Made by a program: the position numbers and the translations under genes
In this document: one piece after another, positions 1-49,764 of the stretch
Position numbering within the stretch: the stretch's first letter is position 1
How the letters are laid out: every line of letters starts with the position of its first letter
Notes under the pieces: model-generated
What the model saw: the letters and a program-made list of their open reading frames with translations, nothing else
What the model was told of the DNA's origin: nothing
Database searches by the model: none
Origin: a virus
Taxonomy: Duplodnaviria; Heunggongvirae; Uroviricota; Caudoviricetes
Direction: 5' to 3' (one strand)
Virus record (IMG/VR): IMGVR_UViG_643348545_000011
Length of the DNA: 49,764 bases

Positions 1-231
1 TTACCCGCTTAACCAGCAACCTGCCTCAGATTCACAAGTCACTTTTTGTATGGTATAAACCGGCGCTTTAATACAATTTACAGCCCTGGCATTTTCTGGC
101 GGAGAGTGCGAAACTCCCTTTTTTACGGCATTTCTGTCGGAACTCATATTTTTCCTGCATATCTGACACTTGCGTATTTTCATGGAAGGAGATCACCCAA
201 TAACCCCGATCTCCTTCATGTTAATACGCAG

Positions 232-3200
232 TCAGAATGAATAACGGAAGCCGGCGTTGACAGCATTATCAACGTTGTACTTACCAAAGGCTGATTTCTC
301 AAACTCCAGACCAAAACGGATGTTGTCACGGACCTCTGCGTTCAGCCCCACAGACATCAGCATACGGCCGTCTTTCTCGCCCTTGATACGCTTCTCTCCG
401 GATGCATCACGCAGTACCGTTTCTCCGTTCGCCAGCAGGTCAAACTGGTAGCCAAGACCGGCACGTGCCGTCACTTTCCAGTCCTTACCGGAGAACGATT
501 TACCCACATCCACACCGGTACGGCCAATCAGCGGATTGTAGTCCTTGTCCTTCATGGACAGGCTCATCCCCTGGTCCTTCCAGCTGAACTGTTTCCCGGA
601 GACAGCACCGTAAACAAGTTCCGCCTGTGGCTCAATCCAGGCATCCTCTGTGACATGATAGCGGTAACCCACTTCAGCACCGGCATACCAGGAATGAGAG
701 CCGTAGTCTTTTGTGCCGAGTCCGGCAAAGGTCGCCGTATACTCATTATCATGGTGAACATACTTACCAATCAGGTCGATATAGGCCCCGGAATCAAACA
801 GGGCTGAAGCATACAGACCCGCCCCCACTGACTTCGTTTTACCACTGAAGGTGTCGCTGCCGGCGTTGCTGTCGGTATATGTCATGGTCACCCCGGTGAA
901 GAGGTCCAGACCGTCCAGTTCGTGTTTTTTATCCGCACCCACCTGAACGTGTGTGTAGTTGTCACTGAAGCCACCACCGGCAGAGCCGGTTCCGCTCATG
1001 ATACGGGCCCATGCACCGGCCTCGCCGTTGATGTCCCGCAGGTCACCCATACGTTTGTTCAGGTTGTTGACCTCATTAATGAAGTTACGGTGCCCCATTG
1101 ACATCAGCATCCCGGCATCCCTGACCGCAGAGACATTAACCGTACTCCGGTATCCTGTCAGCAGCCACCGGGTCTCATCACGGTACTCACCTGATTCCCC
1201 CGTATTCTCTCCGGTCAGTACATCCGTCACTGACGCCTCCGGAGCCGGTGACGGAGCAGAAACCGGTGAAGGGAGCGGTGATACGGCTTCCACAGGATTC
1301 GGCGTCTTTGCATCCTGCCGCATCACCACCGGCAACGACGGCCTGCTCACCTCATCCACCACAGGCTCTGCGGCAGTTTCCGGCTGCACAACATTCAGCT
1401 GCCAGGCCGTGCCGCCCGTCCCCTGTTCAGCCCTGACAACAGGTGTGATATGACTGAAGCCGGTATCACGCGTTTTCACACTGAACACATCCGCGCCGGT
1501 ACCGGCCGGCGCTGTCACCAGAGGGATATTCAGCGCCTTCTGCCCGTCAGAACGCTCAGTAAAATCAACCAACAACAGATTATTCTTACCCCGCAGCGAT
1601 TCTGTCACCCGAAGCTGGTCTGAGTGGTGAAGGTCCGTCCGCATCACCAGAACACTGTCGCTGATATCCATACTGCCTGCCGTCAGGGTATGGAACTCCC
1701 CGCCCGGCCTGCTGAAATACAGAGCACTTCCCGATGACTCAAGATGCTTCACGGATGAGTTTCCCGTCATCATCCAGGTCGCATTCTGCAGATTCACATT
1801 ACCTGCACTCCCTCTGACATAACCCCGCAGGAGACCAGCTGCCCCCGTCATAAAATCATACTCACCGCTTCCGTTCAGCCCGCCACGCTCCTCTGACCAG
1901 GCCAGCAGACGTTCATACACATCATTCCTGACACTTCCCCCGTCAACCAGAAGGGTTCCTCCATCCAGTGTCACACCACCATCTGTCTCCAGTCCCCCCT
2001 TCACATGTAAACGCCCGCCGTCACTGACAGTAAGTGCAGAAGACGTCAGGCGGGAATCCCCTTCCAGACGCACATTCTCTGAGTTCACGACTATCCGGCT
2101 GTCCGATGCCGTTATACTGCCGGTAAAATGGTCGCGGACCGTCAGGGAAGAATGACGCATATTCACATTCCCGCGGAATGTACTGGTACCGGATGCACCG
2201 CCCGCAGCAGACGTCCCCTTAACCGGCGCACTGCTGCTCCCCGTGCCGTCCTTCATATCCAGATACAGCGAGTCACTTCCCAGCACCATGGTGGCATTAT
2301 CAGCATCAATATCTCCCGTCAGTGTCGCATTGCGGGAAAGGCTGAATGACGCTTCCTTCAGTTTCAGTTGCCCGATGCTGAACGTCCTGCTCTCCCAGTC
2401 CTTCTGGGTAAATGATACCGGCCGCGTCAGAACAGAATTATCACCCTGCTTTCGCAATGCAGCCGCAACCGCCTCACTGCTCACGGCATGAACAACCGGA
2501 TGCCCCTGGATATACAGTCCCCCGCCCTGCTGTGTAAAACTGCCGGACATATCCGCTCCGCCATCCATGATGAAATCCACCGCTGATGACGTGTTGTTCA
2601 GGACACTGAGGTTGCCGGTAAAATGACCATGCCACATCACGGCCTTCTGCCCTGACGGGCTGAAATCCAGACGAACTGTGGCAGAACCCGCCCGGCTTGT
2701 GAGTACTGCCCCCTCATCAGCCGCAGCCAGCCGGTGGAAGGTCATATCATTGCCGTTGATATCAAGCGTGCCTCCCCGGTATCCCCAGCGGATGCGGTCC
2801 CCCTCAATCTGATGACTGTCCTGCAGCACCACAACCGGCCGTCCGCTGACAATACGGACTTCACTGAATGCCCGGACCCTGCCTGCAGCATCAGCCTTCT
2901 GTGCCAGAATAACCGTTCCGTCCCCCGTATTCAGGGTGCCAGGATTTTCACCACTGCCGGCCACCACCAGTGTTCCCTTACCAGTTTTATGAAGTGCGTC
3001 TCCCGCAAGTCCGTTCACCATCCAGTCAACACGGTGCCCGTCGTTCACGATGATTCCCCCGCCCACCCAGGTCTGATTCCCTTCCGGTCTGACCGTATAA
3101 TCACCATTAAACGTGAGCGAACCCGCCCCCTGGACAACATCATCCTTCAGAACAACCGTGCCCTTACCCCCAAAGGTGATATCTTTCCCGTCATTCAGAC

Positions 3201-4257
3201 TCCCTCCCCTGAAGCCGTTCATCTTCCATACCTTCCCGTCCTGAGAAAGGGTTCCCTCTCCGCTTCCCTTACTGTAATTCCACACAATGTCACCACCGGC
3301 AACTGCCGGCACGACAGTGCCTGAACTGTCCTGCTTTATCGTGTTATTCACATCCCCTGCGGGAATCACCGTAAACCAGTTCGTCTTCCCTTTCTCACCG
3401 GCATAACCATTAAGTACAGCAACAAGGACCCACTGCTTCTTCACCGCATCCCAGGCAAAAAGCGGTGAGCCACTGTCTCCCGGTGTCCCGTAAGATGCCA
3501 GCGGACCATTGACACTCTGGTACAGATACCCCGGGTTTGACACCAGACTCCAGTCAGAAATGAGCGGACTTCCCACCGTCCCGCCCGTCTTCCAGGCGTA
3601 AGCACCCGCTATTCTGGTCAGCGCACCGGAAGCAGCTCCGGTGTACTGCGTTCCACTCCCCATACGATAAAACACCGGATAACGACTGCGGTTCTGGTAT
3701 ACCCCCTTGCCGGTTCCGGCATCCGTGACGCTCACCGGGGCAACTTCTGTCACCAGTTTGTTCAGCCGGGGAGTATGAAAATCACGCCAGTGCTCATTAC
3801 GGTCAACAAGGCGATATGTCGTATCATCCGCATAACCAAAACGCACCGTGTTGTAGCTGCCGTTATGCTTAACCCCCGCCACATACTGCGGAGAAATCAG
3901 TGTTGCCACCCCCAGTATCTGGTCCACAACACTGAAATCCATCATCGGCGCCTTGTCCAGCCGCCCACCGACAGCCCCGTTCCTGCCATAAAGCGGAATA
4001 TTTGTGGCACCGGCATGAAACGCGCCCTTGTTCTCAGCAAAATCCCTGTAGGTCTGCCAGGGGAGGGTATTCCCGACAACGGATGCCAGCGACGGATAAG
4101 AAAACAGAACACCGGCAACGGCACCAGAGGCCAGAAGAAGACGGGAAAGCATCCCCGCACCGGGAATGCCGGACGACTTTTTCCTGCCGCCCGCCGTTTC
4201 CGCTACCGCAACCAGTTCTTTTCTGTCATTCATTCTGAGAGAATATATTCTGTTCAT
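232..4257 (-). CDS. Serine-protease autotransporter (S6/SPATE-like passenger plus C-terminal beta-barrel); possibly the prophage-associated EaaA/EaaC type
   Basis: 1341-aa ORF; N-terminus MNRIYSLR... followed by hydrophobic signal segment; chymotrypsin-type catalytic motif GDSGSPLF; Pro/Ser-rich linker (PLPSPVSAPSPAPE); C-terminus ...NAGFRYSF typical of an autotransporter barrel. Confidence 0.85.
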   Translation of the reverse strand: MNRIYSLRMNDRKELVAVAETAGGRKKSSGIPGAGMLSRLLLASGAVAGVLFSYPSLASVVGNTLPWQTYRDFAENKGAFHAGATNIPLYGRNGAVGGRLDKAPMMDFSVVDQILGVATLISPQYVAGVKHNGSYNTVRFGYADDTTYRLVDRNEHWRDFHTPRLNKLVTEVAPVSVTDAGTGKGVYQNRSRYPVFYRMGSGTQYTGAASGALTRIAGAYAWKTGGTVGSPLISDWSLVSNPGYLYQSVNGPLASYGTPGDSGSPLFAWDAVKKQWVLVAVLNGYAGEKGKTNWFTVIPAGDVNNTIKQDSSGTVVPAVAGGDIVWNYSKGSGEGTLSQDGKVWKMNGFRGGSLNDGKDITFGGKGTVVLKDDVVQGAGSLTFNGDYTVRPEGNQTWVGGGIIVNDGHRVDWMVNGLAGDALHKTGKGTLVVAGSGENPGTLNTGDGTVILAQKADAAGRVRAFSEVRIVSGRPVVVLQDSHQIEGDRIRWGYRGGTLDINGNDMTFHRLAAADEGAVLTSRAGSATVRLDFSPSGQKAVMWHGHFTGNLSVLNNTSSAVDFIMDGGADMSGSFTQQGGGLYIQGHPVVHAVSSEAVAAALRKQGDNSVLTRPVSFTQKDWESRTFSIGQLKLKEASFSLSRNATLTGDIDADNATMVLGSDSLYLDMKDGTGSSSAPVKGTSAAGGASGTSTFRGNVNMRHSSLTVRDHFTGSITASDSRIVVNSENVRLEGDSRLTSSALTVSDGGRLHVKGGLETDGGVTLDGGTLLVDGGSVRNDVYERLLAWSEERGGLNGSGEYDFMTGAAGLLRGYVRGSAGNVNLQNATWMMTGNSSVKHLESSGSALYFSRPGGEFHTLTAGSMDISDSVLVMRTDLHHSDQLRVTESLRGKNNLLLVDFTERSDGQKALNIPLVTAPAGTGADVFSVKTRDTGFSHITPVVRAEQGTGGTAWQLNVVQPETAAEPVVDEVSRPSLPVVMRQDAKTPNPVEAVSPLPSPVSAPSPAPEASVTDVLTGENTGESGEYRDETRWLLTGYRSTVNVSAVRDAGMLMSMGHRNFINEVNNLNKRMGDLRDINGEAGAWARIMSGTGSAGGGFSDNYTHVQVGADKKHELDGLDLFTGVTMTYTDSNAGSDTFSGKTKSVGAGLYASALFDSGAYIDLIGKYVHHDNEYTATFAGLGTKDYGSHSWYAGAEVGYRYHVTEDAWIEPQAELVYGAVSGKQFSWKDQGMSLSMKDKDYNPLIGRTGVDVGKSFSGKDWKVTARAGLGYQFDLLANGETVLRDASGEKRIKGEKDGRMLMSVGLNAEVRDNIRFGLEFEKSAFGKYNVDNAVNAGFRYSF

Positions 4258-4530
4258 TCCCCGGTTTCCCTGTCTTTTCCCGGACAGCAGTCAACAGTGA
4301 CGCCTGCCCGGATATCTGTTAACGAATCTGACGAATACTGCCGCCAGATTACTGAAGCAACACAGCTGCCGCGGTAAAAAGAGCCACCACCCCACCCAGC
4401 CACACAAACAACATGAAACACATTGCGCCTGTGGTGTAACGCTTTCTCCCGTATCTCCGGTCTCTGTCTTTGTTCATCATCTGCACCTTCTGAATCATCA
4501 GAAGATGCCGCGCATCCGGCAGGACCGCCA

Positions 4531-5001
4531 TCAGGCACCAACAAGCCGTCTGACACTCACACCATACAGCCCGTTTTTCGCCATTCCCGTATACAGAAAG
4601 GTATTCACCGTCTTTGTGTTAATACCCATTTCACTGGCAAGGCGACAGGGTCTCGACTGGCGGTAGACATAACCGAACATCACCACCATCTCTGACATCG
4701 TCAGCGGGCGGGCAGCACTGTTATACGTCCAGACGCCGTTGTGTATGGCATCACTTATCTGCTCACCATCACGAAGCAACTCCGCATCCAGTTGCAGAAA
4801 ATGACGCCCCTGGAACATACACCGCATCAGCCTGCCCAGCAGGCCATCACTGATTATCAGCCAGGATTCGTCAAAGTCCGGGATATAACGGCGGTTCTCC
4901 GGCAGGAAAAACTCCCTCGCCAGTATCACACTGTGTTCCTTCAGCAACTGTTGCAGTCCATATTCCAGGTAGCGGTTCCTTGTGGCCAGAATTACCTTCA
5001 T
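4531..5001 (-). CDS. Putative LuxR/FixJ-type HTH transcriptional regulator
   Basis: 156-aa ORF; C-terminal segment RLASEMGINTKTVNTFLY resembles a LuxR-type helix-turn-helix; sits between the two autotransporter genes. Confidence 0.5.
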   Translation of the reverse strand: MKVILATRNRYLEYGLQQLLKEHSVILAREFFLPENRRYIPDFDESWLIISDGLLGRLMRCMFQGRHFLQLDAELLRDGEQISDAIHNGVWTYNSAARPLTMSEMVVMFGYVYRQSRPCRLASEMGINTKTVNTFLYTGMAKNGLYGVSVRRLVGA

Positions 5002-5088
5002 CGCAGCACCTTCCTGTTTTTATGCCCCATGAAAAACGGCAGACCAGAGTCCTGCGCCTGCCGTCATACTTCATGTCACCTTCAGCAA

Positions 5089-6642
5089 TTAAAACTCGAA
5101 GTTCACACCAACGTTCCAGGAGGCATCGCCATCACTGAATGCCACGCCTGCTTTCGCTGCGGTCTGCTCGTTGAAGCGGTAACCCACACCCACCGCCAGT
5201 GCCTGCTGGTCGCTGTAACCACCAACCGCTGCCGTGGCGTTGAATTTACCCACACTGTACGGCTGGAACAGACCTGTCAGGGCCGCAGACTGTGCTGCTG
5301 CTCGTTTCATTTCCTTATGGTTTTCATTAATCTGGCGCTGCTGGCTGTCCAGACGTGCTGAATGTTGCTGCAGCGTACGGGTATTGGCTGCAATCGCCTT
5401 GCTGTTTTTCTCAATGGATTGCGTGTTACGGGTGACACGGCCATCAATGGCACCAACTGCTGCATCAATACGGTCAGTACGACCAGACAGGGCCACCAGA
5501 CCATCGTTAACAGAAATGGTGTTCTTTGCACCTTCTGCACGGGTCAGGGTGCCATCAGAACTCACACCAACCAGTGTGCGGGATTCGACTTTTTCGTTAA
5601 CCTCACTGGTCTTCTGGTCTGTGTATTTTTTCTGCTTCTCTGACTCAACAGTTATACGGGCTTTAACATCATCATAAACTCCACCAACTTTCCGGTTTAA
5701 CTGCCCAACAGTTGCCGCATCACTGTTACGCGTACCATCGCTTAAGCCACCAAGAACACGGGTGCCGTATGTTTTATCGCTTTCGGTTCCGGTTTTATAG
5801 CCAATATAAACTTCGTTATCACGAGTGGTTACAGAATTAGCACCTAATGCAACACTGTTTTTATTTGTTACTGTTGCCTTTGCCCCTAACGCAGTACCTT
5901 CTGTTGCATCTTTATCAACTTTGGCTCGGTTACCTGCTGCCGTGCCATATGTAGCCGTGTAATCAACAAATGCAACGCTTCCCAGGGCTGTAGATGCATT
6001 TGCATAAGCATATGTTCCCACTCCCAGAGCTGTACTTTGTTTACCGTCCGCAGCAGCCCATGAGCCCACTGCTGTTGACGCTTTTTCTGTAGCCCTAGCA
6101 TCGTTACCAACAGCAACGGTGTATTGTTCGCTGGCTACAGCACCTTTACCCAGCGCAGGTTTAAGCGCAACTGTACGGGCTGCTTCAGATGCTGCGTCAA
6201 TATATCCTTTCACCGGGGCGTTAGCCTTGCTGTTCTTATTGACGTCCTTGTTATATGGGCCAGTGTTTTTCTTAGCAAGAATGTTTTTCTCATCAAGAAT
6301 GTACTTAACCATCGTTGACACATCGCCCGCTTTAACTTTGGTGCGTTCCCCGTTATATCCGGTTACGTAAACAGAGCCGTCTTTTTCTATATCTGTAAGT
6401 CCGGGGATGGCGACTTCTTTTTTATTATTATCGATTTTCACAAGTCGAAATGTCGCACTATGTCCACCGTCATTTCTGGACAAGCGATATTGTGTGCCAT
6501 CCGACTGCTTACCAAATGTATAATATTCTTCTGTTGATTCTGCTTTCGTTGATACTGCTTTCGCTTGCGCCGATGCATTACCCGCCAGAAACAATCCCGC
6601 CACTGCGGCAGAAAGAATTGTTTTAGTGAATTTTTTGTTCAT
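5089..6642 (-). CDS. Trimeric autotransporter adhesin, Eib-like (immunoglobulin-binding family) with YadA-type anchor
   Basis: 517-aa ORF; signal peptide MNKKFTKTILSAAVAGLFLAGNASA; long Ala/Thr-rich stalk; C-terminal YadA-like anchor ending ...SWNVGVNFEF; lies immediately beyond the prophage tail fibre genes, as eib genes are known to do. Confidence 0.8.
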   Translation of the reverse strand: MNKKFTKTILSAAVAGLFLAGNASAQAKAVSTKAESTEEYYTFGKQSDGTQYRLSRNDGGHSATFRLVKIDNNKKEVAIPGLTDIEKDGSVYVTGYNGERTKVKAGDVSTMVKYILDEKNILAKKNTGPYNKDVNKNSKANAPVKGYIDAASEAARTVALKPALGKGAVASEQYTVAVGNDARATEKASTAVGSWAAADGKQSTALGVGTYAYANASTALGSVAFVDYTATYGTAAGNRAKVDKDATEGTALGAKATVTNKNSVALGANSVTTRDNEVYIGYKTGTESDKTYGTRVLGGLSDGTRNSDAATVGQLNRKVGGVYDDVKARITVESEKQKKYTDQKTSEVNEKVESRTLVGVSSDGTLTRAEGAKNTISVNDGLVALSGRTDRIDAAVGAIDGRVTRNTQSIEKNSKAIAANTRTLQQHSARLDSQQRQINENHKEMKRAAAQSAALTGLFQPYSVGKFNATAAVGGYSDQQALAVGVGYRFNEQTAAKAGVAFSDGDASWNVGVNFEF

Positions 6643-7092
6643 CTGATATATCCTGTAATTTCTTTGTATACAAAAAAAGCAACCCTCTCAGACGCACTTC
6701 AGATACACTAAAGAAAATCTGATAACTGGCTGCTTCCTGCCAGCTTATTCCAGGATTATTCGCAAAAATTAATATAAACTTTTTAGGAATTATCGTACTG
6801 TACAGTCGGTGATATCCGTCATCCCCGCCATTATTCACGCTCCACACCGCATGCTGTCGTTTCGCTTATTTCCCTCACGCACTTATGACACAGTTCCTTA
6901 CGCTTAATAATGTGACAAGCACCACATTCTGATTTTTTGTCGATACATTAATAATATTAATCGTTTTCTGACATACCGCTGCCATCCGCGTTCCGGAGCG
7001 TGTGACAGGCATCACTGAATATGCCTGGCGGTTATTGCAGAATCTGTTTCACAATAAAAAAACGATTGCTGTAATCCTCTATTGACGAAAGA

Positions 7093-7120
7093 GGGGGTGA
7101 GGCATCACCCCCGTTTTTTT
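7093..7120. terminator. Intrinsic terminator hairpin (bidirectional) between tfa and the Eib-like gene
   Basis: GGGGGTGA-ggca-TCACCCCC followed by T7 on the + strand and a U-rich stretch on the - strand; immediately 3' of the tfa stop. Confidence 0.6.
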
Positions 7121-7122
7121 AT

Positions 7123-7698
7123 TTACGACTCCTGACCCACCTTATACGCCAGAATCTCATCCGCACTGTTCAGCGCTTCCAGTGCCTTCTTCATGTTCCG
7201 CTGCCGTACGTGAATTTCCATCCCTTTGGTGAACATCGCCTTCTCCGCCGCCTCACTGAGTGCCATCAGCGCCTCTGCCGTCATCGGGACGTCGTTATTC
7301 TCCGCATCCGTCCAGAAAAAACCCTCCGGCAGTATTCCTGCTTTCGCGGCAGCCACTGACGGCTCAAGACGCGCCTGTGTCTGTTTGCCGTAGTCCCATT
7401 TACGCCCATTGTGCTCAAACGTGTAGTTCGCCGCTTCCATCGCATTACGCCAGGCGTTGATCCCGGCTGTTTTGAGTTCTCTGGCTTTTTCCGGGCTGAT
7501 GGATGGCTGTACATATTCTGCAATTTCACCGGCCTCTCCTCTCAGACAAGCGGCATAAATATCCCGCCCGTATGCTTCGGTATCGCTGGCTGTTGCAGTG
7601 AAAGGAACCGCCTGCTCAATGTGCTCAAACTTCACCATGCAATTGACAGCAGTGTGCTCTTTATCTGCCCATTGCGGATTGCTTATTTTTTTCCACAT
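7123..7698 (-). CDS. tfa: Tail fibre assembly protein (Tfa)
   Basis: 191-aa ORF directly downstream of the side tail fibre gene; sequence character typical of lambdoid Tfa chaperones. Confidence 0.8.
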   Translation of the reverse strand: MWKKISNPQWADKEHTAVNCMVKFEHIEQAVPFTATASDTEAYGRDIYAACLRGEAGEIAEYVQPSISPEKARELKTAGINAWRNAMEAANYTFEHNGRKWDYGKQTQARLEPSVAAAKAGILPEGFFWTDAENNDVPMTAEALMALSEAAEKAMFTKGMEIHVRQRNMKKALEALNSADEILAYKVGQES

Positions 7699-7717
7699 TC
7701 ATGTCATCTCCTGTCTG

Positions 7718-9280
7718 TCAGTATGCGCGCTGGAACAGCCCGATGCTTTCATTATCATTTGTCGACGTAATTTCATTACACACCATCCATGAGCCCGGAA
7801 CTGAGGATAGTATGCCGTCAATGCCATCGGTGTTAGCTTTCATATAGTTTCCGTTTTCGTCTTTGATTAGGGCGCATCGCTTAAGGCGTGAACCCGATAC
7901 AGTTTCTCCTGGCTGATAGGTTCTGCCGATGTCGGTTATATACGGGCCTAGTGCGGCAATAATGTATGTTCCGATGCTGTAAATTTCCCCGGGTACCAGC
8001 CTTCCGGTTGGCCCTTGTGGTCCCTGTGGTCCGGTTTCACCTGTCGGTCCCTGTGGACCTGTCGGGCCCTGTCTTCCTGTTTCTCCCTGCAAACCTCGTG
8101 GCCCCGTTTTACCCGCAGGACCTGCCGGACCAACCGGCCCCGGAACACCCTGTGCCCCCGCTGGTCCCCTTTCACCTCGTGGCCCTGCCGGACCTGCCTT
8201 ACCTTCCGCTCCGGCGGTACCATCCTTTCCTGCGGGGCCTGCCGGGCCTGCATCACCTTTGGGACCAGCTGCACCAGCCGGTCCCCGTGGGCCTGCGGGC
8301 CCCACTGCACCAGGTGCGCCAGGTTCCCCCCTGTCCCCCTTCGGTCCGGGGACTGCTGCCCGGGTTGCTGCCTCTTCTGCCTTCGTTTTTGCTGCCTGCA
8401 CTTCTGCCATTACCGCTTTCACAGCCTTTGGGGTTGCCGCTTTTGTTTCATCATCGCTGTTGGTATCGCTGCTCAGCTGTACAACACCTTTCTGTGATGT
8501 GCTGGCATCCGGAACACTGGCGACACTGCCTGCGGGACCCGCAGGACCTGCGGGGCCGGTTTCTCCCCGAGGGCCTGCGGGACCTGCCGGACCTGTTGCG
8601 CCGGGTTCACCTTTATCCCCTTTCGGGCCGGTTTGCCCTGCCGGACCCTGTGGTCCGGGTGGTCCGGCCTCTCCACGTGGGCCGGTGTCACCTTTCGGCC
8701 CCGGCGGTCCGCCCGGGTCACCTTTATCGCCCTTCGGTCCCTGTGGACCTGTTTCTCCCCGTTCTCCCTTTGGCCCCGGCTCACCTTTTGGTCCGACCGC
8801 CCCCGTTGCCCCGGCTGGTCCCTGTGCCCCTGTGGCACCCTGTGGACCTGTGTCCCCCTTCTCGCCCGCCGGTCCCCGGGCATTCTCTGCCCGTTTCTTC
8901 GCTTCCTCTGCACTCGCCGCCGACGCTTCAGCACGCTTCAGGATTTCCGCTGCCACCGCTTCCAGCTCTGCAAGCGCTTTCGGGTAATACTGCGCCTCAT
9001 CCTGTTCCATCAGAAATTTATTCAGCGTTCCCGGCTCAGAATCCGCCTTCACCAGAATGTCACCCACATACGACGGAGCGTACCCTTCCGTGTTCAGCGT
9101 CACCCGGTACCACCCCGGCTCCACATCAAAACTGTAACTGCCGGTTTCCCCCGGCTGCCCCTGCGCCACCGTGGTGACTATCACTGTCTCTGTGGTGCGT
9201 CGCGCTTTCAGCTCTATGGTGCATCCCGGCACCGGCTTCCCGGTGCCGTCCTTCAGCACGCCCGATATTCTGACTGTCAT
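7718..9280 (-). CDS. stf: Side tail fibre protein (lambda Stf-like) with collagen-like Gly-X-Y repeats
   Basis: 520-aa ORF; N-terminus [17 protein letters not shown]... resembles lambda Stf; two long G-X-Y repeat blocks separated by the conserved fibre motif [26 protein letters not shown]; distinct C-terminal tip. Confidence 0.85.
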
Positions 9281-9464
9281 AGATTTCTCCCATAAAAAAA
9301 ACCGCAGTACCGGTTACCCGGTCTGCGATCAGGGGTATAAATTGTGACTGGCTGGTGTTAAAGGGTGCCGTCAGTCAAAGGCACCCGTGGATAATGTACG
9401 ATGTCCGGCTTTTGTCGTTTTCCGGCAATCACGAACAGATGGATGAAACCTCACTATCCACCTG

Positions 9465-12400
9465 TCACGATGCGGTATCAAAATCGTCTGTATAGGATTT
9501 CAGGTAAAACAGAACCGGGTCATGGATCCGAATTTTACTCTTATCATGAAGTATTGAACCACCCATGTAAAAAAGCACATCTGCTTCATACCTGAATGTA
9601 ATTTCAACCCGCACATCACCCTGTCCGGCAGGAATACTCCATGAGCCTGACGCACTTCCGCCAACATCAGAATATACCGGCTCATATCTGCTGGCGTTTT
9701 TGGAAATCTGGACCTCCCGCTCCCCGGTTTTGACTTTGCCTGACCTGGCATGAACGACAACTTTGTCATTTATCTTCATGATGAATTCACCTCTGGAAAA
9801 TGAATACGCCATAAGCATAAGCTTGCGATCAAACGGCATGTTGTCTTTCAGCAAAATCATTTTCTGAAAAGTCAGCTGGTTCTGAGTCATTACGCCCTGC
9901 CCCATATCAACCGTGTATCCCTTGACGATATCACCAATGATTCGGTCAGCGCTCATCGTTCCATTAATGGTGCAGTCTTCCGCAATCGTCACGTTATTCA
10001 GCGTACCGGAACTGGCACTGATATTCCCGCTGATATCGGCATTACGGGCCGTCAGCCTGCCGTCCGGCGTCAGGGAGAATGCCGGGGGATTGCCGCCGCT
10101 GGTAATGGTGGGGGCGGTAAGAACCTTTATCAGGGCCTCATTGATAAACGTCTGTCCCCCCTGCGTGACCAGTGCGGGTGTGGTATCACCATTCTCCGGA
10201 TTAATGAATGCCACACGGTCCGCTGCCAGCAGTATCTGGCTCTGCATCCCGTCAGGGGTGTTCTCAATACCGGCACCGATACCGGCAATATAGCGACGAC
10301 CATCCTGCATCTGCTGTAGCTTCACCGCCCACATGCTGTTCAGGTCATTATTTGTGTCCGTCTGCACACGCTGGATTTGCTGTATGGTGGCGTTCTGGTC
10401 CTCCAGCGTTTTACTGACCGTCTGCGTGATTTCATTGCGGGTTTCTGTGATGGTGGTCTGCATTTCCGCCATCTCGTCCTTCAGCTGACTGTTGTCAATC
10501 TCTGCCCACAGCGCCTCTGCCAGATGCGTTTTTCCTATCTTTTCCCGGAAAAGTTCCAGATAGCCCGCAGCATCATTGCTCGCCCGTCCACTGGCTTCCA
10601 CAAAAGCAGATTTACCCACCAGGTTGACGCTGCGCACATAAAACCAGAAATCCTTTCCGGGCTTAATGTGCGGACCGGAGACGCTCCACTGGCTGCCGGT
10701 ACCAAGATAACGGGCAGAGGTTTCCACCTGTGCGGCGTCTGCAATTTTTGCCTCCGAAAACCAGAACTCAAACTGCACCGTCGGGTCATACACCGCAAGA
10801 CGCGGTACCGCCGTTATCTGAAAATACCCCGGCGTCAGTTCAACACCGGCAGGCGCTGCCGGTGCGTTAATCCGGAACGTGGTGGTGGCCGGTTCGCCCT
10901 GCTGGCCGTAGCTGTTTATCGCCCTGACCGTCAGGGTGTATTCCCCGGGAGGCAGACCACTGAAACGGTGCTCCGTATCGGCAGTGATGGCGGTGGTCAG
11001 CAGGCGGCTGTTCTCACCGCTTCCACTGGTCAGGCGCAGACTGAAGCGCACGCCCTTCACCACCCGCGGCGTGTCCCATTTCGCCAGCGCCAGATACTGG
11101 CTGTCAGCCGCGCTCACCTCCACCGTCAGGTGCTGTACTGCCGGTGGGATAACGCTGTTCAGGGTGCCTGACTGCGGCTCAAAGCGGGCTCCGTTATCCA
11201 CAATGGCTTCTTTTTCCGGTACGTGCTGCACCGCCGTGATGGCAAAGGTGCCGTCCGTGTTTTCCCGGATGGCCACACAGCGGAACAGGCGACGGCGCAG
11301 TGACGGCAGGGAGAGTCCCCACACCCCGTATGTCTCCACACCATCAGGCAGGGTACTGACCTGTATCCGGTCCGGCGCGGGGTGTGCGGTGATGTCCACA
11401 CTCACCGGCTTACCGCTGCCGTTAATCAGGTTCACCGCCGATGTACCTGTCTCCGGCAGGGTAACCTCACGGTCCAGCGTCAGGGTGCGGGTGGCAGCAT
11501 CAATGGACAGGACACGTCCGCCGGTCAGGGTCCCGGCATAGTCATTATCACAGATTTCAATAATGTCACCGGGTGTGTGCCGCAGCCCCTGAGACCCGAG
11601 TGTGAAATCAACCGTCTGCGTTTCCAGCAGTTCGGTCTTTATCACCCACAGCCCGGCACGGTGGGCCTGACCGCGGCTGGTACAGCCGAACGCGTCCATC
11701 TTCAGCAGGTTGCGTCCGTAGCGCAGTATGGCTTCCGGGTCTTCCACCAGTTCCGTGGAGGTCTGCCAGCCGTTCTGCGGGTCGGTGTAATTCACCTCCA
11801 CCGCCGTGTGCCGGTCCTTCAGGGCACTGAAGCTGTAGCGGAACCCCACGCCGTTATCATCCACCACCACATCGCTGTTGGTGTACGGCCACACCACATC
11901 CGACGGACGGTCCTGAACGAACGTCAGCGTCTGGCCGTTCCATACCGGCATACAGCGCATCGCCGAGCAGAAATCACTGAGCACGTCCCATGCCTTACGC
12001 TGTTGTGCCAGGTACGCATTAAAGGTCATCCGCGGCTCTGTGCCCCCGAAACCATCCGGGACCGTCTGGTCGCAGTACTGCCCGATGGCATACAGCGCCC
12101 ACTTGTCCACATCCGCCGCCCCCAGGCGTTTTCCCATGCCGTAGCGCGGGTGAGTCAGCATGTCCCACAGGCACCAGGCCGGGTTGTTGCTGTATGCCGG
12201 TTTCAGACTGCCGTCCCAGATACCACTGTACGTGCGTTTTACCGGGTCATAGTTTGACGGCACCTGGATGATGCGACCGCGGATATGGTAGTTCACCGTC
12301 ATCTGCTGGCCGCCGAACTGCTCCGCATCCACCTGCAGCCCCACAATGACCGTGTTCGGGTAGCACTGTTTCACATCGATGATTTCGGTGTATGACGACC

Positions 12401-12995
12401 AGAGCGTCTTATTCTGCAGCTGGTCCGTGGTGCTGTCCGCCGTCTCCCTGACCATCCGGATGTTAAAGGGCCGGGGCGGCAGATTATCCAGAATCACCGA
12501 CGCCAGGAACTGCGAGGTGGTCTTGCCGTTAATGGTGACATCCTTTTCCGTCATCCATTTACCACCACGCTCAAGCTGAATCAGCAGGCGGACAGAGGAC
12601 GGATTACGGTCACCCTTTGACGTGGTCTCCACCAGTGACTGCACCCCGAAGGTCACCCGCAGGCGGTCAATGTTCGCTGACGTAATGGTGCGTGTCACCG
12701 GTTTTGCCTTCGTCACTTCCACACCCAGTACAGTTTCAGCTCCGGAGGACTCAAAGCCTTCCGGTGGTGTCTGCTCCTGCTCCCCGGCACGCCAGACGGC
12801 GGTCACACCGTGTATCACGGGATTACCGTCCGTGTCCGTCAGCGGGGTTTTGTTCACCAGAATACTCTGCAGTCCCTTCACCGGACCTTCCACCGGTCCC
12901 TCACCAATGGCATCAATCACACTCATCATCTGCGTGGATTTGAGATTATCCTTCGCCTCACGCGGTGTGTGCCCCTTGCCGCCCCCTTTACCCAC
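9465..12995 (-). CDS. J: Central tail fibre / host specificity protein J
   Basis: Near-colinear similarity to lambda gpJ over about 1000 aa (GKGHTPREAKDNLKSTQ..., fibronectin-like middle); the track ORF starts at a TTG at 13040, but the likely start is the GTG at 12995 preceded by GGAGAGGGGGA; C-terminal about 150 aa diverge from lambda. Confidence 0.95.
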   Translation of the reverse strand: MGKGGGKGHTPREAKDNLKSTQMMSVIDAIGEGPVEGPVKGLQSILVNKTPLTDTDGNPVIHGVTAVWRAGEQEQTPPEGFESSGAETVLGVEVTKAKPVTRTITSANIDRLRVTFGVQSLVETTSKGDRNPSSVRLLIQLERGGKWMTEKDVTINGKTTSQFLASVILDNLPPRPFNIRMVRETADSTTDQLQNKTLWSSYTEIIDVKQCYPNTVIVGLQVDAEQFGGQQMTVNYHIRGRIIQVPSNYDPVKRTYSGIWDGSLKPAYSNNPAWCLWDMLTHPRYGMGKRLGAADVDKWALYAIGQYCDQTVPDGFGGTEPRMTFNAYLAQQRKAWDVLSDFCSAMRCMPVWNGQTLTFVQDRPSDVVWPYTNSDVVVDDNGVGFRYSFSALKDRHTAVEVNYTDPQNGWQTSTELVEDPEAILRYGRNLLKMDAFGCTSRGQAHRAGLWVIKTELLETQTVDFTLGSQGLRHTPGDIIEICDNDYAGTLTGGRVLSIDAATRTLTLDREVTLPETGTSAVNLINGSGKPVSVDITAHPAPDRIQVSTLPDGVETYGVWGLSLPSLRRRLFRCVAIRENTDGTFAITAVQHVPEKEAIVDNGARFEPQSGTLNSVIPPAVQHLTVEVSAADSQYLALAKWDTPRVVKGVRFSLRLTSGSGENSRLLTTAITADTEHRFSGLPPGEYTLTVRAINSYGQQGEPATTTFRINAPAAPAGVELTPGYFQITAVPRLAVYDPTVQFEFWFSEAKIADAAQVETSARYLGTGSQWSVSGPHIKPGKDFWFYVRSVNLVGKSAFVEASGRASNDAAGYLELFREKIGKTHLAEALWAEIDNSQLKDEMAEMQTTITETRNEITQTVSKTLEDQNATIQQIQRVQTDTNNDLNSMWAVKLQQMQDGRRYIAGIGAGIENTPDGMQSQILLAADRVAFINPENGDTTPALVTQGGQTFINEALIKVLTAPTITSGGNPPAFSLTPDGRLTARNADISGNISASSGTLNNVTIAEDCTINGTMSADRIIGDIVKGYTVDMGQGVMTQNQLTFQKMILLKDNMPFDRKLMLMAYSFSRGEFIMKINDKVVVHARSGKVKTGEREVQISKNASRYEPVYSDVGGSASGSWSIPAGQGDVRVEITFRYEADVLFYMGGSILHDKSKIRIHDPVLFYLKSYTDDFDTAS

Positions 12996-13035
12996 TCTGT
13001 CCCCCTCTCCTGTCTGATGTCTGAATCTGTTTATG

Positions 13036-13069
13036 CCCAAAAAACAACAGGCACCCCGGAGGATGCCTG
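13036..13069 (-). terminator. Intrinsic terminator-like hairpin just upstream of J
   Basis: On the - strand CAGGCATCCTCCGGGGTGCCTG followed by TTGTTTTTTGGG. Confidence 0.45.
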
Positions 13070-13141
13070 TATCATGACTGAATAAAAATTCTGAATATCT
13101 TCACATTTTCACAAACTGACTGTGGCGCGTATAATTTCGCT

Positions 13142-13242
13142 GCGTTAGTGTTTTTTTGCCGTGACATAAAAAAACAACTCCTTAACACTAATCTTCATTT
13201 GTCTGAATCTCCCGCAGCTCCGCAACTCTGCGGGATTTTTTT
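13142..13242 (+). ncRNA. Candidate small RNA in the I-J spacer, antisense to the tail operon (hypothetical)
   Basis: Sigma70-like promoter TTCACA-N16-TATAAT (about 13108-13135) followed about 100 nt later by a GC stem CCCGCAG...CTGCGGG plus T8 (13211-13242); no ATG-initiated ORF in between. Confidence 0.2.
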
Positions 13243-13249
13243 ATGCCGT

Positions 13250-13930
13250 TTACCCCTGCCGCCCGATAACCACGACCCTTCCGCCCCCGCCTTCATCACG
13301 GGTGCTGATGTCCTGAGAGATACGTCGTGAACCAACCAGCATTTCCCCGTAAGGCACCGGCATCGGGTTACCCTGGGCAATCATGTTGTCCAGCGAGGAA
13401 AAGTACGTGTTCTGTTTACCGTTATCCGTTGCCCTGTATTCCGGTGTTTTTGCCTTCGGGGCCAGCATCTGTGCCACACCGCCCAGTATCATGCTGGCTC
13501 CAAGTGAAAACAGCATCGTGGTAGCAGAAAAACCACCGGCTGCCAGGGCTGAACCCCATAACGCCATTGATGCCCCGGCCGTGAAGAAAGACCCCACAAT
13601 GGCAGCTGCCCCCAGCACAATCTGTAGTCCGCCCTTTCCGGCACCGGCCAGTCGCGGCACAATATGGATAACCGTTCCCTCACCCAGTGGTTCGTGAAGG
13701 CGGGCATACACCGCCTCCGGTGCCGTATCCTCACCGGCAATACGTATCTGGTACCAGCCTTCGTTCATCTGACGGCGAAAGCCCGGCATCTGCATCGACA
13801 GGGCGCGGATGGCTTCCGCTGCCGTGTTCACATACAGGCTGAGGCGGCGGCCAAATCGTTGTAAATCCCCGTGAAGGCAGATGCGTGCCAGTGGCGGTGA
13901 CGCCAGACAGAATGCGTTCGTCGTTGCCAT
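13250..13930 (-). CDS. I: Tail assembly protein I
   Basis: 226-aa ORF closely resembling lambda gpI (ARICLYGDLQRFGRR..., Gly/Ala-rich hydrophobic centre, NGKQNTYFSSLDNM). Confidence 0.9.
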   Translation of the reverse strand: MATTNAFCLASPPLARICLHGDLQRFGRRLSLYVNTAAEAIRALSMQMPGFRRQMNEGWYQIRIAGEDTAPEAVYARLHEPLGEGTVIHIVPRLAGAGKGGLQIVLGAAAIVGSFFTAGASMALWGSALAAGGFSATTMLFSLGASMILGGVAQMLAPKAKTPEYRATDNGKQNTYFSSLDNMIAQGNPMPVPYGEMLVGSRRISQDISTRDEGGGGRVVVIGRQG

Positions 13931-14571
13931 TTTTCGGAATACCTCTCCCGTTTACTCAGTTGTTCAGGAATATGGTGCAGCAGCTCGCCATCACCACAGT
14001 AAATGGCGGCATGATTCGGCACCGATGAACCAAAACAGCACAGCAGCACATCGCCCGGTTGTGCTGATGACAACGGCACCTGATACAGCCCTGTGGCCTC
14101 CAGATTATCCAGGTACAGGTTCTGGCCGTTGCGCCACCAGTCATCCTCGCGATGAAAATCCGGCATTTCAGTCCCCGCCAGATGGTATGCATCCCGGAAC
14201 AGGGTGTAACAGTCCGTCACACCGTGCTCAAAGCGCCGTCCCGTCAGGTGTGGCACACAGCGGAATTTGTGAATGTCACCCCGGCTGACCAGCCACCAGG
14301 GCAGTGCGCTTTTTATCTGCAGCCGCCGGTCAGCCTCGCTCAGCCAGGGCAGCCCACCGGGATGACTGTGGACCAGTGCCACAATCTCCCCCTGCATCTC
14401 TGCCCGCAGCCAGTCTTCCGGTGCGATACGAAAATACGCCTCCGGCTCTGCGGAAATATTCACACAAGGGATATACCGCTCCCCCTCCGGCGTGCTTATC
14501 ACGAAGCCGCACGACTCCGCAGGCGCACACCGCCGGGCATGCGCCAGAATCGCTGATTCAGTCTGTGTCAT
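13828..14571 (-). CDS. K: Tail assembly protein K (MPN/JAB plus NlpC/P60-like)
   Basis: Strong similarity to lambda gpK starting at internal MTQTESAILAHARRC (the track ORF is N-terminally over-extended); HSHPGG metalloprotease-like motif; 3' end overlaps the I start. Confidence 0.9.
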   Translation of the reverse strand: MTQTESAILAHARRCAPAESCGFVISTPEGERYIPCVNISAEPEAYFRIAPEDWLRAEMQGEIVALVHSHPGGLPWLSEADRRLQIKSALPWWLVSRGDIHKFRCVPHLTGRRFEHGVTDCYTLFRDAYHLAGTEMPDFHREDDWWRNGQNLYLDNLEATGLYQVPLSSAQPGDVLLCCFGSSVPNHAAIYCGDGELLHHIPEQLSKRERYSEKWQRRTHSVWRHRHWHASAFTGIYNDLAAASACM

Positions 14572-14581
14572 AAACCGGGAT

Positions 14582-15280
14582 TTACTGCGAAAGTTTATTA
14601 ATGGAAAGGAAACCGCCAAAATTGCCGACATTCCTGCGCAGTTCACACCCGCGCATGCACTTGCTGCATCTGTCCTTACGGATATCGGTGGTGGGTTTAT
14701 CGAACTCATCCGCCACAGCCCCGCCCGTGTAACCACACTCATCAGAGCGGTAGGTCCACATACAGGTGTTCGCCAGCATGATACGACCGGGAAACAGCGC
14801 CCCGTCCGTCTCCGTCGGTGTGGCCAGCACAAACGAGGCCGTCATGGCTGTCAGCTGCGACATCTGCTCCACCACCCAGCGGTCACTCAGCTCCTGCTCC
14901 GGGTCCGCTTCCGGATTGCCCGCAACGAAATTCACCGCATCCAGAAAACGGGCATACACCCGGCGGCGGACCACCGTGGCCCCCACCAGACTCTGCAGGT
15001 CTTCCGCCATCCCGGTGACAAGGCCAAACAGATTGGACACCGTCAGCAACGGTCTGGCACTGCTGCCCTTCCCGCTCATCTCAAAACCGCTGCCGTCAAT
15101 CGGGTATGCCTGATATTGCCGCCCCTGCCAGGTGACCGGCTCCCCTTTTTCATTCAGCTCATTGCAGAAAAAATACCGCTCACCGCCCTGTACCGTCAGG
15201 TCGATTTCCCAGAGCACCACCCGCGGTGACTGCTCTGATTTAACCGACTCGTTCAGACTTTCTTCGTGAATATCCTGCAT
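14582..15280 (-). CDS. L: Minor tail protein L
   Basis: 232-aa ORF with lambda gpL-like sequence and C-terminal Cys cluster (CSKCMRGC); conserved position between M and K. Confidence 0.9.
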   Translation of the reverse strand: MQDIHEESLNESVKSEQSPRVVLWEIDLTVQGGERYFFCNELNEKGEPVTWQGRQYQAYPIDGSGFEMSGKGSSARPLLTVSNLFGLVTGMAEDLQSLVGATVVRRRVYARFLDAVNFVAGNPEADPEQELSDRWVVEQMSQLTAMTASFVLATPTETDGALFPGRIMLANTCMWTYRSDECGYTGGAVADEFDKPTTDIRKDRCSKCMRGCELRRNVGNFGGFLSINKLSQ

Positions 15281-15609
15281 CAGTTCACCACCTGCTTAAA
15301 CTCCGCGCTGAACTCAACGCGCAACATCCCGACCCGCGCAGACCACCCGGCACAGGTCACCTTTATCTGCCGGTATGCATAGGGTGGCTTCCACAAAAAT
15401 GCCTTCCAGCCACCGTGCTCTGCCAGGAACGCTTCCAGATGACGGGCCTCCTCCCGGGTCACGGAAAGCATCACCCGGTATGTTTTCAGGTCAGCATTCA
15501 GCCCTGCCGCCATACGCTGTGAGTACCCGTCACCAAAACGCACTTCACGCACCGATGGCTGCGAGTTCACCTCCATATCCGGTTTCACTTTCCAGCGAAA
15601 GGTTTTCAT
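15280..15609 (-). CDS. M: Minor tail protein M
   Basis: 109-aa ORF resembling lambda gpM; start overlaps the H stop. Confidence 0.9.
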   Translation of the reverse strand: MKTFRWKVKPDMEVNSQPSVREVRFGDGYSQRMAAGLNADLKTYRVMLSVTREEARHLEAFLAEHGGWKAFLWKPPYAYRQIKVTCAGWSARVGMLRVEFSAEFKQVVN

Positions 15610-18179
15610 CGCCCGCTCCCCGATAACAGACCGCCATCACGCAACTGCAGCCGGAGCTCATCCTGCGCACCTTTACGGGCCATCTCATACACCGCTTTCA
15701 TCAGCTGCGGCCCGGCCTGTCCGTTGATGCCGTCGTTCTGAATCACCACGTGATTGTTCTGATTAAAATTAATACCTTCCGCCCGCCGCATCTGCGCCGG
15801 ACCTCCGGCAGCACCCACATACCCCCCTTCCGCATAGCCCCGCATCAGGCGGTACAGGTTCCCGACACCAATCCGGCTGGTTGCCTCCTTCGTGAAGACA
15901 AACTCCCCGCGGTGGACAATCCCTGCTGGCTCATATTTGCCACCGGTTCCCGTAAATCCCCCGGTCGCGAAATGGAAGTTCGCCGCCGCAGCCTGAATGG
16001 CCGTCCCCGTGGAAGCGGATGCGCCACCACCGAAAGCACCACCAATGGCGCTGCCGATACGCCCGACAATCCCCACCATCGCCTGCTTCAGAAAAATCTC
16101 TGTCAGCATGGAGAGCACGGAACGGGTGAAACCACGCCAGTTCTGTTCGCTGCCGGTCAGCATCGCTGCCATATTCTGTGCAATACCGTCAAAGGTCTGC
16201 GTGGCCGCGCTTTTAACCTGCGAAAAACTGTCCGTCGCACTTTCCGCCCACTCGCCCCAGCCGGACTTCAGACCCGCCATCCAGCTTCCACGAAGCTGCT
16301 CCTCCGCAGACCAGGTGTTCTTCAGTGCAGATGTGGTCTTCGCCAGCGCATCCGGATTATCACCGTACACGTCACGAAGGCGCTGCTCTTCCGACTCCCG
16401 CTGCGCCTGACGGTCGGTGAGGCCGCGGGCTTTTGCGCTGATGGCGGCCTGCTTCGCGCTCTGCTGCTGTTCAAACCGCGCCGCCTGCTGTGCCAGCTCA
16501 TTCAGCCGTTTCTGGTGTTCAACCTTGTCGCCCAGCTCAGCCAGCTGGCGTTTGTACTCCAGCGTCTCTTTCTCATGAGCCAGCAGGGATTTTTCCTGCT
16601 CAGATAACTGCCGTTTCGTGGCGGCCTCTTTCAGGACCACATACTGATTTTCCGCTTTCCATAAATCCCGGCGCTGCTGGCTGATTTTTTCATTCGCACC
16701 GGCATGCTTCTCCAGCGTCCTGAGCTCAGTTTCAAGCGCCAGCATGGCTGCATGCGCCCGGTCTTCCTGGCGCTCACCGGCAGACACCTTCACACCTGAC
16801 GGCTTTTTCTGCGTCGATTCATAATCCTTTTTTGCCGACGCCATCAGCGTGTTGTAATCCGCCTGCAGGATTTTTCCGTCTTTCAGGGCCTTATTCAGCT
16901 CTTCCTGCCGGGCGGTATATTTCTCCAGTGGCGTCAGCAGGCGCTCATACGCCTTCTGCGCCTCTCCGGTATACTTCAGCTGTGACGACTCACGCTCAGC
17001 CCTGTCCCTTGCCGCCAGTTCACCGGCTTTTTCCATATCCGACTGCAGCGTTGCCGCTGCCAGACCCAGACGGGCATTTTCCCGGTCATCCCATGCGCCC
17101 TGAAGGTTGGCCCGGAAAGAGGAGGTTTTACCGCGGCGCTGGCTCCGGCTCTGGTACCACTGCCATTTTTTATCCGCCTCATCAAATGCCTTCTGCGCAC
17201 TGGCGAGCATATCCGCTGAGGATTCCGGACGACCGATATCCAGAATGGCATCCCACATCGATTTGAACGCCTTCCCTGTTTTATCTGCCCAGGTTTCCAG
17301 CGTCCCCATGTTCTCTTTCAGGCGGCGGGTCTGCTCATCAAAGCCTTTCGTGGCAGCATCGTTCGCCGCCTGTAAGGCACCGGCCTCGTCTCCGGAACGC
17401 TGCAGCTGTGCAACATACGCAATCTGCTCTGCCGTCACGTTACGGAACTGGCGCGCCATCGCCATCAGTCCCGACGTCGGGTCAGTGGTCAGCTTCCCGA
17501 AGGCTTCAGCGACTTTATCCACCTCCACACCGGATGCAGACGCAAAACGCGCGACACTCTGGTTAATGGCATCAAACTGTTCACCACCACGCACACCGGC
17601 ATTCACCAGGGCTGCCAGTGACTCTCTCGCCTGGTTAAACGTCAGCCCTGCTGCCTGCCCGGCTCTTGAGAGCGTCAGCATACGATCGGCAGTCAGTCCG
17701 GCCTGATTGCCGGAAAGGACCAGCGTTTTATTAAATTCTGAAAGCGTGGAATCCCCCTGGTACCAGGCGTACGCCAGCGCACCTGTCGCCACCGCCAGCG
17801 AGGTGACCCCGACCATCGGCAGGGTGATCGCACCGGCAAGCCCCCTGAACATGGGGATCATCCCGCCGAAGGAGTCCTTCACCTGACCGCCCTGTTGCAG
17901 CAGGATGAGCCAGGGATTCTGACCACCGGCAAGCTGCGTGGCGATATCCGTAAACTGTGCGGGCAGGGTACGCATGGCTGCTTTATACTGCCCGACGGAA
18001 ATCCCGGCTTTTTGTGCGGCCAGCGCCTGACGGTTCAGACTCTGCTCAACGGCACCGGCGGTTTTTCTGGCGTCGGTATCCAGTCCTGAAAAATGACGCC
18101 TTACCCGGCTCATCTGCTCATCGAAACGGACAGCATCCAGACTCAGGTCAATAACAAGATCACCAACCGGCTGGGACAT
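15606..18179 (-). CDS. H: Tail tape measure protein H
   Basis: 857-aa ORF, near-colinear with lambda gpH (GDLVIDLSLDA..., GGQNPWLILLQQGGQVKDSFGG, C-terminal GTGGKYEPAGIVHRGEFVF). Confidence 0.95.
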   Translation of the reverse strand: MSQPVGDLVIDLSLDAVRFDEQMSRVRRHFSGLDTDARKTAGAVEQSLNRQALAAQKAGISVGQYKAAMRTLPAQFTDIATQLAGGQNPWLILLQQGGQVKDSFGGMIPMFRGLAGAITLPMVGVTSLAVATGALAYAWYQGDSTLSEFNKTLVLSGNQAGLTADRMLTLSRAGQAAGLTFNQARESLAALVNAGVRGGEQFDAINQSVARFASASGVEVDKVAEAFGKLTTDPTSGLMAMARQFRNVTAEQIAYVAQLQRSGDEAGALQAANDAATKGFDEQTRRLKENMGTLETWADKTGKAFKSMWDAILDIGRPESSADMLASAQKAFDEADKKWQWYQSRSQRRGKTSSFRANLQGAWDDRENARLGLAAATLQSDMEKAGELAARDRAERESSQLKYTGEAQKAYERLLTPLEKYTARQEELNKALKDGKILQADYNTLMASAKKDYESTQKKPSGVKVSAGERQEDRAHAAMLALETELRTLEKHAGANEKISQQRRDLWKAENQYVVLKEAATKRQLSEQEKSLLAHEKETLEYKRQLAELGDKVEHQKRLNELAQQAARFEQQQSAKQAAISAKARGLTDRQAQRESEEQRLRDVYGDNPDALAKTTSALKNTWSAEEQLRGSWMAGLKSGWGEWAESATDSFSQVKSAATQTFDGIAQNMAAMLTGSEQNWRGFTRSVLSMLTEIFLKQAMVGIVGRIGSAIGGAFGGGASASTGTAIQAAAANFHFATGGFTGTGGKYEPAGIVHRGEFVFTKEATSRIGVGNLYRLMRGYAEGGYVGAAGGPAQMRRAEGINFNQNNHVVIQNDGINGQAGPQLMKAVYEMARKGAQDELRLQLRDGGLLSGSGR

Positions 18180-19031
18180 ATCTCACACCTCCGGAAATCC
18201 CCGCTGAAGCCATCATTAATGCAACATCATCCTCGCTGACATCCACCACATCTGCAGAAGGTGAAATATCGCCCCCTCCCTCCCCACCGAACCGGACGCC
18301 TCCGGCAAGTCCTGCCGCTTTCTGCATCAGCATGTCTTCCTCATCCGGCATCTCCGTCTGCGCTTCCTCTCGCCGGGGAGCCAGCAGACTGAAATCCGAG
18401 GGATGCATATCCGGATCGCAAAAAAACAGGCTGAGTACGGCGTACATCAGCCCGGAAAAATGCATATCCAGTTGGGTATCCTGAAAATAATGCGTGCGGT
18501 AAAAATGTCGCCAGTCGGCATATTCGGTGGATGTCATCCCGGCAAGCATGGCGCGCCAGTCAGGCCTCCCCATCTCACGCGCCAGTCTGAGGGCAAAATT
18601 CAGCTCGCCGTCGAAAACTTTCCCGCAGAAAAATCATCATCAGTAAGCGCGTTATTTTTCGCCACTTCGGTGCTGTCAGTATCCGCATGAACAGCCCCGC
18701 TCATCCCGGACAGACGTAACACCACCTCTTCCGCCCGGGCAATGGCATCGGCAGGCCAGGTGGTGAGCACTTCCTGCTCTATCTTCATCACGGCCTCATT
18801 CATTGACGGTGACTGCGTTTTCTGTGGATGGTTATGCCACAGGGACATCGCCACCAGAAACGCGCCGGTTCTGACAAGATCTTCCACACTCACCTGCAGG
18901 TTGCCGCTGGCTTCAGCCTCTTCTGCCCGCCGTTTCAGGAGGGCAAGATGCTCAATACGCTGCAGCGCAGACAGCTCAGAAAGCATGACGGATACACCGT
19001 TATATTCAAATTGTTCTGTTTTCAGAAACAT
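18160..19031 (-). CDS. GT: Tail assembly chaperone G-T fusion made by -1 programmed ribosomal frameshift
   Basis: G frame (18600-19031) and the -1 T frame (18160-18573) are joined at the slippery heptamer GGGAAAG, exactly as in lambda G/GT. Confidence 0.85.
18600..19031 (-). CDS. G: Tail assembly chaperone G
   Basis: 143-aa ORF resembling lambda gpG (MFLKTE.FE.NGV...LSELSALQRIEHLA...). Confidence 0.9.
   Translation of the reverse strand: MFLKTEQFEYNGVSVMLSELSALQRIEHLALLKRRAEEAEASGNLQVSVEDLVRTGAFLVAMSLWHNHPQKTQSPSMNEAVMKIEQEVLTTWPADAIARAEEVVLRLSGMSGAVHADTDSTEVAKNNALTDDDFSAGKFSTAS
18618..18624 (-). other. Slippery site G GGA AAG for the G-T -1 frameshift
   Basis: Heptamer GGGAAAG on the - strand, 6 codons before the G stop (...SAGKFSTAS*). 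Confidence 0.8.
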
Positions 19032-19044
19032 GTATTACCTCCGT

Positions 19045-19797
19045 TTACCCTGCAGCGCCCGCTTCAGTAACGGTGACTTCAGCTACCGTGGCAAACTGAC
19101 CATTACCGGAAATCACGGGGATACTCACTTTTCCGGCCTTAATCCCCGTCACAGTGATCACCATATCTTTCACAGCAATGGTTCCCGTTGACGGATCGGC
19201 GGAAACCGCTCTGAACGTCTTGTCGGTTGCACTTTCCGGCTCAAAAGAAACCGTCAGGGTGGTTGTTTTTCCTTTTTCCACGGTACCGGATGTCGGTGTC
19301 ACCTTAATTGCAGTGACCGGCGTAATTTTGCTGCGTTCTTCCGCCACGGAAGGTTTGCCCACGTTGGTCACTTTCACCGTGCGGGTGATCACTTCTTTCG
19401 CCGTCACGGCCTTACCGATACTGCTGACCCAGCCACGAAACACATCCACCGTGCCGTTCGGAAAACGGATTTTATAGGCCCGCACATCCCCGCTTTCAAA
19501 CCAGCCTATAAGCCCTTTCTGACCATCTTCTCCCGGTTTCCAGGCCAGCGTAAAACTGGTATCTCCTGCAGATTTCTGTCCCTGCCCGGTCGCGGTCCAG
19601 TCCGCGTCTTCATCATCCAGGTAGTTATCATCGTAGGGTTCAGCCGTCATCTCGCCCGGCGTCAGATCCTTCACCTTAGCCAGTCGCTGCCAGTCATCGT
19701 CTGACAACGGGTTTGCATAAGCATCAGCCTTGCCGTTGTAAACCCACAGAGTGGTACCGGCACCTTTTACCGGCTCCAGGGGATTTGGTGTTGCCAT
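19045..19797 (-). CDS. V: Major tail protein V with C-terminal Ig-like domain
   Basis: 250-aa ORF resembling lambda gpV ([11 protein letters not shown]..., [40 protein letters not shown]). Confidence 0.95.
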
Positions 19798-19804
19798 ATC
19801 GTCC

Positions 19805-20200
19805 TCACATCTCGTATGTAATGGAATAAGTCAGATCCGCAGAGCTCCATAACGCCATATCGTCATCACGACGATACTCATAGCCCTGCGTAACCATCGT
19901 GGTAATCAGTCCTGCCAGTGCCGGGATCGCAGTCATCGCCGGGTAAATCCGGCTTTCCATCCACTGATCAAGCTCTGAATCCGGTACCTGTGCCGGTAAA
20001 AACACCTCAATATGCAGCGTGGCCCGCCAGGTATCTGCATCCAGCTCTTCACCGGTATACTCTGCATCCGTCAGATAAACCGCGATCGCAGGAAAATCCT
20101 CTTCGTCAAAAACAACGGGGCGACCATCAAACAGCGTCGCCCCGTGTTCATGCTGCTCGAGTGCATCCAGCACTGCGGCACGAATGTCAGTGTGTTTCAT
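19805..20200 (-). CDS. U: Tail terminator protein U
   Basis: 131-aa ORF resembling lambda gpU ([13 protein letters not shown]..., [25 protein letters not shown]). Confidence 0.95.
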
Positions 20201-20772
20201 CGTTTTATCGCAATCCTCAGTTGTTGTTTCAGCGCGTATGCCAGTTCTTTAGGCAGGCGTTCACGCCGGATACGGTCAACATTCTCATCAAATGCCTGTT
20301 TCAGTGGGGCCGCCATCGGGATTTTCACCACCTGAATGGGAAGGCGATTACGCTTTTTCCTTCCCTTGTCGTCATTGCCCTCCTCATATCTGGCCTGGGG
20401 AAGACGTTGCATAACATGCCAGCGCCCATTATTTAATCGCTGGATAAATGCCCGCTGATAACGATGCTGACCGGCTTTGAGTATGCTGTCCGGACGACGC
20501 CCCAGCATTCTGATCCCCAGCTTAATCACAGGGAGATCACCGCGGTTAACGATAATTTTTGCATTCGGATTTCTGACCGTGGCCCGTTTCAGTCTGGACC
20601 GTTCCTTAACCAGTTTCCGGCGTACCTTTGTCTCCCGGGCAACCTGTGATGAAGACTGATTAATCGCCGTTGTGGCCACGCGGTTAATCGTCATTGCTGA
20701 AGCCGCCGGAATGGCGTTTTTACGAACCCGGCTCAGATTATCAATCGCCTGATCAAGCCCTTTTATCGCCAT
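20197..20772 (-). CDS. Z: Tail completion protein Z
   Basis: 191-aa ORF resembling lambda gpZ (MAIKGL.QA..NLSR..., C-terminal RIRRERLPKEL.YAL). Confidence 0.9.
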   Translation of the reverse strand: MAIKGLDQAIDNLSRVRKNAIPAASAMTINRVATTAINQSSSQVARETKVRRKLVKERSRLKRATVRNPNAKIIVNRGDLPVIKLGIRMLGRRPDSILKAGQHRYQRAFIQRLNNGRWHVMQRLPQARYEEGNDDKGRKKRNRLPIQVVKIPMAAPLKQAFDENVDRIRRERLPKELAYALKQQLRIAIKR

Positions 20773-20787
20773 AATTTCACCCTGCGT

Positions 20788-21141
20788 TTATCGTCGCCGG
20801 TTAACAGCGGGTGGTTGCCCACGGTTGAGCCAGAGATAACAGCTTCCCCCGTCATCCGGAGAAACACGATCCACCCAGAACATCTCGCCGTTAATGGTCA
20901 GCGTGTCACCACGCCGCACGGCACGCACCGTATCCGTCCGCACAAATAATGACGGGCTGCTTCCTTCAATACGGACCCCGCCACCGGCAAAACCCAGCGA
21001 CTCCGGATCGTCAAAAACCCCCTGAACTTCGCCGCCACGTTGTGCTCCGGAGGTGAACTGCGCACGGATCCCCATCACTTCAACGATCGTACTGTCCACC
21101 CCGGCGAGGGCAGCATCAAAGGCATTCTGAAAATCACGCAT
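20788..21141 (-). CDS. FII: Head-tail joining protein FII
   Basis: 117-aa ORF resembling lambda gpFII (GVFDDPE...EGSSPSLFVRTD.VR.LRRGDTL...FWVDRVSPDDGGSC.LWL.RG.PPAVNRRR). Confidence 0.9.
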   Translation of the reverse strand: MRDFQNAFDAALAGVDSTIVEVMGIRAQFTSGAQRGGEVQGVFDDPESLGFAGGGVRIEGSSPSLFVRTDTVRAVRRGDTLTINGEMFWVDRVSPDDGGSCYLWLNRGQPPAVNRRR

Positions 21142-21517
21142 ATTCAGCCGTTCCGTGCTGTATCATGGCCGTTGCCAGTGATGATGGCACCAGAACACGC
21201 ATACCCCGTAACGCCAGCTCAACGGGACGACCTGTCTCCGGGCAATACCCCATTACTTGCAGGCACTTCCGTACCCGGACGGCTTTAACATCATCCGGAG
21301 CATCCGTGTTGTTCAACTGCTCACCATCGTCTGTGTGATTTTGATCAGCCCCGCTCTCATCAGAGTGCATAATGCCCTCCGGGGAAACAGCAAGCTCCTC
21401 TTCCCACTCAGACACACGTTGAGCAATATCCGCAGCACTCCCCGACATATCCGCCTCGCGCCCCAGCAGGCCAGCCAGTTGACGAAGACGATTCAGATTT
21501 TCTTCTTTTGTTGCCAT
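21134..21517 (-). CDS. FI: DNA packaging / head assembly protein FI-like
   Basis: Acidic about 127-aa protein at the lambda FI position; likely start is the internal ATG at 21517 preceded by AGGAGG (the track ORF extends to 21565). Confidence 0.7.
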   Translation of the reverse strand: MATKEENLNRLRQLAGLLGREADMSGSAADIAQRVSEWEEELAVSPEGIMHSDESGADQNHTDDGEQLNNTDAPDDVKAVRVRKCLQVMGYCPETGRPVELALRGMRVLVPSSLATAMIQHGTAEYA

Positions 21518-21568
21518 CTCAGCCTCCTGTGAAAAAAGACACGGGGGCATTTCGCCCCCGCTCACGGA

Positions 21569-22597
21569 TTATTTCACCTGTACCACCACAAACTCATCCG
21601 GATCCGGCAGCACCATCAGCGGAGCGGACTGCGTCATGGTGAATTCACGGGCCGGATCGCCCACAGTCAGCCAGTGTTTCGGATAACGGGAAGAGGCCAC
21701 CACACCTTCGGACAACGCCTGCGCATCCTGAATGGCACCATAGCAACGAATGCCCTCTGCTGCCGTATTCCCCAGGACCAGCGTGCCCTCCGGCAGATAA
21801 CGTTTTTCGGTACCGTCCTCTGCCACATAAGACGTTTTCGCCACCACAATGGCCAGATCGCCGTAATACCCCTTGAAGGACACCACCGCCCCCAGGTCTT
21901 TCACTGCCGTTTCGAGTTGTGAATTTGAGCCGCGACGGGTATCCAGTTTTTCGCGGAACAGCTTAAAGCCATTCAGCAGACGCCAGACCGTACCGTCCAT
22001 AATGGCGATATTCACAAGGCCGCTGGCCTGATCGCAGTAGAGGTCAATATCATGCGTCGGATCAAACGTATCACGGTCCTGCTCAGACCATTTTTTACCG
22101 TCAGCCTGCTCAATGTTATTTCCTTCAGAGCGCCCGAAATCCACCTCGACAGTATCAAACTGATCCCCTTCCATGGTGTATTTGCCATACAGCACGGCAT
22201 TCACCGCCTGCATTTCTTCCACCTGGACAATGGCGTGCTCTTCCTGTTTGAGGTTATCAGTAATGATACGCAGACGACGGTAGGCCGGGTCGTTCAGCTG
22301 AGCCGGATCTTCACCGGGAAGGCGCTCAACCGCCTGCTGGTAATTAAATTCGTGTTTCGGCTTGACGTAGCCCGGACGCAACACGCGGGTTTCACCACCA
22401 CGATGACGAAGCACTTTACCTTCAACGACCGGGGAGACATAGGCCGCCACCGGCGTTTTTCCGGTAATTTTGTCCAGCATCACCTCTTCGGTGTGGAAAT
22501 TCACCGTACGGCGGAAAAACAGTTCCAGAAACAGCGCACGAAATTTCACTTTTTGTTCGGTATAACCGAGCAACTGGCGGGTCGTAAACAATCCCAT
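21569..22597 (-). CDS. E: Major capsid protein E
   Basis: 342-aa ORF resembling lambda gpE (KFLDTRRGSNS.LETAVKDLG, TGDPAREFTM.QSAPLM.L.DPDEFV.VQ). Confidence 0.95.
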   Translation of the reverse strand: MGLFTTRQLLGYTEQKVKFRALFLELFFRRTVNFHTEEVMLDKITGKTPVAAYVSPVVEGKVLRHRGGETRVLRPGYVKPKHEFNYQQAVERLPGEDPAQLNDPAYRRLRIITDNLKQEEHAIVQVEEMQAVNAVLYGKYTMEGDQFDTVEVDFGRSEGNNIEQADGKKWSEQDRDTFDPTHDIDLYCDQASGLVNIAIMDGTVWRLLNGFKLFREKLDTRRGSNSQLETAVKDLGAVVSFKGYYGDLAIVVAKTSYVAEDGTEKRYLPEGTLVLGNTAAEGIRCYGAIQDAQALSEGVVASSRYPKHWLTVGDPAREFTMTQSAPLMVLPDPDEFVVVQVK

Positions 22598-22654
22598 AAA
22601 TCAGTTCCTTTCATTCAGAAATCAGTCAGGCCACCGCGGTGGCCTGATAACGTG

Positions 22655-23002
22655 TTACGGCAGCGCCGCGTGACTCAGGGCAGTGCCAGCAAAGGCATTT
22701 GCCTTTTTGTGTTCATCCACACTTTCAGGCCAGCGGATTGCCTCCGTCGCAAAGGTCCCCGACTTGTAATACGTCAGCACCGTCTCTGTGCCTTCAAGCG
22801 GCAGTACCAGTATGCCAGCCGCACTACCGGCTTTCTGTCCGTCCCAGACCACCAGTTTCCCGCTGGCTTCATCCAGCATCAGGGGCGTCAGTGCCTGTGT
22901 TGCCTGAGAAATCCCGCTGCTACCTGTGGCGGTATGAGCCGGATCATTACCGGCAAAAATACGTACTTCTGCACGTTGTTCAGTGATGGTTTTCGTTACC
23001 AT
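22655..23002 (-). CDS. D: Head decoration protein D
   Basis: 115-aa ORF resembling lambda gpD (DPAHTAT...TPLMLD...KLV.WDG...YKSGTF). Confidence 0.9.
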   Translation of the reverse strand: MVTKTITEQRAEVRIFAGNDPAHTATGSSGISQATQALTPLMLDEASGKLVVWDGQKAGSAAGILVLPLEGTETVLTYYKSGTFATEAIRWPESVDEHKKANAFAGTALSHAALP

Positions 23003-23038
23003 ATTGTAAAAACCTCATATTGATGGTCAGCACTGACT

Positions 23039-24544
23039 TCATGGCATGGCCATGAGCATTTTCACGTCCGCATCACCGTCTGCCGACGTCTGTGACACGC
23101 CACCCCGCACCGCTGCCGGTGAATGATTCGCCATGAAATGTTCAAACAGGGCGGTTGTGGATGCAGAGACCGGTTCTGCTTTATCCGGCGATGAGGACAG
23201 AATGTCGCGGGCAGCCTCCACCGTCATTCCGGGAAACGCCGCCAGTTTTTCAGCCTGCGCCTCAGCCCCTTTTGCCTCATCCAGAGCCATAATCTGATCA
23301 CGGAGTGAGGGTCCGGCATCCGCCTGCGGTGAAGCCGCCAGGATCGGGCGGGCTTTTTCCACCGTCATCTCCGGCATCGCCGCCAGCGTTGCCGCCAGTT
23401 GTTCACGACCTTTAGCCTCTTCACACGCCATAATGCGATCGGCTTCACTCTGCGTGGATGCCACCGGCTGCTGTGGTGCTGCCGCGGTCAGAATCGCCCG
23501 GGCCTGTTCAACGCTCATGCCCTGTTGTCCTGCCAGCATCGTGGCAAGGTGTTCACGTCCTTTCGCTTCCTGACACGCCAGGATCCCCATCACTCGCTGG
23601 TTCTCCTGCGCGGCAGCTTCCGTTGCAGTTAATTGCGGCATAGTGCCTCCTGTATCATGTGTGTTCAGCGCCGCAGCCATCACGCTGATGGCATCCGACG
23701 CATTGATTAATTCATCCGCCAGCCCGGCCTCAATGCCGGACTGACCTTCAAAAACGGCGGCCTCTGTTCCCGTGACTGCATCAACAGACAGACCGGTATA
23801 CATCGCCACTTTTTCGGCAAACATCCGGCGCGCCGCATCAATCCGTTGCTGCATGTCCTGGCGAACCTCTTCCGGCAACGCTTCAAACTGATTGCCATCC
23901 ACCTTGTGCGCCCCTGAGTAAATCAGCGTGATATCCACACCGGCCTGCGCCAGATGACCGGCATAGCTGACATGGCTCATCATCACGCCAATGGAGCCGA
24001 TACGGGATGTCTGGGTAACCAGCCGTCGGGAGCAGGCCGACGCCAGCAGCATGGCTGCAGAACAGGCCGTGTCATTGCACAGTGCCCAGACCGGCTTCTG
24101 CTGACGGAGGCGGTAAATCATGTCAGCACAGTCAAACGCACCGGCGGCCTGCCCGCCCGGACTGTCAATGTCCAGCAGTACACCCCGCACCTGGCTATCC
24201 GCCATTGCCTGCTGAAGACAGGCGACAATGCCGTCATAGCCTGTCATTCCGGAAAATGGCCGCATACCCCCCAGCCGGTGCACCAGCGTGCCTGTCACCG
24301 GCAGTACAGCAATACCGTTCACCACCCGGTAAACACGGGCCGGTCGTTTACCTCCGGCCATGTACTCGTCCGTTTCAGCCAGCATTCCGGGTGCATCAAG
24401 CTGTACCTGCTGTTGTGGTACCGAAAGACTTGCTGCCCCCATCTCGCGCCCGAGCGCGCAAAAGAAAACCCGCGCATAGGCGGGCTCCAGAAGCAGCGGT
24501 TCATTGAATGCTGCGGCAATAATGTGTGAAAGATTACGTCTCAC
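23039..24544 (-). CDS. C: Capsid maturation protease C (S49/ClpP-like) with in-frame C-terminal scaffold (Nu3-like) region
   Basis: 501-aa ORF; N-terminal half is a ClpP/SppA-like serine protease; C-terminal half has three about 38-aa tandem repeats (I[LM]A..EAKG.E.LA..LA..P.M.VE.AR.IL); lambda C/Nu3 position. Confidence 0.9.
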   Translation of the reverse strand: MRRNLSHIIAAAFNEPLLLEPAYARVFFCALGREMGAASLSVPQQQVQLDAPGMLAETDEYMAGGKRPARVYRVVNGIAVLPVTGTLVHRLGGMRPFSGMTGYDGIVACLQQAMADSQVRGVLLDIDSPGGQAAGAFDCADMIYRLRQQKPVWALCNDTACSAAMLLASACSRRLVTQTSRIGSIGVMMSHVSYAGHLAQAGVDITLIYSGAHKVDGNQFEALPEEVRQDMQQRIDAARRMFAEKVAMYTGLSVDAVTGTEAAVFEGQSGIEAGLADELINASDAISVMAAALNTHDTGGTMPQLTATEAAAQENQRVMGILACQEAKGREHLATMLAGQQGMSVEQARAILTAAAPQQPVASTQSEADRIMACEEAKGREQLAATLAAMPEMTVEKARPILAASPQADAGPSLRDQIMALDEAKGAEAQAEKLAAFPGMTVEAARDILSSSPDKAEPVSASTTALFEHFMANHSPAAVRGGVSQTSADGDADVKMLMAMP

Positions 24545-26126
24545 GTGGTGTTGTCTCCTCTTCCGGCCTGCGACTCTCCGCTATCTGCTGCTGATACGCC
24601 TGCGCTATCCACACCGGACGTGAGAGTCCGGCTTTTTGCCGCTCAGCAGATTCCCTGACCTGCTGGCGGAAAATGTCCTGATAATCCTCGCCCATCAGCG
24701 CCAGCTCTTTCTCATACGTGCTCAGTCCGGCCTCAATGCGCATCACTGATTCCTGGACTTCCTTGAGCCCGTCAATGGCCATTCTTCCGGCACCAATCCA
24801 CTCTGCCCGTGACCAGGCTGATCGCGCCTGATAAAAATCAAAACGTGCCCGTGGCGGACGAATAATCCCCCGAAGAAGTGCCTCTTCCAGCCAGCAGGAA
24901 AACATCTGCGTGGCCAGCCGGGCCGCAATAAATTTTCGCCGCCCCATAAAATAGCGCCACGACTCATTGGCGGAGGCGCGGGCACTTGAGTAACTGACCT
25001 TCGAGTAATCACGGGACAACTGTTCGTAGGAAACGCCAAGACCGGCGGCGATATACCGCAGCAGCGCCTGTTCAAGCGCAGAAAATCCATTGTCTGAATC
25101 CTGCGCAGTCTGTAGTTTCAGATCATCACCAGGGAAAAGGTGCGGAATTTTGACACCGCCCAGTGTCACGTTATTCGTGTCATACCAGCTGGAAAACTTC
25201 TCCAGAATATTAATAAGCGGATTATCCTTCTGCTCCTGTGGCGCGCCGGCGATATATTCAAAGGCCTTTTCGGTATCAAGTTCACTTTCAATCGTCGCTG
25301 CATACATGGCTTTAACAATGGCCGACTGAAGCTGTGTTGCCTGCAGGGAATCGAGCATCTTCAGCCGTTCCATGACGCTGTAAAACTGGTTGGCCCCACG
25401 GGTCTGCCCGTCCTCCACCGGCTCGAAAATATGCAGCATGGCCGGACGCCCGGTGGGAAGTTCACGCGGGATCCGTTCCCATCGTCCACTCCCGGAGCGA
25501 GGAAAATCATCCTCACAGATATGGTACGCAACGGCACGGCCATATCGATCAACCTCCACCCCGGCCCGCAGAAAACGGTTCCCGATACCGTGTCCTGGCG
25601 TGTCCACCCGTTTCGGACTCACGGCTTTAAAACGCGTACGAAACAGTTGCGTGCTCTCCGTATCCCAGACCGGCTGCACAAAGATTTCGCCGTTAAACGC
25701 ATGAACGCCCACACCTTCACGGATAAATTCCGTAAACGTGCGTTTCCCTTCCACGTCGATCTCACCAAACATCCCTTCTGCGTATTCTGACCAGGCCGCC
25801 TCCACCTCATCGACAAAACTTTTTGCCGCGGTCTCCCGCATCCCCAGCCAGCGCCAGTTCGGACGGTAGCTAATCAGAAACATATGCCCGACAATGTGAT
25901 CCTTATGCAGGGCCACCGCATTGGCCGCTATTCCGTTATTGCGCACCAGATCATCTGCACGGGCATTCCCCAGACGCAACGCGGGCAGCAGGGCCGCATC
26001 GGCACTCTGCGAGGGTGGCAACCACTCTGCCATTTGCCCGCCAAATCCTGCACCGCCCCCGTTGTAGCTGAGACTCTCCCGAAGCGGAACGCCGTTCACA
26101 TCAATCAGGACAGGCTTTCGTTTCAT
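24534..26126 (-). CDS. B: Portal protein B
   Basis: 530-aa ORF at the lambda B position between W and C; sequence consistent with a lambda-type portal. Confidence 0.9.
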   Translation of the reverse strand: MKRKPVLIDVNGVPLRESLSYNGGGAGFGGQMAEWLPPSQSADAALLPALRLGNARADDLVRNNGIAANAVALHKDHIVGHMFLISYRPNWRWLGMRETAAKSFVDEVEAAWSEYAEGMFGEIDVEGKRTFTEFIREGVGVHAFNGEIFVQPVWDTESTQLFRTRFKAVSPKRVDTPGHGIGNRFLRAGVEVDRYGRAVAYHICEDDFPRSGSGRWERIPRELPTGRPAMLHIFEPVEDGQTRGANQFYSVMERLKMLDSLQATQLQSAIVKAMYAATIESELDTEKAFEYIAGAPQEQKDNPLINILEKFSSWYDTNNVTLGGVKIPHLFPGDDLKLQTAQDSDNGFSALEQALLRYIAAGLGVSYEQLSRDYSKVSYSSARASANESWRYFMGRRKFIAARLATQMFSCWLEEALLRGIIRPPRARFDFYQARSAWSRAEWIGAGRMAIDGLKEVQESVMRIEAGLSTYEKELALMGEDYQDIFRQQVRESAERQKAGLSRPVWIAQAYQQQIAESRRPEEETTPRET

Positions 26127-26329
26127 AACCTCACTCCCAGCGGACGACGGCGACGGCGGGTTGTCCCCAGTACCAACTCAGCATCATTGATCGCCCGGTT
26201 AAGCTCATCCAGAGAGGCCGCCGTATATTCAATTCTGCGACCATCTTTCTGGACAGACACCACCCGTTTACCGGTTAATAAATCAAGGCGCGCCTGACGC
26301 AGCGCCTGCAGTTTAGCGACTGTAACCAT
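26123..26329 (-). CDS. W: Head-tail joining protein W
   Basis: 68-aa ORF resembling lambda gpW (L.TGKRV..VQKDGRR.E.TA.S...L...I...E...G...RRR). Confidence 0.85.
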   Translation of the reverse strand: MVTVAKLQALRQARLDLLTGKRVVSVQKDGRRIEYTAASLDELNRAINDAELVLGTTRRRRRPLGVRL

Positions 26330-28241
26330 TCACTCCTCCGGACAGCTTCGCTGCCAGTTCTTTAAGGGTTGGCCGGGTCGTCTCTTCTTCCCGGGATTTT
26401 GCCAGTACAGCCAGATCAAGTTGCCAGCGTTGCACGGACACACGTAATGCCGCGTAGGCATACACCAGGCAGTCCAGCGCTTCGTTACGCCGCTTTTTGT
26501 TATCCCACAGCAGACGCATCTTTCCTTTTTCCCACTTCTCCACAAGCTCTTCCGCCACCAGTTGCTGCGCCTCTGTCTGCGAAAAAATCTCCGGATCATC
26601 AGGAAAACGGATGGCATACGACGTGGCTTCATCCGCAGGCGTGGGATCGGCTTTCATACGGGCATAGAGAATTTCTTTTGCGGTGTCCGTCCCCACTTCG
26701 CACAGATACACGCCCCGCTGATTGCGGGTTTTTGGCATGGTGATCACCGGCTTGCCATAAACAGATGCACCTTTTACCGGCAGCACCCGGAAAACACCGT
26801 GTTTTTTTGACCTCTGATAGACAATTTCGCCATCGATCCCCCCGGTGTCCCAGCAGACACGGGAAATGGTCATTTCGGTTCCGTCTGCATGGCGGTATTT
26901 TTTGTTGATCGCCACATCCACACGTAACAGCGTCTCTTCCTCATCGGGACGCCCCATAATGATGATTTTATCCACCAGAAAGGCTTCCTCTCCCGGAGCC
27001 CATCCCCAGACATACATCTCAAAACGGTTTCGCTGCGAGTCAATGCCCGCCGTCAGATAAACCACCCGGGAAGGCACCGCAGCCGTGTAACGCACAACCT
27101 TATCCATCAGCACCTGGTGATCGAGTTTTTCGCCCACGGCCTCTTCCCAGGTCTCGCCCAGCGTGGTGTTCACAAAGGTTTTCAGGCCGTTGGGATCTTT
27201 CAGTGCATCCAGCCAGTCATAGACAATCTGTACCCAGGTGGTGAACGGACTGTACGCCGTCCAGATATGGAATGTGATGGAGCGCGGCGGCGGAATTTCA
27301 TTATCCGCGGCGCTGAAAAACGTCAGACCGTCGCGGGTCCACATCCCCGTGTTTTCACAGATCCACCGCCCGTTGCTCTGGTCCAGTTCAGACTGATGGA
27401 TCACGCAGCCATGATGTTCACAGAGGTAGAAAACACTTTCGGGACTGTCCTTCTCCCATTTAAGGCCAAAAGGCGTGGACTCATCGCCAAATTTCAGATA
27501 CTGCTCCTCCCCACAGTGCGGGCAGGGCACATAAAAACGCATGAAATGTGCCGACTCGTTGGCCGCTTTTTCGATCTGGCAGGAGCCTTTTATTTTTGGC
27601 GTCGAGCCGCGAATGGATTTTGGCCATACCGAGCCCTCAATACGCTTATCCCCCAGCAGGGTTGGCGAGCCCTCTTTTTCGACATCCGGCTCGAATGAGG
27701 AAAGTTCGTCATAGCAGACCACGTCCACGGATTTTTCACGGTAGTTTTTGGCGGCAGCGCCGCCCAGGCACCAGAAGCCCACACCCGATGAAAAGCGTTT
27801 CAGCGTGATGGTATTATCACGATGTTTACGTCCCAGCCAGGGAGAAAGTTTTTTCAGGCAGGGAACATCGCGAATCGTCGCCTCCACGTGAGACTTCATA
27901 AAATCTTCAGCGGCAGAATCCGTGGGCTGAAAAAGCAGACTGTTTCGGGATTTATGCTCAATAAAATACCCGGCGACTCCCAGCAACATCTTTGTATAGC
28001 CAACACGGGCAGATTTAATCAGATTAACAGTCCGGATCTGATCATTCCCCATGCTGTTCATGATGGCGATCTGGAACGGCAGCGTTTTCCATTCTCCCTC
28101 ACCATATGAAGATTCTTTAGGCAGATAATAATTTTGATCAGCCCATTCAACTGGCGTCACCGGCAATGCCCTTATCAGGGGCTGTAATGCTGTTGTGACA
28201 GCACTCATCATATTATTCAGTTGTTGCTCTGATATATTCAT
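26313..28241 (-). CDS. A: Terminase large subunit A
   Basis: Near-colinear with lambda gpA from the internal start MNISEQQLNNMM (the track ORF is over-extended to 28298); motifs VEWAD.NYYLPKES, KNYREKSVDV.GYDEL, FMRF.V.CPHCGEEQYLKFGD, WDTGGID. Confidence 0.95.
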   Translation of the reverse strand: MNISEQQLNNMMSAVTTALQPLIRALPVTPVEWADQNYYLPKESSYGEGEWKTLPFQIAIMNSMGNDQIRTVNLIKSARVGYTKMLLGVAGYFIEHKSRNSLLFQPTDSAAEDFMKSHVEATIRDVPCLKKLSPWLGRKHRDNTITLKRFSSGVGFWCLGGAAAKNYREKSVDVVCYDELSSFEPDVEKEGSPTLLGDKRIEGSVWPKSIRGSTPKIKGSCQIEKAANESAHFMRFYVPCPHCGEEQYLKFGDESTPFGLKWEKDSPESVFYLCEHHGCVIHQSELDQSNGRWICENTGMWTRDGLTFFSAADNEIPPPRSITFHIWTAYSPFTTWVQIVYDWLDALKDPNGLKTFVNTTLGETWEEAVGEKLDHQVLMDKVVRYTAAVPSRVVYLTAGIDSQRNRFEMYVWGWAPGEEAFLVDKIIIMGRPDEEETLLRVDVAINKKYRHADGTEMTISRVCWDTGGIDGEIVYQRSKKHGVFRVLPVKGASVYGKPVITMPKTRNQRGVYLCEVGTDTAKEILYARMKADPTPADEATSYAIRFPDDPEIFSQTEAQQLVAEELVEKWEKGKMRLLWDNKKRRNEALDCLVYAYAALRVSVQRWQLDLAVLAKSREEETTRPTLKELAAKLSGGVNGYSR

Positions 28242-28722
28242 CGAGTAAATCCGGTAATTTATCCCCCGCCCGCGCACACTGATTTGCCCCCTTCGCAATA
28301 AGGGTTTTCAGATGGTCAAGATGGCGCGGTGTTAAATCAGGAAACTGTCGCTGCATGGATAAAGGGATGGAATCAAGCGTACTGGATAACGCCATTGCCA
28401 GCTTGCTGAGGGCAAAAATACAGAACCCGGTGTCAATAAGTTTTCCTTTTGACACCTCATTTTTTAACTGCTGTGTAACAGCCTGTTCTGCTGTCAGTTC
28501 CCATCTGGCAATAAGCAATTTCTCCTCATAGTCGTCTTCGCTATCGCCATCAGGCACATCGTTTTTACTTCTTCTCAGATACGATATGTAAAAATCGCGC
28601 CAGGCATCCAGATCCAGTTGCCCTCGCTTATTCGATATCGGGGCACCCGGCAATTTCTGCAATCTGCGAAGCTGGCGATCGGTCAGACTTAAATGCCTGG
28701 CAACTTCAGTCTGCGTAGCCAC
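28213..28722 (-). CDS. Nu1: Terminase small subunit Nu1
   Basis: 169-aa ORF immediately downstream of cos; N-terminal HTH-like region; C-terminal half resembles lambda Nu1 (...TGFC.F.LS..A..L.S.LD..PLS.QR.FP.L..RH.D.LK). Confidence 0.85.
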   Translation of the reverse strand: MATQTEVARHLSLTDRQLRRLQKLPGAPISNKRGQLDLDAWRDFYISYLRRSKNDVPDGDSEDDYEEKLLIARWELTAEQAVTQQLKNEVSKGKLIDTGFCIFALSKLAMALSSTLDSIPLSMQRQFPDLTPRHLDHLKTLIAKGANQCARAGDKLPDLLDEYIRATTE

Positions 28723-28729
28723 TCCTCAC

Positions 28730-28920
28730 CTCGCAAAAACTCTCACCTCACAATCACAACAAAACCGGTCATGTCCGGTTTTAGTGTCTATTTTTTGCGC
28801 ATGTCCGGTTCATGGAAAGCATGTTTTTATATTTTTCATATAGTTAACTTGAAGATAAACCGGACATGGATCCCGGAAAATTTTCATAAATAGCGAAAAC
28901 CCGCGAGGTCGCCGCCCCGT
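28730..28920 (-). other. cos site: cosN (GGGCGGCGACCT at about 28906-28917, - strand) plus cosB-like region with repeated CCGGACATG motifs
   Basis: - strand reads GGGGCGGCGACCTCGCGGGTTTTCGCTATTTATGAAAATTTTCCGG, matching the lambda left cohesive end; three copies of (A)ACCGGACATG between cosN and Nu1. Confidence 0.85.
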
Positions 28921-29176
28921 AACGGCCCGGATCGCCGGAAAGGACCCGAGAAAATGATAATGATTGTCAGTTGCAACAAAATCCAGTTTCTTCCACCATC
29001 GCACCGGACCAGCGACCATGAGGGGACAACGCCGCGCTCCGTTAACGCGGTAAACCCCGGTGTGTATCGTTTTTGATTATCCCCGCACACTCTCGCAGAG
29101 GAGTCTCCCTGTCGGGCTGCGGTCTCTGTTAATGCAGGAATACGGCGACGATACGGCGCATGGTTAATAAGGTCGC

Positions 29177-29401
29177 TCAACACACTGGCTGTAATGCAGC
29201 GGATACCATGCGGCATTTAGCGGCATTCATCGTACACTCAACGGTTAGCTCTTCATTCGTGGCATTCACCTGAAAGGTCCGGGAGTGTAATTGCGTACAT
29301 TTACCACTGAACGAACCTTCAACAAGAACACGACCACGCTGCAAAATACGGAACGGAATTGTTCCCTGAAAAGGTTCTACGGTTACCCGTAATTTCTTCA
29401 T
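29177..29401 (-). CDS. Hypothetical small protein downstream of Rz
   Basis: 74-aa ORF whose start overlaps the Rz stop; no recognised motif. Confidence 0.35.
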
Positions 29402-29892
29402 ATATCCTCCGGATAATAAAAAGCCAGCTTAGTGCACTGAGTGCGGATATATTCCTGCGCCCCTTCCAGCTGCTTCTGCATCAGCATCAACCGCTCTCTG
29501 AGAGTGAAATAATCCCGTTCAGCGGTGTCTGCCAGTCGGGGGCCGGTTGCATTATCCACGCCGGAGGTGCCGGTGGCTTCACGCACGGTACCGGGGCAGG
29601 TGGCGTTGATCCGCAGGCGCTTACGACCAGCGGCAACGTCAGCGCGCAGAGTTTCATTTTCAGCTCTCGCATCGGCTAATTCCCTCGAGTATCTGGCATC
29701 AAGTGCAGCAACATCACGCTGGCGCTGCTGCATATCAGTAATGGTTGCATTTGCCTGCTCCAGCTCTCTGGCTTTTTTATCGCGCTGCGCTTTGTAAGTG
29801 ATGGCGTTATCGCGGTAATGATTCAGCCCCAGACTAAGCGCACCACAGGCCACCAGCAGGGCAATGATGACCACGCACAGTACGCGGTTCAT
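29398..29892 (-). CDS. Rz: Spanin inner-membrane subunit Rz
   Basis: 164-aa ORF resembling lambda Rz ([19 protein letters not shown]..., [51 protein letters not shown]). Confidence 0.9.
29487..29657 (-). CDS. Rz1: Spanin outer-membrane lipoprotein Rz1, embedded in the +1 frame of Rz
   Basis: [17 protein letters not shown] lipobox followed by the Pro-rich [27 protein letters not shown], resembling lambda Rz1. Confidence 0.85.
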
Positions 29893-29893
29893 T

Positions 29894-29992
29894 TCACCAC
29901 CAGCGTATCTGACCGATGAAATAACCGGAGGCCATAATCACAAACACCAGCCAGATAAGAATGAACTTCCAGGTGGATAATTTTTCAGCCAT
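29894..29992 (-). CDS. Possible 32-aa single-pass membrane peptide, translationally coupled to Rz (hypothetical)
   Basis: ATG at 29992 preceded by GGGAGA; [32 protein letters not shown]; stop overlaps the Rz start (TGAAATG); below the ORF-track length cut-off. Confidence 0.3.
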
Positions 29993-30066
29993 CACTCGAA
30001 TCTCCCGAATCAGTTTGCTAAAATCAAACACACTTTCTCCTTTGACTTTTCCAGAGTCAGGAAACA

Positions 30067-30110
30067 CAAAACCCCGCTTGCAGCCAACAAACGGGGTTTT
30101 TACTTTTATT
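30067..30110. terminator. Intrinsic terminator-like hairpin between endolysin and Rz
   Basis: AAAACCCCG-(15 nt)-CGGGGTTTT flanked by U-rich runs on both strands. Confidence 0.5.
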
Positions 30111-30190
30111 CACTTAGTTTTTGTCAGTTCGCAGGATTTCGTGTTATCCGTCCGTGTGAGCAAACCGCATTTTTCAGCAAAATATTCTGC

Positions 30191-30724
30191 TTATCTGTCG
30201 ATTCCCCAGCACGCCAGCGCGCTCTCCTGGTCACGACGGAATACCTGACCGTAACAGTTATTTGAGCGAATACGGCAGTCTCTGCCACCGTCCTTAATCC
30301 ACCAGCGAATCGCTTCGCATGCTCCCCTGCGATCACCAGCATTAATTCGTCTGTAAAACGTCGACGGGAAACACTTACCGGGACCAATGTTGTACGGACA
30401 GAATGACGCGATCCCCGCTTTCTGGGGTTCGGTCAGCGGCACTCTGATGTTTTTCTCCACCCACGCCAGCGCCTTATCCCGTTCGATAGCGTTAACCCGG
30501 TCGCATTTTTCCTTCGACAGCTTCATGCCAGGAATCACAGGCTTACCATCCACCCGGGTGGCTCCACGGCAGATGGTCCAGATACCCGCACCATCACGGT
30601 ATGCCGTGGTGTGGTTACCTTCCTTTTCATCCAGAAACTGGTCGAGGATTTCAGGCGCAGAAGCCCCTGCGGCAATCAGCGCCAGAACGACAGCCGACAG
30701 GCCGTATTTGATTTTTGCGTTCAT
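30191..30724 (-). CDS. R: SAR endolysin (T4-lysozyme-like muramidase with N-terminal signal-anchor-release domain)
   Basis: 177-aa ORF; Gly/Ala-rich weak transmembrane N-terminus (GLSAVVLALIAAGASA) followed by a lysozyme-type catalytic region; lysis-cassette position. Confidence 0.85.
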   Translation of the reverse strand: MNAKIKYGLSAVVLALIAAGASAPEILDQFLDEKEGNHTTAYRDGAGIWTICRGATRVDGKPVIPGMKLSKEKCDRVNAIERDKALAWVEKNIRVPLTEPQKAGIASFCPYNIGPGKCFPSTFYRRINAGDRRGACEAIRWWIKDGGRDCRIRSNNCYGQVFRRDQESALACWGIDR

Positions 30725-30835
30725 GGATATTTATCAGGATTTATCGGTTCCGAATCCCTGGATATGTTAAGCCTTCACCCCGCCAGTGGTGGGCACTGGC
30801 CAGGGTATGTCAATCTGATAAACACAGAGGTGACT

Positions 30836-31096
30836 ATGGATTATCCAAATCTACCAAAACAAACTTTTGCTGATTTAATCGCACTCAGGCAAGCAGTCGT
30901 AGCTCTAATCAACGTGTTGCCGGATGAGGAAAAGGAATTAGTTAAAGCAATTCTTAACAGAACTGCCGCCGATTTTTCATCATTCCCACTGACAGATGAC
31001 CTTGCGGACCTTCCTGAATTAATTGCAGCGTCCGCCATTAAGCTTACTGAAGAGATTTACTCTCCTCAAAAGCCTTCACAAAATTCCTGCGAGTAA
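30836..31096 (+). CDS. Hypothetical acidic 86-aa protein, opposite in orientation to the lysis genes
   Basis: ATG at 30836 with AGAGG 5 nt upstream; divergent from R and convergent with the 211-aa gene (3' ends overlap about 50 nt); no recognised domain. Confidence 0.35.
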   Translation: MDYPNLPKQTFADLIALRQAVVALINVLPDEEKELVKAILNRTAADFSSFPLTDDLADLPELIAASAIKLTEEIYSPQKPSQNSCE

Positions 31097-31679
31097 CTTC
31101 AATGCAATAATCGTAAAACGCCGCGAACTGCTCATCGCGGCGTTTTTCTTCAGGCCGCTGAAGATGCTCTTTCAACCGTGAAGCGCAGCTTAGATGCGCC
31201 GCGCGATCAAGAATAGTTTCTTTCATTTCATCTGCTGCAAGCACCTCATTTTTTGTTGGGGTGCTTTTTTTCAATTCAGCGATATAGCACTCCAGTTTTT
31301 CAATGCGTGATTCAATATCATCGTTTTCTGACCGCAATGCCGTCGGTGGCGTCTTCAGAGAACCAGTAATTATTCCCGGTAGTTTTCCTCTGTAGGTTAT
31401 CAACACATCCTGCGCCTCTAAAATTATGGGGCGCTTTTCCGGCGACTGCTCATCCCCTTCACATAAAGCGGCAGCAATATCCATGAAAAACTGCTTCGCC
31501 TGTTTTTTCGCCTCAGCTTCGTAAAATTCCAGCGTGGCACCTTCAGTACGGTCAAGACTAATCGCCACATTTGGCAACAACAGTGACGGATACCCACCAA
31601 TTTCCAGTGCCACAGTAACAGTAATCTTATCCGGGTAATTATTTATCCCTTTAACAACCAGTTTGTATTGTTTATTCAT
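31044..31679 (-). CDS. Hypothetical 211-aa protein inserted between holin and endolysin
   Basis: Start 4 nt after the holin stop with GGGGAGAG RBS; predicted coiled-coil central region; no family recognised. Confidence 0.6.
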   Translation of the reverse strand: MNKQYKLVVKGINNYPDKITVTVALEIGGYPSLLLPNVAISLDRTEGATLEFYEAEAKKQAKQFFMDIAAALCEGDEQSPEKRPIILEAQDVLITYRGKLPGIITGSLKTPPTALRSENDDIESRIEKLECYIAELKKSTPTKNEVLAADEMKETILDRAAHLSCASRLKEHLQRPEEKRRDEQFAAFYDYCIEVTRRNFVKAFEESKSLQ

Positions 31680-31683
31680 CGCC

Positions 31684-31899
31684 TTACTCTCCCCGCGCTG
31701 CCTTACGACGGTCCTCTCTGATTTTGAAATACAGGTTAGTCAGATATGTCAGCAGACCAAACAGCAGACTCCCCAGCACGCCTATTGCCGCCCACTGAGA
31801 CGGGGAAACCCTGTCCAGCAACTGCAGGAACCAGTAGCCCGTTCCCACCGCTGACGTGGTGTATGACACACCTGTTGTGATTTTTTCCATCTGGTACAT
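31684..31899 (-). CDS. S: Holin, pinholin S21-like class with dual-start motif
   Basis: 71-aa ORF; MYQMEK dual Met start; two hydrophobic segments; C-terminal [20 protein letters not shown]; paired with a SAR endolysin. Confidence 0.9.
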
Positions 31900-31974
31900 A
31901 CCCCGTCTCCCGTACTCGGAAGCTCACAACACCAAAAGGGCCACCAGCTCTTTACTGATGACCCTGACTCACCG

Positions 31975-33843
31975 TTACCGCATTGTGCCCGATTCTGGGT
32001 GTGTGGCTGTCATATCCGTCCCCGGTGACTTCGGCTGGATATCACCATTTCCCGGGGTGACACCTTCCGCCTGTGGTTCCCGGAAGCAGTTTCCGGGGAT
32101 GGGTTCCCGGCTGTGCCCCAAGCAATTTCTTCCAGAAATTGAATCCACTTCTTGCATCCAGANNNNNNNNNNNNNNNNNNNNNNNNNNNNNNNNNNNNNN
32201 NNNNNNNNNNNNNNNNNNNNNNNNNNNNNNNNNNNNNNNNNNNNNNNNNNNNNNNNNNNNNNAGTTCGACACCCTCCGGGTATCTTAAACCGCACGGCAA
32301 TTTCACCTCCCTTACTGAGAAGATTTTTTGCCTCCTCCACCGCAACAGTACGGAACATCTTCCAGGAGGTCAGTTTACCCGGCTGTTTTTCCAGTCGCAG
32401 CGCCTTCCTGCCACTGTCATCCGTCACAGTGCCTTTACCACCGGACGCATTCCACTGCTGCTCTGTCCATACACCACTGCCACTGTTCGCATCATATCCG
32501 GCCACCATTCTTGTTACGGCTTCAGTATGACCGCCTGCAGAAGTACCTGCACCCTGCTGTTGCGTCGGACCCGCAGAGCCAGACTGTGCATCCCCCGTGG
32601 AGGCTGGCGTGGTCGCCAGCGGTGCAGACTGCCCGCTCAGGAACGGCAGCAAACGCCCGGCTCGCACCAGTATCTCTCCTGCCAGCCGATCTGAAACAAT
32701 GCCTCTTCGCGCCCAGGAGCTGAAGTGCGTTTTACGATCGGCTGTCGTCCAGTTACCATTACTGCGTGACGCGGCACCATAGTATCCCGCCGTGATAATG
32801 TCCGGATCTTCTGACGGCTCGTTTGTCGGCACATTCGCACCATGCTCATCCGTCATCAACGGCACAAAGTGAATATTCTGCGCCGCCTTGCCTTTATAGC
32901 CTCCGTAAACCGCCTCATACTGCACTGCATACTTCGCCTTCCAGTCGTACGTGGTGTCACCGCAAATCCACGGGACGCCGGACGTTGTCCCGCCAATACA
33001 CTGGTCTGCAATATCTGCCAGGTCTGCACGGTATTTATTTACCATGGCAAGAAAAAGTGCATTGTGCTCTGCATGTCTCCCCGAACTGACATCTTTTTCC
33101 CCCTGCATCCAGATCACCGACAACAGCACGTTTTTCGGATTTTTCTTCAGGGCTGCACGCGTTCTGCTGACCAGGTCACGATACAACGGTTTATCCACCC
33201 CCCACAGGGAAGAGCCCGCTGTCGCACCCGACGCCTCATTAAACGCGCCCTCTGCTCCCGCAGTAAATCCCGAATCGCCACGTCCACACGGGACAAGAAG
33301 GATCCCCGCACGGGCAGGCATAAACGGCAGCAGTTTTTTGGCCACATGCAGGGCATGCCCCACACAGCCATACTGCCCTTTATTGAGGTCTGCTTTCGGG
33401 TGATTCAGATTACTCACGTCCTGCACATCATGCAGACAATGGTCTGCAGGAATAATGTCGTTATATGCACAGGCCGCACCGCCCGGTGTCACCGTGCTGC
33501 GACGCGCCAGTTGCTTAATACGCGGGTCAGGACGATCATACGTATCCGGCAGCGGCAGCCCCTCGCCAAAAGACATCGAGTTGGACTGCCCGGCCAGCGC
33601 AATGACAAAGTAATATTCCGGTTCGCTGGTGGTGCTGATAACAGCGCCACCATCACCCGACGGTTGCACCACCACCGGTGTGGTGACATCACCTTCCGCC
33701 GCAATGGCCTGCATCAGGGTATAGGGCGTGATGGCCACCGGACTGCCAAATGGCTGCCACCCCTCCTTCAGTTTTTGAGTCAGTCGCTCCGCAAGGTCTG
33801 ACGGCGACGCCGCCCTGACCACGTCATAGTGTTTAAATGTCAT
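31975..33843 (-). CDS. nanS: NanS-p-like sialate O-acetylesterase of Stx-type phages, 3' part interrupted by an assembly gap
   Basis: N-terminus MTFKHYDVVRAASPSDLAERLTQKLKEGWQPFGSPV... followed by an esterase-like region; strong GGGAGG RBS; only 32263-33843 is real sequence, and the reading frame downstream of the N run is unverified. Confidence 0.75.
   Translation of the reverse strand: MTFKHYDVVRAASPSDLAERLTQKLKEGWQPFGSPVAITPYTLMQAIAAEGDVTTPVVVQPSGDGGAVISTTSEPEYYFVIALAGQSNSMSFGEGLPLPDTYDRPDPRIKQLARRSTVTPGGAACAYNDIIPADHCLHDVQDVSNLNHPKADLNKGQYGCVGHALHVAKKLLPFMPARAGILLVPCGRGDSGFTAGAEGAFNEASGATAGSSLWGVDKPLYRDLVSRTRAALKKNPKNVLLSVIWMQGEKDVSSGRHAEHNALFLAMVNKYRADLADIADQCIGGTTSGVPWICGDTTYDWKAKYAVQYEAVYGGYKGKAAQNIHFVPLMTDEHGANVPTNEPSEDPDIITAGYYGAASRSNGNWTTADRKTHFSSWARRGIVSDRLAGEILVRAGRLLPFLSGQSAPLATTPASTGDAQSGSAGPTQQQGAGTSAGGHTEAVTRMVAGYDANSGSGVWTEQQWNASGGKGTVTDDSGRKALRLEKQPGKLTSWKMFRTVAVEEAKNLLSKGGEIAVRFKIPGGCRTXXXXXXXXXXXXXXXXXXXXXXXXXXXXXXXXXXWMQEVDSISGRNCLGHSREPIPGNCFREPQAEGVTPGNGDIQPKSPGTDMTATHPESGTMR
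32163..32262. other. Assembly gap (100 N)
   Basis: Run of 100 n characters in the sequence. Confidence 1.
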
Positions 33844-34037
33844 GAATCCTCCCGGTCGGGATAATGTTGTGAGTCAGATGAGGGAACGGGCTGAAGTCCG
33901 GAAGTTACAGGACAATGGCAGGAGGAAGACTACAGCCCGCAATACGAAAAAGGCCGCGCTATTGCGCAGAGTGATTACTGTCGGATATTATTCGCCAGCT
34001 GAAATATTACTTCACGTTTTGTTGTTTATTCCTTGCC

Positions 34038-34067
34038 GCCCGCGTCTCCCAGCGCGGGCTTTTTTTG
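34038..34067 (+). terminator. Intrinsic terminator-like hairpin (+ strand orientation)
   Basis: GCCCGCG-tctcccag-CGCGGGC followed by T7. Confidence 0.5.
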
Positions 34068-34411
34068 TCCATAAGAAAGCCCCTCCGGAGAGGGGCTGGA
34101 GAGTGGCGCTATGTGCCATTGCATGGTGCCGGGTGCCTCCCGGTGAGTTCAGTATCAGCACCTGAACCCGCACAGAAAGGATAAGGGTCGGTGACAAAAC
34201 ACCAGTTGCTGATTGCCCCTCCGCACAGGGGGATTCACCATGCCAGTTTCTTTTAACAAACTCCCCGCAAACCAGACAACAGTCAACCGCCTGAATTGTG
34301 AGGTATTTAAAAATTTCAACGGGTAACTGATACCCTGCTAATCGCCTGATGCTTTCTTTTTCAGCAACGGGAAAGCAACAACCACCACACCCACCAGCCG
34401 CCCATTTACCA

Positions 34412-34440
34412 CAAATAAAAAAGCCTTCACTGCGGAAGGC
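34412..34440 (-). terminator. Intrinsic terminator downstream of the small ORF after Q
   Basis: - strand GCCTTC-cgcagt-GAAGGC followed by TTTTTTATTTG. Confidence 0.6.
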
Positions 34441-34624
34441 GTCTGTAACAACCGAACTGATAGTCTGCCAGACCCGCCATAACCAGCTGGGTCAGTATTA
34501 ACTGGCAGCGTTCGCGTGAAAGGTAAGTATTCTGCGCAATCTCCCCGACTGTCGCCGGTTCGGTGGCACTTAATTCATTAAACACCACTCTGGCGGTTTC
34601 TGTCATATCCTGCTGTTTTAGCAT
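34427..34624 (-). CDS. Hypothetical small protein with winged-helix-like segment, between Q and nanS
   Basis: About 66 aa from ATG 34624 (MLKQQDMTETARVVFNELSATEPATVGEIAQNTYLSRERCQLILTQLVMAGL...); flanked by two terminator-like hairpins; start choice uncertain. Confidence 0.3.
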   Translation of the reverse strand: MLKQQDMTETARVVFNELSATEPATVGEIAQNTYLSRERCQLILTQLVMAGLADYQFGCYRRLPQ

Positions 34625-34742
34625 GTCTTTTTCCCTTTTCCGGTTAACGTGACACACCAATAACTCTTGTCGAAAAAGCCAGCAAGCTGAAAGACCGGTA
34701 TTCACCACCACCAGCACGTTTACTGTACTGATGCGATTTCAG

Positions 34743-34768
34743 TCATAAAAAACCCGCCAGGCGGCGGG
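34743..34768 (-). terminator. Intrinsic terminator-like hairpin just downstream of Q (possible tR'-like element)
   Basis: - strand CCCGCC-gcct-GGCGGG followed by TTTTTTATGACT, about 60 nt after the Q stop. Confidence 0.5.
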
Positions 34769-34828
34769 TTTAAGTTGTGTGGCGTAGTAACCACTCTTAA
34801 CATACTGACATACTTTTTGCGGACCGCG

Positions 34829-35221
34829 CTAATCATTTTTTACTTTTTTGGGCAGCCAGTCGTCCATCTCCAGCCTTACACCCAGCATCGACAGACATCC
34901 GTCAATAAATCCTTCAGCAATCTGCATCTCAATTCGTATTGCCTTTTCGCTCTTCTTTCTTGTTCTGGCAATCTGCCTTTTTGATATGCGCAGCAGATAA
35001 TGAGCTACCAGCAGCGAATACTCGTCCGGTTTTTTCTTCTTCAGGCGCGTAAGGCAGTTTTCGATGATAAGGCCGTCATCATCGCTGCAGGCCGGGCGAG
35101 GTTTAGCGGTGGATGGTAAAAGGCCTTTAAATCCAGCAGCTATCGGAGAATAGTCCACCCCGGTGTTACCACTTGCCGCCCATGCCCCCCAGCGTTCAAG
35201 AACCATCTGAATATCACGCAT
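34829..35221 (-). CDS. Q: Late-gene antiterminator Q (QuuD / phage 82 type)
   Basis: Starts MRDIQMVLERWGAWAA..., like the DLP12 QuuD family; last gene of the early-right operon, just upstream of the late region. Confidence 0.85.
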   Translation of the reverse strand: MRDIQMVLERWGAWAASGNTGVDYSPIAAGFKGLLPSTAKPRPACSDDDGLIIENCLTRLKKKKPDEYSLLVAHYLLRISKRQIARTRKKSEKAIRIEMQIAEGFIDGCLSMLGVRLEMDDWLPKKVKND

Positions 35222-35238
35222 CAACTTTCTCCACAAAA

Positions 35239-36234
35239 TCAGGACAGCACACCAATCGCCAGTGCGCGATCGATAAAACGAAATATCAGCTCCAGTTGGG
35301 AACCATACTTCTCTTCAAATGCCACGGTATCCACATGCAGTTCGTCATGGTGTTTTCTGCACAAAGGCAACACAAAGAGATCATGCGCTTTTGTCCCCAT
35401 ACCACCCTGGCCGTGACCAATCAGATGATGCGGATCATCAGCTGGCTTTCCACAACATGCACACGGCTGCGTCTTAACCCAGCGAGTGTACTTTTCATTA
35501 ACCCAGCGACGACGTTTGGGGCGTAACATAAAAGACTCCGGCGACTCCGGATCCACTTTCAGCGCCAGCACCTTTTTCGCTTTATCCCGGATAATACTGG
35601 TGGCAGTAACCGAAGGTACAAGGTCACTCTCCCGGGTGACAGACGGCAAAACAGGTTTCGGTAATCTCAGGGCCTTACGGGCTGCACTTTCCGGTAAAGC
35701 ATCCGCCAGGTCATTACGAACCAGCCACCAGCACAGTTCCGGCATTGTCACAACGTGACTGTCATCAAAACCAAGATCACGGCGCACAACAGACAACACC
35801 CAGCGGGCACAGTTATCCGTTGCCATTGCTTCCAGCCGTTCCGTGAACTGGTCACGGAGAAGATTGTCACAGTGCCAGCACAGACGGATTGCGCCTGGCG
35901 CGTGCCGCATTGTGGTCATGTTCTCGCTGTGCCAGTCGGAATGAGGCCACTGACAGCCCTTTTCACGAAGTAACCAGCTCTCAAGGCATTCCACGCCACC
36001 AGCACGACGGATCACCGCCTCATGGCGGAACACGGCCCGAACGGCAGGATCATCCGCCAGCGGTTGTGATGCCGCCGGAACGGCACCACTGGCGAAAGAT
36101 GAATAACGCTCCGGCTCAGGCTCCAGCAGGACACGCCCCTGCATAAACAGGGGCATCAGCTCTGAACCTGGCCTGAACAATACGATCCCCATACGCGGGG
36201 CAATTTCAGGGGTCAGTAGTGCTCTCACAGTCAC
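35239..36234 (-). CDS. DUF968-type prophage protein with HNH-like Cys/His cluster
   Basis: 331-aa ORF; C-terminal CACCGKPADDPHHLIGHGQGGMGTKAHDLFVLPLCRKHHDELH; nin-region position upstream of Q. Confidence 0.7.
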   Translation of the reverse strand: MTVRALLTPEIAPRMGIVLFRPGSELMPLFMQGRVLLEPEPERYSSFASGAVPAASQPLADDPAVRAVFRHEAVIRRAGGVECLESWLLREKGCQWPHSDWHSENMTTMRHAPGAIRLCWHCDNLLRDQFTERLEAMATDNCARWVLSVVRRDLGFDDSHVVTMPELCWWLVRNDLADALPESAARKALRLPKPVLPSVTRESDLVPSVTATSIIRDKAKKVLALKVDPESPESFMLRPKRRRWVNEKYTRWVKTQPCACCGKPADDPHHLIGHGQGGMGTKAHDLFVLPLCRKHHDELHVDTVAFEEKYGSQLELIFRFIDRALAIGVLS

Positions 36235-36235
36235 C

Positions 36236-37063
36236 TCAATGAACGGTATCGAGCAGCTTTAACAGCTCAGGAAATCGGGATTCGAAGAAATGCGGCTGCG
36301 TCTCGCGCGGATTTGCAGGACTGGTGATGTTCTTGCCGAACATGCAGCCTTTCGCGGTCAGCGACCAGAATTTTTTGATGTTGTTAATCGCGGTACGGCT
36401 GTATCGTTCGCGTTGTTCAACGATCCCCAGCTTCGCCATCTGGTGATATGCCTGATTAGCCGTCAGGCGGATACCATACTGCTTCAGCAGTGCACTCAGC
36501 GACAGCGTAGGGCGGCTTGAACCATCTGGCGCATCAGCAGGTGCATCAATGGCATAGATCGGCATAAGTTCAGGAAGACCAGCTACCTTTGATAATTTCT
36601 GGTATGCACCAAGTTTCGAGGAGTTTGACAGATTTAGAGTCTTTGCTGCTGATTCAAGCAGAATGACCCCGGATTTAATTTTGTCGGATGTGGTTTCTTC
36701 TGGTGATGAATTATGAAGCGCATCAAAAGTACGTATCACTTTTAAGCTGAATGCCGGGCTGATCCACATTGCATATGCATAGACCAGCTCTTTACAGACA
36801 TACGTCCCACCATTGCGCCCCTGAATGGTGATGACAGGAATACTACGGGAATCTCCCGTAGTTTCTTCTTCCAATAATTCCACAAGAGCCTTCGTTTCAG
36901 GACGACGCATAAACTCGTGAACTTCCAGCGAACGGGAGGAGCGATTCTCACCAGCGGCAAGAAGAGCAGCTTTCTGAAGGTCGTTAAGACAGTAGTTAGA
37001 TTCGAAGTACTGGCGCACAGAAACGCCATCAATTACAAGCAACTGATTCATTGGTTTCTCCAC
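36236..37063 (-). CDS. KilA-N domain protein (antirepressor-like)
   Basis: 275-aa ORF; N-terminal region with a KilA-N-like pattern (...GTYVCKELVYAYAMWISPAFSLKVIRTFD...). Confidence 0.65.
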   Translation of the reverse strand: MEKPMNQLLVIDGVSVRQYFESNYCLNDLQKAALLAAGENRSSRSLEVHEFMRRPETKALVELLEEETTGDSRSIPVITIQGRNGGTYVCKELVYAYAMWISPAFSLKVIRTFDALHNSSPEETTSDKIKSGVILLESAAKTLNLSNSSKLGAYQKLSKVAGLPELMPIYAIDAPADAPDGSSRPTLSLSALLKQYGIRLTANQAYHQMAKLGIVEQRERYSRTAINNIKKFWSLTAKGCMFGKNITSPANPRETQPHFFESRFPELLKLLDTVH

Positions 37064-37213
37064 AAATTTTTATCCACGAGCGGGACTGCACTCCCTTTTC
37101 GTTGATGCAGGATGAACTTACTGCGATTTTTAATAGTTATCAAGGATACACTGTTCATAAATACAGTATCTTTAACGAGGTAATACCCAAATTTAGGGTG
37201 TTGCTCAATTCCG

Positions 37214-37609
37214 TTACCGAGTTGCTAATTTGCAACTCGCTTTTTCGTACTTACTGATAGTGATCTCGACCTTCCCCTCCGGGATAACCGGTCCCCACTC
37301 CACCAGCATTCTTTTCACCTGACTGTCGTCTTCCCACACACCCGCGTGGGTCAGGGCGTCAAACAGCGCCTTGTTATAGTTGTCCAGATCGCGGATCCGG
37401 TTATCCGGAGGAAACAACACGATCTCCACTGAAGCAGGTGCCGACGTTGGTTTCGGCAGACGACGTAACTGCTCAACTATTGCTGCACACGCCGCGCTCT
37501 GGAATTTTCGCCCCGCCGCGCTTATCAGGCTCTTACCAGCAAACGCCCCTTTGTTGGGGTGTCGCCAGTACGTGTTCACGCTGGGCGGAAAAGGCAGTAT
37601 TAGCTTCAT
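37214..37609 (-). CDS. rusA: Holliday junction resolvase RusA
   Basis: 131-aa ORF with the RusA signature around RDLDNYNKALFDALTHAGVWEDDSQV; nin-region position. Confidence 0.85.
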   Translation of the reverse strand: MKLILPFPPSVNTYWRHPNKGAFAGKSLISAAGRKFQSAACAAIVEQLRRLPKPTSAPASVEIVLFPPDNRIRDLDNYNKALFDALTHAGVWEDDSQVKRMLVEWGPVIPEGKVEITISKYEKASCKLATR

Positions 37610-37932
37610 ACTTTCAGGCCCCTCTCATGTAACCAGTGGGCTGCACGCAGCCTGGCGTTTGCCTCACCGGCAAGCAGGGCGCGGATAATCCCGACCGCCT
37701 CGCTGTCGTCGTCCTTCACCGCGGTATGAAGAGTGATACCCCGGGCCACGCCACGCTTTATCGTGATGACACCTTTTTTCTCCAGTGCGCGAAGATGCTC
37801 CACCGCTGCATTCACCGAACGGTATCCCAGCATGGTTGCCACCTCCTGATTGGTTGGCGGGAAGCCACGTTCTTTCTGATAAGAAATCAGCATATCCAGC
37901 ACCTGCTGCTGGCATTGAGTTAATGTCGTCAT
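37606..37932 (-). CDS. LexA N-terminal-domain-like DNA-binding protein (no peptidase domain)
   Basis: 108-aa ORF; LTQCQQQVLDMLISYQKERGFPPTNQEVATMLGYRSVNAAVEHLRALEKKGVI closely parallels the LexA winged-HTH domain. Confidence 0.7.
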   Translation of the reverse strand: MTTLTQCQQQVLDMLISYQKERGFPPTNQEVATMLGYRSVNAAVEHLRALEKKGVITIKRGVARGITLHTAVKDDDSEAVGIIRALLAGEANARLRAAHWLHERGLKV

Positions 37933-38582
37933 GCCGCCATCTCCCTGACCAGTTTTTCCGCCTGCTGGCGAACCTGCGCCAGAAATGCCTCACCACATGC
38001 CTCAAGTTCATCGCGCCCGATGTAGCTGATTGCCGCTCCCTTCCAGGTCTTGTCGAAAACAGCAATAGCACCAGCGAAGAAAGCACCTGTTGGCACCTGC
38101 TTTTCGTCTTTCGGGATAAACCAGGCTGGCAGTTCAAAACCAATACGCCCGCGAATAAAAGCAATATGATCTGCATCTTCCGGCCACCACACTTCGCTGG
38201 TGGCCGCTTTGATCAGGAAAACATAGCGCCCGCCTTTATCACGCATGGCACTGGCATGCTTCATGATGTAACGCATGCCGGTGATGTATTGTCCCTCATG
38301 CTGACTGGCGCGGCTGTACGGGGGATTACCAAAGGCAGCACCTTTAAGCTCCGCAAGACGTTCTGACCAGTCATGTGCCAGCGCGTTGTCTTCCGCCGTG
38401 TAATACGCGGCACATTTGGCGTTATCACCGTCAGTAAACAGATCCAGAACAAACGGGCCAAACAGGGTGTTAATTCCCCAGAAAATGTTGTCCGGCGTGC
38501 GCCACTGATCGCCCACTTCCTTCAGTTCATGGGCTGGTTTGTTCCGTAGTTCCACCAGCGCCTGGCAATATTTATTACTCAT
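37929..38582 (-). CDS. Phage DNA N6-adenine methyltransferase (Dam-like)
   Basis: GNPPY catalytic motif; likely start at the internal MSNKYCQ overlapping the upstream stop (the track ORF extends to 38615). Confidence 0.85.
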   Translation of the reverse strand: MSNKYCQALVELRNKPAHELKEVGDQWRTPDNIFWGINTLFGPFVLDLFTDGDNAKCAAYYTAEDNALAHDWSERLAELKGAAFGNPPYSRASQHEGQYITGMRYIMKHASAMRDKGGRYVFLIKAATSEVWWPEDADHIAFIRGRIGFELPAWFIPKDEKQVPTGAFFAGAIAVFDKTWKGAAISYIGRDELEACGEAFLAQVRQQAEKLVREMAA

Positions 38583-39076
38583 TAAGCCCCCACGTAATTC
38601 CCTGACAGATACCACTCATCACCCGCTACAGCGCGCTTTCTGCTTTTCCGTAAGCACCGCTCACGACGCGCCAGAAAATTGTTTCGTTCTGGCTGGGAGT
38701 GGCTTTCACGGAATGCCGCCATCCACACGGTTGCAGCACGACGGTATAAGCCCCTGGACTCCAGTTCTTCCGCCTGGCGGGTCAGGCACAAAATCACCCG
38801 GGGATCGTTAGTGCCGACATAGAAATTGCGCACAGGTATGGTTTCAAGAACAGGTTGCAGTTTCTCCTCCTGCGATATCTCAGCCTGGTGTGGGAAATGT
38901 CTGCGTGTTTTCCCTTCACAACAGTGAGCCACACGGCCACTCTGACGTAACTTGCTTGCTGACTGCAGAACGCACTGTCGTGAGTAACCAGCAAAAGCAT
39001 CCGCAATGTCACCTGAAGTACACCCCGGATGGGCTTCAATGAATTTCTGTACATCGTTCATCAGACTCATGATCAC
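38582..39076 (-). CDS. PerC/Pch-like transcriptional regulator domain protein (putative)
   Basis: 164-aa ORF (GTG start); C-terminal AEELESRGLYRRAATVWMAAF resembles the PerC-family core. Confidence 0.45.
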   Translation of the reverse strand: MIMSLMNDVQKFIEAHPGCTSGDIADAFAGYSRQCVLQSASKLRQSGRVAHCCEGKTRRHFPHQAEISQEEKLQPVLETIPVRNFYVGTNDPRVILCLTRQAEELESRGLYRRAATVWMAAFRESHSQPERNNFLARRERCLRKSRKRAVAGDEWYLSGNYVGA

Positions 39077-40056
39077 CCCCTGAATCCTGTCGGGATCTGG
39101 CTGTAGTCCACGTTGTCGTAACTGGCTTTGAAGTACGGGTCCTCGCGTCTGGCTGCAGATACCGCAGGAACTTCCCAGGATTCTTCGAAATGACGATCCG
39201 GACCAAAGAACGTGACAGCCTGTTTCACAAATTGTGTGCCGCTATTGCCCATCGCAGATACCCAGCCCGCGTAGCGTTTCACACCTTCCAGCATGGTTTC
39301 GGGGTTTACCCCCTCGTTCAAACGGGCTTTCCAGGCTTTGAAGGCTGCTGATTTTGAATTGCCACCAGCACGTTTGGGATATTCCTGCCAGGCCTGTTCA
39401 AATTCCGGTGAATATTCCTGTCGGGCAGAACGCGCTGGCGCAGACGCGTCAGCGGATGCATCAATAGTGTTTTTAGTCTCCGTTGTAATCTCTGTAGTAA
39501 TCTCTGTATTTGTATCAACATTCGGCGTATCCCCTGTTCCGTTATGACGTCGGGGGGTGTTCCGTTTTAACGTAATAGCTGTATCGCTGATTGCATTATT
39601 GCTGTTACTTTCTGGCGAAACAGAAGAAGGTGTGGTGATGGCCGCAATTGCCTGTGGGTTGATCCCGACAAACAAAATATTGCTGCATTTCACCCCATCG
39701 AGCATTTCCACCGTGCGTAAATCCAGAGTAATAAACCCTGCATCGCGCAGACGCTTCAGCGCATCTGCGGTTTCCCTTTTCCCGAAACCAAACTGCTCAG
39801 CAAACGCCTGGTAGCTTCTTTGCAGTTTGTCGCCCTGAAAACGCTTGCGATATCCCAGCAACGCTCCGGTGTGCTCATCCCTGACCTCTGTCGGGCGGTA
39901 CCAGTAAACGATCTCTGAAAGCAGAGCGATAGCCGTCGCATCCGGACGCCCACTGGGTAGTCGAATATATTTCCACCAGGTCGCAGGTGTAACATTGCCG
40001 GAAATATTAATTTGACCAATAGCCATAACTTCCGGTGTGGGGGCGTAACGGCTCAT
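39073..40056 (-). CDS. Putative phage replication initiation protein (winged-helix N-terminus, conserved phage replication C-terminal motif)
   Basis: 327-aa ORF; N-terminal wHTH-like region; short TEITTEITTE repeat; C-terminal EFEQAWQEYPKRAGGNSKSAAFKAWKARL...QFVKQAVTFF motif seen in phage replication proteins (from memory). Confidence 0.5.
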   Translation of the reverse strand: MSRYAPTPEVMAIGQINISGNVTPATWWKYIRLPSGRPDATAIALLSEIVYWYRPTEVRDEHTGALLGYRKRFQGDKLQRSYQAFAEQFGFGKRETADALKRLRDAGFITLDLRTVEMLDGVKCSNILFVGINPQAIAAITTPSSVSPESNSNNAISDTAITLKRNTPRRHNGTGDTPNVDTNTEITTEITTETKNTIDASADASAPARSARQEYSPEFEQAWQEYPKRAGGNSKSAAFKAWKARLNEGVNPETMLEGVKRYAGWVSAMGNSGTQFVKQAVTFFGPDRHFEESWEVPAVSAARREDPYFKASYDNVDYSQIPTGFRG

Positions 40057-40352
40057 ACAACCTCCTTCCGCAGCATGAGAATTGTGTAGCCACGCGCAGG
40101 TTGTAGTCTGGCTTTTGCATCAATAGTAAGCGTTGCAATTTTTCGGATATGAAGATAACCAGCTCTTTCCAGTGCCAGGGTTTCCCTGAATATCGCTTGC
40201 TTAGAACAACAGCAGAAATCAGCAAGCACCTGATGATCAATAACTCTCTCGCCTTCACCGTCTGAAGAACCCGACATCAAAACACGCAACATAATCAGGC
40301 GCTGAATCGGGTTATCGAAAGCACATCCGCACACAAACTGAAAACAGTTCAC
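40053..40352 (-). CDS. Hypothetical small protein with HTH-like segment
   Basis: 99-aa ORF; start/stop coupled to neighbours; CSKQAIFRETLALERAGYLHIRK is HTH-like. Confidence 0.4.
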   Translation of the reverse strand: MNCFQFVCGCAFDNPIQRLIMLRVLMSGSSDGEGERVIDHQVLADFCCCSKQAIFRETLALERAGYLHIRKIATLTIDAKARLQPARGYTILMLRKEVV

Positions 40353-40573
40353 GCCACACCTCCCAGACGCTTAAACATTTTTCCGGAGCAAAAGGCTATA
40401 AGCGGCATACTGACGCGGTAATTACGGCCCAGCGGTTCACAAACCACCTTCTGACATTCACGGTCAACCAGGCTAACACGTAGAACATGCCCTGCAGGCG
40501 TGGTGTACCACTGACCAGGACGAGGACAACGGAAAGTCTGATTGGTAAACCGTTTGAAAATATTCCGGATCAT
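40349..40573 (-). CDS. Hypothetical small protein
   Basis: 74-aa ORF with overlapping start and stop codons with neighbours; no recognised motif. Confidence 0.35.
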   Translation of the reverse strand: MIRNIFKRFTNQTFRCPRPGQWYTTPAGHVLRVSLVDRECQKVVCEPLGRNYRVSMPLIAFCSGKMFKRLGGVA

Positions 40574-41733
40574 TTGCGCCCCCTTACCTCTGAAGGGTTC
40601 AGCGACAAATTTATGAGACTGGCCAGTAGCGCCGCGTCGTTGATGCGGTCATACAGACTTACAGCCAGCGGGGATTCGGCTTTTGCCAACATGGGATAAA
40701 GCTGCTGCAGCCAGACCTGATGAATTGATGAAATGTAGGAATAGAGAACGCTGGCGTTATGTGCAACGTCGCTCAGTACAGAGGGATTTGAAAGCTGTTT
40801 CTCCATCTGGTTAAAGGCATTGATGTATGCCTCTTTGAACTGGGCAGCACGTTTACCCGTGAAACCCATAGCAAGAAACGCAAAGCCGTCGCGGGTTATT
40901 TGATAGCAAGGTAGTTTGCGAGTACCGCCGTTGGGCTGGCGTACCAAAATTGATGTCTCCGCAAAATTGCGGGCACAAAACTCTGGAGAACAATCCAAAA
41001 TGCGGATCTTTTTCAGAACATCGTCATGACGTTTAGAGAAGAAGTCAGCAACAGCCAAAGAAGATGTAACAGCCTGACCATCAACGATGGCAATTTCAGG
41101 TTGAGAGAGGGTTGGGAGAGTAGTCATAGTGACAGCCCCGGTAGTCAGTTTTTTAGAAAACTCACCACATGGGACGCCAATCACAGAGGTGGTGAGACGT
41201 ACAGGGTTGGCGTTACCGGAGACTACCGAACCCGGCCCGACCGAAGTCGGCCCTGTACGCCCCACCATAATTTGGGCGTAGCAATGCTCATGACACGAAA
41301 AAACCGCATGAGCGCGGTTATGCTCAGTAATCAATTTCAGGACGCCAATCCCGGCACCCGCTTTATAAGGTGCAGAGACAGTGTAACGTCCCGAAATGGC
41401 AGAATCAATATGCTGGTGGTCCTTCACACTCAACAAAATCACGCCTGAATTTCCACAAAGGACTAAAGCACTCATGCGGGTAGTCTTTGCGAAGATAGAT
41501 AACGCGCTGTGTTTCTGGCTCCCAACGAATAACATGGACATAAAGCCCTCTTCCGTCACGAAACCAGCGGTTAAGTTCCTGCACAACTCGCCCCCCACAG
41601 TCAGGTAAAGTTCTCTGTGGTTACTTACAGCCAGGTGATTTGGTAATCTGCATTCATGCCGTAACAACAGGTGTTCAGCGACGCTGACCACCAGCTGTTG
41701 CGACAAACGGTTATTTGCCGTTAAACTATTCAT
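40570..41733 (-). CDS. Rha-family phage regulatory protein with unrecognised about 200-aa N-terminal extension
   Basis: 387-aa ORF; residues about 205-330 match the Rha pattern (TSSLAVADFFSKRHDDVLKKIRIL..., ITRDGFAFLAMGFTGKRAAQFKEAYINAF); N-terminal half unrecognised. Confidence 0.65.
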   Translation of the reverse strand: MNSLTANNRLSQQLVVSVAEHLLLRHECRLPNHLAVSNHRELYLTVGGELCRNLTAGFVTEEGFMSMLFVGSQKHSALSIFAKTTRMSALVLCGNSGVILLSVKDHQHIDSAISGRYTVSAPYKAGAGIGVLKLITEHNRAHAVFSCHEHCYAQIMVGRTGPTSVGPGSVVSGNANPVRLTTSVIGVPCGEFSKKLTTGAVTMTTLPTLSQPEIAIVDGQAVTSSLAVADFFSKRHDDVLKKIRILDCSPEFCARNFAETSILVRQPNGGTRKLPCYQITRDGFAFLAMGFTGKRAAQFKEAYINAFNQMEKQLSNPSVLSDVAHNASVLYSYISSIHQVWLQQLYPMLAKAESPLAVSLYDRINDAALLASLINLSLNPSEVRGRK

Positions 41734-42287
41734 GCGTTAGTTTCTCCACAACCAGAAGCAATCGACGCCACGACGCCCGGAGCTGCACACTCGCGGGCGT
41801 TACTATTTTCTGGAGCGCAGAAGATTTTGTAGACCAGTGCTGCATGCTCCTGGAGCTTCGAAATTGAGAGGTACAGCTCGTCGTTAATTGCTGTCTTCTC
41901 ATGCGGTTCCACTACACCGTCTTCGATTGCTGAACGAATCTGTCTGGAATAACTGCCGATCTGTTCAATGACTTCCAGCAGACGCTGGTTAATATCGGCG
42001 TTGTCCACATCCTCGACGTCAGGAAGAGACACAAAGACGCCATTTGCAGACTGCGCCACAGCGTCAGCAATGAAGTGAGTTCCACCAGCACGTTGTAAAA
42101 TCATTGCCCATCCCAGCGGGAAAATCTGATCGCCATCGGCACGAAGGCGATTGAATAAAGCGTTCTCTGTTACATCCAGCCACTCAGCAGCTTCAGCGTA
42201 ACCCCCCGGCAACGCCGCGATAGTTTTTCTGACAGCTTTCACGTACCACTCAGGTTGTTTTTCCACTTTCCAATGATGCTTACCCAC
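41730..42287 (-). CDS. CII-like / YmfL-like early regulatory protein (putative)
   Basis: 185-aa ORF immediately downstream of cro, coupled by overlapping start and stop; position as in e14-type switches. Confidence 0.45.
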   Translation of the reverse strand: MGKHHWKVEKQPEWYVKAVRKTIAALPGGYAEAAEWLDVTENALFNRLRADGDQIFPLGWAMILQRAGGTHFIADAVAQSANGVFVSLPDVEDVDNADINQRLLEVIEQIGSYSRQIRSAIEDGVVEPHEKTAINDELYLSISKLQEHAALVYKIFCAPENSNARECAAPGVVASIASGCGETNA

Positions 42288-42540
42288 GGCTTACCTCCTG
42301 TTCCTGTGGTTTAAACCCATTCTGGTTTTGGCTAGATTGAAAACGTGCCGGATAAAGAATCTGCATTTCGCTGATTTCACCCTTAAAAAAATTGGCCAGA
42401 CGTTCTGCAAGGTCGATAGATGGAATTTGTTCCAGTCTTTCAATACGACTCAGCGTCGCTGGATTGACCTGAACGCCCGCAGCAACATGCTGCAAAGTAA
42501 ATCCGTGCGCCTTACGCACATTCCGTAATGGTGATTGCAT
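42280..42540 (-). CDS. cro: Cro-like HTH repressor
   Basis: 86-aa ORF with an XRE-type HTH (HGFTLQHVAAGVQVNPATLSRIERLEQ); divergent from the cI-like gene across the operator region. Confidence 0.8.
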   Translation of the reverse strand: MQSPLRNVRKAHGFTLQHVAAGVQVNPATLSRIERLEQIPSIDLAERLANFFKGEISEMQILYPARFQSSQNQNGFKPQEQEVSRG

Positions 42541-42637
42541 ATAACCTCCACATATTGCGTGATGAGCATATTATTTCACGCAAATATTTTGCGCAAGTTG
42601 ATTTGCTTAACGCGCAATAAAGAAATGTAATAAACGC
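42541..42637. promoter_or_regulatory. OR-like operator/promoter region between cro and cI
   Basis: Repeated TTGC-N7-GCAA palindromes (TTGCGTGATGAGCAT at about 42555; TTGCTTAACGCGCAA at about 42603) plus TTGCGCAA; AT-rich; almost no leader before the cI ATG. Confidence 0.6.
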
Positions 42638-43330
42638 ATGAACATAGGAAATCGAGTCAGACAACTTCGCCAGGCGAAGAACATGAAAATCGCCGATCTC
42701 GCTGAAGCAATAGGAGTGGATGCGGCGAATATCTCGCGCCTCGAAACAGGTAAGCAGAAACAATTCACTGAACAAGCCCTGAGTAATATTGCCAGGAGCT
42801 TAGGTGTTGATATTGCTGATCTCTTTACCTCAGACCTCAAAAGTAATACTGTATGTAAAAACAGTATTAGTGAGGATGTTGCGCAGGTGAAGGATGTATT
42901 CCGTATTGAAATGCTGGATGTCAGTGCCAGTGCGGGAAATGGCCTTATCCAGGGCGGTGATGTCATTGATGTGATTCATGCCATTGAATACAGAACTGAT
43001 AATGCTGTATCGATGTTTGGTGGACGACCAGCAAATCACATTAAAGTTATCAACGTTCGTGGGGACAGTATGTGTCCAACCATTGAGCCAGGAGATCTCA
43101 TCTTCGTTGATATCAGTATCAATCAGTTTGATGGGGATGGTATATATGTATTTGGTTTTGATGATAAAATTTACGTCAAACGACTGCAAATGATACCTGA
43201 TAAACTGCTGGTAATTTCTGATAATCAGATTTACCGCGAATGGGGAATTACCAGCGAAAACGAACATCGGTTTATGGTCTTTGGAAAGGTCTTAATCAGT
43301 CAGTCACAAACCCTTAAGCGACACAATTAA
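42638..43330 (+). CDS. cI: CI-like prophage repressor (HTH plus S24 LexA-like autopeptidase domain)
   Basis: 230-aa ORF; N-terminal HTH (NRVRQLRQAKNMKIADLAEAIGVDAANISRLETGK); C-terminal S24 domain with GDSM and KR motifs. Confidence 0.9.
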   Translation: MNIGNRVRQLRQAKNMKIADLAEAIGVDAANISRLETGKQKQFTEQALSNIARSLGVDIADLFTSDLKSNTVCKNSISEDVAQVKDVFRIEMLDVSASAGNGLIQGGDVIDVIHAIEYRTDNAVSMFGGRPANHIKVINVRGDSMCPTIEPGDLIFVDISINQFDGDGIYVFGFDDKIYVKRLQMIPDKLLVISDNQIYREWGITSENEHRFMVFGKVLISQSQTLKRHN

Positions 43331-43352
43331 CCCCCTACCTCAACATCAATTA

Positions 43353-43376
43353 GCCACCAGAAGGTGGCTTTTCATT
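43353..43376 (+). terminator. Intrinsic terminator after cI
   Basis: GCCACC-agaa-GGTGGC followed by TTTTCATT, 20 nt after the cI stop. Confidence 0.65.
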
Positions 43377-43386
43377 ACCCACCAAA

Positions 43387-43425
43387 TTGCATATCTCGCA
43401 ATAAAAACACTTGCATAATGCGCAA
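43387..43425. promoter_or_regulatory. OL-like operator pair with candidate early-left promoter
   Basis: TTGCATATCTCGCAA and TTGCATAATGCGCAA (same TTGC-N7-GCAA architecture as OR); -35-like TTGCAT and -10-like TATCTT follow. Confidence 0.5.
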
Positions 43426-43870
43426 CTTCATTTTATCTTTCTTTCCAGACCTACAAACAAGGTACTAACAAAATTTGGTTGTAACACGGCGTATGGCACA
43501 TGCGTCGTTAGCGGTCTGGGGACGTTAAAGGGGACAATCCACTCCTTGCTCGGGCAAACAAACCAGGTAGCCGGAATGTGCAAGTCAATGAGGATGCTGA
43601 TAAGACGCCTAACCAGCGTGGCGATTCGGTTTGACGCCTGGGAAGAGACCAGGGTGCAACGATGAGGGCATTTATGGAACCGCGACAAAGTGTGGTGCCG
43701 TAACTGGCTAAGTGCTCTCAGCGTTGTGGTGAATGCGCAGGCTGATGCGCGAAAGACATTGCAGCTATTGCGGAAAAGAGCTGTTCGGCGGGGCAATTAA
43801 ACGCCCGTGAGAGTCTGAAATAACCGCAAGCCGGAGATCAGCACCGGTCACCACAACAGCCACTGCTTTG

Positions 43871-43918
43871 GCGGTACCAGTTTGTACACTTGCTTCCGGC
43901 TGGTACCGCTCTTTTTAC
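43871..43918 (+). terminator. Terminator-like hairpin within the early-left leader
   Basis: GCGGTACCAG-(19 nt)-CTGGTACCGC followed by TCTTTTTAC. Confidence 0.45.
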
Positions 43919-44039
43919 AAAACAGAGAAGAGCATCACCGGACGACGGGCTCATAACCCAATCCATCCGGGCGGCTGCCACCGCAGGTGTTCTTCTCTGT
44001 TTTGTGGAGAAACTAATACATTGTGCAGAGGAAAATAGA

Positions 44040-44957
44040 ATGAAATTACCAAAATTTCGTAACGCAATTGTGTACCGAGCAACATTACCTAGTATACAGG
44101 CTATTGAAGGTCATCTTCTCGAACTCCCTTATTCTGAAATCGGGGAAACAGAATTTTCACGGTCCTCTTTTGTAGAGAATCCTGTCACTGGTGAACTGGT
44201 AACTCCGATATCTGGTGGGTACGCAATGGTAATCCGTCATGATCAGAAAATAATTCCCCGACATGTCGTCATGAAAGAAGCTAATTCTCGAATCCAAACA
44301 ATCGAAAATATGTCCGGGAATAAATTAAAGCGTGCCGAACGACTGGCCATTATTGATAACGTACGAGTAGATCTATGCAAACAGGCATTTGTTAAGTCTA
44401 CTCTGATTCTTGCATTGTACAGCACTGATGAGAAATTATTGGTAATCAACACAACCAATAAAATAATAGCCGGTATGGTATGCGCAATGCTGATTAAGGT
44501 TGTCGGTTCAGTGAAAACAGAAACAATCAACATCAGTGATATCAAGAATGGACTGACTACACGCCTGAATAACTACATCAATGGTGCAGCCAATGCATTT
44601 GAAGGATTCACTGTCGGAAATTATATTCAGCTATCACGCTACGCAGATCAAAAGGAAATTATTCGCTACTCAGCTGAGCATGAGTCAATTCAAAGCGAAC
44701 TGGCCGATAGCCTTAGTAGTAGTTTCACTGCTGATAAAATGGAGTTATCCGGTTGCGGTGTGACCTTCATTCTTACCGAAAATTTCCATTTTTCGCGCAT
44801 CAATACTCAATCTCAGACATTTAATGATGAAGATGATAAAGCATTCCAGTGGCGTCATCAGACTGGCGCTGACCTTTTCCAATTCAGCAAGGTAGTTAAT
44901 TTGATGTGTGACCTTCTTTCTTACAAAGAAGATAAAAGCCAAAATCCAACAACTTAA
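44040..44957 (+). CDS. rdgC: Recombination-associated protein RdgC-like
   Basis: About 305 aa from ATG 44040 (GAGGA RBS); N-terminus MKLPKFRNAIVYRATLP parallels the RdgC start; size matches. Confidence 0.75.
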   Translation: MKLPKFRNAIVYRATLPSIQAIEGHLLELPYSEIGETEFSRSSFVENPVTGELVTPISGGYAMVIRHDQKIIPRHVVMKEANSRIQTIENMSGNKLKRAERLAIIDNVRVDLCKQAFVKSTLILALYSTDEKLLVINTTNKIIAGMVCAMLIKVVGSVKTETINISDIKNGLTTRLNNYINGAANAFEGFTVGNYIQLSRYADQKEIIRYSAEHESIQSELADSLSSSFTADKMELSGCGVTFILTENFHFSRINTQSQTFNDEDDKAFQWRHQTGADLFQFSKVVNLMCDLLSYKEDKSQNPTT

Positions 44958-45047
44958 AAAAATTGCAGCAATCATCCCATGTTAAATGGGCTGGATTGCT
45001 GCAATCAAAATTCAGAGCGGTGCAGCGCATATAACGTGGAGAACAAA

Positions 45048-45584
45048 ATGTCATTTATTAAAACTTTTTCCGGGAAGCATTTTTATTATGACAAGATAAA
45101 TAAAGACGACATCGTGATTAACGATATCGCGGTTTCCCTTTCAAATATCTGCCGCTTTGCCGGTCATCTTTCTCACTTCTACAGTGTCGCCCAACATGCG
45201 GTGCTTTGCAGCCAGCTGGTGCCGCAGGAATTTGCTTTTGAAGCGTTAATGCATGATGCAACAGAAGCGTATTGCCAGGATATTCCCGCTCCACTGAAAC
45301 GCCTTCTTCCTGACTATAAACGGATGGAAGAAAAAATAGACGCCGTAATCCGTGAGAAATACGGGTTACCCCCGGTTATGAGCACGCCTGTGAAATATGC
45401 CGATCTCATCATGCTGGCAACCGAACGCCGCGATCTCGGGCTTGATGATGGCTCTTTCTGGCCAGTACTGGAAGGTATCCCGGCAACAGAAATGTTCAAA
45501 GTTATTCCACTGGCTCCGAGCCATGCCTACGGGATGTTTATGGAGCGCTTTAACGAGTTATCGGAGTTACGCACATGCGCATGA
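45048..45584 (+). CDS. HD-domain phosphohydrolase (YfdR/YfbR-like 5'-deoxynucleotidase)
   Basis: Start MSFIKTF at 45048 with GGAG RBS; HD-family residues (FAGHLSHFYSVAQHAV, EALMHDATEAY). Confidence 0.7.
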   Translation: MSFIKTFSGKHFYYDKINKDDIVINDIAVSLSNICRFAGHLSHFYSVAQHAVLCSQLVPQEFAFEALMHDATEAYCQDIPAPLKRLLPDYKRMEEKIDAVIREKYGLPPVMSTPVKYADLIMLATERRDLGLDDGSFWPVLEGIPATEMFKVIPLAPSHAYGMFMERFNELSELRTCA

Positions 45585-46186
45585 ATGTTTTCGAAATGGA
45601 AGGGTTTCTTCGCGGGAAATGTGTACCACGAGATCTGAAAGTGAATGAAACAAATGCTGAATATCTGGTGCGTAAATTTGCTGAAGCGGAGGCCAAGATT
45701 TTGGCTCTGTCCGAAGACCAACAGAAATCGATTGAGTCAATTAAGCAGGCTGATGCAGCTGTTAAGTTGGCACACGAGAAGTTTTCGGCGCTGGCGGCGG
45801 AGAATGCGGGGCTGAAACACGCAATGGCCGTAACTCTTGAGCATGTGTCGGTCACGGATGCAGGGCAGGCTGGTGTTGCTGCAATGATTATCAACGATGC
45901 CCTGCACCACAGCGAAACTCCAGCCACCGATGCTTTCCTGGCTGAAATTCGTGCGGAAGCACGCAACGAGGGGATTAACTATACCGCAAGCCGTCTTGCT
46001 GCTGCTTTCAATCACGGATTTATCAATAAGTCTTTACGTGAAGTTTTCGACGTTACACGCATGATTCTGTCAGCGAAAGAAGAGTTGGCTAATGAACCAC
46101 ACCCGATTGATGGCCTGTCCGGTGAATATGCGGAGAAATCCCTAGAAGAATGGGCGGAACAGATTCGCAAAGGAGGCAACCAGTGA
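45575..46186 (+). CDS. Hypothetical phage protein
   Basis: 203-aa ORF, start overlapping the upstream stop; Ala-rich, predicted helical. Confidence 0.5.
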   Translation: MRMNVFEMEGFLRGKCVPRDLKVNETNAEYLVRKFAEAEAKILALSEDQQKSIESIKQADAAVKLAHEKFSALAAENAGLKHAMAVTLEHVSVTDAGQAGVAAMIINDALHHSETPATDAFLAEIRAEARNEGINYTASRLAAAFNHGFINKSLREVFDVTRMILSAKEELANEPHPIDGLSGEYAEKSLEEWAEQIRKGGNQ

Positions 46187-46407
46187 GCGGAAAAAGAATG
46201 ACTAACAGAGAGCTTGTTGATGCCGCGATTAAGCTTGCTGGTGATTTTTATTCAATGATGGGGTACACGCATCGCCCAGGCTTCAAATATTGGGAGTCTC
46301 CTCACCCGCAAGAGCAACTGGTATTTCAAATGGCCTGCCGTGCTTTTGAGGTTATTCGCGGTTCTGATGTGATGGACGCCGTTGCCGACTTGGAGGATGA
46401 AGAGTGA
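46183..46407 (+). CDS. Hypothetical small protein
   Basis: About 74 aa; GTG start overlapping the upstream stop (GTGA) after AGGAGG; an ATG at 46198 is the alternative start. Confidence 0.4.
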   Translation: MSGKRMTNRELVDAAIKLAGDFYSMMGYTHRPGFKYWESPHPQEQLVFQMACRAFEVIRGSDVMDAVADLEDEE

Positions 46408-47099
46408 GCGAGATTAACTATCAGGCACTGCGTGAAAAGGCAGAGAAAGCAACTAAAGGAAGCTACATCGTAGGGCATACATCTGTTAACCAGCACGGCA
46501 ATTTAACAGGAGTTTTTGTTTGTCAAAAATGGAAAGGAGAACCCGGTGGCGTGATTGCGGAATGTCATGTTAACTGCCTGATTGAATCAGATGCTCAGGC
46601 TTATGCAAACGCTGAATTCATAGCAGAGGCTAACCCGGCTACCGTGCTGGCACTGCTGGATGAACGGGAAAGAAACCAGCAATACATCAAACGCCGCGAC
46701 CAGGAGAACGAGGAAATTGCGCTAACAGTAGGGAAGCTGCGCGTTGAGCTTGAGCAGACAAAATCAAAACTCAACGAGCAGCGTGAGTATTACGAAGGTG
46801 TTATCTCGGATGGGAGTAAGCGCATAGCAGAACTGGAGGAGCGGGAAATAAAACCAGCCAAAGGCGAAGTTCTTGTCGTTGTATCTGGTTTTACTGGTTG
46901 CGGGAAAAGCGCCATTGCCGGGGAAATAGAAATCGCGATGAAGGCTATTGGTGTACCGGTTCAGTGGACTAATGGCGATGCGGAAAAGCGCATGACAGGA
47001 GCTGACTGGCTGACAGCGATTGAGATGTACAAACCAACAGTGCGCATCGTGGAAGTTAATGTGCCACACGCCGCGGGCATTCGTATCAAAGGAGAGTGA
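46404..47099 (+). CDS. Ead/Ea22-like protein
   Basis: 231-aa ORF; coiled-coil centre and the typical Ead/Ea22-like N-terminus (MSEINYQALREKAEKATKG.Y) as recalled. Confidence 0.65.
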   Translation: MSEINYQALREKAEKATKGSYIVGHTSVNQHGNLTGVFVCQKWKGEPGGVIAECHVNCLIESDAQAYANAEFIAEANPATVLALLDERERNQQYIKRRDQENEEIALTVGKLRVELEQTKSKLNEQREYYEGVISDGSKRIAELEEREIKPAKGEVLVVVSGFTGCGKSAIAGEIEIAMKAIGVPVQWTNGDAEKRMTGADWLTAIEMYKPTVRIVEVNVPHAAGIRIKGE

Positions 47100-47100
47100 G

Positions 47101-47673
47101 ATGAGCGCTATAACCAAAGAACGTATCGAATTATTCATTAAAAATCCGCTTGATAACGGACTTACCCGTGGCGAACAAATGGAACTTGCACGGATTGCGC
47201 TGGCATCTCTGGAAGCCGAACCTGTAAGCCAAACTTACAACTTGCCAGAATTAATCGAGGGCATGGAAGTTTCCATTGATGTAAGCACTTGTGATGCTGA
47301 TTTAGGTAATCGCTATTTCGGCACCGTCACCGAGGCGTTAGAACTTGATACTGCCAAGAATGGTTACATCCTCCTGGTTCAGGACGCAGAGCCAAACTTC
47401 GATGTAAATGGCAACTCTCCGGGAACTCCGGATAGTTGGATAAGCTGTAGTGAGCGGATGCCAGAAATGGGAGAGCGACAATACTATGTGTTAGCAGCTG
47501 ACTTTAAAAACAACTACCCACCAAACATCCCCAACACTCAGGTCGGCGTATATGGCGACTGGTTTAATGATGGCAAGCCCACTTGGGATGACGGTGATGG
47601 CGAAGACCTGTATCTCAAGGAGGTAACCCACTGGATGCCGCTGCCAGAACCGCCGCAGGAGGTGAATCAATGA
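47101..47673 (+). CDS. DUF551-domain protein
   Basis: About 190 aa; C-terminal W.SCSERMPE...YYVLAADF...THWMPLPEPP pattern characteristic of DUF551 prophage proteins. Confidence 0.65.
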   Translation: MSAITKERIELFIKNPLDNGLTRGEQMELARIALASLEAEPVSQTYNLPELIEGMEVSIDVSTCDADLGNRYFGTVTEALELDTAKNGYILLVQDAEPNFDVNGNSPGTPDSWISCSERMPEMGERQYYVLAADFKNNYPPNIPNTQVGVYGDWFNDGKPTWDDGDGEDLYLKEVTHWMPLPEPPQEVNQ

Positions 47674-47757
47674 GCTGGCCTGATGCAATCGTAACTCTGG
47701 GGGTGGTATTCGCAGCAGCGTTTGTTGTGTTCTCGATTTGTCGATGGGGATAACCAC

Positions 47758-48000
47758 ATGTTCGCTTTGATTCAACGCGGGCAGATATACACCGATAGTG
47801 CTGGCTACCCGATAAAAATTGTTCGCTGCATAAACAACACTGTGTTGTACAGAAGAATGGATGGGCGAACACAGTCAGTAAAAATAAACGATTTCAATGA
47901 ACTGTTTGAACGGATTGATCACCAGGAATACCGACAAATTCTGGCAGAAACAGAGCAGGAAGCTCATCTGAAAAAATTACGGGCCATGAAAAGGAAGTAA
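47758..48000 (+). CDS. Hypothetical small protein
   Basis: 80 aa from ATG 47758; no recognised motif. Confidence 0.4.
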   Translation: MFALIQRGQIYTDSAGYPIKIVRCINNTVLYRRMDGRTQSVKINDFNELFERIDHQEYRQILAETEQEAHLKKLRAMKRK

Positions 48001-48003
48001 ACA

Positions 48004-48150
48004 ATGAATAAAGCATTTGAACAATGGGTCCACCAGCGTTACGGCAATCGCTATGACCTGACACGAGATGTTGACGGTTTCTACTGTCGTGAAATTGTGA
48101 AACGAATGTTTGAAGTGTGGTGCCACTGCCGTGGGCTGAGTGTTGTGTGA
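48004..48150 (+). CDS. Hypothetical 48-aa protein
   Basis: ATG 48004 preceded by AAGGAAG; MNKAFEQWVHQRYGNRYDLTRDVDGFYCREIVKRMFEVWCHCRGLSVV; below the track length cut-off. Confidence 0.35.
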   Translation: MNKAFEQWVHQRYGNRYDLTRDVDGFYCREIVKRMFEVWCHCRGLSVV

Positions 48151-48158
48151 GGTAATGC

Positions 48159-48395
48159 ATGGGCAATGTGATTCAACTGGCTCCCAATGAATGGGTTTGT
48201 GAAAGCGTTCTAATCGCAATTACCGGGCTCAAACCAGGCACAATTCTTCGGGCCCGGAAAGAATGCTGGATGGTTGGAAGAGAGTATATTCACGTATCAC
48301 CAGACGGTAATCCAAAGCCTTCCAGTGAATGTATGTATAACAGAAAAGCAATAGATGCCTGGGTCGCTTCAATGAAAAACAAACAACCTGGGTGA
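48159..48395 (+). CDS. xis: Excisionase-like protein
   Basis: 78-aa ORF immediately upstream of the integrase; small basic protein of the size and position of lambdoid Xis. Confidence 0.6.
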   Translation: MGNVIQLAPNEWVCESVLIAITGLKPGTILRARKECWMVGREYIHVSPDGNPKPSSECMYNRKAIDAWVASMKNKQPG

Positions 48396-48450
48396 TTTAA
48401 TGCCATGAAGTATGTAAGCTCGTATCGCTCTTGGGCGTCTGGAGGTATCA

Positions 48451-49764
48451 ATGGATAAAGTCAAATATCCAACAGGCGTCGAAAACCACGGCGGCACATT
48501 ACGCATCTGGTTTAATTTTAAAGGTAAACGTGTCAGGGAAAATCTTGGTGTCCCTGACACTGCCAAGAACAGGAAGATCGCCGGGGAACTGCGGACATCG
48601 GTATGTTTTGCCATCCGCACAGGAAGCTTTGATTATGCTGCACAGTTCCCTGACTCCCCCAACCTTCAGGCTTTTGGGGTAAGTAAAAAAGAAATTACGG
48701 TGAAGGAACTTGAAGAAAAGTGGCTGGATCTGAAACGAATGGAAATCTCTGCAAATGCATTCAATCGCTATGAATCCGTTGCAAGAACGATGGTTTCGAA
48801 AATTGGAGGCAGTAGACTGGTGTCATCGGTAACCAAAGAGGAATTGCTGTATATCAGGAAAGATTTGCTAACCGGGTATCAGAATTCAACGAAAAACAAA
48901 GCAGCAGCAAAAGGACGGAGCGTCGTTACTGTAAATTATTACATGACGACAATCGCTGGAATGTTTCAGTTTGCTGCAGATCACGGTTACTTAGAAGCAA
49001 ATCCCTTCCAGGGAATTAAGCCTCTTAAAAGAGCCAGGGCAGAGCCAGATCCGCTAACTCGTGACGAATTTATTCGCCTGATAGATGCTTGCCGACATCA
49101 GCAGACGAAAAACCTGTGGTCATTGGCTGTGTACACAGGAATGCGTCACGGTGAACTGGTCTCCCTGGCCTGGGAAGATATCGATCTGAAGGCAGGAACA
49201 ATTACCATCAGGCGCAATTATACGAAACTTGGTGAGTTCACTCTACCGAAAACTGAAGCAAGCACAAACAGGGTTGTGCACCTTATCCAGCCCGCTATCA
49301 GTGTCCTGAAAAATCAGGCTGAAATGACAAGACTGGGTAAGCAGTACAACATCAAGGTGCAACTACGTGAATATGGACGTTCAGTGAACCATGAATGTAC
49401 TTTCGTGTTTAACCCTCAAGTGGTTAGAAAAAGCGAACAGGTAGGTTTTGTCTACAAAGTCGATTCTGTAGGTGACTCATGGGAAACAGCCATTAAGCGT
49501 GCAGGGATCAGGCATCGAAAGGCATACCAGTCACGACACACTTATGCGTGCTGGTCATTATCTGCCGGAGCAAACCCAAGCTTCATTGCCAGCCAGATGG
49601 GCCATGCAAGTGCCCAGATGGTATTCAATGTATACGGAGCATGGATGACTGACAGCAATGCAGAACAGATCGCAATGCTGAATCAGAAGCTGACAGATTA
49701 TGTCCCAATGATGCCCCATAGTCACCAAAGTGACACCAGAGGCTTATTAAAATCAGTAAGTTAA
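48451..49764 (+). CDS. int: Tyrosine integrase, Rac IntR-like
   Basis: 437-aa ORF; extensive similarity to IntR as recalled (NPFQGIKPLKRARAEPDPLTRDEF.RLIDAC.HQQTKNLWSLAVYTGMRHGEL, catalytic RKAYQSRHTYACWSL...Y); terminal position transcribed toward the presumed attachment site. Confidence 0.9.
   Translation: MDKVKYPTGVENHGGTLRIWFNFKGKRVRENLGVPDTAKNRKIAGELRTSVCFAIRTGSFDYAAQFPDSPNLQAFGVSKKEITVKELEEKWLDLKRMEISANAFNRYESVARTMVSKIGGSRLVSSVTKEELLYIRKDLLTGYQNSTKNKAAAKGRSVVTVNYYMTTIAGMFQFAADHGYLEANPFQGIKPLKRARAEPDPLTRDEFIRLIDACRHQQTKNLWSLAVYTGMRHGELVSLAWEDIDLKAGTITIRRNYTKLGEFTLPKTEASTNRVVHLIQPAISVLKNQAEMTRLGKQYNIKVQLREYGRSVNHECTFVFNPQVVRKSEQVGFVYKVDSVGDSWETAIKRAGIRHRKAYQSRHTYACWSLSAGANPSFIASQMGHASAQMVFNVYGAWMTDSNAEQIAMLNQKLTDYVPMMPHSHQSDTRGLLKSVS

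What the first reader, a model, noticed from the sequence alone, without database searches (positions are those of the whole stretch)
12996..13249. About 250-bp spacer between tail genes I and J carrying a sigma70-like promoter and terminators on both strands: candidate antisense small RNA
In lambda, I and J are adjacent. Here they are separated by a spacer containing (i) on the - strand a terminator-like hairpin plus U-run just upstream of J, and (ii) on the + strand a near-consensus promoter (TTCACA-N16-TATAAT) followed about 100 nt later by a GC stem plus T8, with no ORF in between. This is the signature of an inserted small non-coding transcription unit running against the late operon.
Basis: seen in the sequence. 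Interest (0 to 1): 0.5.

Follow-up and report, generated by a model that had tools for sequence, protein, structure and literature searches.

The report
Known prophage small RNA PasB

Summary
The spacer (12996-13249) has a TTCACA-N16-TATAAT promoter on the + strand. It is the only 11/12 sigma-70 match in the 49.8-kb window. About 100 nt downstream lie an 8-bp GC-rich hairpin and T7. No conserved ORF lies between them.

The unit is a variant of PasB, an 83-nt Hfq-dependent sRNA of EPEC E2348/69 (Northern, RIL-seq). PasB sits in the same I-J spacer on the same strand. The spacers are 87% identical and the RNA bodies 84%.

Three ~85-nt Hfq-bound sRNAs of EHEC Sakai (EcOnc22/23/24) map to the same junction in prophages Sp15, Sp14 and Sp11. 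The papers I read do not make this link.

Across about 220 loci, an upstream block, the -10 position and the terminator stem are conserved. The RNA body varies.

The - strand hairpin upstream of J is probably not part of the insert, because lambda has an analogous one in its own 60-bp I-J gap.

Most likely function: a moron-like, trans-acting, Hfq-dependent base-pairing sRNA made in lysogens. A cis-antisense effect on the late transcript is possible but untested.

Side finding: some STEC prophages carry up to four tandem PasB-like units at this junction.

Verdict: real, correctly read, already known.

The parts
13080..13108 (+). Conserved block upstream of the core promoter: GAATAAAAATTCTGAATATCTTCACATTT. 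It contains TCTGA-N6-TCACA at 13090-13105.
   Evidence: Invariant in six spacers found by BLAST. Also invariant in variants selected only by a 3' pattern, including units in other sequence contexts, and in all four units of the L129 array. It matches the CRP core TGTGA-N6-TCACA at 9/10 positions, centred about -44.5 from the predicted start. Any role as a regulator site is inference.
13108..13135 (+). Sigma-70 promoter: -35 TTCACA (13108-13113), 16-nt spacer, -10 TATAAT (13130-13135).
   Evidence: 11/12 to consensus. Unique at that stringency in the window. The -10 stays at the same position in all classes (TATAAT, AATAAT or TATCAT), while the -35 is good only in the window and E2348/69 classes.
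13142..13242 (+). Predicted primary PasB-family transcript, about 101 nt. The stretch 13157-13242 (86 nt) corresponds to the published 83-nt PasB of E2348/69.
   Evidence: The start is inferred from the -10 position. The published 5' and 3' ends come from RNA coverage and a Northern blot and were mapped onto the window by alignment. Identity to PasB is 84%.
13173..13198 (+). Unstructured A/C/U-rich body with the conserved motifs AACAACUCCUUAAC (CUCC at 13178-13181, complementary to Shine-Dalgarno GGAG) and UAAUCUUCAU (13189-13198). Candidate seed and Hfq-binding region.
   Evidence: These motifs are kept across otherwise divergent classes. No consensus secondary structure exists outside the terminator. 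The seed assignment is inference.
13210..13242 (+). Rho-independent terminator: stem UCCCGCAG / CUGCGGGA, 10-nt loop, U7.
   Evidence: The stem CCCGCAG/CUGCGGG is invariant and the loop varies in 50 unique variants. The PasB Northern probe targets this hairpin.
13037..13070 (-). Sense-strand (late operon) hairpin ACAGGCAUCC-UCCG-GGGUGCCUGU followed by UGUUUUUUGG, 50 nt upstream of the J start codon.
   Evidence: Folds at -20.9 kcal/mol, z = -3.5. The stem is kept with a different loop in E2348/69. The window's single stem change gives a G-U pair only on the - strand. Lambda has an analogous hairpin in its 60-bp gap.
12993..13012 (-). Ribosome-binding site of J (CAGGAGAGGGGGA, 13012-13000) and its GTG start codon (12995-12993).
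   Evidence: Read from the sequence. The N-terminus MGKGGGKGHTPRE matches lambda J. Pfam gpJ domains.
13250..13252 (-). Stop codon of tail assembly gene I, 8 nt from the end of the PasB U-tract.
13018..13028 (+). First copy of an 11-nt direct repeat TGTCTGAATCT; the second copy is at 13200-13210 inside the sRNA. The sRNA is therefore complementary to the J leader at -33 to -23.
   Evidence: Specific to the window-type variant and absent from the E2348/69 and Sakai classes.

Best explanation
The I-proximal 170-180 bp of the spacer is a self-contained sRNA gene of the PasB family, inserted between tail genes I and J on the strand opposite the late operon.

In a lysogen the late operon is silent. 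Host RNA polymerase starts at the sigma-70 promoter (-10 at 13130-13135) and stops at the intrinsic terminator (13210-13242). The product is an 86-101-nt RNA.

The RNA consists of a largely unstructured A/C/U-rich body, a U-rich stretch, a terminator hairpin and a U7 tail. This is the usual layout of an Hfq-binding sRNA.

Bound to Hfq, it most likely pairs in trans with 5'UTRs or coding regions of mostly host-chromosome mRNAs. The pairing region is probably the conserved CUCC-containing, anti-Shine-Dalgarno-like stretch, and the effect would be on translation or stability.

Basis of each step:
- Shown here: the anatomy, homology, synteny and conservation pattern.
- Shown by others for the E2348/69 and Sakai orthologues: transcription, size, Hfq dependence and multiple RNA partners.
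- Inferred: the seed, the direction of regulation and the physiological role.

The - strand hairpin next to J is an older feature of the I-J junction. It belongs to the late transcript, not to the sRNA unit.
For: Identity with PasB.
- PasB is listed at NC_011601.1 1466343-1466261 (-), 83 nt, in prophage PP6, with the probe sequence and an antisense orientation between two tail genes.
- In that genome gpI ends at 1466255 and gpJ starts at 1466496, so PasB lies in the I-J spacer.
- The window and E2348/69 spacers align at 87% identity, with promoter and terminator in register. The RNA bodies are 84% identical.

Experimental support for PasB.
- Northern blot and Hfq-dependent stability.
- Delta-hfq versus wild type: log2 fold change -6.8 and -2.4.
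- 37 RIL-seq partners: 30 CDS or 5'UTR, 0 sRNA. It is the second RNA in at least 99% of chimeras. Accessory-genome partners make up 0.5-2% of fragments.

EHEC counterpart.
- EcOnc22/23/24 are ~85 nt on Northern and destabilised without Hfq.
- They fall in the I-J spacers of Sp15, Sp14 and Sp11.
- After a +137 coordinate correction, calibrated on AsxR, AgvB1 and EcOnc06, the Hfq peak lands on the PasB-like RNA body.

Statistics and conservation.
- The promoter is unique in the window at 11/12.
- The spacer matches 1768 of 5426 complete E. coli genomes and 146 phage records.
- Conservation fits an RNA gene: the terminator stem is invariant, the loop and body vary, and the -10 position is kept.
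- No ORF is conserved.
- Lambda lacks the unit.
Against: - No expression data exist for this particular copy or variant.
- The published PasB 5' end lies about 15 nt downstream of the start predicted from the -10. That end was estimated from read coverage. The true start, or any processing, is unresolved.
- The authors reported no common target motif for PasB, and its function is stated to be unknown.
- The CUCC seed is my inference.
- The window variant differs from PasB in the presumed seed flank and in the terminator loop, so its targets may differ.
Confidence: 0.85

Rival explanations
1. The RNA acts mainly as a cis-antisense regulator. It pairs perfectly with the I-J spacer of the late polycistronic transcript. 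This could trigger RNase III cleavage, or convergent transcription could interfere with the late operon. Either way it would set the level or timing of J (host-range protein) relative to I.
For: The RNA is fully complementary to about 100 nt of the late transcript, by position. The unit holds this junction in thousands of prophages. In the window-type variant, an additional 11-nt stretch of the RNA (13200-13210) is complementary to the J leader at -33 to -23, just upstream of the Shine-Dalgarno sequence.
Against: The transcript overlaps no coding sequence or ribosome-binding site. The orthologue is made in lysogens, where the late operon is silent, and its RIL-seq chimeras are 98-99.5% with core-genome RNAs. 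The 11-nt match to the J leader is absent from the E2348/69 and Sakai classes. PasB-like units also occur in other contexts and in tandem arrays. That fits a portable trans-acting cassette better than a junction-specific regulator.
Confidence: 0.12
2. The spacer encodes a small protein on the late-operon strand (MKI(S/N)VKELF...). It would be translated from the late transcript, and the conserved AAGGAG on that strand would be its Shine-Dalgarno sequence or part of its coding sequence.
For: Some phage records annotate a hypothetical protein here: PhiR12_1 (32 aa) and 1720a-02 (50 aa). The first nine codons are similar in many variants.
Against: ORF length ranges from 10 to 39 aa. The start codon is missing in 8 of 50 unique variants. 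Homopolymer length changes shift the frame between close relatives. RefSeq annotates nothing here. The promoter, U-tract terminator and detected RNA are all on the other strand.
Confidence: 0.03
3. The RNA is an anti-sRNA (sponge) like AgvB or AsxR, and sequesters a core sRNA such as GcvB through its CA-rich stretch.
For: It is prophage-encoded and Hfq-bound, and the family has a conserved 3' scaffold with a variable 5' part. That pattern is the same as for AgvB and AsxR. The body contains ACAAC-type sequences.
Against: Rfam AgvB and AsxR models give no hit. RIL-seq lists 0 sRNA partners for PasB. The GcvB R1 target consensus CACAACA is absent. Size and location differ.
Confidence: 0.04

Closest known systems
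PasB (pathogenicity-associated sRNA B) of EPEC O127:H6 E2348/69, prophage PP6 (Pearl Mizrahi et al. 2021, PMC8550237; distribution study by Zhu, Shabalina and Storz 2026, bioRxiv 10.64898/2026.05.13.724894)
   Same: Same gpI-gpJ spacer and same strand relative to the tail operon. The promoter, terminator stem and U7 are in register. The spacers are 87% identical and the RNAs 84%.
   Different: The 5' part differs (GCCGUGACAUAAAAAAAC versus GCCCGAGUAACAAAAAC). There are two changes next to the CUCC motif, a GAAUC insertion before the terminator and a different terminator loop. The published Northern probe would mismatch at 3 positions plus a gap. This copy has no expression data.
EcOnc22 / EcOnc23 / EcOnc24 of EHEC O157:H7 Sakai, prophages Sp15 (Stx1), Sp14 and Sp11 (Tree et al. 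2014, PMC4104026, Table S2)
   Same: They lie in the same I-J spacer on the strand opposite the tail genes. They are ~85 nt on Northern and destabilised without Hfq. They share the upstream block, the -10 position, the AAYAACUCC and UUAAUCUUCAU motifs and the terminator stem.
   Different: The region between the -35 and -10, and the 5' body, are strongly diverged. The -35 is poor. The spacers are only 81-83% identical overall. Their targets are listed as unknown. The papers I read do not link them to PasB.
AgvB and AsxR anti-sRNAs (Rfam RF02702, RF02703)
   Same: They are prophage-encoded, Hfq-bound short RNAs made in lysogens, and the family has a conserved 3' scaffold with variable 5' ends.
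   Different: They lie downstream of PR' at the moron site, not in the tail operon. They are 51-60 nt long and act by sequestering core sRNAs. The covariance models do not match here. PasB has no sRNA partners in RIL-seq.
Phage morons such as lambda lom and bor (concept of Juhala et al. 2000, as cited in PMC4104026; details from my own knowledge)
   Same: An autonomous promoter-gene-terminator unit inserted between two late genes that lie closer together in a related phage, and expressed from the prophage.
   Different: The product is a non-coding RNA, and the unit points against the late operon.
Lambda OOP RNA (from my own knowledge)
   Same: A short phage RNA with its own promoter and intrinsic terminator, transcribed against a phage operon.
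   Different: OOP overlaps the 3' end of the cII coding sequence and acts in cis through RNase III. The RNA here overlaps no coding sequence, and its orthologue has many trans partners.

Membership tests
PasB sRNA family | The gene lies in the gpI-gpJ spacer of a lambdoid prophage, on the strand opposite the tail operon. | tested here: met
   Window: I at 13250-13930 (-), J at 9465-12995 (-), unit on +. E2348/69: PasB at 1466343-1466261, between gpI (ends 1466255) and gpJ (starts 1466496).
PasB sRNA family | Sequence homology to the 83-nt PasB of E2348/69. | tested here: met
   74 identical positions in 88 aligned columns (84%) for the RNA. 87% over the spacer.
PasB sRNA family | Own sigma-70-type promoter and a Rho-independent terminator with a long U-tract (longest U tract 7 in the authors' table). 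| tested here: met
   Promoter 11/12. 8-bp stem plus U7. U tract of 7 listed for PasB.
PasB sRNA family | An RNA of about 83 nt is detected, and its level depends on Hfq. | not testable with these tools
   Shown only for E2348/69 and for Sakai EcOnc22. No data exist for this copy.
EcOnc22/23/24 (EHEC Sakai) | The Hfq-crosslinked peak lies on the antisense strand of the I-J spacer. | tested here: met
   This test concerns the Sakai loci. The spacers are 2902691-2902930, 2676622-2676861 and 2166672-2166911. The paper's coordinates are about 137 lower than in NC_002695.2 (AsxR +135 to +139; AgvB1 +137 to +146; EcOnc06 compatible). The corrected peak falls on the PasB-like body. The window unit aligns to these loci, but its body is diverged.
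AgvB/AsxR anti-sRNAs | Match to Rfam models RF02702 or RF02703, and location at the PR' moron site. | tested here: not met
   No hit in 12800-13450 at E up to 1. The same models find AgvB and AsxR in Sakai control loci. The location is the tail operon.
AgvB/AsxR anti-sRNAs | Pairs with, and antagonises, a core sRNA. | not testable with these tools
   Published RIL-seq lists 0 sRNA partners for PasB, which argues against it for the orthologue.
Cis-antisense phage RNAs (lambda OOP type) | The transcript overlaps the coding sequence or ribosome-binding site of the gene it controls on the other strand. | tested here: not met
   The predicted transcript (13142-13242) ends 8 nt before the I stop codon and starts 130 nt from the J ribosome-binding site. 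It is complementary only to the untranslated spacer of the polycistronic RNA.
Phage moron | An autonomous promoter-plus-terminator unit that is present between two genes but absent from the same junction in a related phage. | tested here: met
   The lambda I-J gap is 60 bp and lacks the unit. The unit has sharp borders and occurs next to at least two different J-proximal sequences and in arrays.
CRP-activated (class II) promoter | A TGTGA-N6-TCACA site centred at -41.5. | tested here: inconclusive
   The core matches at 9/10 (TCTGA-ATATCT-TCACA, 13090-13105) and both half-sites are invariant in all variants. The centre is about -44.5 from the predicted start. The left half always has C where CRP prefers G. 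No binding data exist.

The most novel reading that the evidence does not exclude
The I-J junction unit may be a portable sRNA cassette. It would have a fixed, regulator-controlled promoter block and a fixed terminator scaffold, with a fast-evolving pairing region. On this reading PasB (EPEC) and EcOnc22-24 (EHEC) are variants of the same cassette, and some STEC prophages have amplified it into tandem arrays of two to four diverged paralogues. Such a cassette would let lambdoid prophages diversify host-directed sRNA regulation. In variants like the one in this window, which has an extra 11-nt match to the J leader, it might also tune expression of the host-range protein J.
Probability: 0.2. 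Interest if true: 0.5.

Novelty: already known. Interest (0 to 1): 0.22.

Why it matters
For this window the finding matters little. It re-identifies a published prophage sRNA gene, although neither RefSeq annotation nor Rfam 15 records it.

The family remains of some interest for four reasons:
- Its function is still unknown.
- It is present in about a third of complete E. coli genomes.
- It sits next to the host-range gene J.
- EPEC and EHEC work named it independently without connecting the names.

Linking PasB to EcOnc22-24, and recognising the tandem arrays and the invariant promoter block, would help anyone designing experiments on what these RNAs do.

Tried and rejected
- Rfam. With permissive E-values on the spacer it gave only a chance snoRNA hit inside J. 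The E2348/69 PasB locus also gave no Rfam hit. Rfam 15 therefore has no PasB model.
- AgvB. My first recalled lead was that the spacer might hold AgvB. The paper places AgvB at the PR' moron site and the model does not match, so I rejected it.
- One-genome-per-species scan. A 29-nt promoter-block pattern found only two contigs of about 500 bp, in Asaia and Parendozoicomonas assemblies. These are probably E. coli contamination. The pattern was strict, so this does not exclude diverged relatives in other genera.
- Secondary structure. RNAalifold over 50 variants found only the terminator. The 5' stem seen in single-sequence folds is not conserved.
- Small ORF on the - strand. Rejected.
- Pairing of the sRNA body with the J translation-initiation region. 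Above shuffled controls only for the window variant, because of the 11-nt repeat, and not for E2348/69 or Sakai. The duplexfold energies include long interior loops and should not be taken at face value.
- PasB RIL-seq targets. I could not list them. The table is sorted by the first RNA and is too long to read within the look-up cap. Only summary counts are cited.
- Lambda hairpin. The terminator scan did not flag it. The hairpin is read from the sequence and supported by folding.

Full report
**What is in the sequence.** The window carries a lambda-type tail module on the - strand. ORF 13250-13930 matches Pfam Lambda_tail_I. ORF 9465-12995 carries the full set of gpJ domains. J starts with GTG at 12995, preceded by CAGGAGAGGGGGA. 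Its N-terminus MGKGGGKGHTPRE aligns with lambda J. The I stop codon is at 13250-13252.

On the + strand the scan finds TTCACA-16 nt-TATAAT at 13108-13135, an 11/12 match. My own scan shows this is the only match of at least 11/12 on either strand of the 49.8-kb window. About 0.5% of random 254-bp sequences of the same composition contain one. Roughly 75 nt further on lies an 8-bp stem (13210-13217 / 13228-13235) with a 10-nt loop, followed by T7 (13236-13242), not T8. On the - strand a 10-pair hairpin (13070-13047) is followed by UGUUUUUUGG. It folds at -20.9 kcal/mol, z = -3.5.

**What it is.** Rfam gave nothing in the spacer. BLAST showed the spacer is widespread: 146 phage records, many of them Stx-converting phages, and 1768 of 5426 complete E. 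coli genomes. RefSeq annotates nothing in it.

The literature search led to PasB. This is one of five prophage sRNAs found by RIL-seq in EPEC E2348/69 and confirmed by Northern blot. Table S6 of that paper gives PasB as NC_011601.1 1466343-1466261 (- strand), 83 nt, in prophage PP6, lying between two genes of the opposite orientation, and gives the probe sequence. In that genome the tail assembly protein gene ends at 1466255 and gpJ starts at 1466496. PasB therefore occupies the I-J spacer, antisense to the tail operon.

The E2348/69 spacer aligns with the window spacer at 87% identity. The promoter, the U-run after the predicted start, the body and the terminator are all in register. The RNA bodies are 84% identical. 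The probe target is the terminator hairpin, and in the window it differs only in the loop. By the published ends the window equivalent is 13157-13242 (86 nt). From the -10 position the primary transcript would start near 13142 (about 101 nt). The published 5' end was estimated from read coverage, so this 15-nt difference is unresolved.

**A second, independent detection.** Table S2 of the Hfq-CRAC study of EHEC Sakai lists EcOnc22 (Sp15, the Stx1 phage), EcOnc23 (Sp14) and EcOnc24 (Sp11) as homologues of one another. They are on the + strand. EcOnc22 is about 85 nt on Northern and destabilised without Hfq. In the current Sakai record all three coordinates fall inside I-J spacers whose tail genes are on the - strand.

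The paper used an older version of the genome, so I calibrated the offset. AsxR gives +135 to +139. AgvB1 gives +137 to +146. EcOnc06 falls on its STnc100-like RNA at 3.49 Mb only if a similar offset is applied. With +137 the EcOnc22 peak lands at 2902851-2902911. That is the body of the PasB-like RNA predicted at 2902836-2902926.

The PasB discovery paper notes EHEC homologues for PasA and PasD but none for PasB. [quoted passage not shown] A 2021 review lists EcOnc22-24 with target unknown. As far as I could read, the equivalence of the two names has not been stated.

**Family anatomy.** I collected about 220 loci from IMG/VR with three different patterns, plus six spacers found by BLAST. There are at least five sequence classes: E2348/69, window/PhiR12, Sakai, BP-4795 and 1720a-02. 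Recombinants between classes also occur.

The only consensus secondary structure is the terminator. Its stem CCCGCAG/CUGCGGG never varies, while the loop does. The body is A/U/C-rich, with two conserved motifs: AAYAACUCC and UUAAUCUUCAU. CUCC is complementary to the Shine-Dalgarno core GGAG, so I propose it as the seed. This is inference; the authors found no common target motif for PasB.

The most conserved part of the unit is a block just upstream of the core promoter: AAAAnTTCTGA-N6-TCACATTT (13080-13108 in the window). It is invariant in sequences chosen only by their 3' end, in units with unrelated upstream flanks, and in diverged paralogues. The -35 proper is good only in the window and E2348/69 classes, whereas the -10 keeps its position in all classes. 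This suggests an activator-dependent promoter.

The block matches the CRP core at 9/10 positions. PasB is more abundant in LB-type non-activating conditions than in activating medium. I recall, but did not verify in the paper, that the activating medium contains glucose; if so, this would fit CRP control. Against CRP, the centre lies near -44.5 rather than -41.5, and the left half-site always has C where CRP prefers G. I leave the identity of any regulator open.

**What is not part of the unit.** Lambda's I-J gap is 60 bp. It contains its own sense-strand hairpin AAACCGCC-UGCG-GGCGGUUU followed by a U-rich tract, just upstream of the J ribosome-binding site. It folds at -21 kcal/mol, z = -2.8. 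The tool's terminator scan did not flag it. The window hairpin occupies the same position relative to J. Its stem is conserved with a different loop in E2348/69. The one stem substitution in the window keeps pairing only on the - strand, as a G-U pair. The - strand element is therefore a feature of the late transcript. It could be a terminator that Q-modified polymerase reads through, or an mRNA-stabilising or processing hairpin. It probably predates the sRNA insertion. Relative to lambda, the inserted DNA is roughly 13071-13249.

**How it most likely works.** For the E2348/69 orthologue the published numbers are these. RNA level falls by log2 6.8 and 2.4 in delta-hfq. It has 37 distinct partners: 30 CDS or 5'UTR, 4 3'UTR or intergenic, 0 sRNA. 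It is the second RNA in at least 99% of chimeras. Only 0.5-2% of chimeric fragments involve an accessory-genome partner.

This is the profile of a classical Hfq-dependent trans-acting sRNA directed at host genes and made from the prophage while the late operon is off. In other words it is a non-coding moron. The window copy keeps every sequence feature needed for that. Its physiological role is unknown, as the literature says for the family.

A cis effect on the late transcript is not excluded, because the RNA is perfectly complementary to the I-J spacer. In the window-type variant an 11-nt direct repeat (13018-13028 and 13200-13210) also makes the RNA complementary to the J leader at -33 to -23. 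That match is missing from the other classes, so it cannot be the family's function.

A small ORF on the - strand (MKIxVKELF...) is annotated in two phage records. It varies from 10 to 39 aa, lacks a start codon in 8 of 50 variants, and is frameshifted between close relatives.

**Beyond the window.** In locus L129 the I-J spacer is 920 bp and holds four PasB-like units in the same orientation. Each has the promoter block, a -10 and a terminator, and their bodies are strongly diverged. Nine IMG/VR loci have four units and about eight have two. Of the complete E. coli genomes, 67 of 5426 carry the four-unit array at 80% coverage or more, several from named STEC strains or serotypes, with nothing annotated there. 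No record in the phage collection has the whole array. About 40% of the class-A loci have a different, longer sequence between the PasB promoter and J.

**Verdict.** The element is a variant of an sRNA family that is already published and experimentally validated. It is ordinary for a lambdoid E. coli prophage, so I score interest low. The residual interest lies in the unknown function, the unstated PasB-EcOnc22-24 link, the invariant promoter block and the tandem arrays.

Noticed in passing
L129:7517-8436 (IMG/VR); also L101, L116, L119, L120, L152, L154, L158, L159: In these prophages the I-J spacer is about 920 bp and holds four tandem PasB-like units in the same orientation. Each has the conserved promoter block, a -10 and a terminator, but the bodies are diverged. 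About eight other loci have two units. 67 of 5426 complete E. coli genomes, several from named STEC strains or serotypes, carry the four-unit array, with nothing annotated there.
   Followed up: partly
NC_002695.2 2902691-2902930 (L176), 2676622-2676861 (L177), 2166672-2166911 (L178): The EHEC Sakai sRNAs EcOnc22, EcOnc23 and EcOnc24 (Tree et al. 2014) lie in I-J spacers and are the Sakai-type counterparts of PasB. The papers I read do not state this link. The coordinates in that paper are about 137 bp lower than in the current RefSeq record.
   Followed up: yes
window 13080-13108: The block GAATAAAAATTCTGAATATCTTCACATTT upstream of the -35 is the most conserved part of the whole unit across all classes and array paralogues. 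It matches the CRP core at 9/10 positions (TCTGA-N6-TCACA) but is centred near -44.5. It may be a regulator binding site.
   Followed up: partly
window 13018-13028 and 13200-13210: There is a perfect 11-nt direct repeat TGTCTGAATCT. One copy is in the J leader and the other just before the sRNA terminator. The window-type RNA can therefore pair with the J mRNA at -33 to -23. The repeat is specific to this variant.
   Followed up: partly
L180:866-895 (lambda 15465-15494): Lambda's own 60-bp I-J gap holds a stable sense-strand hairpin followed by a U-rich tract, just upstream of the J ribosome-binding site. It is analogous in position to the window hairpin at 13047-13070. The terminator scan did not flag it.
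   Followed up: partly
L009, L007, L029 and about 40% of class-A IMG/VR loci: These loci have an alternative junction architecture. Between the PasB promoter block and J there is a different insert of about 180 bp, with its own hairpin (AAACCCCGGTATCAGCAGATACCGGGGTTTT) in place of the window-type hairpin. L029 lacks that hairpin segment. Rfam finds nothing there.
   Followed up: no
window 34067-34272 (-), 41185-41272 (-), 41297-41373 (-): Rfam gathering-level hits elsewhere in the window: STnc100 (related to PasD according to the 2026 preprint), C4 antisense RNA and IsrK.
   Followed up: no
L086 (Asaia platycodi NZ_BAKW01000035.1, 546 bp) and L087 (Parendozoicomonas haliclonae NZ_FWPT01000051.1, 460 bp): Two tiny contigs in assemblies of unrelated bacteria carry the PasB promoter block, and L087 carries a Sakai-type unit. 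This is most likely E. coli prophage contamination of those assemblies.
   Followed up: no
window 13149-13157 / 13168-13176 and 13165-13174 / 13236-13245: The U7 run just after the predicted start and the 3' U7 tail are both complementary to the internal A7 run. Alternative weak A-U helices could therefore form within the RNA.
   Followed up: no

What the first reader, a model, noticed from the sequence alone, without database searches (positions are those of the whole stretch)
30725..31683. Two-gene insertion splitting the pinholin and SAR-endolysin genes
Between S and R, which are normally contiguous, lie a 211-aa ORF (- strand, starting 4 nt after the holin stop with a strong RBS, so co-expressed with lysis genes) and a convergent acidic 86-aa ORF (+ strand, own RBS, 3' ends overlapping about 50 nt). 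I recognise neither protein. Late transcription must read antisense through the small gene to reach R. This is the strongest candidate in the window for an uncharacterised accessory module, for example a lysis-timing, superinfection-exclusion or defence/anti-defence pair.
Basis: partly seen in the sequence, partly recalled or inferred. Interest (0 to 1): 0.6.

Follow-up and report, generated by a model that had tools for sequence, protein, structure and literature searches.

The report
YdfR-family late gene plus reverse moron
Between the holin and lysozyme genes of this E. coli prophage lie a very common gene of unknown function (YdfR/DUF1327 family, whose K-12 relative was recently reported to bind RNase E) and, facing it, a rare small gene that looks like a self-contained add-on; this is an ordinary kind of phage mosaicism, not a new system.

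Summary
In detail: holin 31684..31899(-), a 211-aa ORF 31044..31679(-) starting 4 nt after the holin stop, an 86-aa ORF 30836..31096(+) with a GAGGTGA ribosome-binding site, a 53-nt 3' overlap, then lysozyme 30191..30724(-).

The interpretation needs correcting.
- **The 211-aa protein is not unknown.** It belongs to Pfam DUF1327 / the YdfR family. K-12 Qin has essQ-ydfR-rrrQ, and N-domain DNA is found in 3018 of 5426 complete E. coli genomes. A gene between S and R is therefore the norm here.
- **The only functional data** are that K-12 YdfR binds the catalytic half of RNase E through residues 1-72 and co-purifies RNA (PMC13232886).
- **The 86-aa ORF is a real gene but rare.** It occurs in 317 of 5426 genomes. 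dN/dS is 0.2-0.3 against relatives at 42-58% identity.
- **It resembles a reverse-oriented moron.** It has low GC and a conserved upstream block. A conserved hairpin plus T-run starts 18 nt after its stop, inside the YdfR gene's tail.
- **In Salmonella prophages** its homologue sits after the spanin genes, facing a 73-aa gene that shares only the last 36 residues with the window protein.
- **No known function:** no defence-system family, solved structure or fold match for either protein.

The parts
31684..31899 (-). P21-type class II holin (pinholin-like), 71 aa, starting MYQM (Met1 and Met4)
   Evidence: PF04971 E 9e-33 and phrog_9876/phrog_20 'holin'. Annotated 'class II holin family protein' in RefSeq relatives.
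31044..31679 (-). YdfR-family (DUF1327) late gene, 211 aa, starting 4 nt after the holin stop
   Evidence: PF07041 at 141 bits against a cut-off of 25. Residues 1-74 are 43% identical to K-12 YdfR. The family is a mosaic of 103-333 aa. GC is 44.5% against 53-56% in the flanking lysis genes.
31455..31679 (-). DUF1327 N-domain (aa 1-75; three strands then a helix in the AF2 model), equivalent to the RNase E-binding part of YdfR
   Evidence: AF2 block-mean pLDDT 65-83 over this stretch. DNA of this part is found in 3018 of 5426 complete E. coli genomes. YdfR residues 1-72 carry the RNase E interaction (PMC13232886).
31044..31154 (-). Last 36 codons of the 211-aa ORF (PEEKRRDEQFAAFYDYCIEVTRRNFVKAFEESKSLQ*), encoded antisense to the 3' end and terminator of ORF86
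   Evidence: This is the only segment shared with the Salmonella 73-aa gene (42% over 36 aa, E 7e-6). Its stop falls 53 nt inside ORF86 in the 71 of 80 IMG/VR loci where a facing ORF could be delimited.
30836..31096 (+). ORF86: 86-aa acidic (pI 4.3) protein predicted as three helices; reverse-oriented moron-like gene
   Evidence: phrog_2572 E 4e-50. RefSeq hypothetical protein WP_001625288.1. Distant relatives P0139 and P0140. dN/dS 0.22-0.34. The sense frame out-scores its antisense shadow frame. GC 41.8%, GC3 0.34. AF2 gives three helices at pLDDT 65.
30827..30833 (+). Shine-Dalgarno GAGGTGA of ORF86, 2 nt before the ATG (5 nt from its GAGG core)
   Evidence: Read directly from the sequence. 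The Salmonella and L087 homologues have TAAGGA in the same place.
30725..30775 (+). Conserved non-coding block between the lysozyme start and ORF86. It holds the direct repeat ATTTATC-N3-ATTTATC (30729..30745) and a weak promoter candidate TTTATC-17 nt-TATGTT (30740..30768).
   Evidence: The block (measured over 30722..30775) is 70% identical to Salmonella L084 and 91% to L087, while the ORF itself is 66% and 59% identical. It is only a 7-of-12 match to the sigma-70 consensus and was not reported by the scan. Promoter activity is inferred.
31115..31151 (+). Intrinsic-terminator-like hairpin of ORF86 (AAAACGCCGCGA / TCGCGGCGTTTT, 8-nt loop) with the T-run TTTTTCTTC; it coincides with the KRRDEQFAAF codons of the facing gene
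   Evidence: Fold of 31090..31165, which also contains the adjacent hairpin 31147..31164: -28.3 kcal/mol, z -4.4. The hairpin is present after ORF86 in the IMG/VR loci, the Salmonella loci and L087, where two base pairs changed on both sides. 84.5% of cells are paired against 61% or less for slid controls, but the covariation is not significant.
31239..31273 (+). Second terminator-like hairpin on the + strand followed by seven T, inside the segment specific to the 211-aa and longer variants
   Evidence: -19.1 kcal/mol, z -4.5.
30741..30779 (-). Remnant of the C-terminal codons of long YdfR variants (GEGLTYPGIRNR* against ...PGLTYLKVRI*)
   Evidence: Translation. In O157:H7 and O55:H7 genomes the homologous DNA lies inside the 3' end of the 'YdfR family protein' gene.
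30191..30724 (-). Lysozyme R (RrrQ/RrrD type) with a hydrophobic N-terminus and no Shine-Dalgarno
   Evidence: PF00959 E 6e-24 and phrog_7 endolysin. KD maximum 1.91 at residues 9-27.
29398..29892 (-). Rz spanin with embedded Rz1 (29487..29672)
   Evidence: PF03245 E 3.5e-50. The embedded 61-aa ORF contains LVVSAC, read as a lipobox.

Best explanation
The stretch holds two nested accessory elements of different age and frequency. It is not one two-gene system.

**(A) A YdfR-family (DUF1327) gene in the Q-dependent late lysis operon.**
- It sits directly after the pinholin gene.
- Its product is cytoplasmic: a conserved N-domain followed by helical modules that are swapped between variants.
- By homology with K-12 YdfR, the N-domain most likely binds the catalytic half of host RNase E and/or RNA late in infection, and so affects RNA decay rather than acting on the envelope (inferred).

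**(B) ORF86, a reverse-oriented moron.**
- It is a self-contained unit: conserved upstream block, strong ribosome-binding site, 86-codon ORF, and one or two intrinsic terminators.
- Its 3' end and first terminator lie inside the YdfR gene and so encode, on the other strand, the last 36 residues of that protein.
- ORF86 is probably transcribed against the late operon when that operon is silent, in the lysogen or early in infection. It would be shut off by transcriptional interference once Q-modified polymerase reads through (inferred).
- The terminators keep this antisense transcription out of the rest of the YdfR gene and out of the holin gene (inferred).
- The protein is a small acidic helical protein whose target is unknown.

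**Shown:** gene layout, family membership, conservation, purifying selection, hairpins, base composition, distribution.
**Inferred:** promoter activity, timing of expression, RNase E binding by this particular variant, any phenotype.
For: **YdfR-family gene**
- PF07041 at 141 bits; 43% identity to YdfR over residues 1-74.
- K-12 Qin has essQ-ydfR-rrrQ with the same 4-nt spacing after the holin gene.
- 3018 of 5426 genomes carry the N-domain DNA.
- YdfR binds Rne(1-597) in bacterial two-hybrid assays, co-elutes with Rne(1-598), carries DNase-resistant nucleic acid and is not toxic (PMC13232886).

**ORF86**
- It is conserved in 80 IMG/VR loci at a fixed position and present in 317 of 5426 genomes.
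- Distant relatives P0139 and P0140 come from an exhaustive HMMER search.
- dN/dS is 0.22-0.34.
- The sense frame beats the shadow frame in BLOSUM62 score: 167 v 143, 149 v 96 and 207 v 152.
- The hairpin plus T-run is conserved in E. coli, Salmonella and L087. A second hairpin follows.
- GC is 41.8% (ORF86) and 44.5% (YdfR gene) against 53-56% in holin, lysozyme and Rz.
- The upstream block is conserved as well as or better than the ORF.

**Independence of the two parts**
- In Salmonella the ORF86 homologue sits after DUF2514/Rz1 and before the terminase. It faces a 73-aa gene with no DUF1327 domain.
- Homology between that gene and the window protein is limited to the last 36 residues.
- STnc100 at 34067..34272(-) upstream lies on the same strand as the lysis genes.
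Against: - No sigma-70 promoter reaches the scan threshold in front of ORF86. The candidate matches only 7 of 12 positions.
- There are no expression data.
- The covariation support for the hairpin comes from one sequence and is not significant (51 of 500 shuffles reach it).
- A weakened hairpin also exists in long YdfR variants that lack ORF86. It could therefore be a by-product of the KRRDEQFAAF codons.
- Within close E. coli relatives the ORF86 substitution pattern is uninformative.
- ORF86 has lost its ATG in 7 of 80 loci and its 5' end in some Salmonella prophages.
- RNase E binding was shown only for the 103-aa K-12 protein, which is 43% identical. Its overexpression changed few transcripts.
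- The AF2 models are poor (pLDDT 55 and 65). Fold searches gave nothing.
Confidence: 0.5

Rival explanations
1. The two genes form a functional protein pair. ORF86 binds and neutralises (or is regulated by) the C-terminal helical module of the facing late protein, like an antitoxin/toxin or inhibitor/effector pair. The convergent overlap couples their expression.
For: The convergent arrangement is kept in two genera and two different lysis cassettes, with 3' overlaps of 53 and 59 nt. The facing genes share the KRRDE...RNF.K...KS.Q tail. The Salmonella 73-aa gene shows dN/dS of 0.32-0.38 in its unique N-part, so it is a real gene.
Against: The shared tail is exactly the DNA antisense to ORF86's 3' end and terminator, so the co-occurrence is physically forced. 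The overlap region evolves fast in both frames. Some Salmonella prophages keep the 73-aa gene while the ORF86 homologue is 5'-truncated. There is no hit to a known defence-system family. YdfR is not toxic when overexpressed.
Confidence: 0.17
2. One or both proteins regulate lysis itself, for example holin triggering, release of the endolysin from the membrane, or spanin action. That would explain why they always sit inside lysis cassettes.
For: The YdfR gene follows the holin gene by 4 nt in this window and in Qin. The Salmonella 73-aa gene overlaps the spanin stop codon. ORF86 helix 1 is borderline hydrophobic, with KD 1.64. According to PMC13232886, an earlier genetic screen flagged ydfR for envelope integrity.
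Against: Neither protein has a convincing transmembrane segment: ORF86 helix 1 carries conserved Asp, Arg and Gln. ORF86 is on the opposite strand from the lysis operon. Its homologues accompany two unrelated lysis systems, P21 holin with lysozyme and holin_8/holin_3_7 with a GH19 endolysin. By my own recollection, not checked here, the holin and endolysin genes of phage 21 have nothing between them; and not every genome that matches this lysis region carries the DUF1327 N-domain (4170 v 3018 genomes).
Confidence: 0.12
3. What matters is the RNA. The ORF86 transcript acts in cis as an antisense RNA against the 320-nt untranslated spacer of the late mRNA between the YdfR stop and R. This sets the ratio of holin to endolysin/spanin expression, possibly together with host RNases.
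For: Late mRNA must contain the full antisense of ORF86 (layout). Tandem + strand terminators confine the transcript. R lacks a Shine-Dalgarno sequence and lies 319 nt after the previous stop codon. The neighbouring protein family has been linked to RNase E.
Against: ORF86 is under purifying selection at the protein level and has a strong ribosome-binding site, so it is not merely an RNA. There is no Rfam match. In Salmonella the homologue lies after the last lysis gene, where no downstream lysis gene could be regulated.
Confidence: 0.08
4. ORF86 is not the real gene. Either the region is non-coding, or the antisense 'shadow' ORF (30841..31038, - strand, 65 aa), which is co-directional with the late operon, is the one translated.
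For: Third codon positions of the two frames coincide, so codon-position statistics cannot separate them (my reading of the frames). The shadow frame is open in the window, L084 and most of L087. Close relatives give no clear dN/dS signal. ATG is changed to ACG in 7 of 80 loci.
Against: The sense frame scores higher in all three divergent comparisons. The sense ORF has a conserved length of 86-93 aa, a conserved start with a Shine-Dalgarno sequence, and a predicted helical fold. The shadow ORF has inconsistent ends (65 against 115 aa) and a Ser/Ala-rich, low-complexity sequence.
Confidence: 0.05

Closest known systems
YdfR of the E. coli K-12 Qin prophage (Pfam PF07041, DUF1327; NCBI 'YdfR family protein')
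   Same: Same Pfam family at 141 bits. Same position and strand between a P21-type class II holin (essQ) and an RrrQ-type lysozyme, with the same 4-nt spacing after the holin stop. The N-domain is 43% identical over 74 residues.
   Different: The window protein is 211 aa against 103 aa. It carries extra conserved middle and helical segments. It ends inside a convergent gene rather than overlapping the lysozyme start codon (ATGA in Qin). RNase E and RNA binding were shown only for the K-12 protein (PMC13232886).
Morons of lambdoid phages (autonomous promoter-gene-terminator units inserted in late operons; lambda bor, which is opposite to late transcription next to the lysis genes, and HK97 gp15 are examples recalled from my own knowledge)
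   Same: An extra gene lies between genes that are adjacent in relatives. Its orientation is independent of the late operon. It has its own ribosome-binding site and an intrinsic-terminator-like hairpin. GC is lower than in its neighbours. Distribution is patchy, and it occurs at a second site in Salmonella prophages.
   Different: No promoter has been demonstrated. The terminator and 3' end are embedded in the coding sequence of the facing late gene, so the insertion also rewrites that protein's C-terminus. The product is a soluble acidic protein with no signal peptide or lipobox, unlike Bor.
Phage-encoded modulators of RNase E (T7 gp0.7, T4 Srd, phiKZ Dip; recalled from my own knowledge, not tested here)
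   Same: If the YdfR result transfers, this would be a phage protein that contacts host RNase E during lytic growth.
   Different: There is no sequence or fold similarity to any of them. YdfR contacts the N-terminal catalytic half. Its overexpression changed few transcripts, so any effect on RNase E activity is unproven.
Pfam DUF1823 (the label given to ORF86 in the GenBank records of phages PhiR5_1 and PhiR12)
   Same: A weak local match of residues 12-41 to the profile.
   Different: 15.3 bits against a gathering score of 25, E 0.023, covering 30 of 113 profile positions. This does not make it a member.

Membership tests
DUF1327 / YdfR family (PF07041) | Match to the Pfam profile above the gathering score | tested here: met
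   141 bits against a cut-off of 25, E 1.4e-41, profile positions 1-92 of 93. The closest clusters are named 'YdfR family protein' by NCBI.
DUF1327 / YdfR family (PF07041) | Typical context: in a prophage lysis cassette, directly after a class II holin and before the lysozyme | tested here: met
   Window layout; K-12 Qin; O157:H7; L097 and L099.
DUF1327 / YdfR family (PF07041) | Binding to the N-terminal half of RNase E and to RNA, as reported for K-12 YdfR | not testable with these tools
   The only evidence is experimental work on the K-12 protein (PMC13232886). The window N-domain is 43% identical.
Moron (autonomous accessory transcription unit in a phage late operon) | An extra gene between genes that are adjacent in related phages | tested here: met
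   YdfR-type genes abut or nearly abut the lysozyme gene in Qin, O157:H7 and L097, which have no ORF86. ORF86 is present in 317 genomes against 3018 with the YdfR N-domain.
Moron (autonomous accessory transcription unit in a phage late operon) | Own transcription terminator | tested here: met
   A 12-bp GC-rich hairpin at 31115..31146 followed by TTTTTCTTC. The fold of 31090..31165 has z -4.4. The hairpin is conserved in every ORF86 lineage examined. A second hairpin lies at 31239..31266. This is in-silico evidence only, and the covariation is not significant.
Moron (autonomous accessory transcription unit in a phage late operon) | Own promoter | tested here: inconclusive
   No site passes the sigma-70 scan upstream of ORF86. 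The conserved block holds only a 7-of-12 candidate, TTTATC-17 nt-TATGTT. The block is nevertheless conserved as well as or better than the ORF.
Moron (autonomous accessory transcription unit in a phage late operon) | Base composition different from the neighbouring core genes | tested here: met
   GC is 41.8% (GC3 0.34) against 53.2% in the holin, 55.1% in the lysozyme and 55.6% in Rz.
Moron (autonomous accessory transcription unit in a phage late operon) | Expression from the repressed prophage | not testable with these tools
   No transcriptome data could be consulted.
Known anti-phage defence systems, including toxin-antitoxin-type pairs (PADLOC-DB) | Match of either protein to a model of a defence-system component | tested here: not met
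   The only result was a chance-level Cmr5 hit (E 0.018, 13.6 bits) for the 211-aa protein. ORF86 had none.
DUF1823 (PF08853) | Match above the gathering score | tested here: not met
   15.3 bits against 25.
Membrane-embedded lysis regulators (antiholins; the releasin of phage Mu, recalled from my own knowledge) | At least one transmembrane or membrane-anchoring segment | tested here: inconclusive
   A Kyte-Doolittle 19-residue window gives a maximum of 1.18 for the 211-aa protein, so none there. ORF86 helix 1 reaches 1.64, which is borderline, and it contains conserved Asp13, Arg18 and Gln19. No dedicated topology predictor was available.

The most novel reading that the evidence does not exclude
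ORF86, its embedded terminators and the tail of the facing late gene together form a small regulatory or protective switch that has not been described. In this reading a prophage-expressed acidic protein, and/or its convergent transcript, controls a late-expressed RNase E-binding protein or the processing of late lysis mRNA. Alternatively, ORF86 is a new superinfection-exclusion or anti-defence factor that repeatedly lodges at the ends of lysis cassettes. A related prophage carries a Tad2-like gene right after Rz.
Probability: 0.12. Interest if true: 0.65.

Novelty: new member of a known kind. Interest (0 to 1): 0.33.

Why it matters
- **DUF1327/YdfR.** It is one of the commonest unexplained genes in E. 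coli prophages. More than half of complete genomes carry its N-domain DNA, and where context was examined it lies inside the lysis operon. The recent report that K-12 YdfR binds the catalytic half of RNase E gives a concrete, testable idea: temperate lambdoid phages may touch host RNA decay late in infection. The long, modular variants such as this 211-aa one would show which parts are needed.
- **ORF86.** This is a compact example of how a reverse-oriented add-on gene can be wedged into a late operon. Its terminator doubles as coding sequence for the facing gene and rewrites that protein's C-terminus. That is useful for annotation. The '305-aa' YdfR form (L099) may in part be read-through into another convergent insert, and PGAP marks one such YdfR gene as a pseudogene missing its C-terminus.
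- **Overall.** None of this changes current views of phage lysis.

Tried and rejected
- **Solved structures, by sequence.** Nothing for either protein or for the ORF86 alignment.
- **Structure prediction and fold searches.** AF2 gave pLDDT 65 for ORF86 (single sequence) and 55 for the 211-aa protein (38 shallow sequences).
  - Foldseek against the PDB and BFVD gave nothing at E <= 0.001.
  - Faint dsRBD-like hits for the N-domain (E about 1) were not pursued.
- **Curated libraries.** NCBIfam and the defence-system library PADLOC gave no usable hits.
- **Repeat-protein hits.** The exhaustive HMMER search also hit two 975-aa and 1305-aa repeat proteins, P0141 and P0142. I rejected them as helical-repeat noise after reading the sequences.
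- **dN/dS among the 14 close E. coli ORF86 variants.** Too few substitutions to be informative.
- **Species-representative genomes.** A search with the ORF86 alignment found only E. coli.
- **My first view that the facing genes are homologous 'partners'.** I downgraded this when the similarity proved limited to the 36 residues antisense to the ORF86 cassette.
- **Terminator scan.** It missed the main hairpin because the stem extends into the T-run. I found it by reading the sequence and confirmed it by folding.
- **Rfam.** No family in 29300..32100.
- **Literature.** Searches for DUF1327, for ydfR and for the PhiR phages gave one relevant paper.
Full report
**1. Observation**

On the - strand lie:
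- a 71-aa holin at 31684..31899 (PF04971 'P21 holin S', E 9e-33);
- a 211-aa ORF at 31044..31679, whose ATG follows the holin TAA by 4 nt;
- a lysozyme at 30191..30724 (PF00959);
- Rz at 29398..29892 with embedded Rz1.

On the + strand lies an 86-aa ORF at 30836..31096. GAGGTGA (30827..30833) sits 2 nt before its ATG. Its last 53 nt overlap the end of the 211-aa ORF.

The window is a lambdoid prophage whose late genes are on the - strand. The closest annotated relatives show Q, a SASA esterase, DUF1378, DUF826, holin, 'YdfR family protein', 'hypothetical protein', lysozyme, Rz and terminase. An STnc100 RNA match at 34067..34272(-) lies upstream on the same strand.

**2. The 211-aa ORF is a member of a known family**

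It matches Pfam DUF1327 at 141 bits against a cut-off of 25, and several PHROGs of unknown function. NCBI names its closest clusters 'YdfR family protein'.

In E. coli K-12 the Qin prophage has essQ-ydfR-rrrQ-rzpQ. The spacing after the holin gene is the same 4 nt, and ydfR overlaps the rrrQ start by 4 nt. Residues 1-74 of the window protein are 43% identical to YdfR.

N-domain DNA (31455..31679) is found in 3018 of 5426 complete E. coli genomes, at 6410 places. The premise that S and R are normally contiguous therefore does not hold for this cassette type in E. coli.

The family is a striking mosaic, with lengths from 103 to 333 aa. It has a conserved N-domain, a conserved middle segment (EKRPIILEAQ.V.ITY.GKLPG.ITGSLK.PP), optional helical insertions and several alternative C-termini.

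**3. What is known about the family**

Full-text search found essentially one relevant paper. Gopel et al., RNA Biol 2026 (PMC13232886) report the following for K-12 YdfR:
- it was recovered in a bacterial two-hybrid screen and gives signals with RNase E residues 1-597;
- the interaction surface lies within YdfR residues 1-72;
- Rne(1-598) co-elutes with Strep-YdfR;
- the eluate carries DNase-resistant nucleic acid;
- overexpression is not toxic and changes few transcripts.

This is the only experimental lead. It concerns the N-domain, which the window protein shares.

**4. The 86-aa ORF is a real but narrowly distributed gene**

*Distribution.*
- A word-based search found only E. coli proteins at 85% identity or more.
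- The cassette (30725..31043 at 80% coverage or more) is present in 317 of 5426 genomes.
- It occurs in eight phage records, for example PhiR5_1, the PhiR12 phages and 2H10.
- In all 80 IMG/VR loci the ORF lies 111-114 nt from the lysozyme start and points away from it. The DUF1327 gene and the holin lie on the other side wherever the contig reaches.
- Among the 71 loci where a facing ORF could be delimited, the facing YdfR variant is mostly 183 aa (54 loci). It is 211 aa in 4 loci. The overlap is 53 nt in every one.

*Evidence for coding.*
- Close relatives are too similar for a selection test.
- An exhaustive HMMER scan of 1.84 billion representatives found two true distant relatives: P0139 (93 aa, 58% identical over the matched stretch) and P0140 (89 aa, 42%).
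- Against these, dN/dS in the non-overlapping part is 0.22-0.34, with dS above 1.
- The antisense 'shadow' frame shares its wobble positions with ORF86, so codon-position counts cannot separate the two frames.
- The sense frame scores higher in all three divergent comparisons (167 v 143, 149 v 96, 207 v 152). It also has conserved ends and a conserved ribosome-binding site.

*The protein.* It is 9.5 kDa with pI 4.3. AF2 predicts three helices at low confidence (pLDDT 65). It has no match to any solved structure, viral fold or defence-system family. The 'DUF1823' label in some GenBank records is a sub-threshold hit of 15.3 bits against 25.

**5. ORF86 has the anatomy of a reverse-oriented moron**

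- **First hairpin.** Eighteen nt after its stop lies a 12-bp GC-rich hairpin, 31115..31146 (AAAACGCCGCGA-ACTGCTCA-TCGCGGCGTTTT), followed by TCTTC. The fold of 31090..31165, which also includes an adjacent small hairpin, gives -28.3 kcal/mol and z -4.4.
- **Conservation of the hairpin.** A hairpin plus T-run stands at the same place in every ORF86 lineage I examined:
  - E. coli majority type: ...GCGGCGTTTTTTTT;
  - Salmonella: AACGCCGC...GCGGCGTTTCTGTTCT;
  - L087: two pairs changed on both sides (CGCCACC...GGTGGCG), while the peptide encoded on the other strand changed from KRRDEQFAAF to QRHHENGVAF.
- **Formal pair count.** It is only suggestive. 84.5% of cells are paired, against 61% or less for slid controls. 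Both compensatory pairs come from one sequence, and 51 of 500 shuffles reach the observed value.
- **Second hairpin.** A + strand hairpin followed by seven U lies at 31239..31266 (z -4.5).
- **Composition.** GC is 41.8% for ORF86 and 44.5% for the YdfR gene, against 53-56% for holin, lysozyme and Rz.
- **Upstream block.** No promoter passes the consensus scan. However, the 50-nt block at 30725..30775 is 70% identical to the Salmonella locus and 91% to L087, where the ORF itself is 66% and 59% identical. With dS above 1, neutral DNA should no longer align, so the block is probably functional. It contains a weak TTTATC-17 nt-TATGTT candidate whose spacing is kept in Salmonella (TTTATC-17 nt-TATTGT).
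- **Caveat on that block.** The same block also precedes the lysozyme gene in 2209 genomes, most of which lack ORF86. It may therefore serve R, whose start has no Shine-Dalgarno sequence, rather than ORF86.

**6. Are the two genes one module?**

In Salmonella enterica prophages the ORF86 homologue lies elsewhere. It comes after holin_8, holin_3_7, a GH19 endolysin and DUF2514/Rz1, and before the DUF1441 small terminase subunit. It converges on a 73-aa gene that overlaps the spanin stop codon, with a 59-nt 3' overlap.

I first read that 73-aa gene as a conserved 'partner'. Its similarity to the window protein is in fact confined to the last 36 residues (42% identity). With the 183-aa variant only 13 residues align. 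Those 36 codons (31044..31154) are exactly the antisense of ORF86's 3' end plus its terminator. The co-occurrence is therefore physically forced.

The DUF1327 N-domain occurs without ORF86 in most genomes. ORF86 occurs without a DUF1327 domain in Salmonella. Some Salmonella prophages keep the 73-aa gene while the ORF86 homologue has lost its first ten or so codons.

The window still carries, at 30741..30779(-), a remnant (GEGLTYPGIRNR*) of the C-terminus of long YdfR variants. This suggests the ORF86 cassette replaced the roughly 115-aa C-domain seen in the 296-333-aa forms.

At the same site another lineage (L099/L100, the '305-aa' form) has a different convergent 210-233-aa ORF with no family match. 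Another prophage has a Tad2-like gene after Rz. The ends of these lysis cassettes thus look like insertion hot spots.

**7. Most likely mechanism**

- **(A) The YdfR-family protein.** It is made from the Q-dependent late transcript together with the lysis proteins; this is shown by position only. By homology it binds RNase E and/or RNA through its N-domain (inferred). Its helical C-part (helices 122-136, 143-173 and 181-209 in a poor model) may mediate oligomerisation or partner binding (speculative).
- **(B) ORF86.** It is transcribed against the late operon from the conserved block and stops at the embedded terminators. These protect the rest of the YdfR gene and the holin gene from antisense transcription. 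Late Q-modified transcription would read through and occlude the promoter. ORF86 would then be a lysogenic or early product (all inferred).

I put about 0.5 on this combined picture. The anatomy is well supported and the functions are not. The rivals are a true protein pair (0.17), direct lysis regulators (0.12), an antisense-RNA role (0.08), and ORF86 not being the real gene (0.05).

**8. Novelty and interest**

The 211-aa gene is a new length variant of an already catalogued, very common family. ORF86 is an uncharacterised orphan, but it fits a known kind of element, the moron.

A specialist would not be surprised by extra genes in a lambdoid lysis cassette. The modest interest comes from two points: the fresh RNase E lead for DUF1327, and the neat nesting of a terminator inside a convergent coding sequence.

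Interest is 0.33. The most novel reading not excluded is a new regulatory switch or an exclusion/anti-defence factor, at a probability of about 0.12.

Noticed in passing
window 32163..32262 (and ORF 31975..33843 -): A run of exactly 100 N, probably a scaffold gap, makes the '622-aa' ORF a chimera of a SASA-family esterase N-part and a DUF826-like C-part. In NZ_CP196679 the equivalent stretch is about 770 nt longer and holds DUF1378 and DUF826 genes.
   Followed up: partly
window 34067..34272 (-), 41185..41272 (-), 41297..41373 (-): Three Rfam matches above the gathering score. STnc100 (143 bits) lies upstream of the esterase and lysis genes on the same strand. C4 antisense RNA (82 bits) and isrK (59 bits) lie next to each other in the early region, which resembles a P1/P7-type antirepressor control module.
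   Followed up: no
window 29893..30190 (-): The gap between lysozyme and Rz is low in GC (42.6%). It holds a - strand terminator-like hairpin (30062..30100, CCCCG...CGGGG followed by TTTTGTGTTT). It also holds a small ORF, 29894..30067, of 57 aa from GTG or 32 aa from the ATG at 29992, with one strongly hydrophobic segment (KD 2.13). The ORF's stop abuts the Rz start. This may be another small insert in the lysis cassette.
   Followed up: partly
window 30725..30775: The lysozyme gene has no Shine-Dalgarno sequence. Its 5' flank is an AT-rich conserved block with the direct repeat ATTTATC-N3-ATTTATC. The block is found in 2209 of 5426 E. coli genomes. It also lies upstream of the Salmonella ORF86 homologue, where no lysozyme gene follows. 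Its role, as R translation leader or ORF86 promoter/operator, is unresolved.
   Followed up: partly
L099 3167..3868 (-) and L100: In prophages with the '305-aa' YdfR form, a different 210-233-aa ORF converges on the YdfR gene and overlaps its last 250 nt or so. It has no Pfam or PHROG match. The long YdfR tail there may be antisense read-through rather than a real domain.
   Followed up: partly
L097 4592..5113 (+): A Tad2-like (PF11195, Thoeris anti-defence) gene lies directly after Rz in a related prophage that carries a 333-aa YdfR variant. This hints that cassette ends collect anti-defence genes.
   Followed up: no
IMG/VR loci among L003-L082; L093 6164..6415 (-) and L094: ORF86 has ACG in place of its ATG in 7 of 80 IMG/VR loci, all one DNA variant. 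Its Salmonella homologue has lost about 10 N-terminal codons in some prophages, while the facing 73-aa gene stays intact.
   Followed up: partly
L096 10239..10580 (NZ_CP196679.1): RefSeq/PGAP marks the YdfR-family gene next to ORF86 in this 98.5%-identical relative as a pseudogene ('missing C-terminus'). I did not check whether this reflects a real lesion or only the family's variable C-termini.
   Followed up: no
window 31455..31679 (-), model ma9cd0375b4b8: Foldseek gave faint, non-significant local hits of the DUF1327 N-domain to double-stranded-RNA-binding domains (ADAR1 dsRBD3, RNase III; E about 0.7-1). This is worth a look only because YdfR co-purifies RNA.
   Followed up: no
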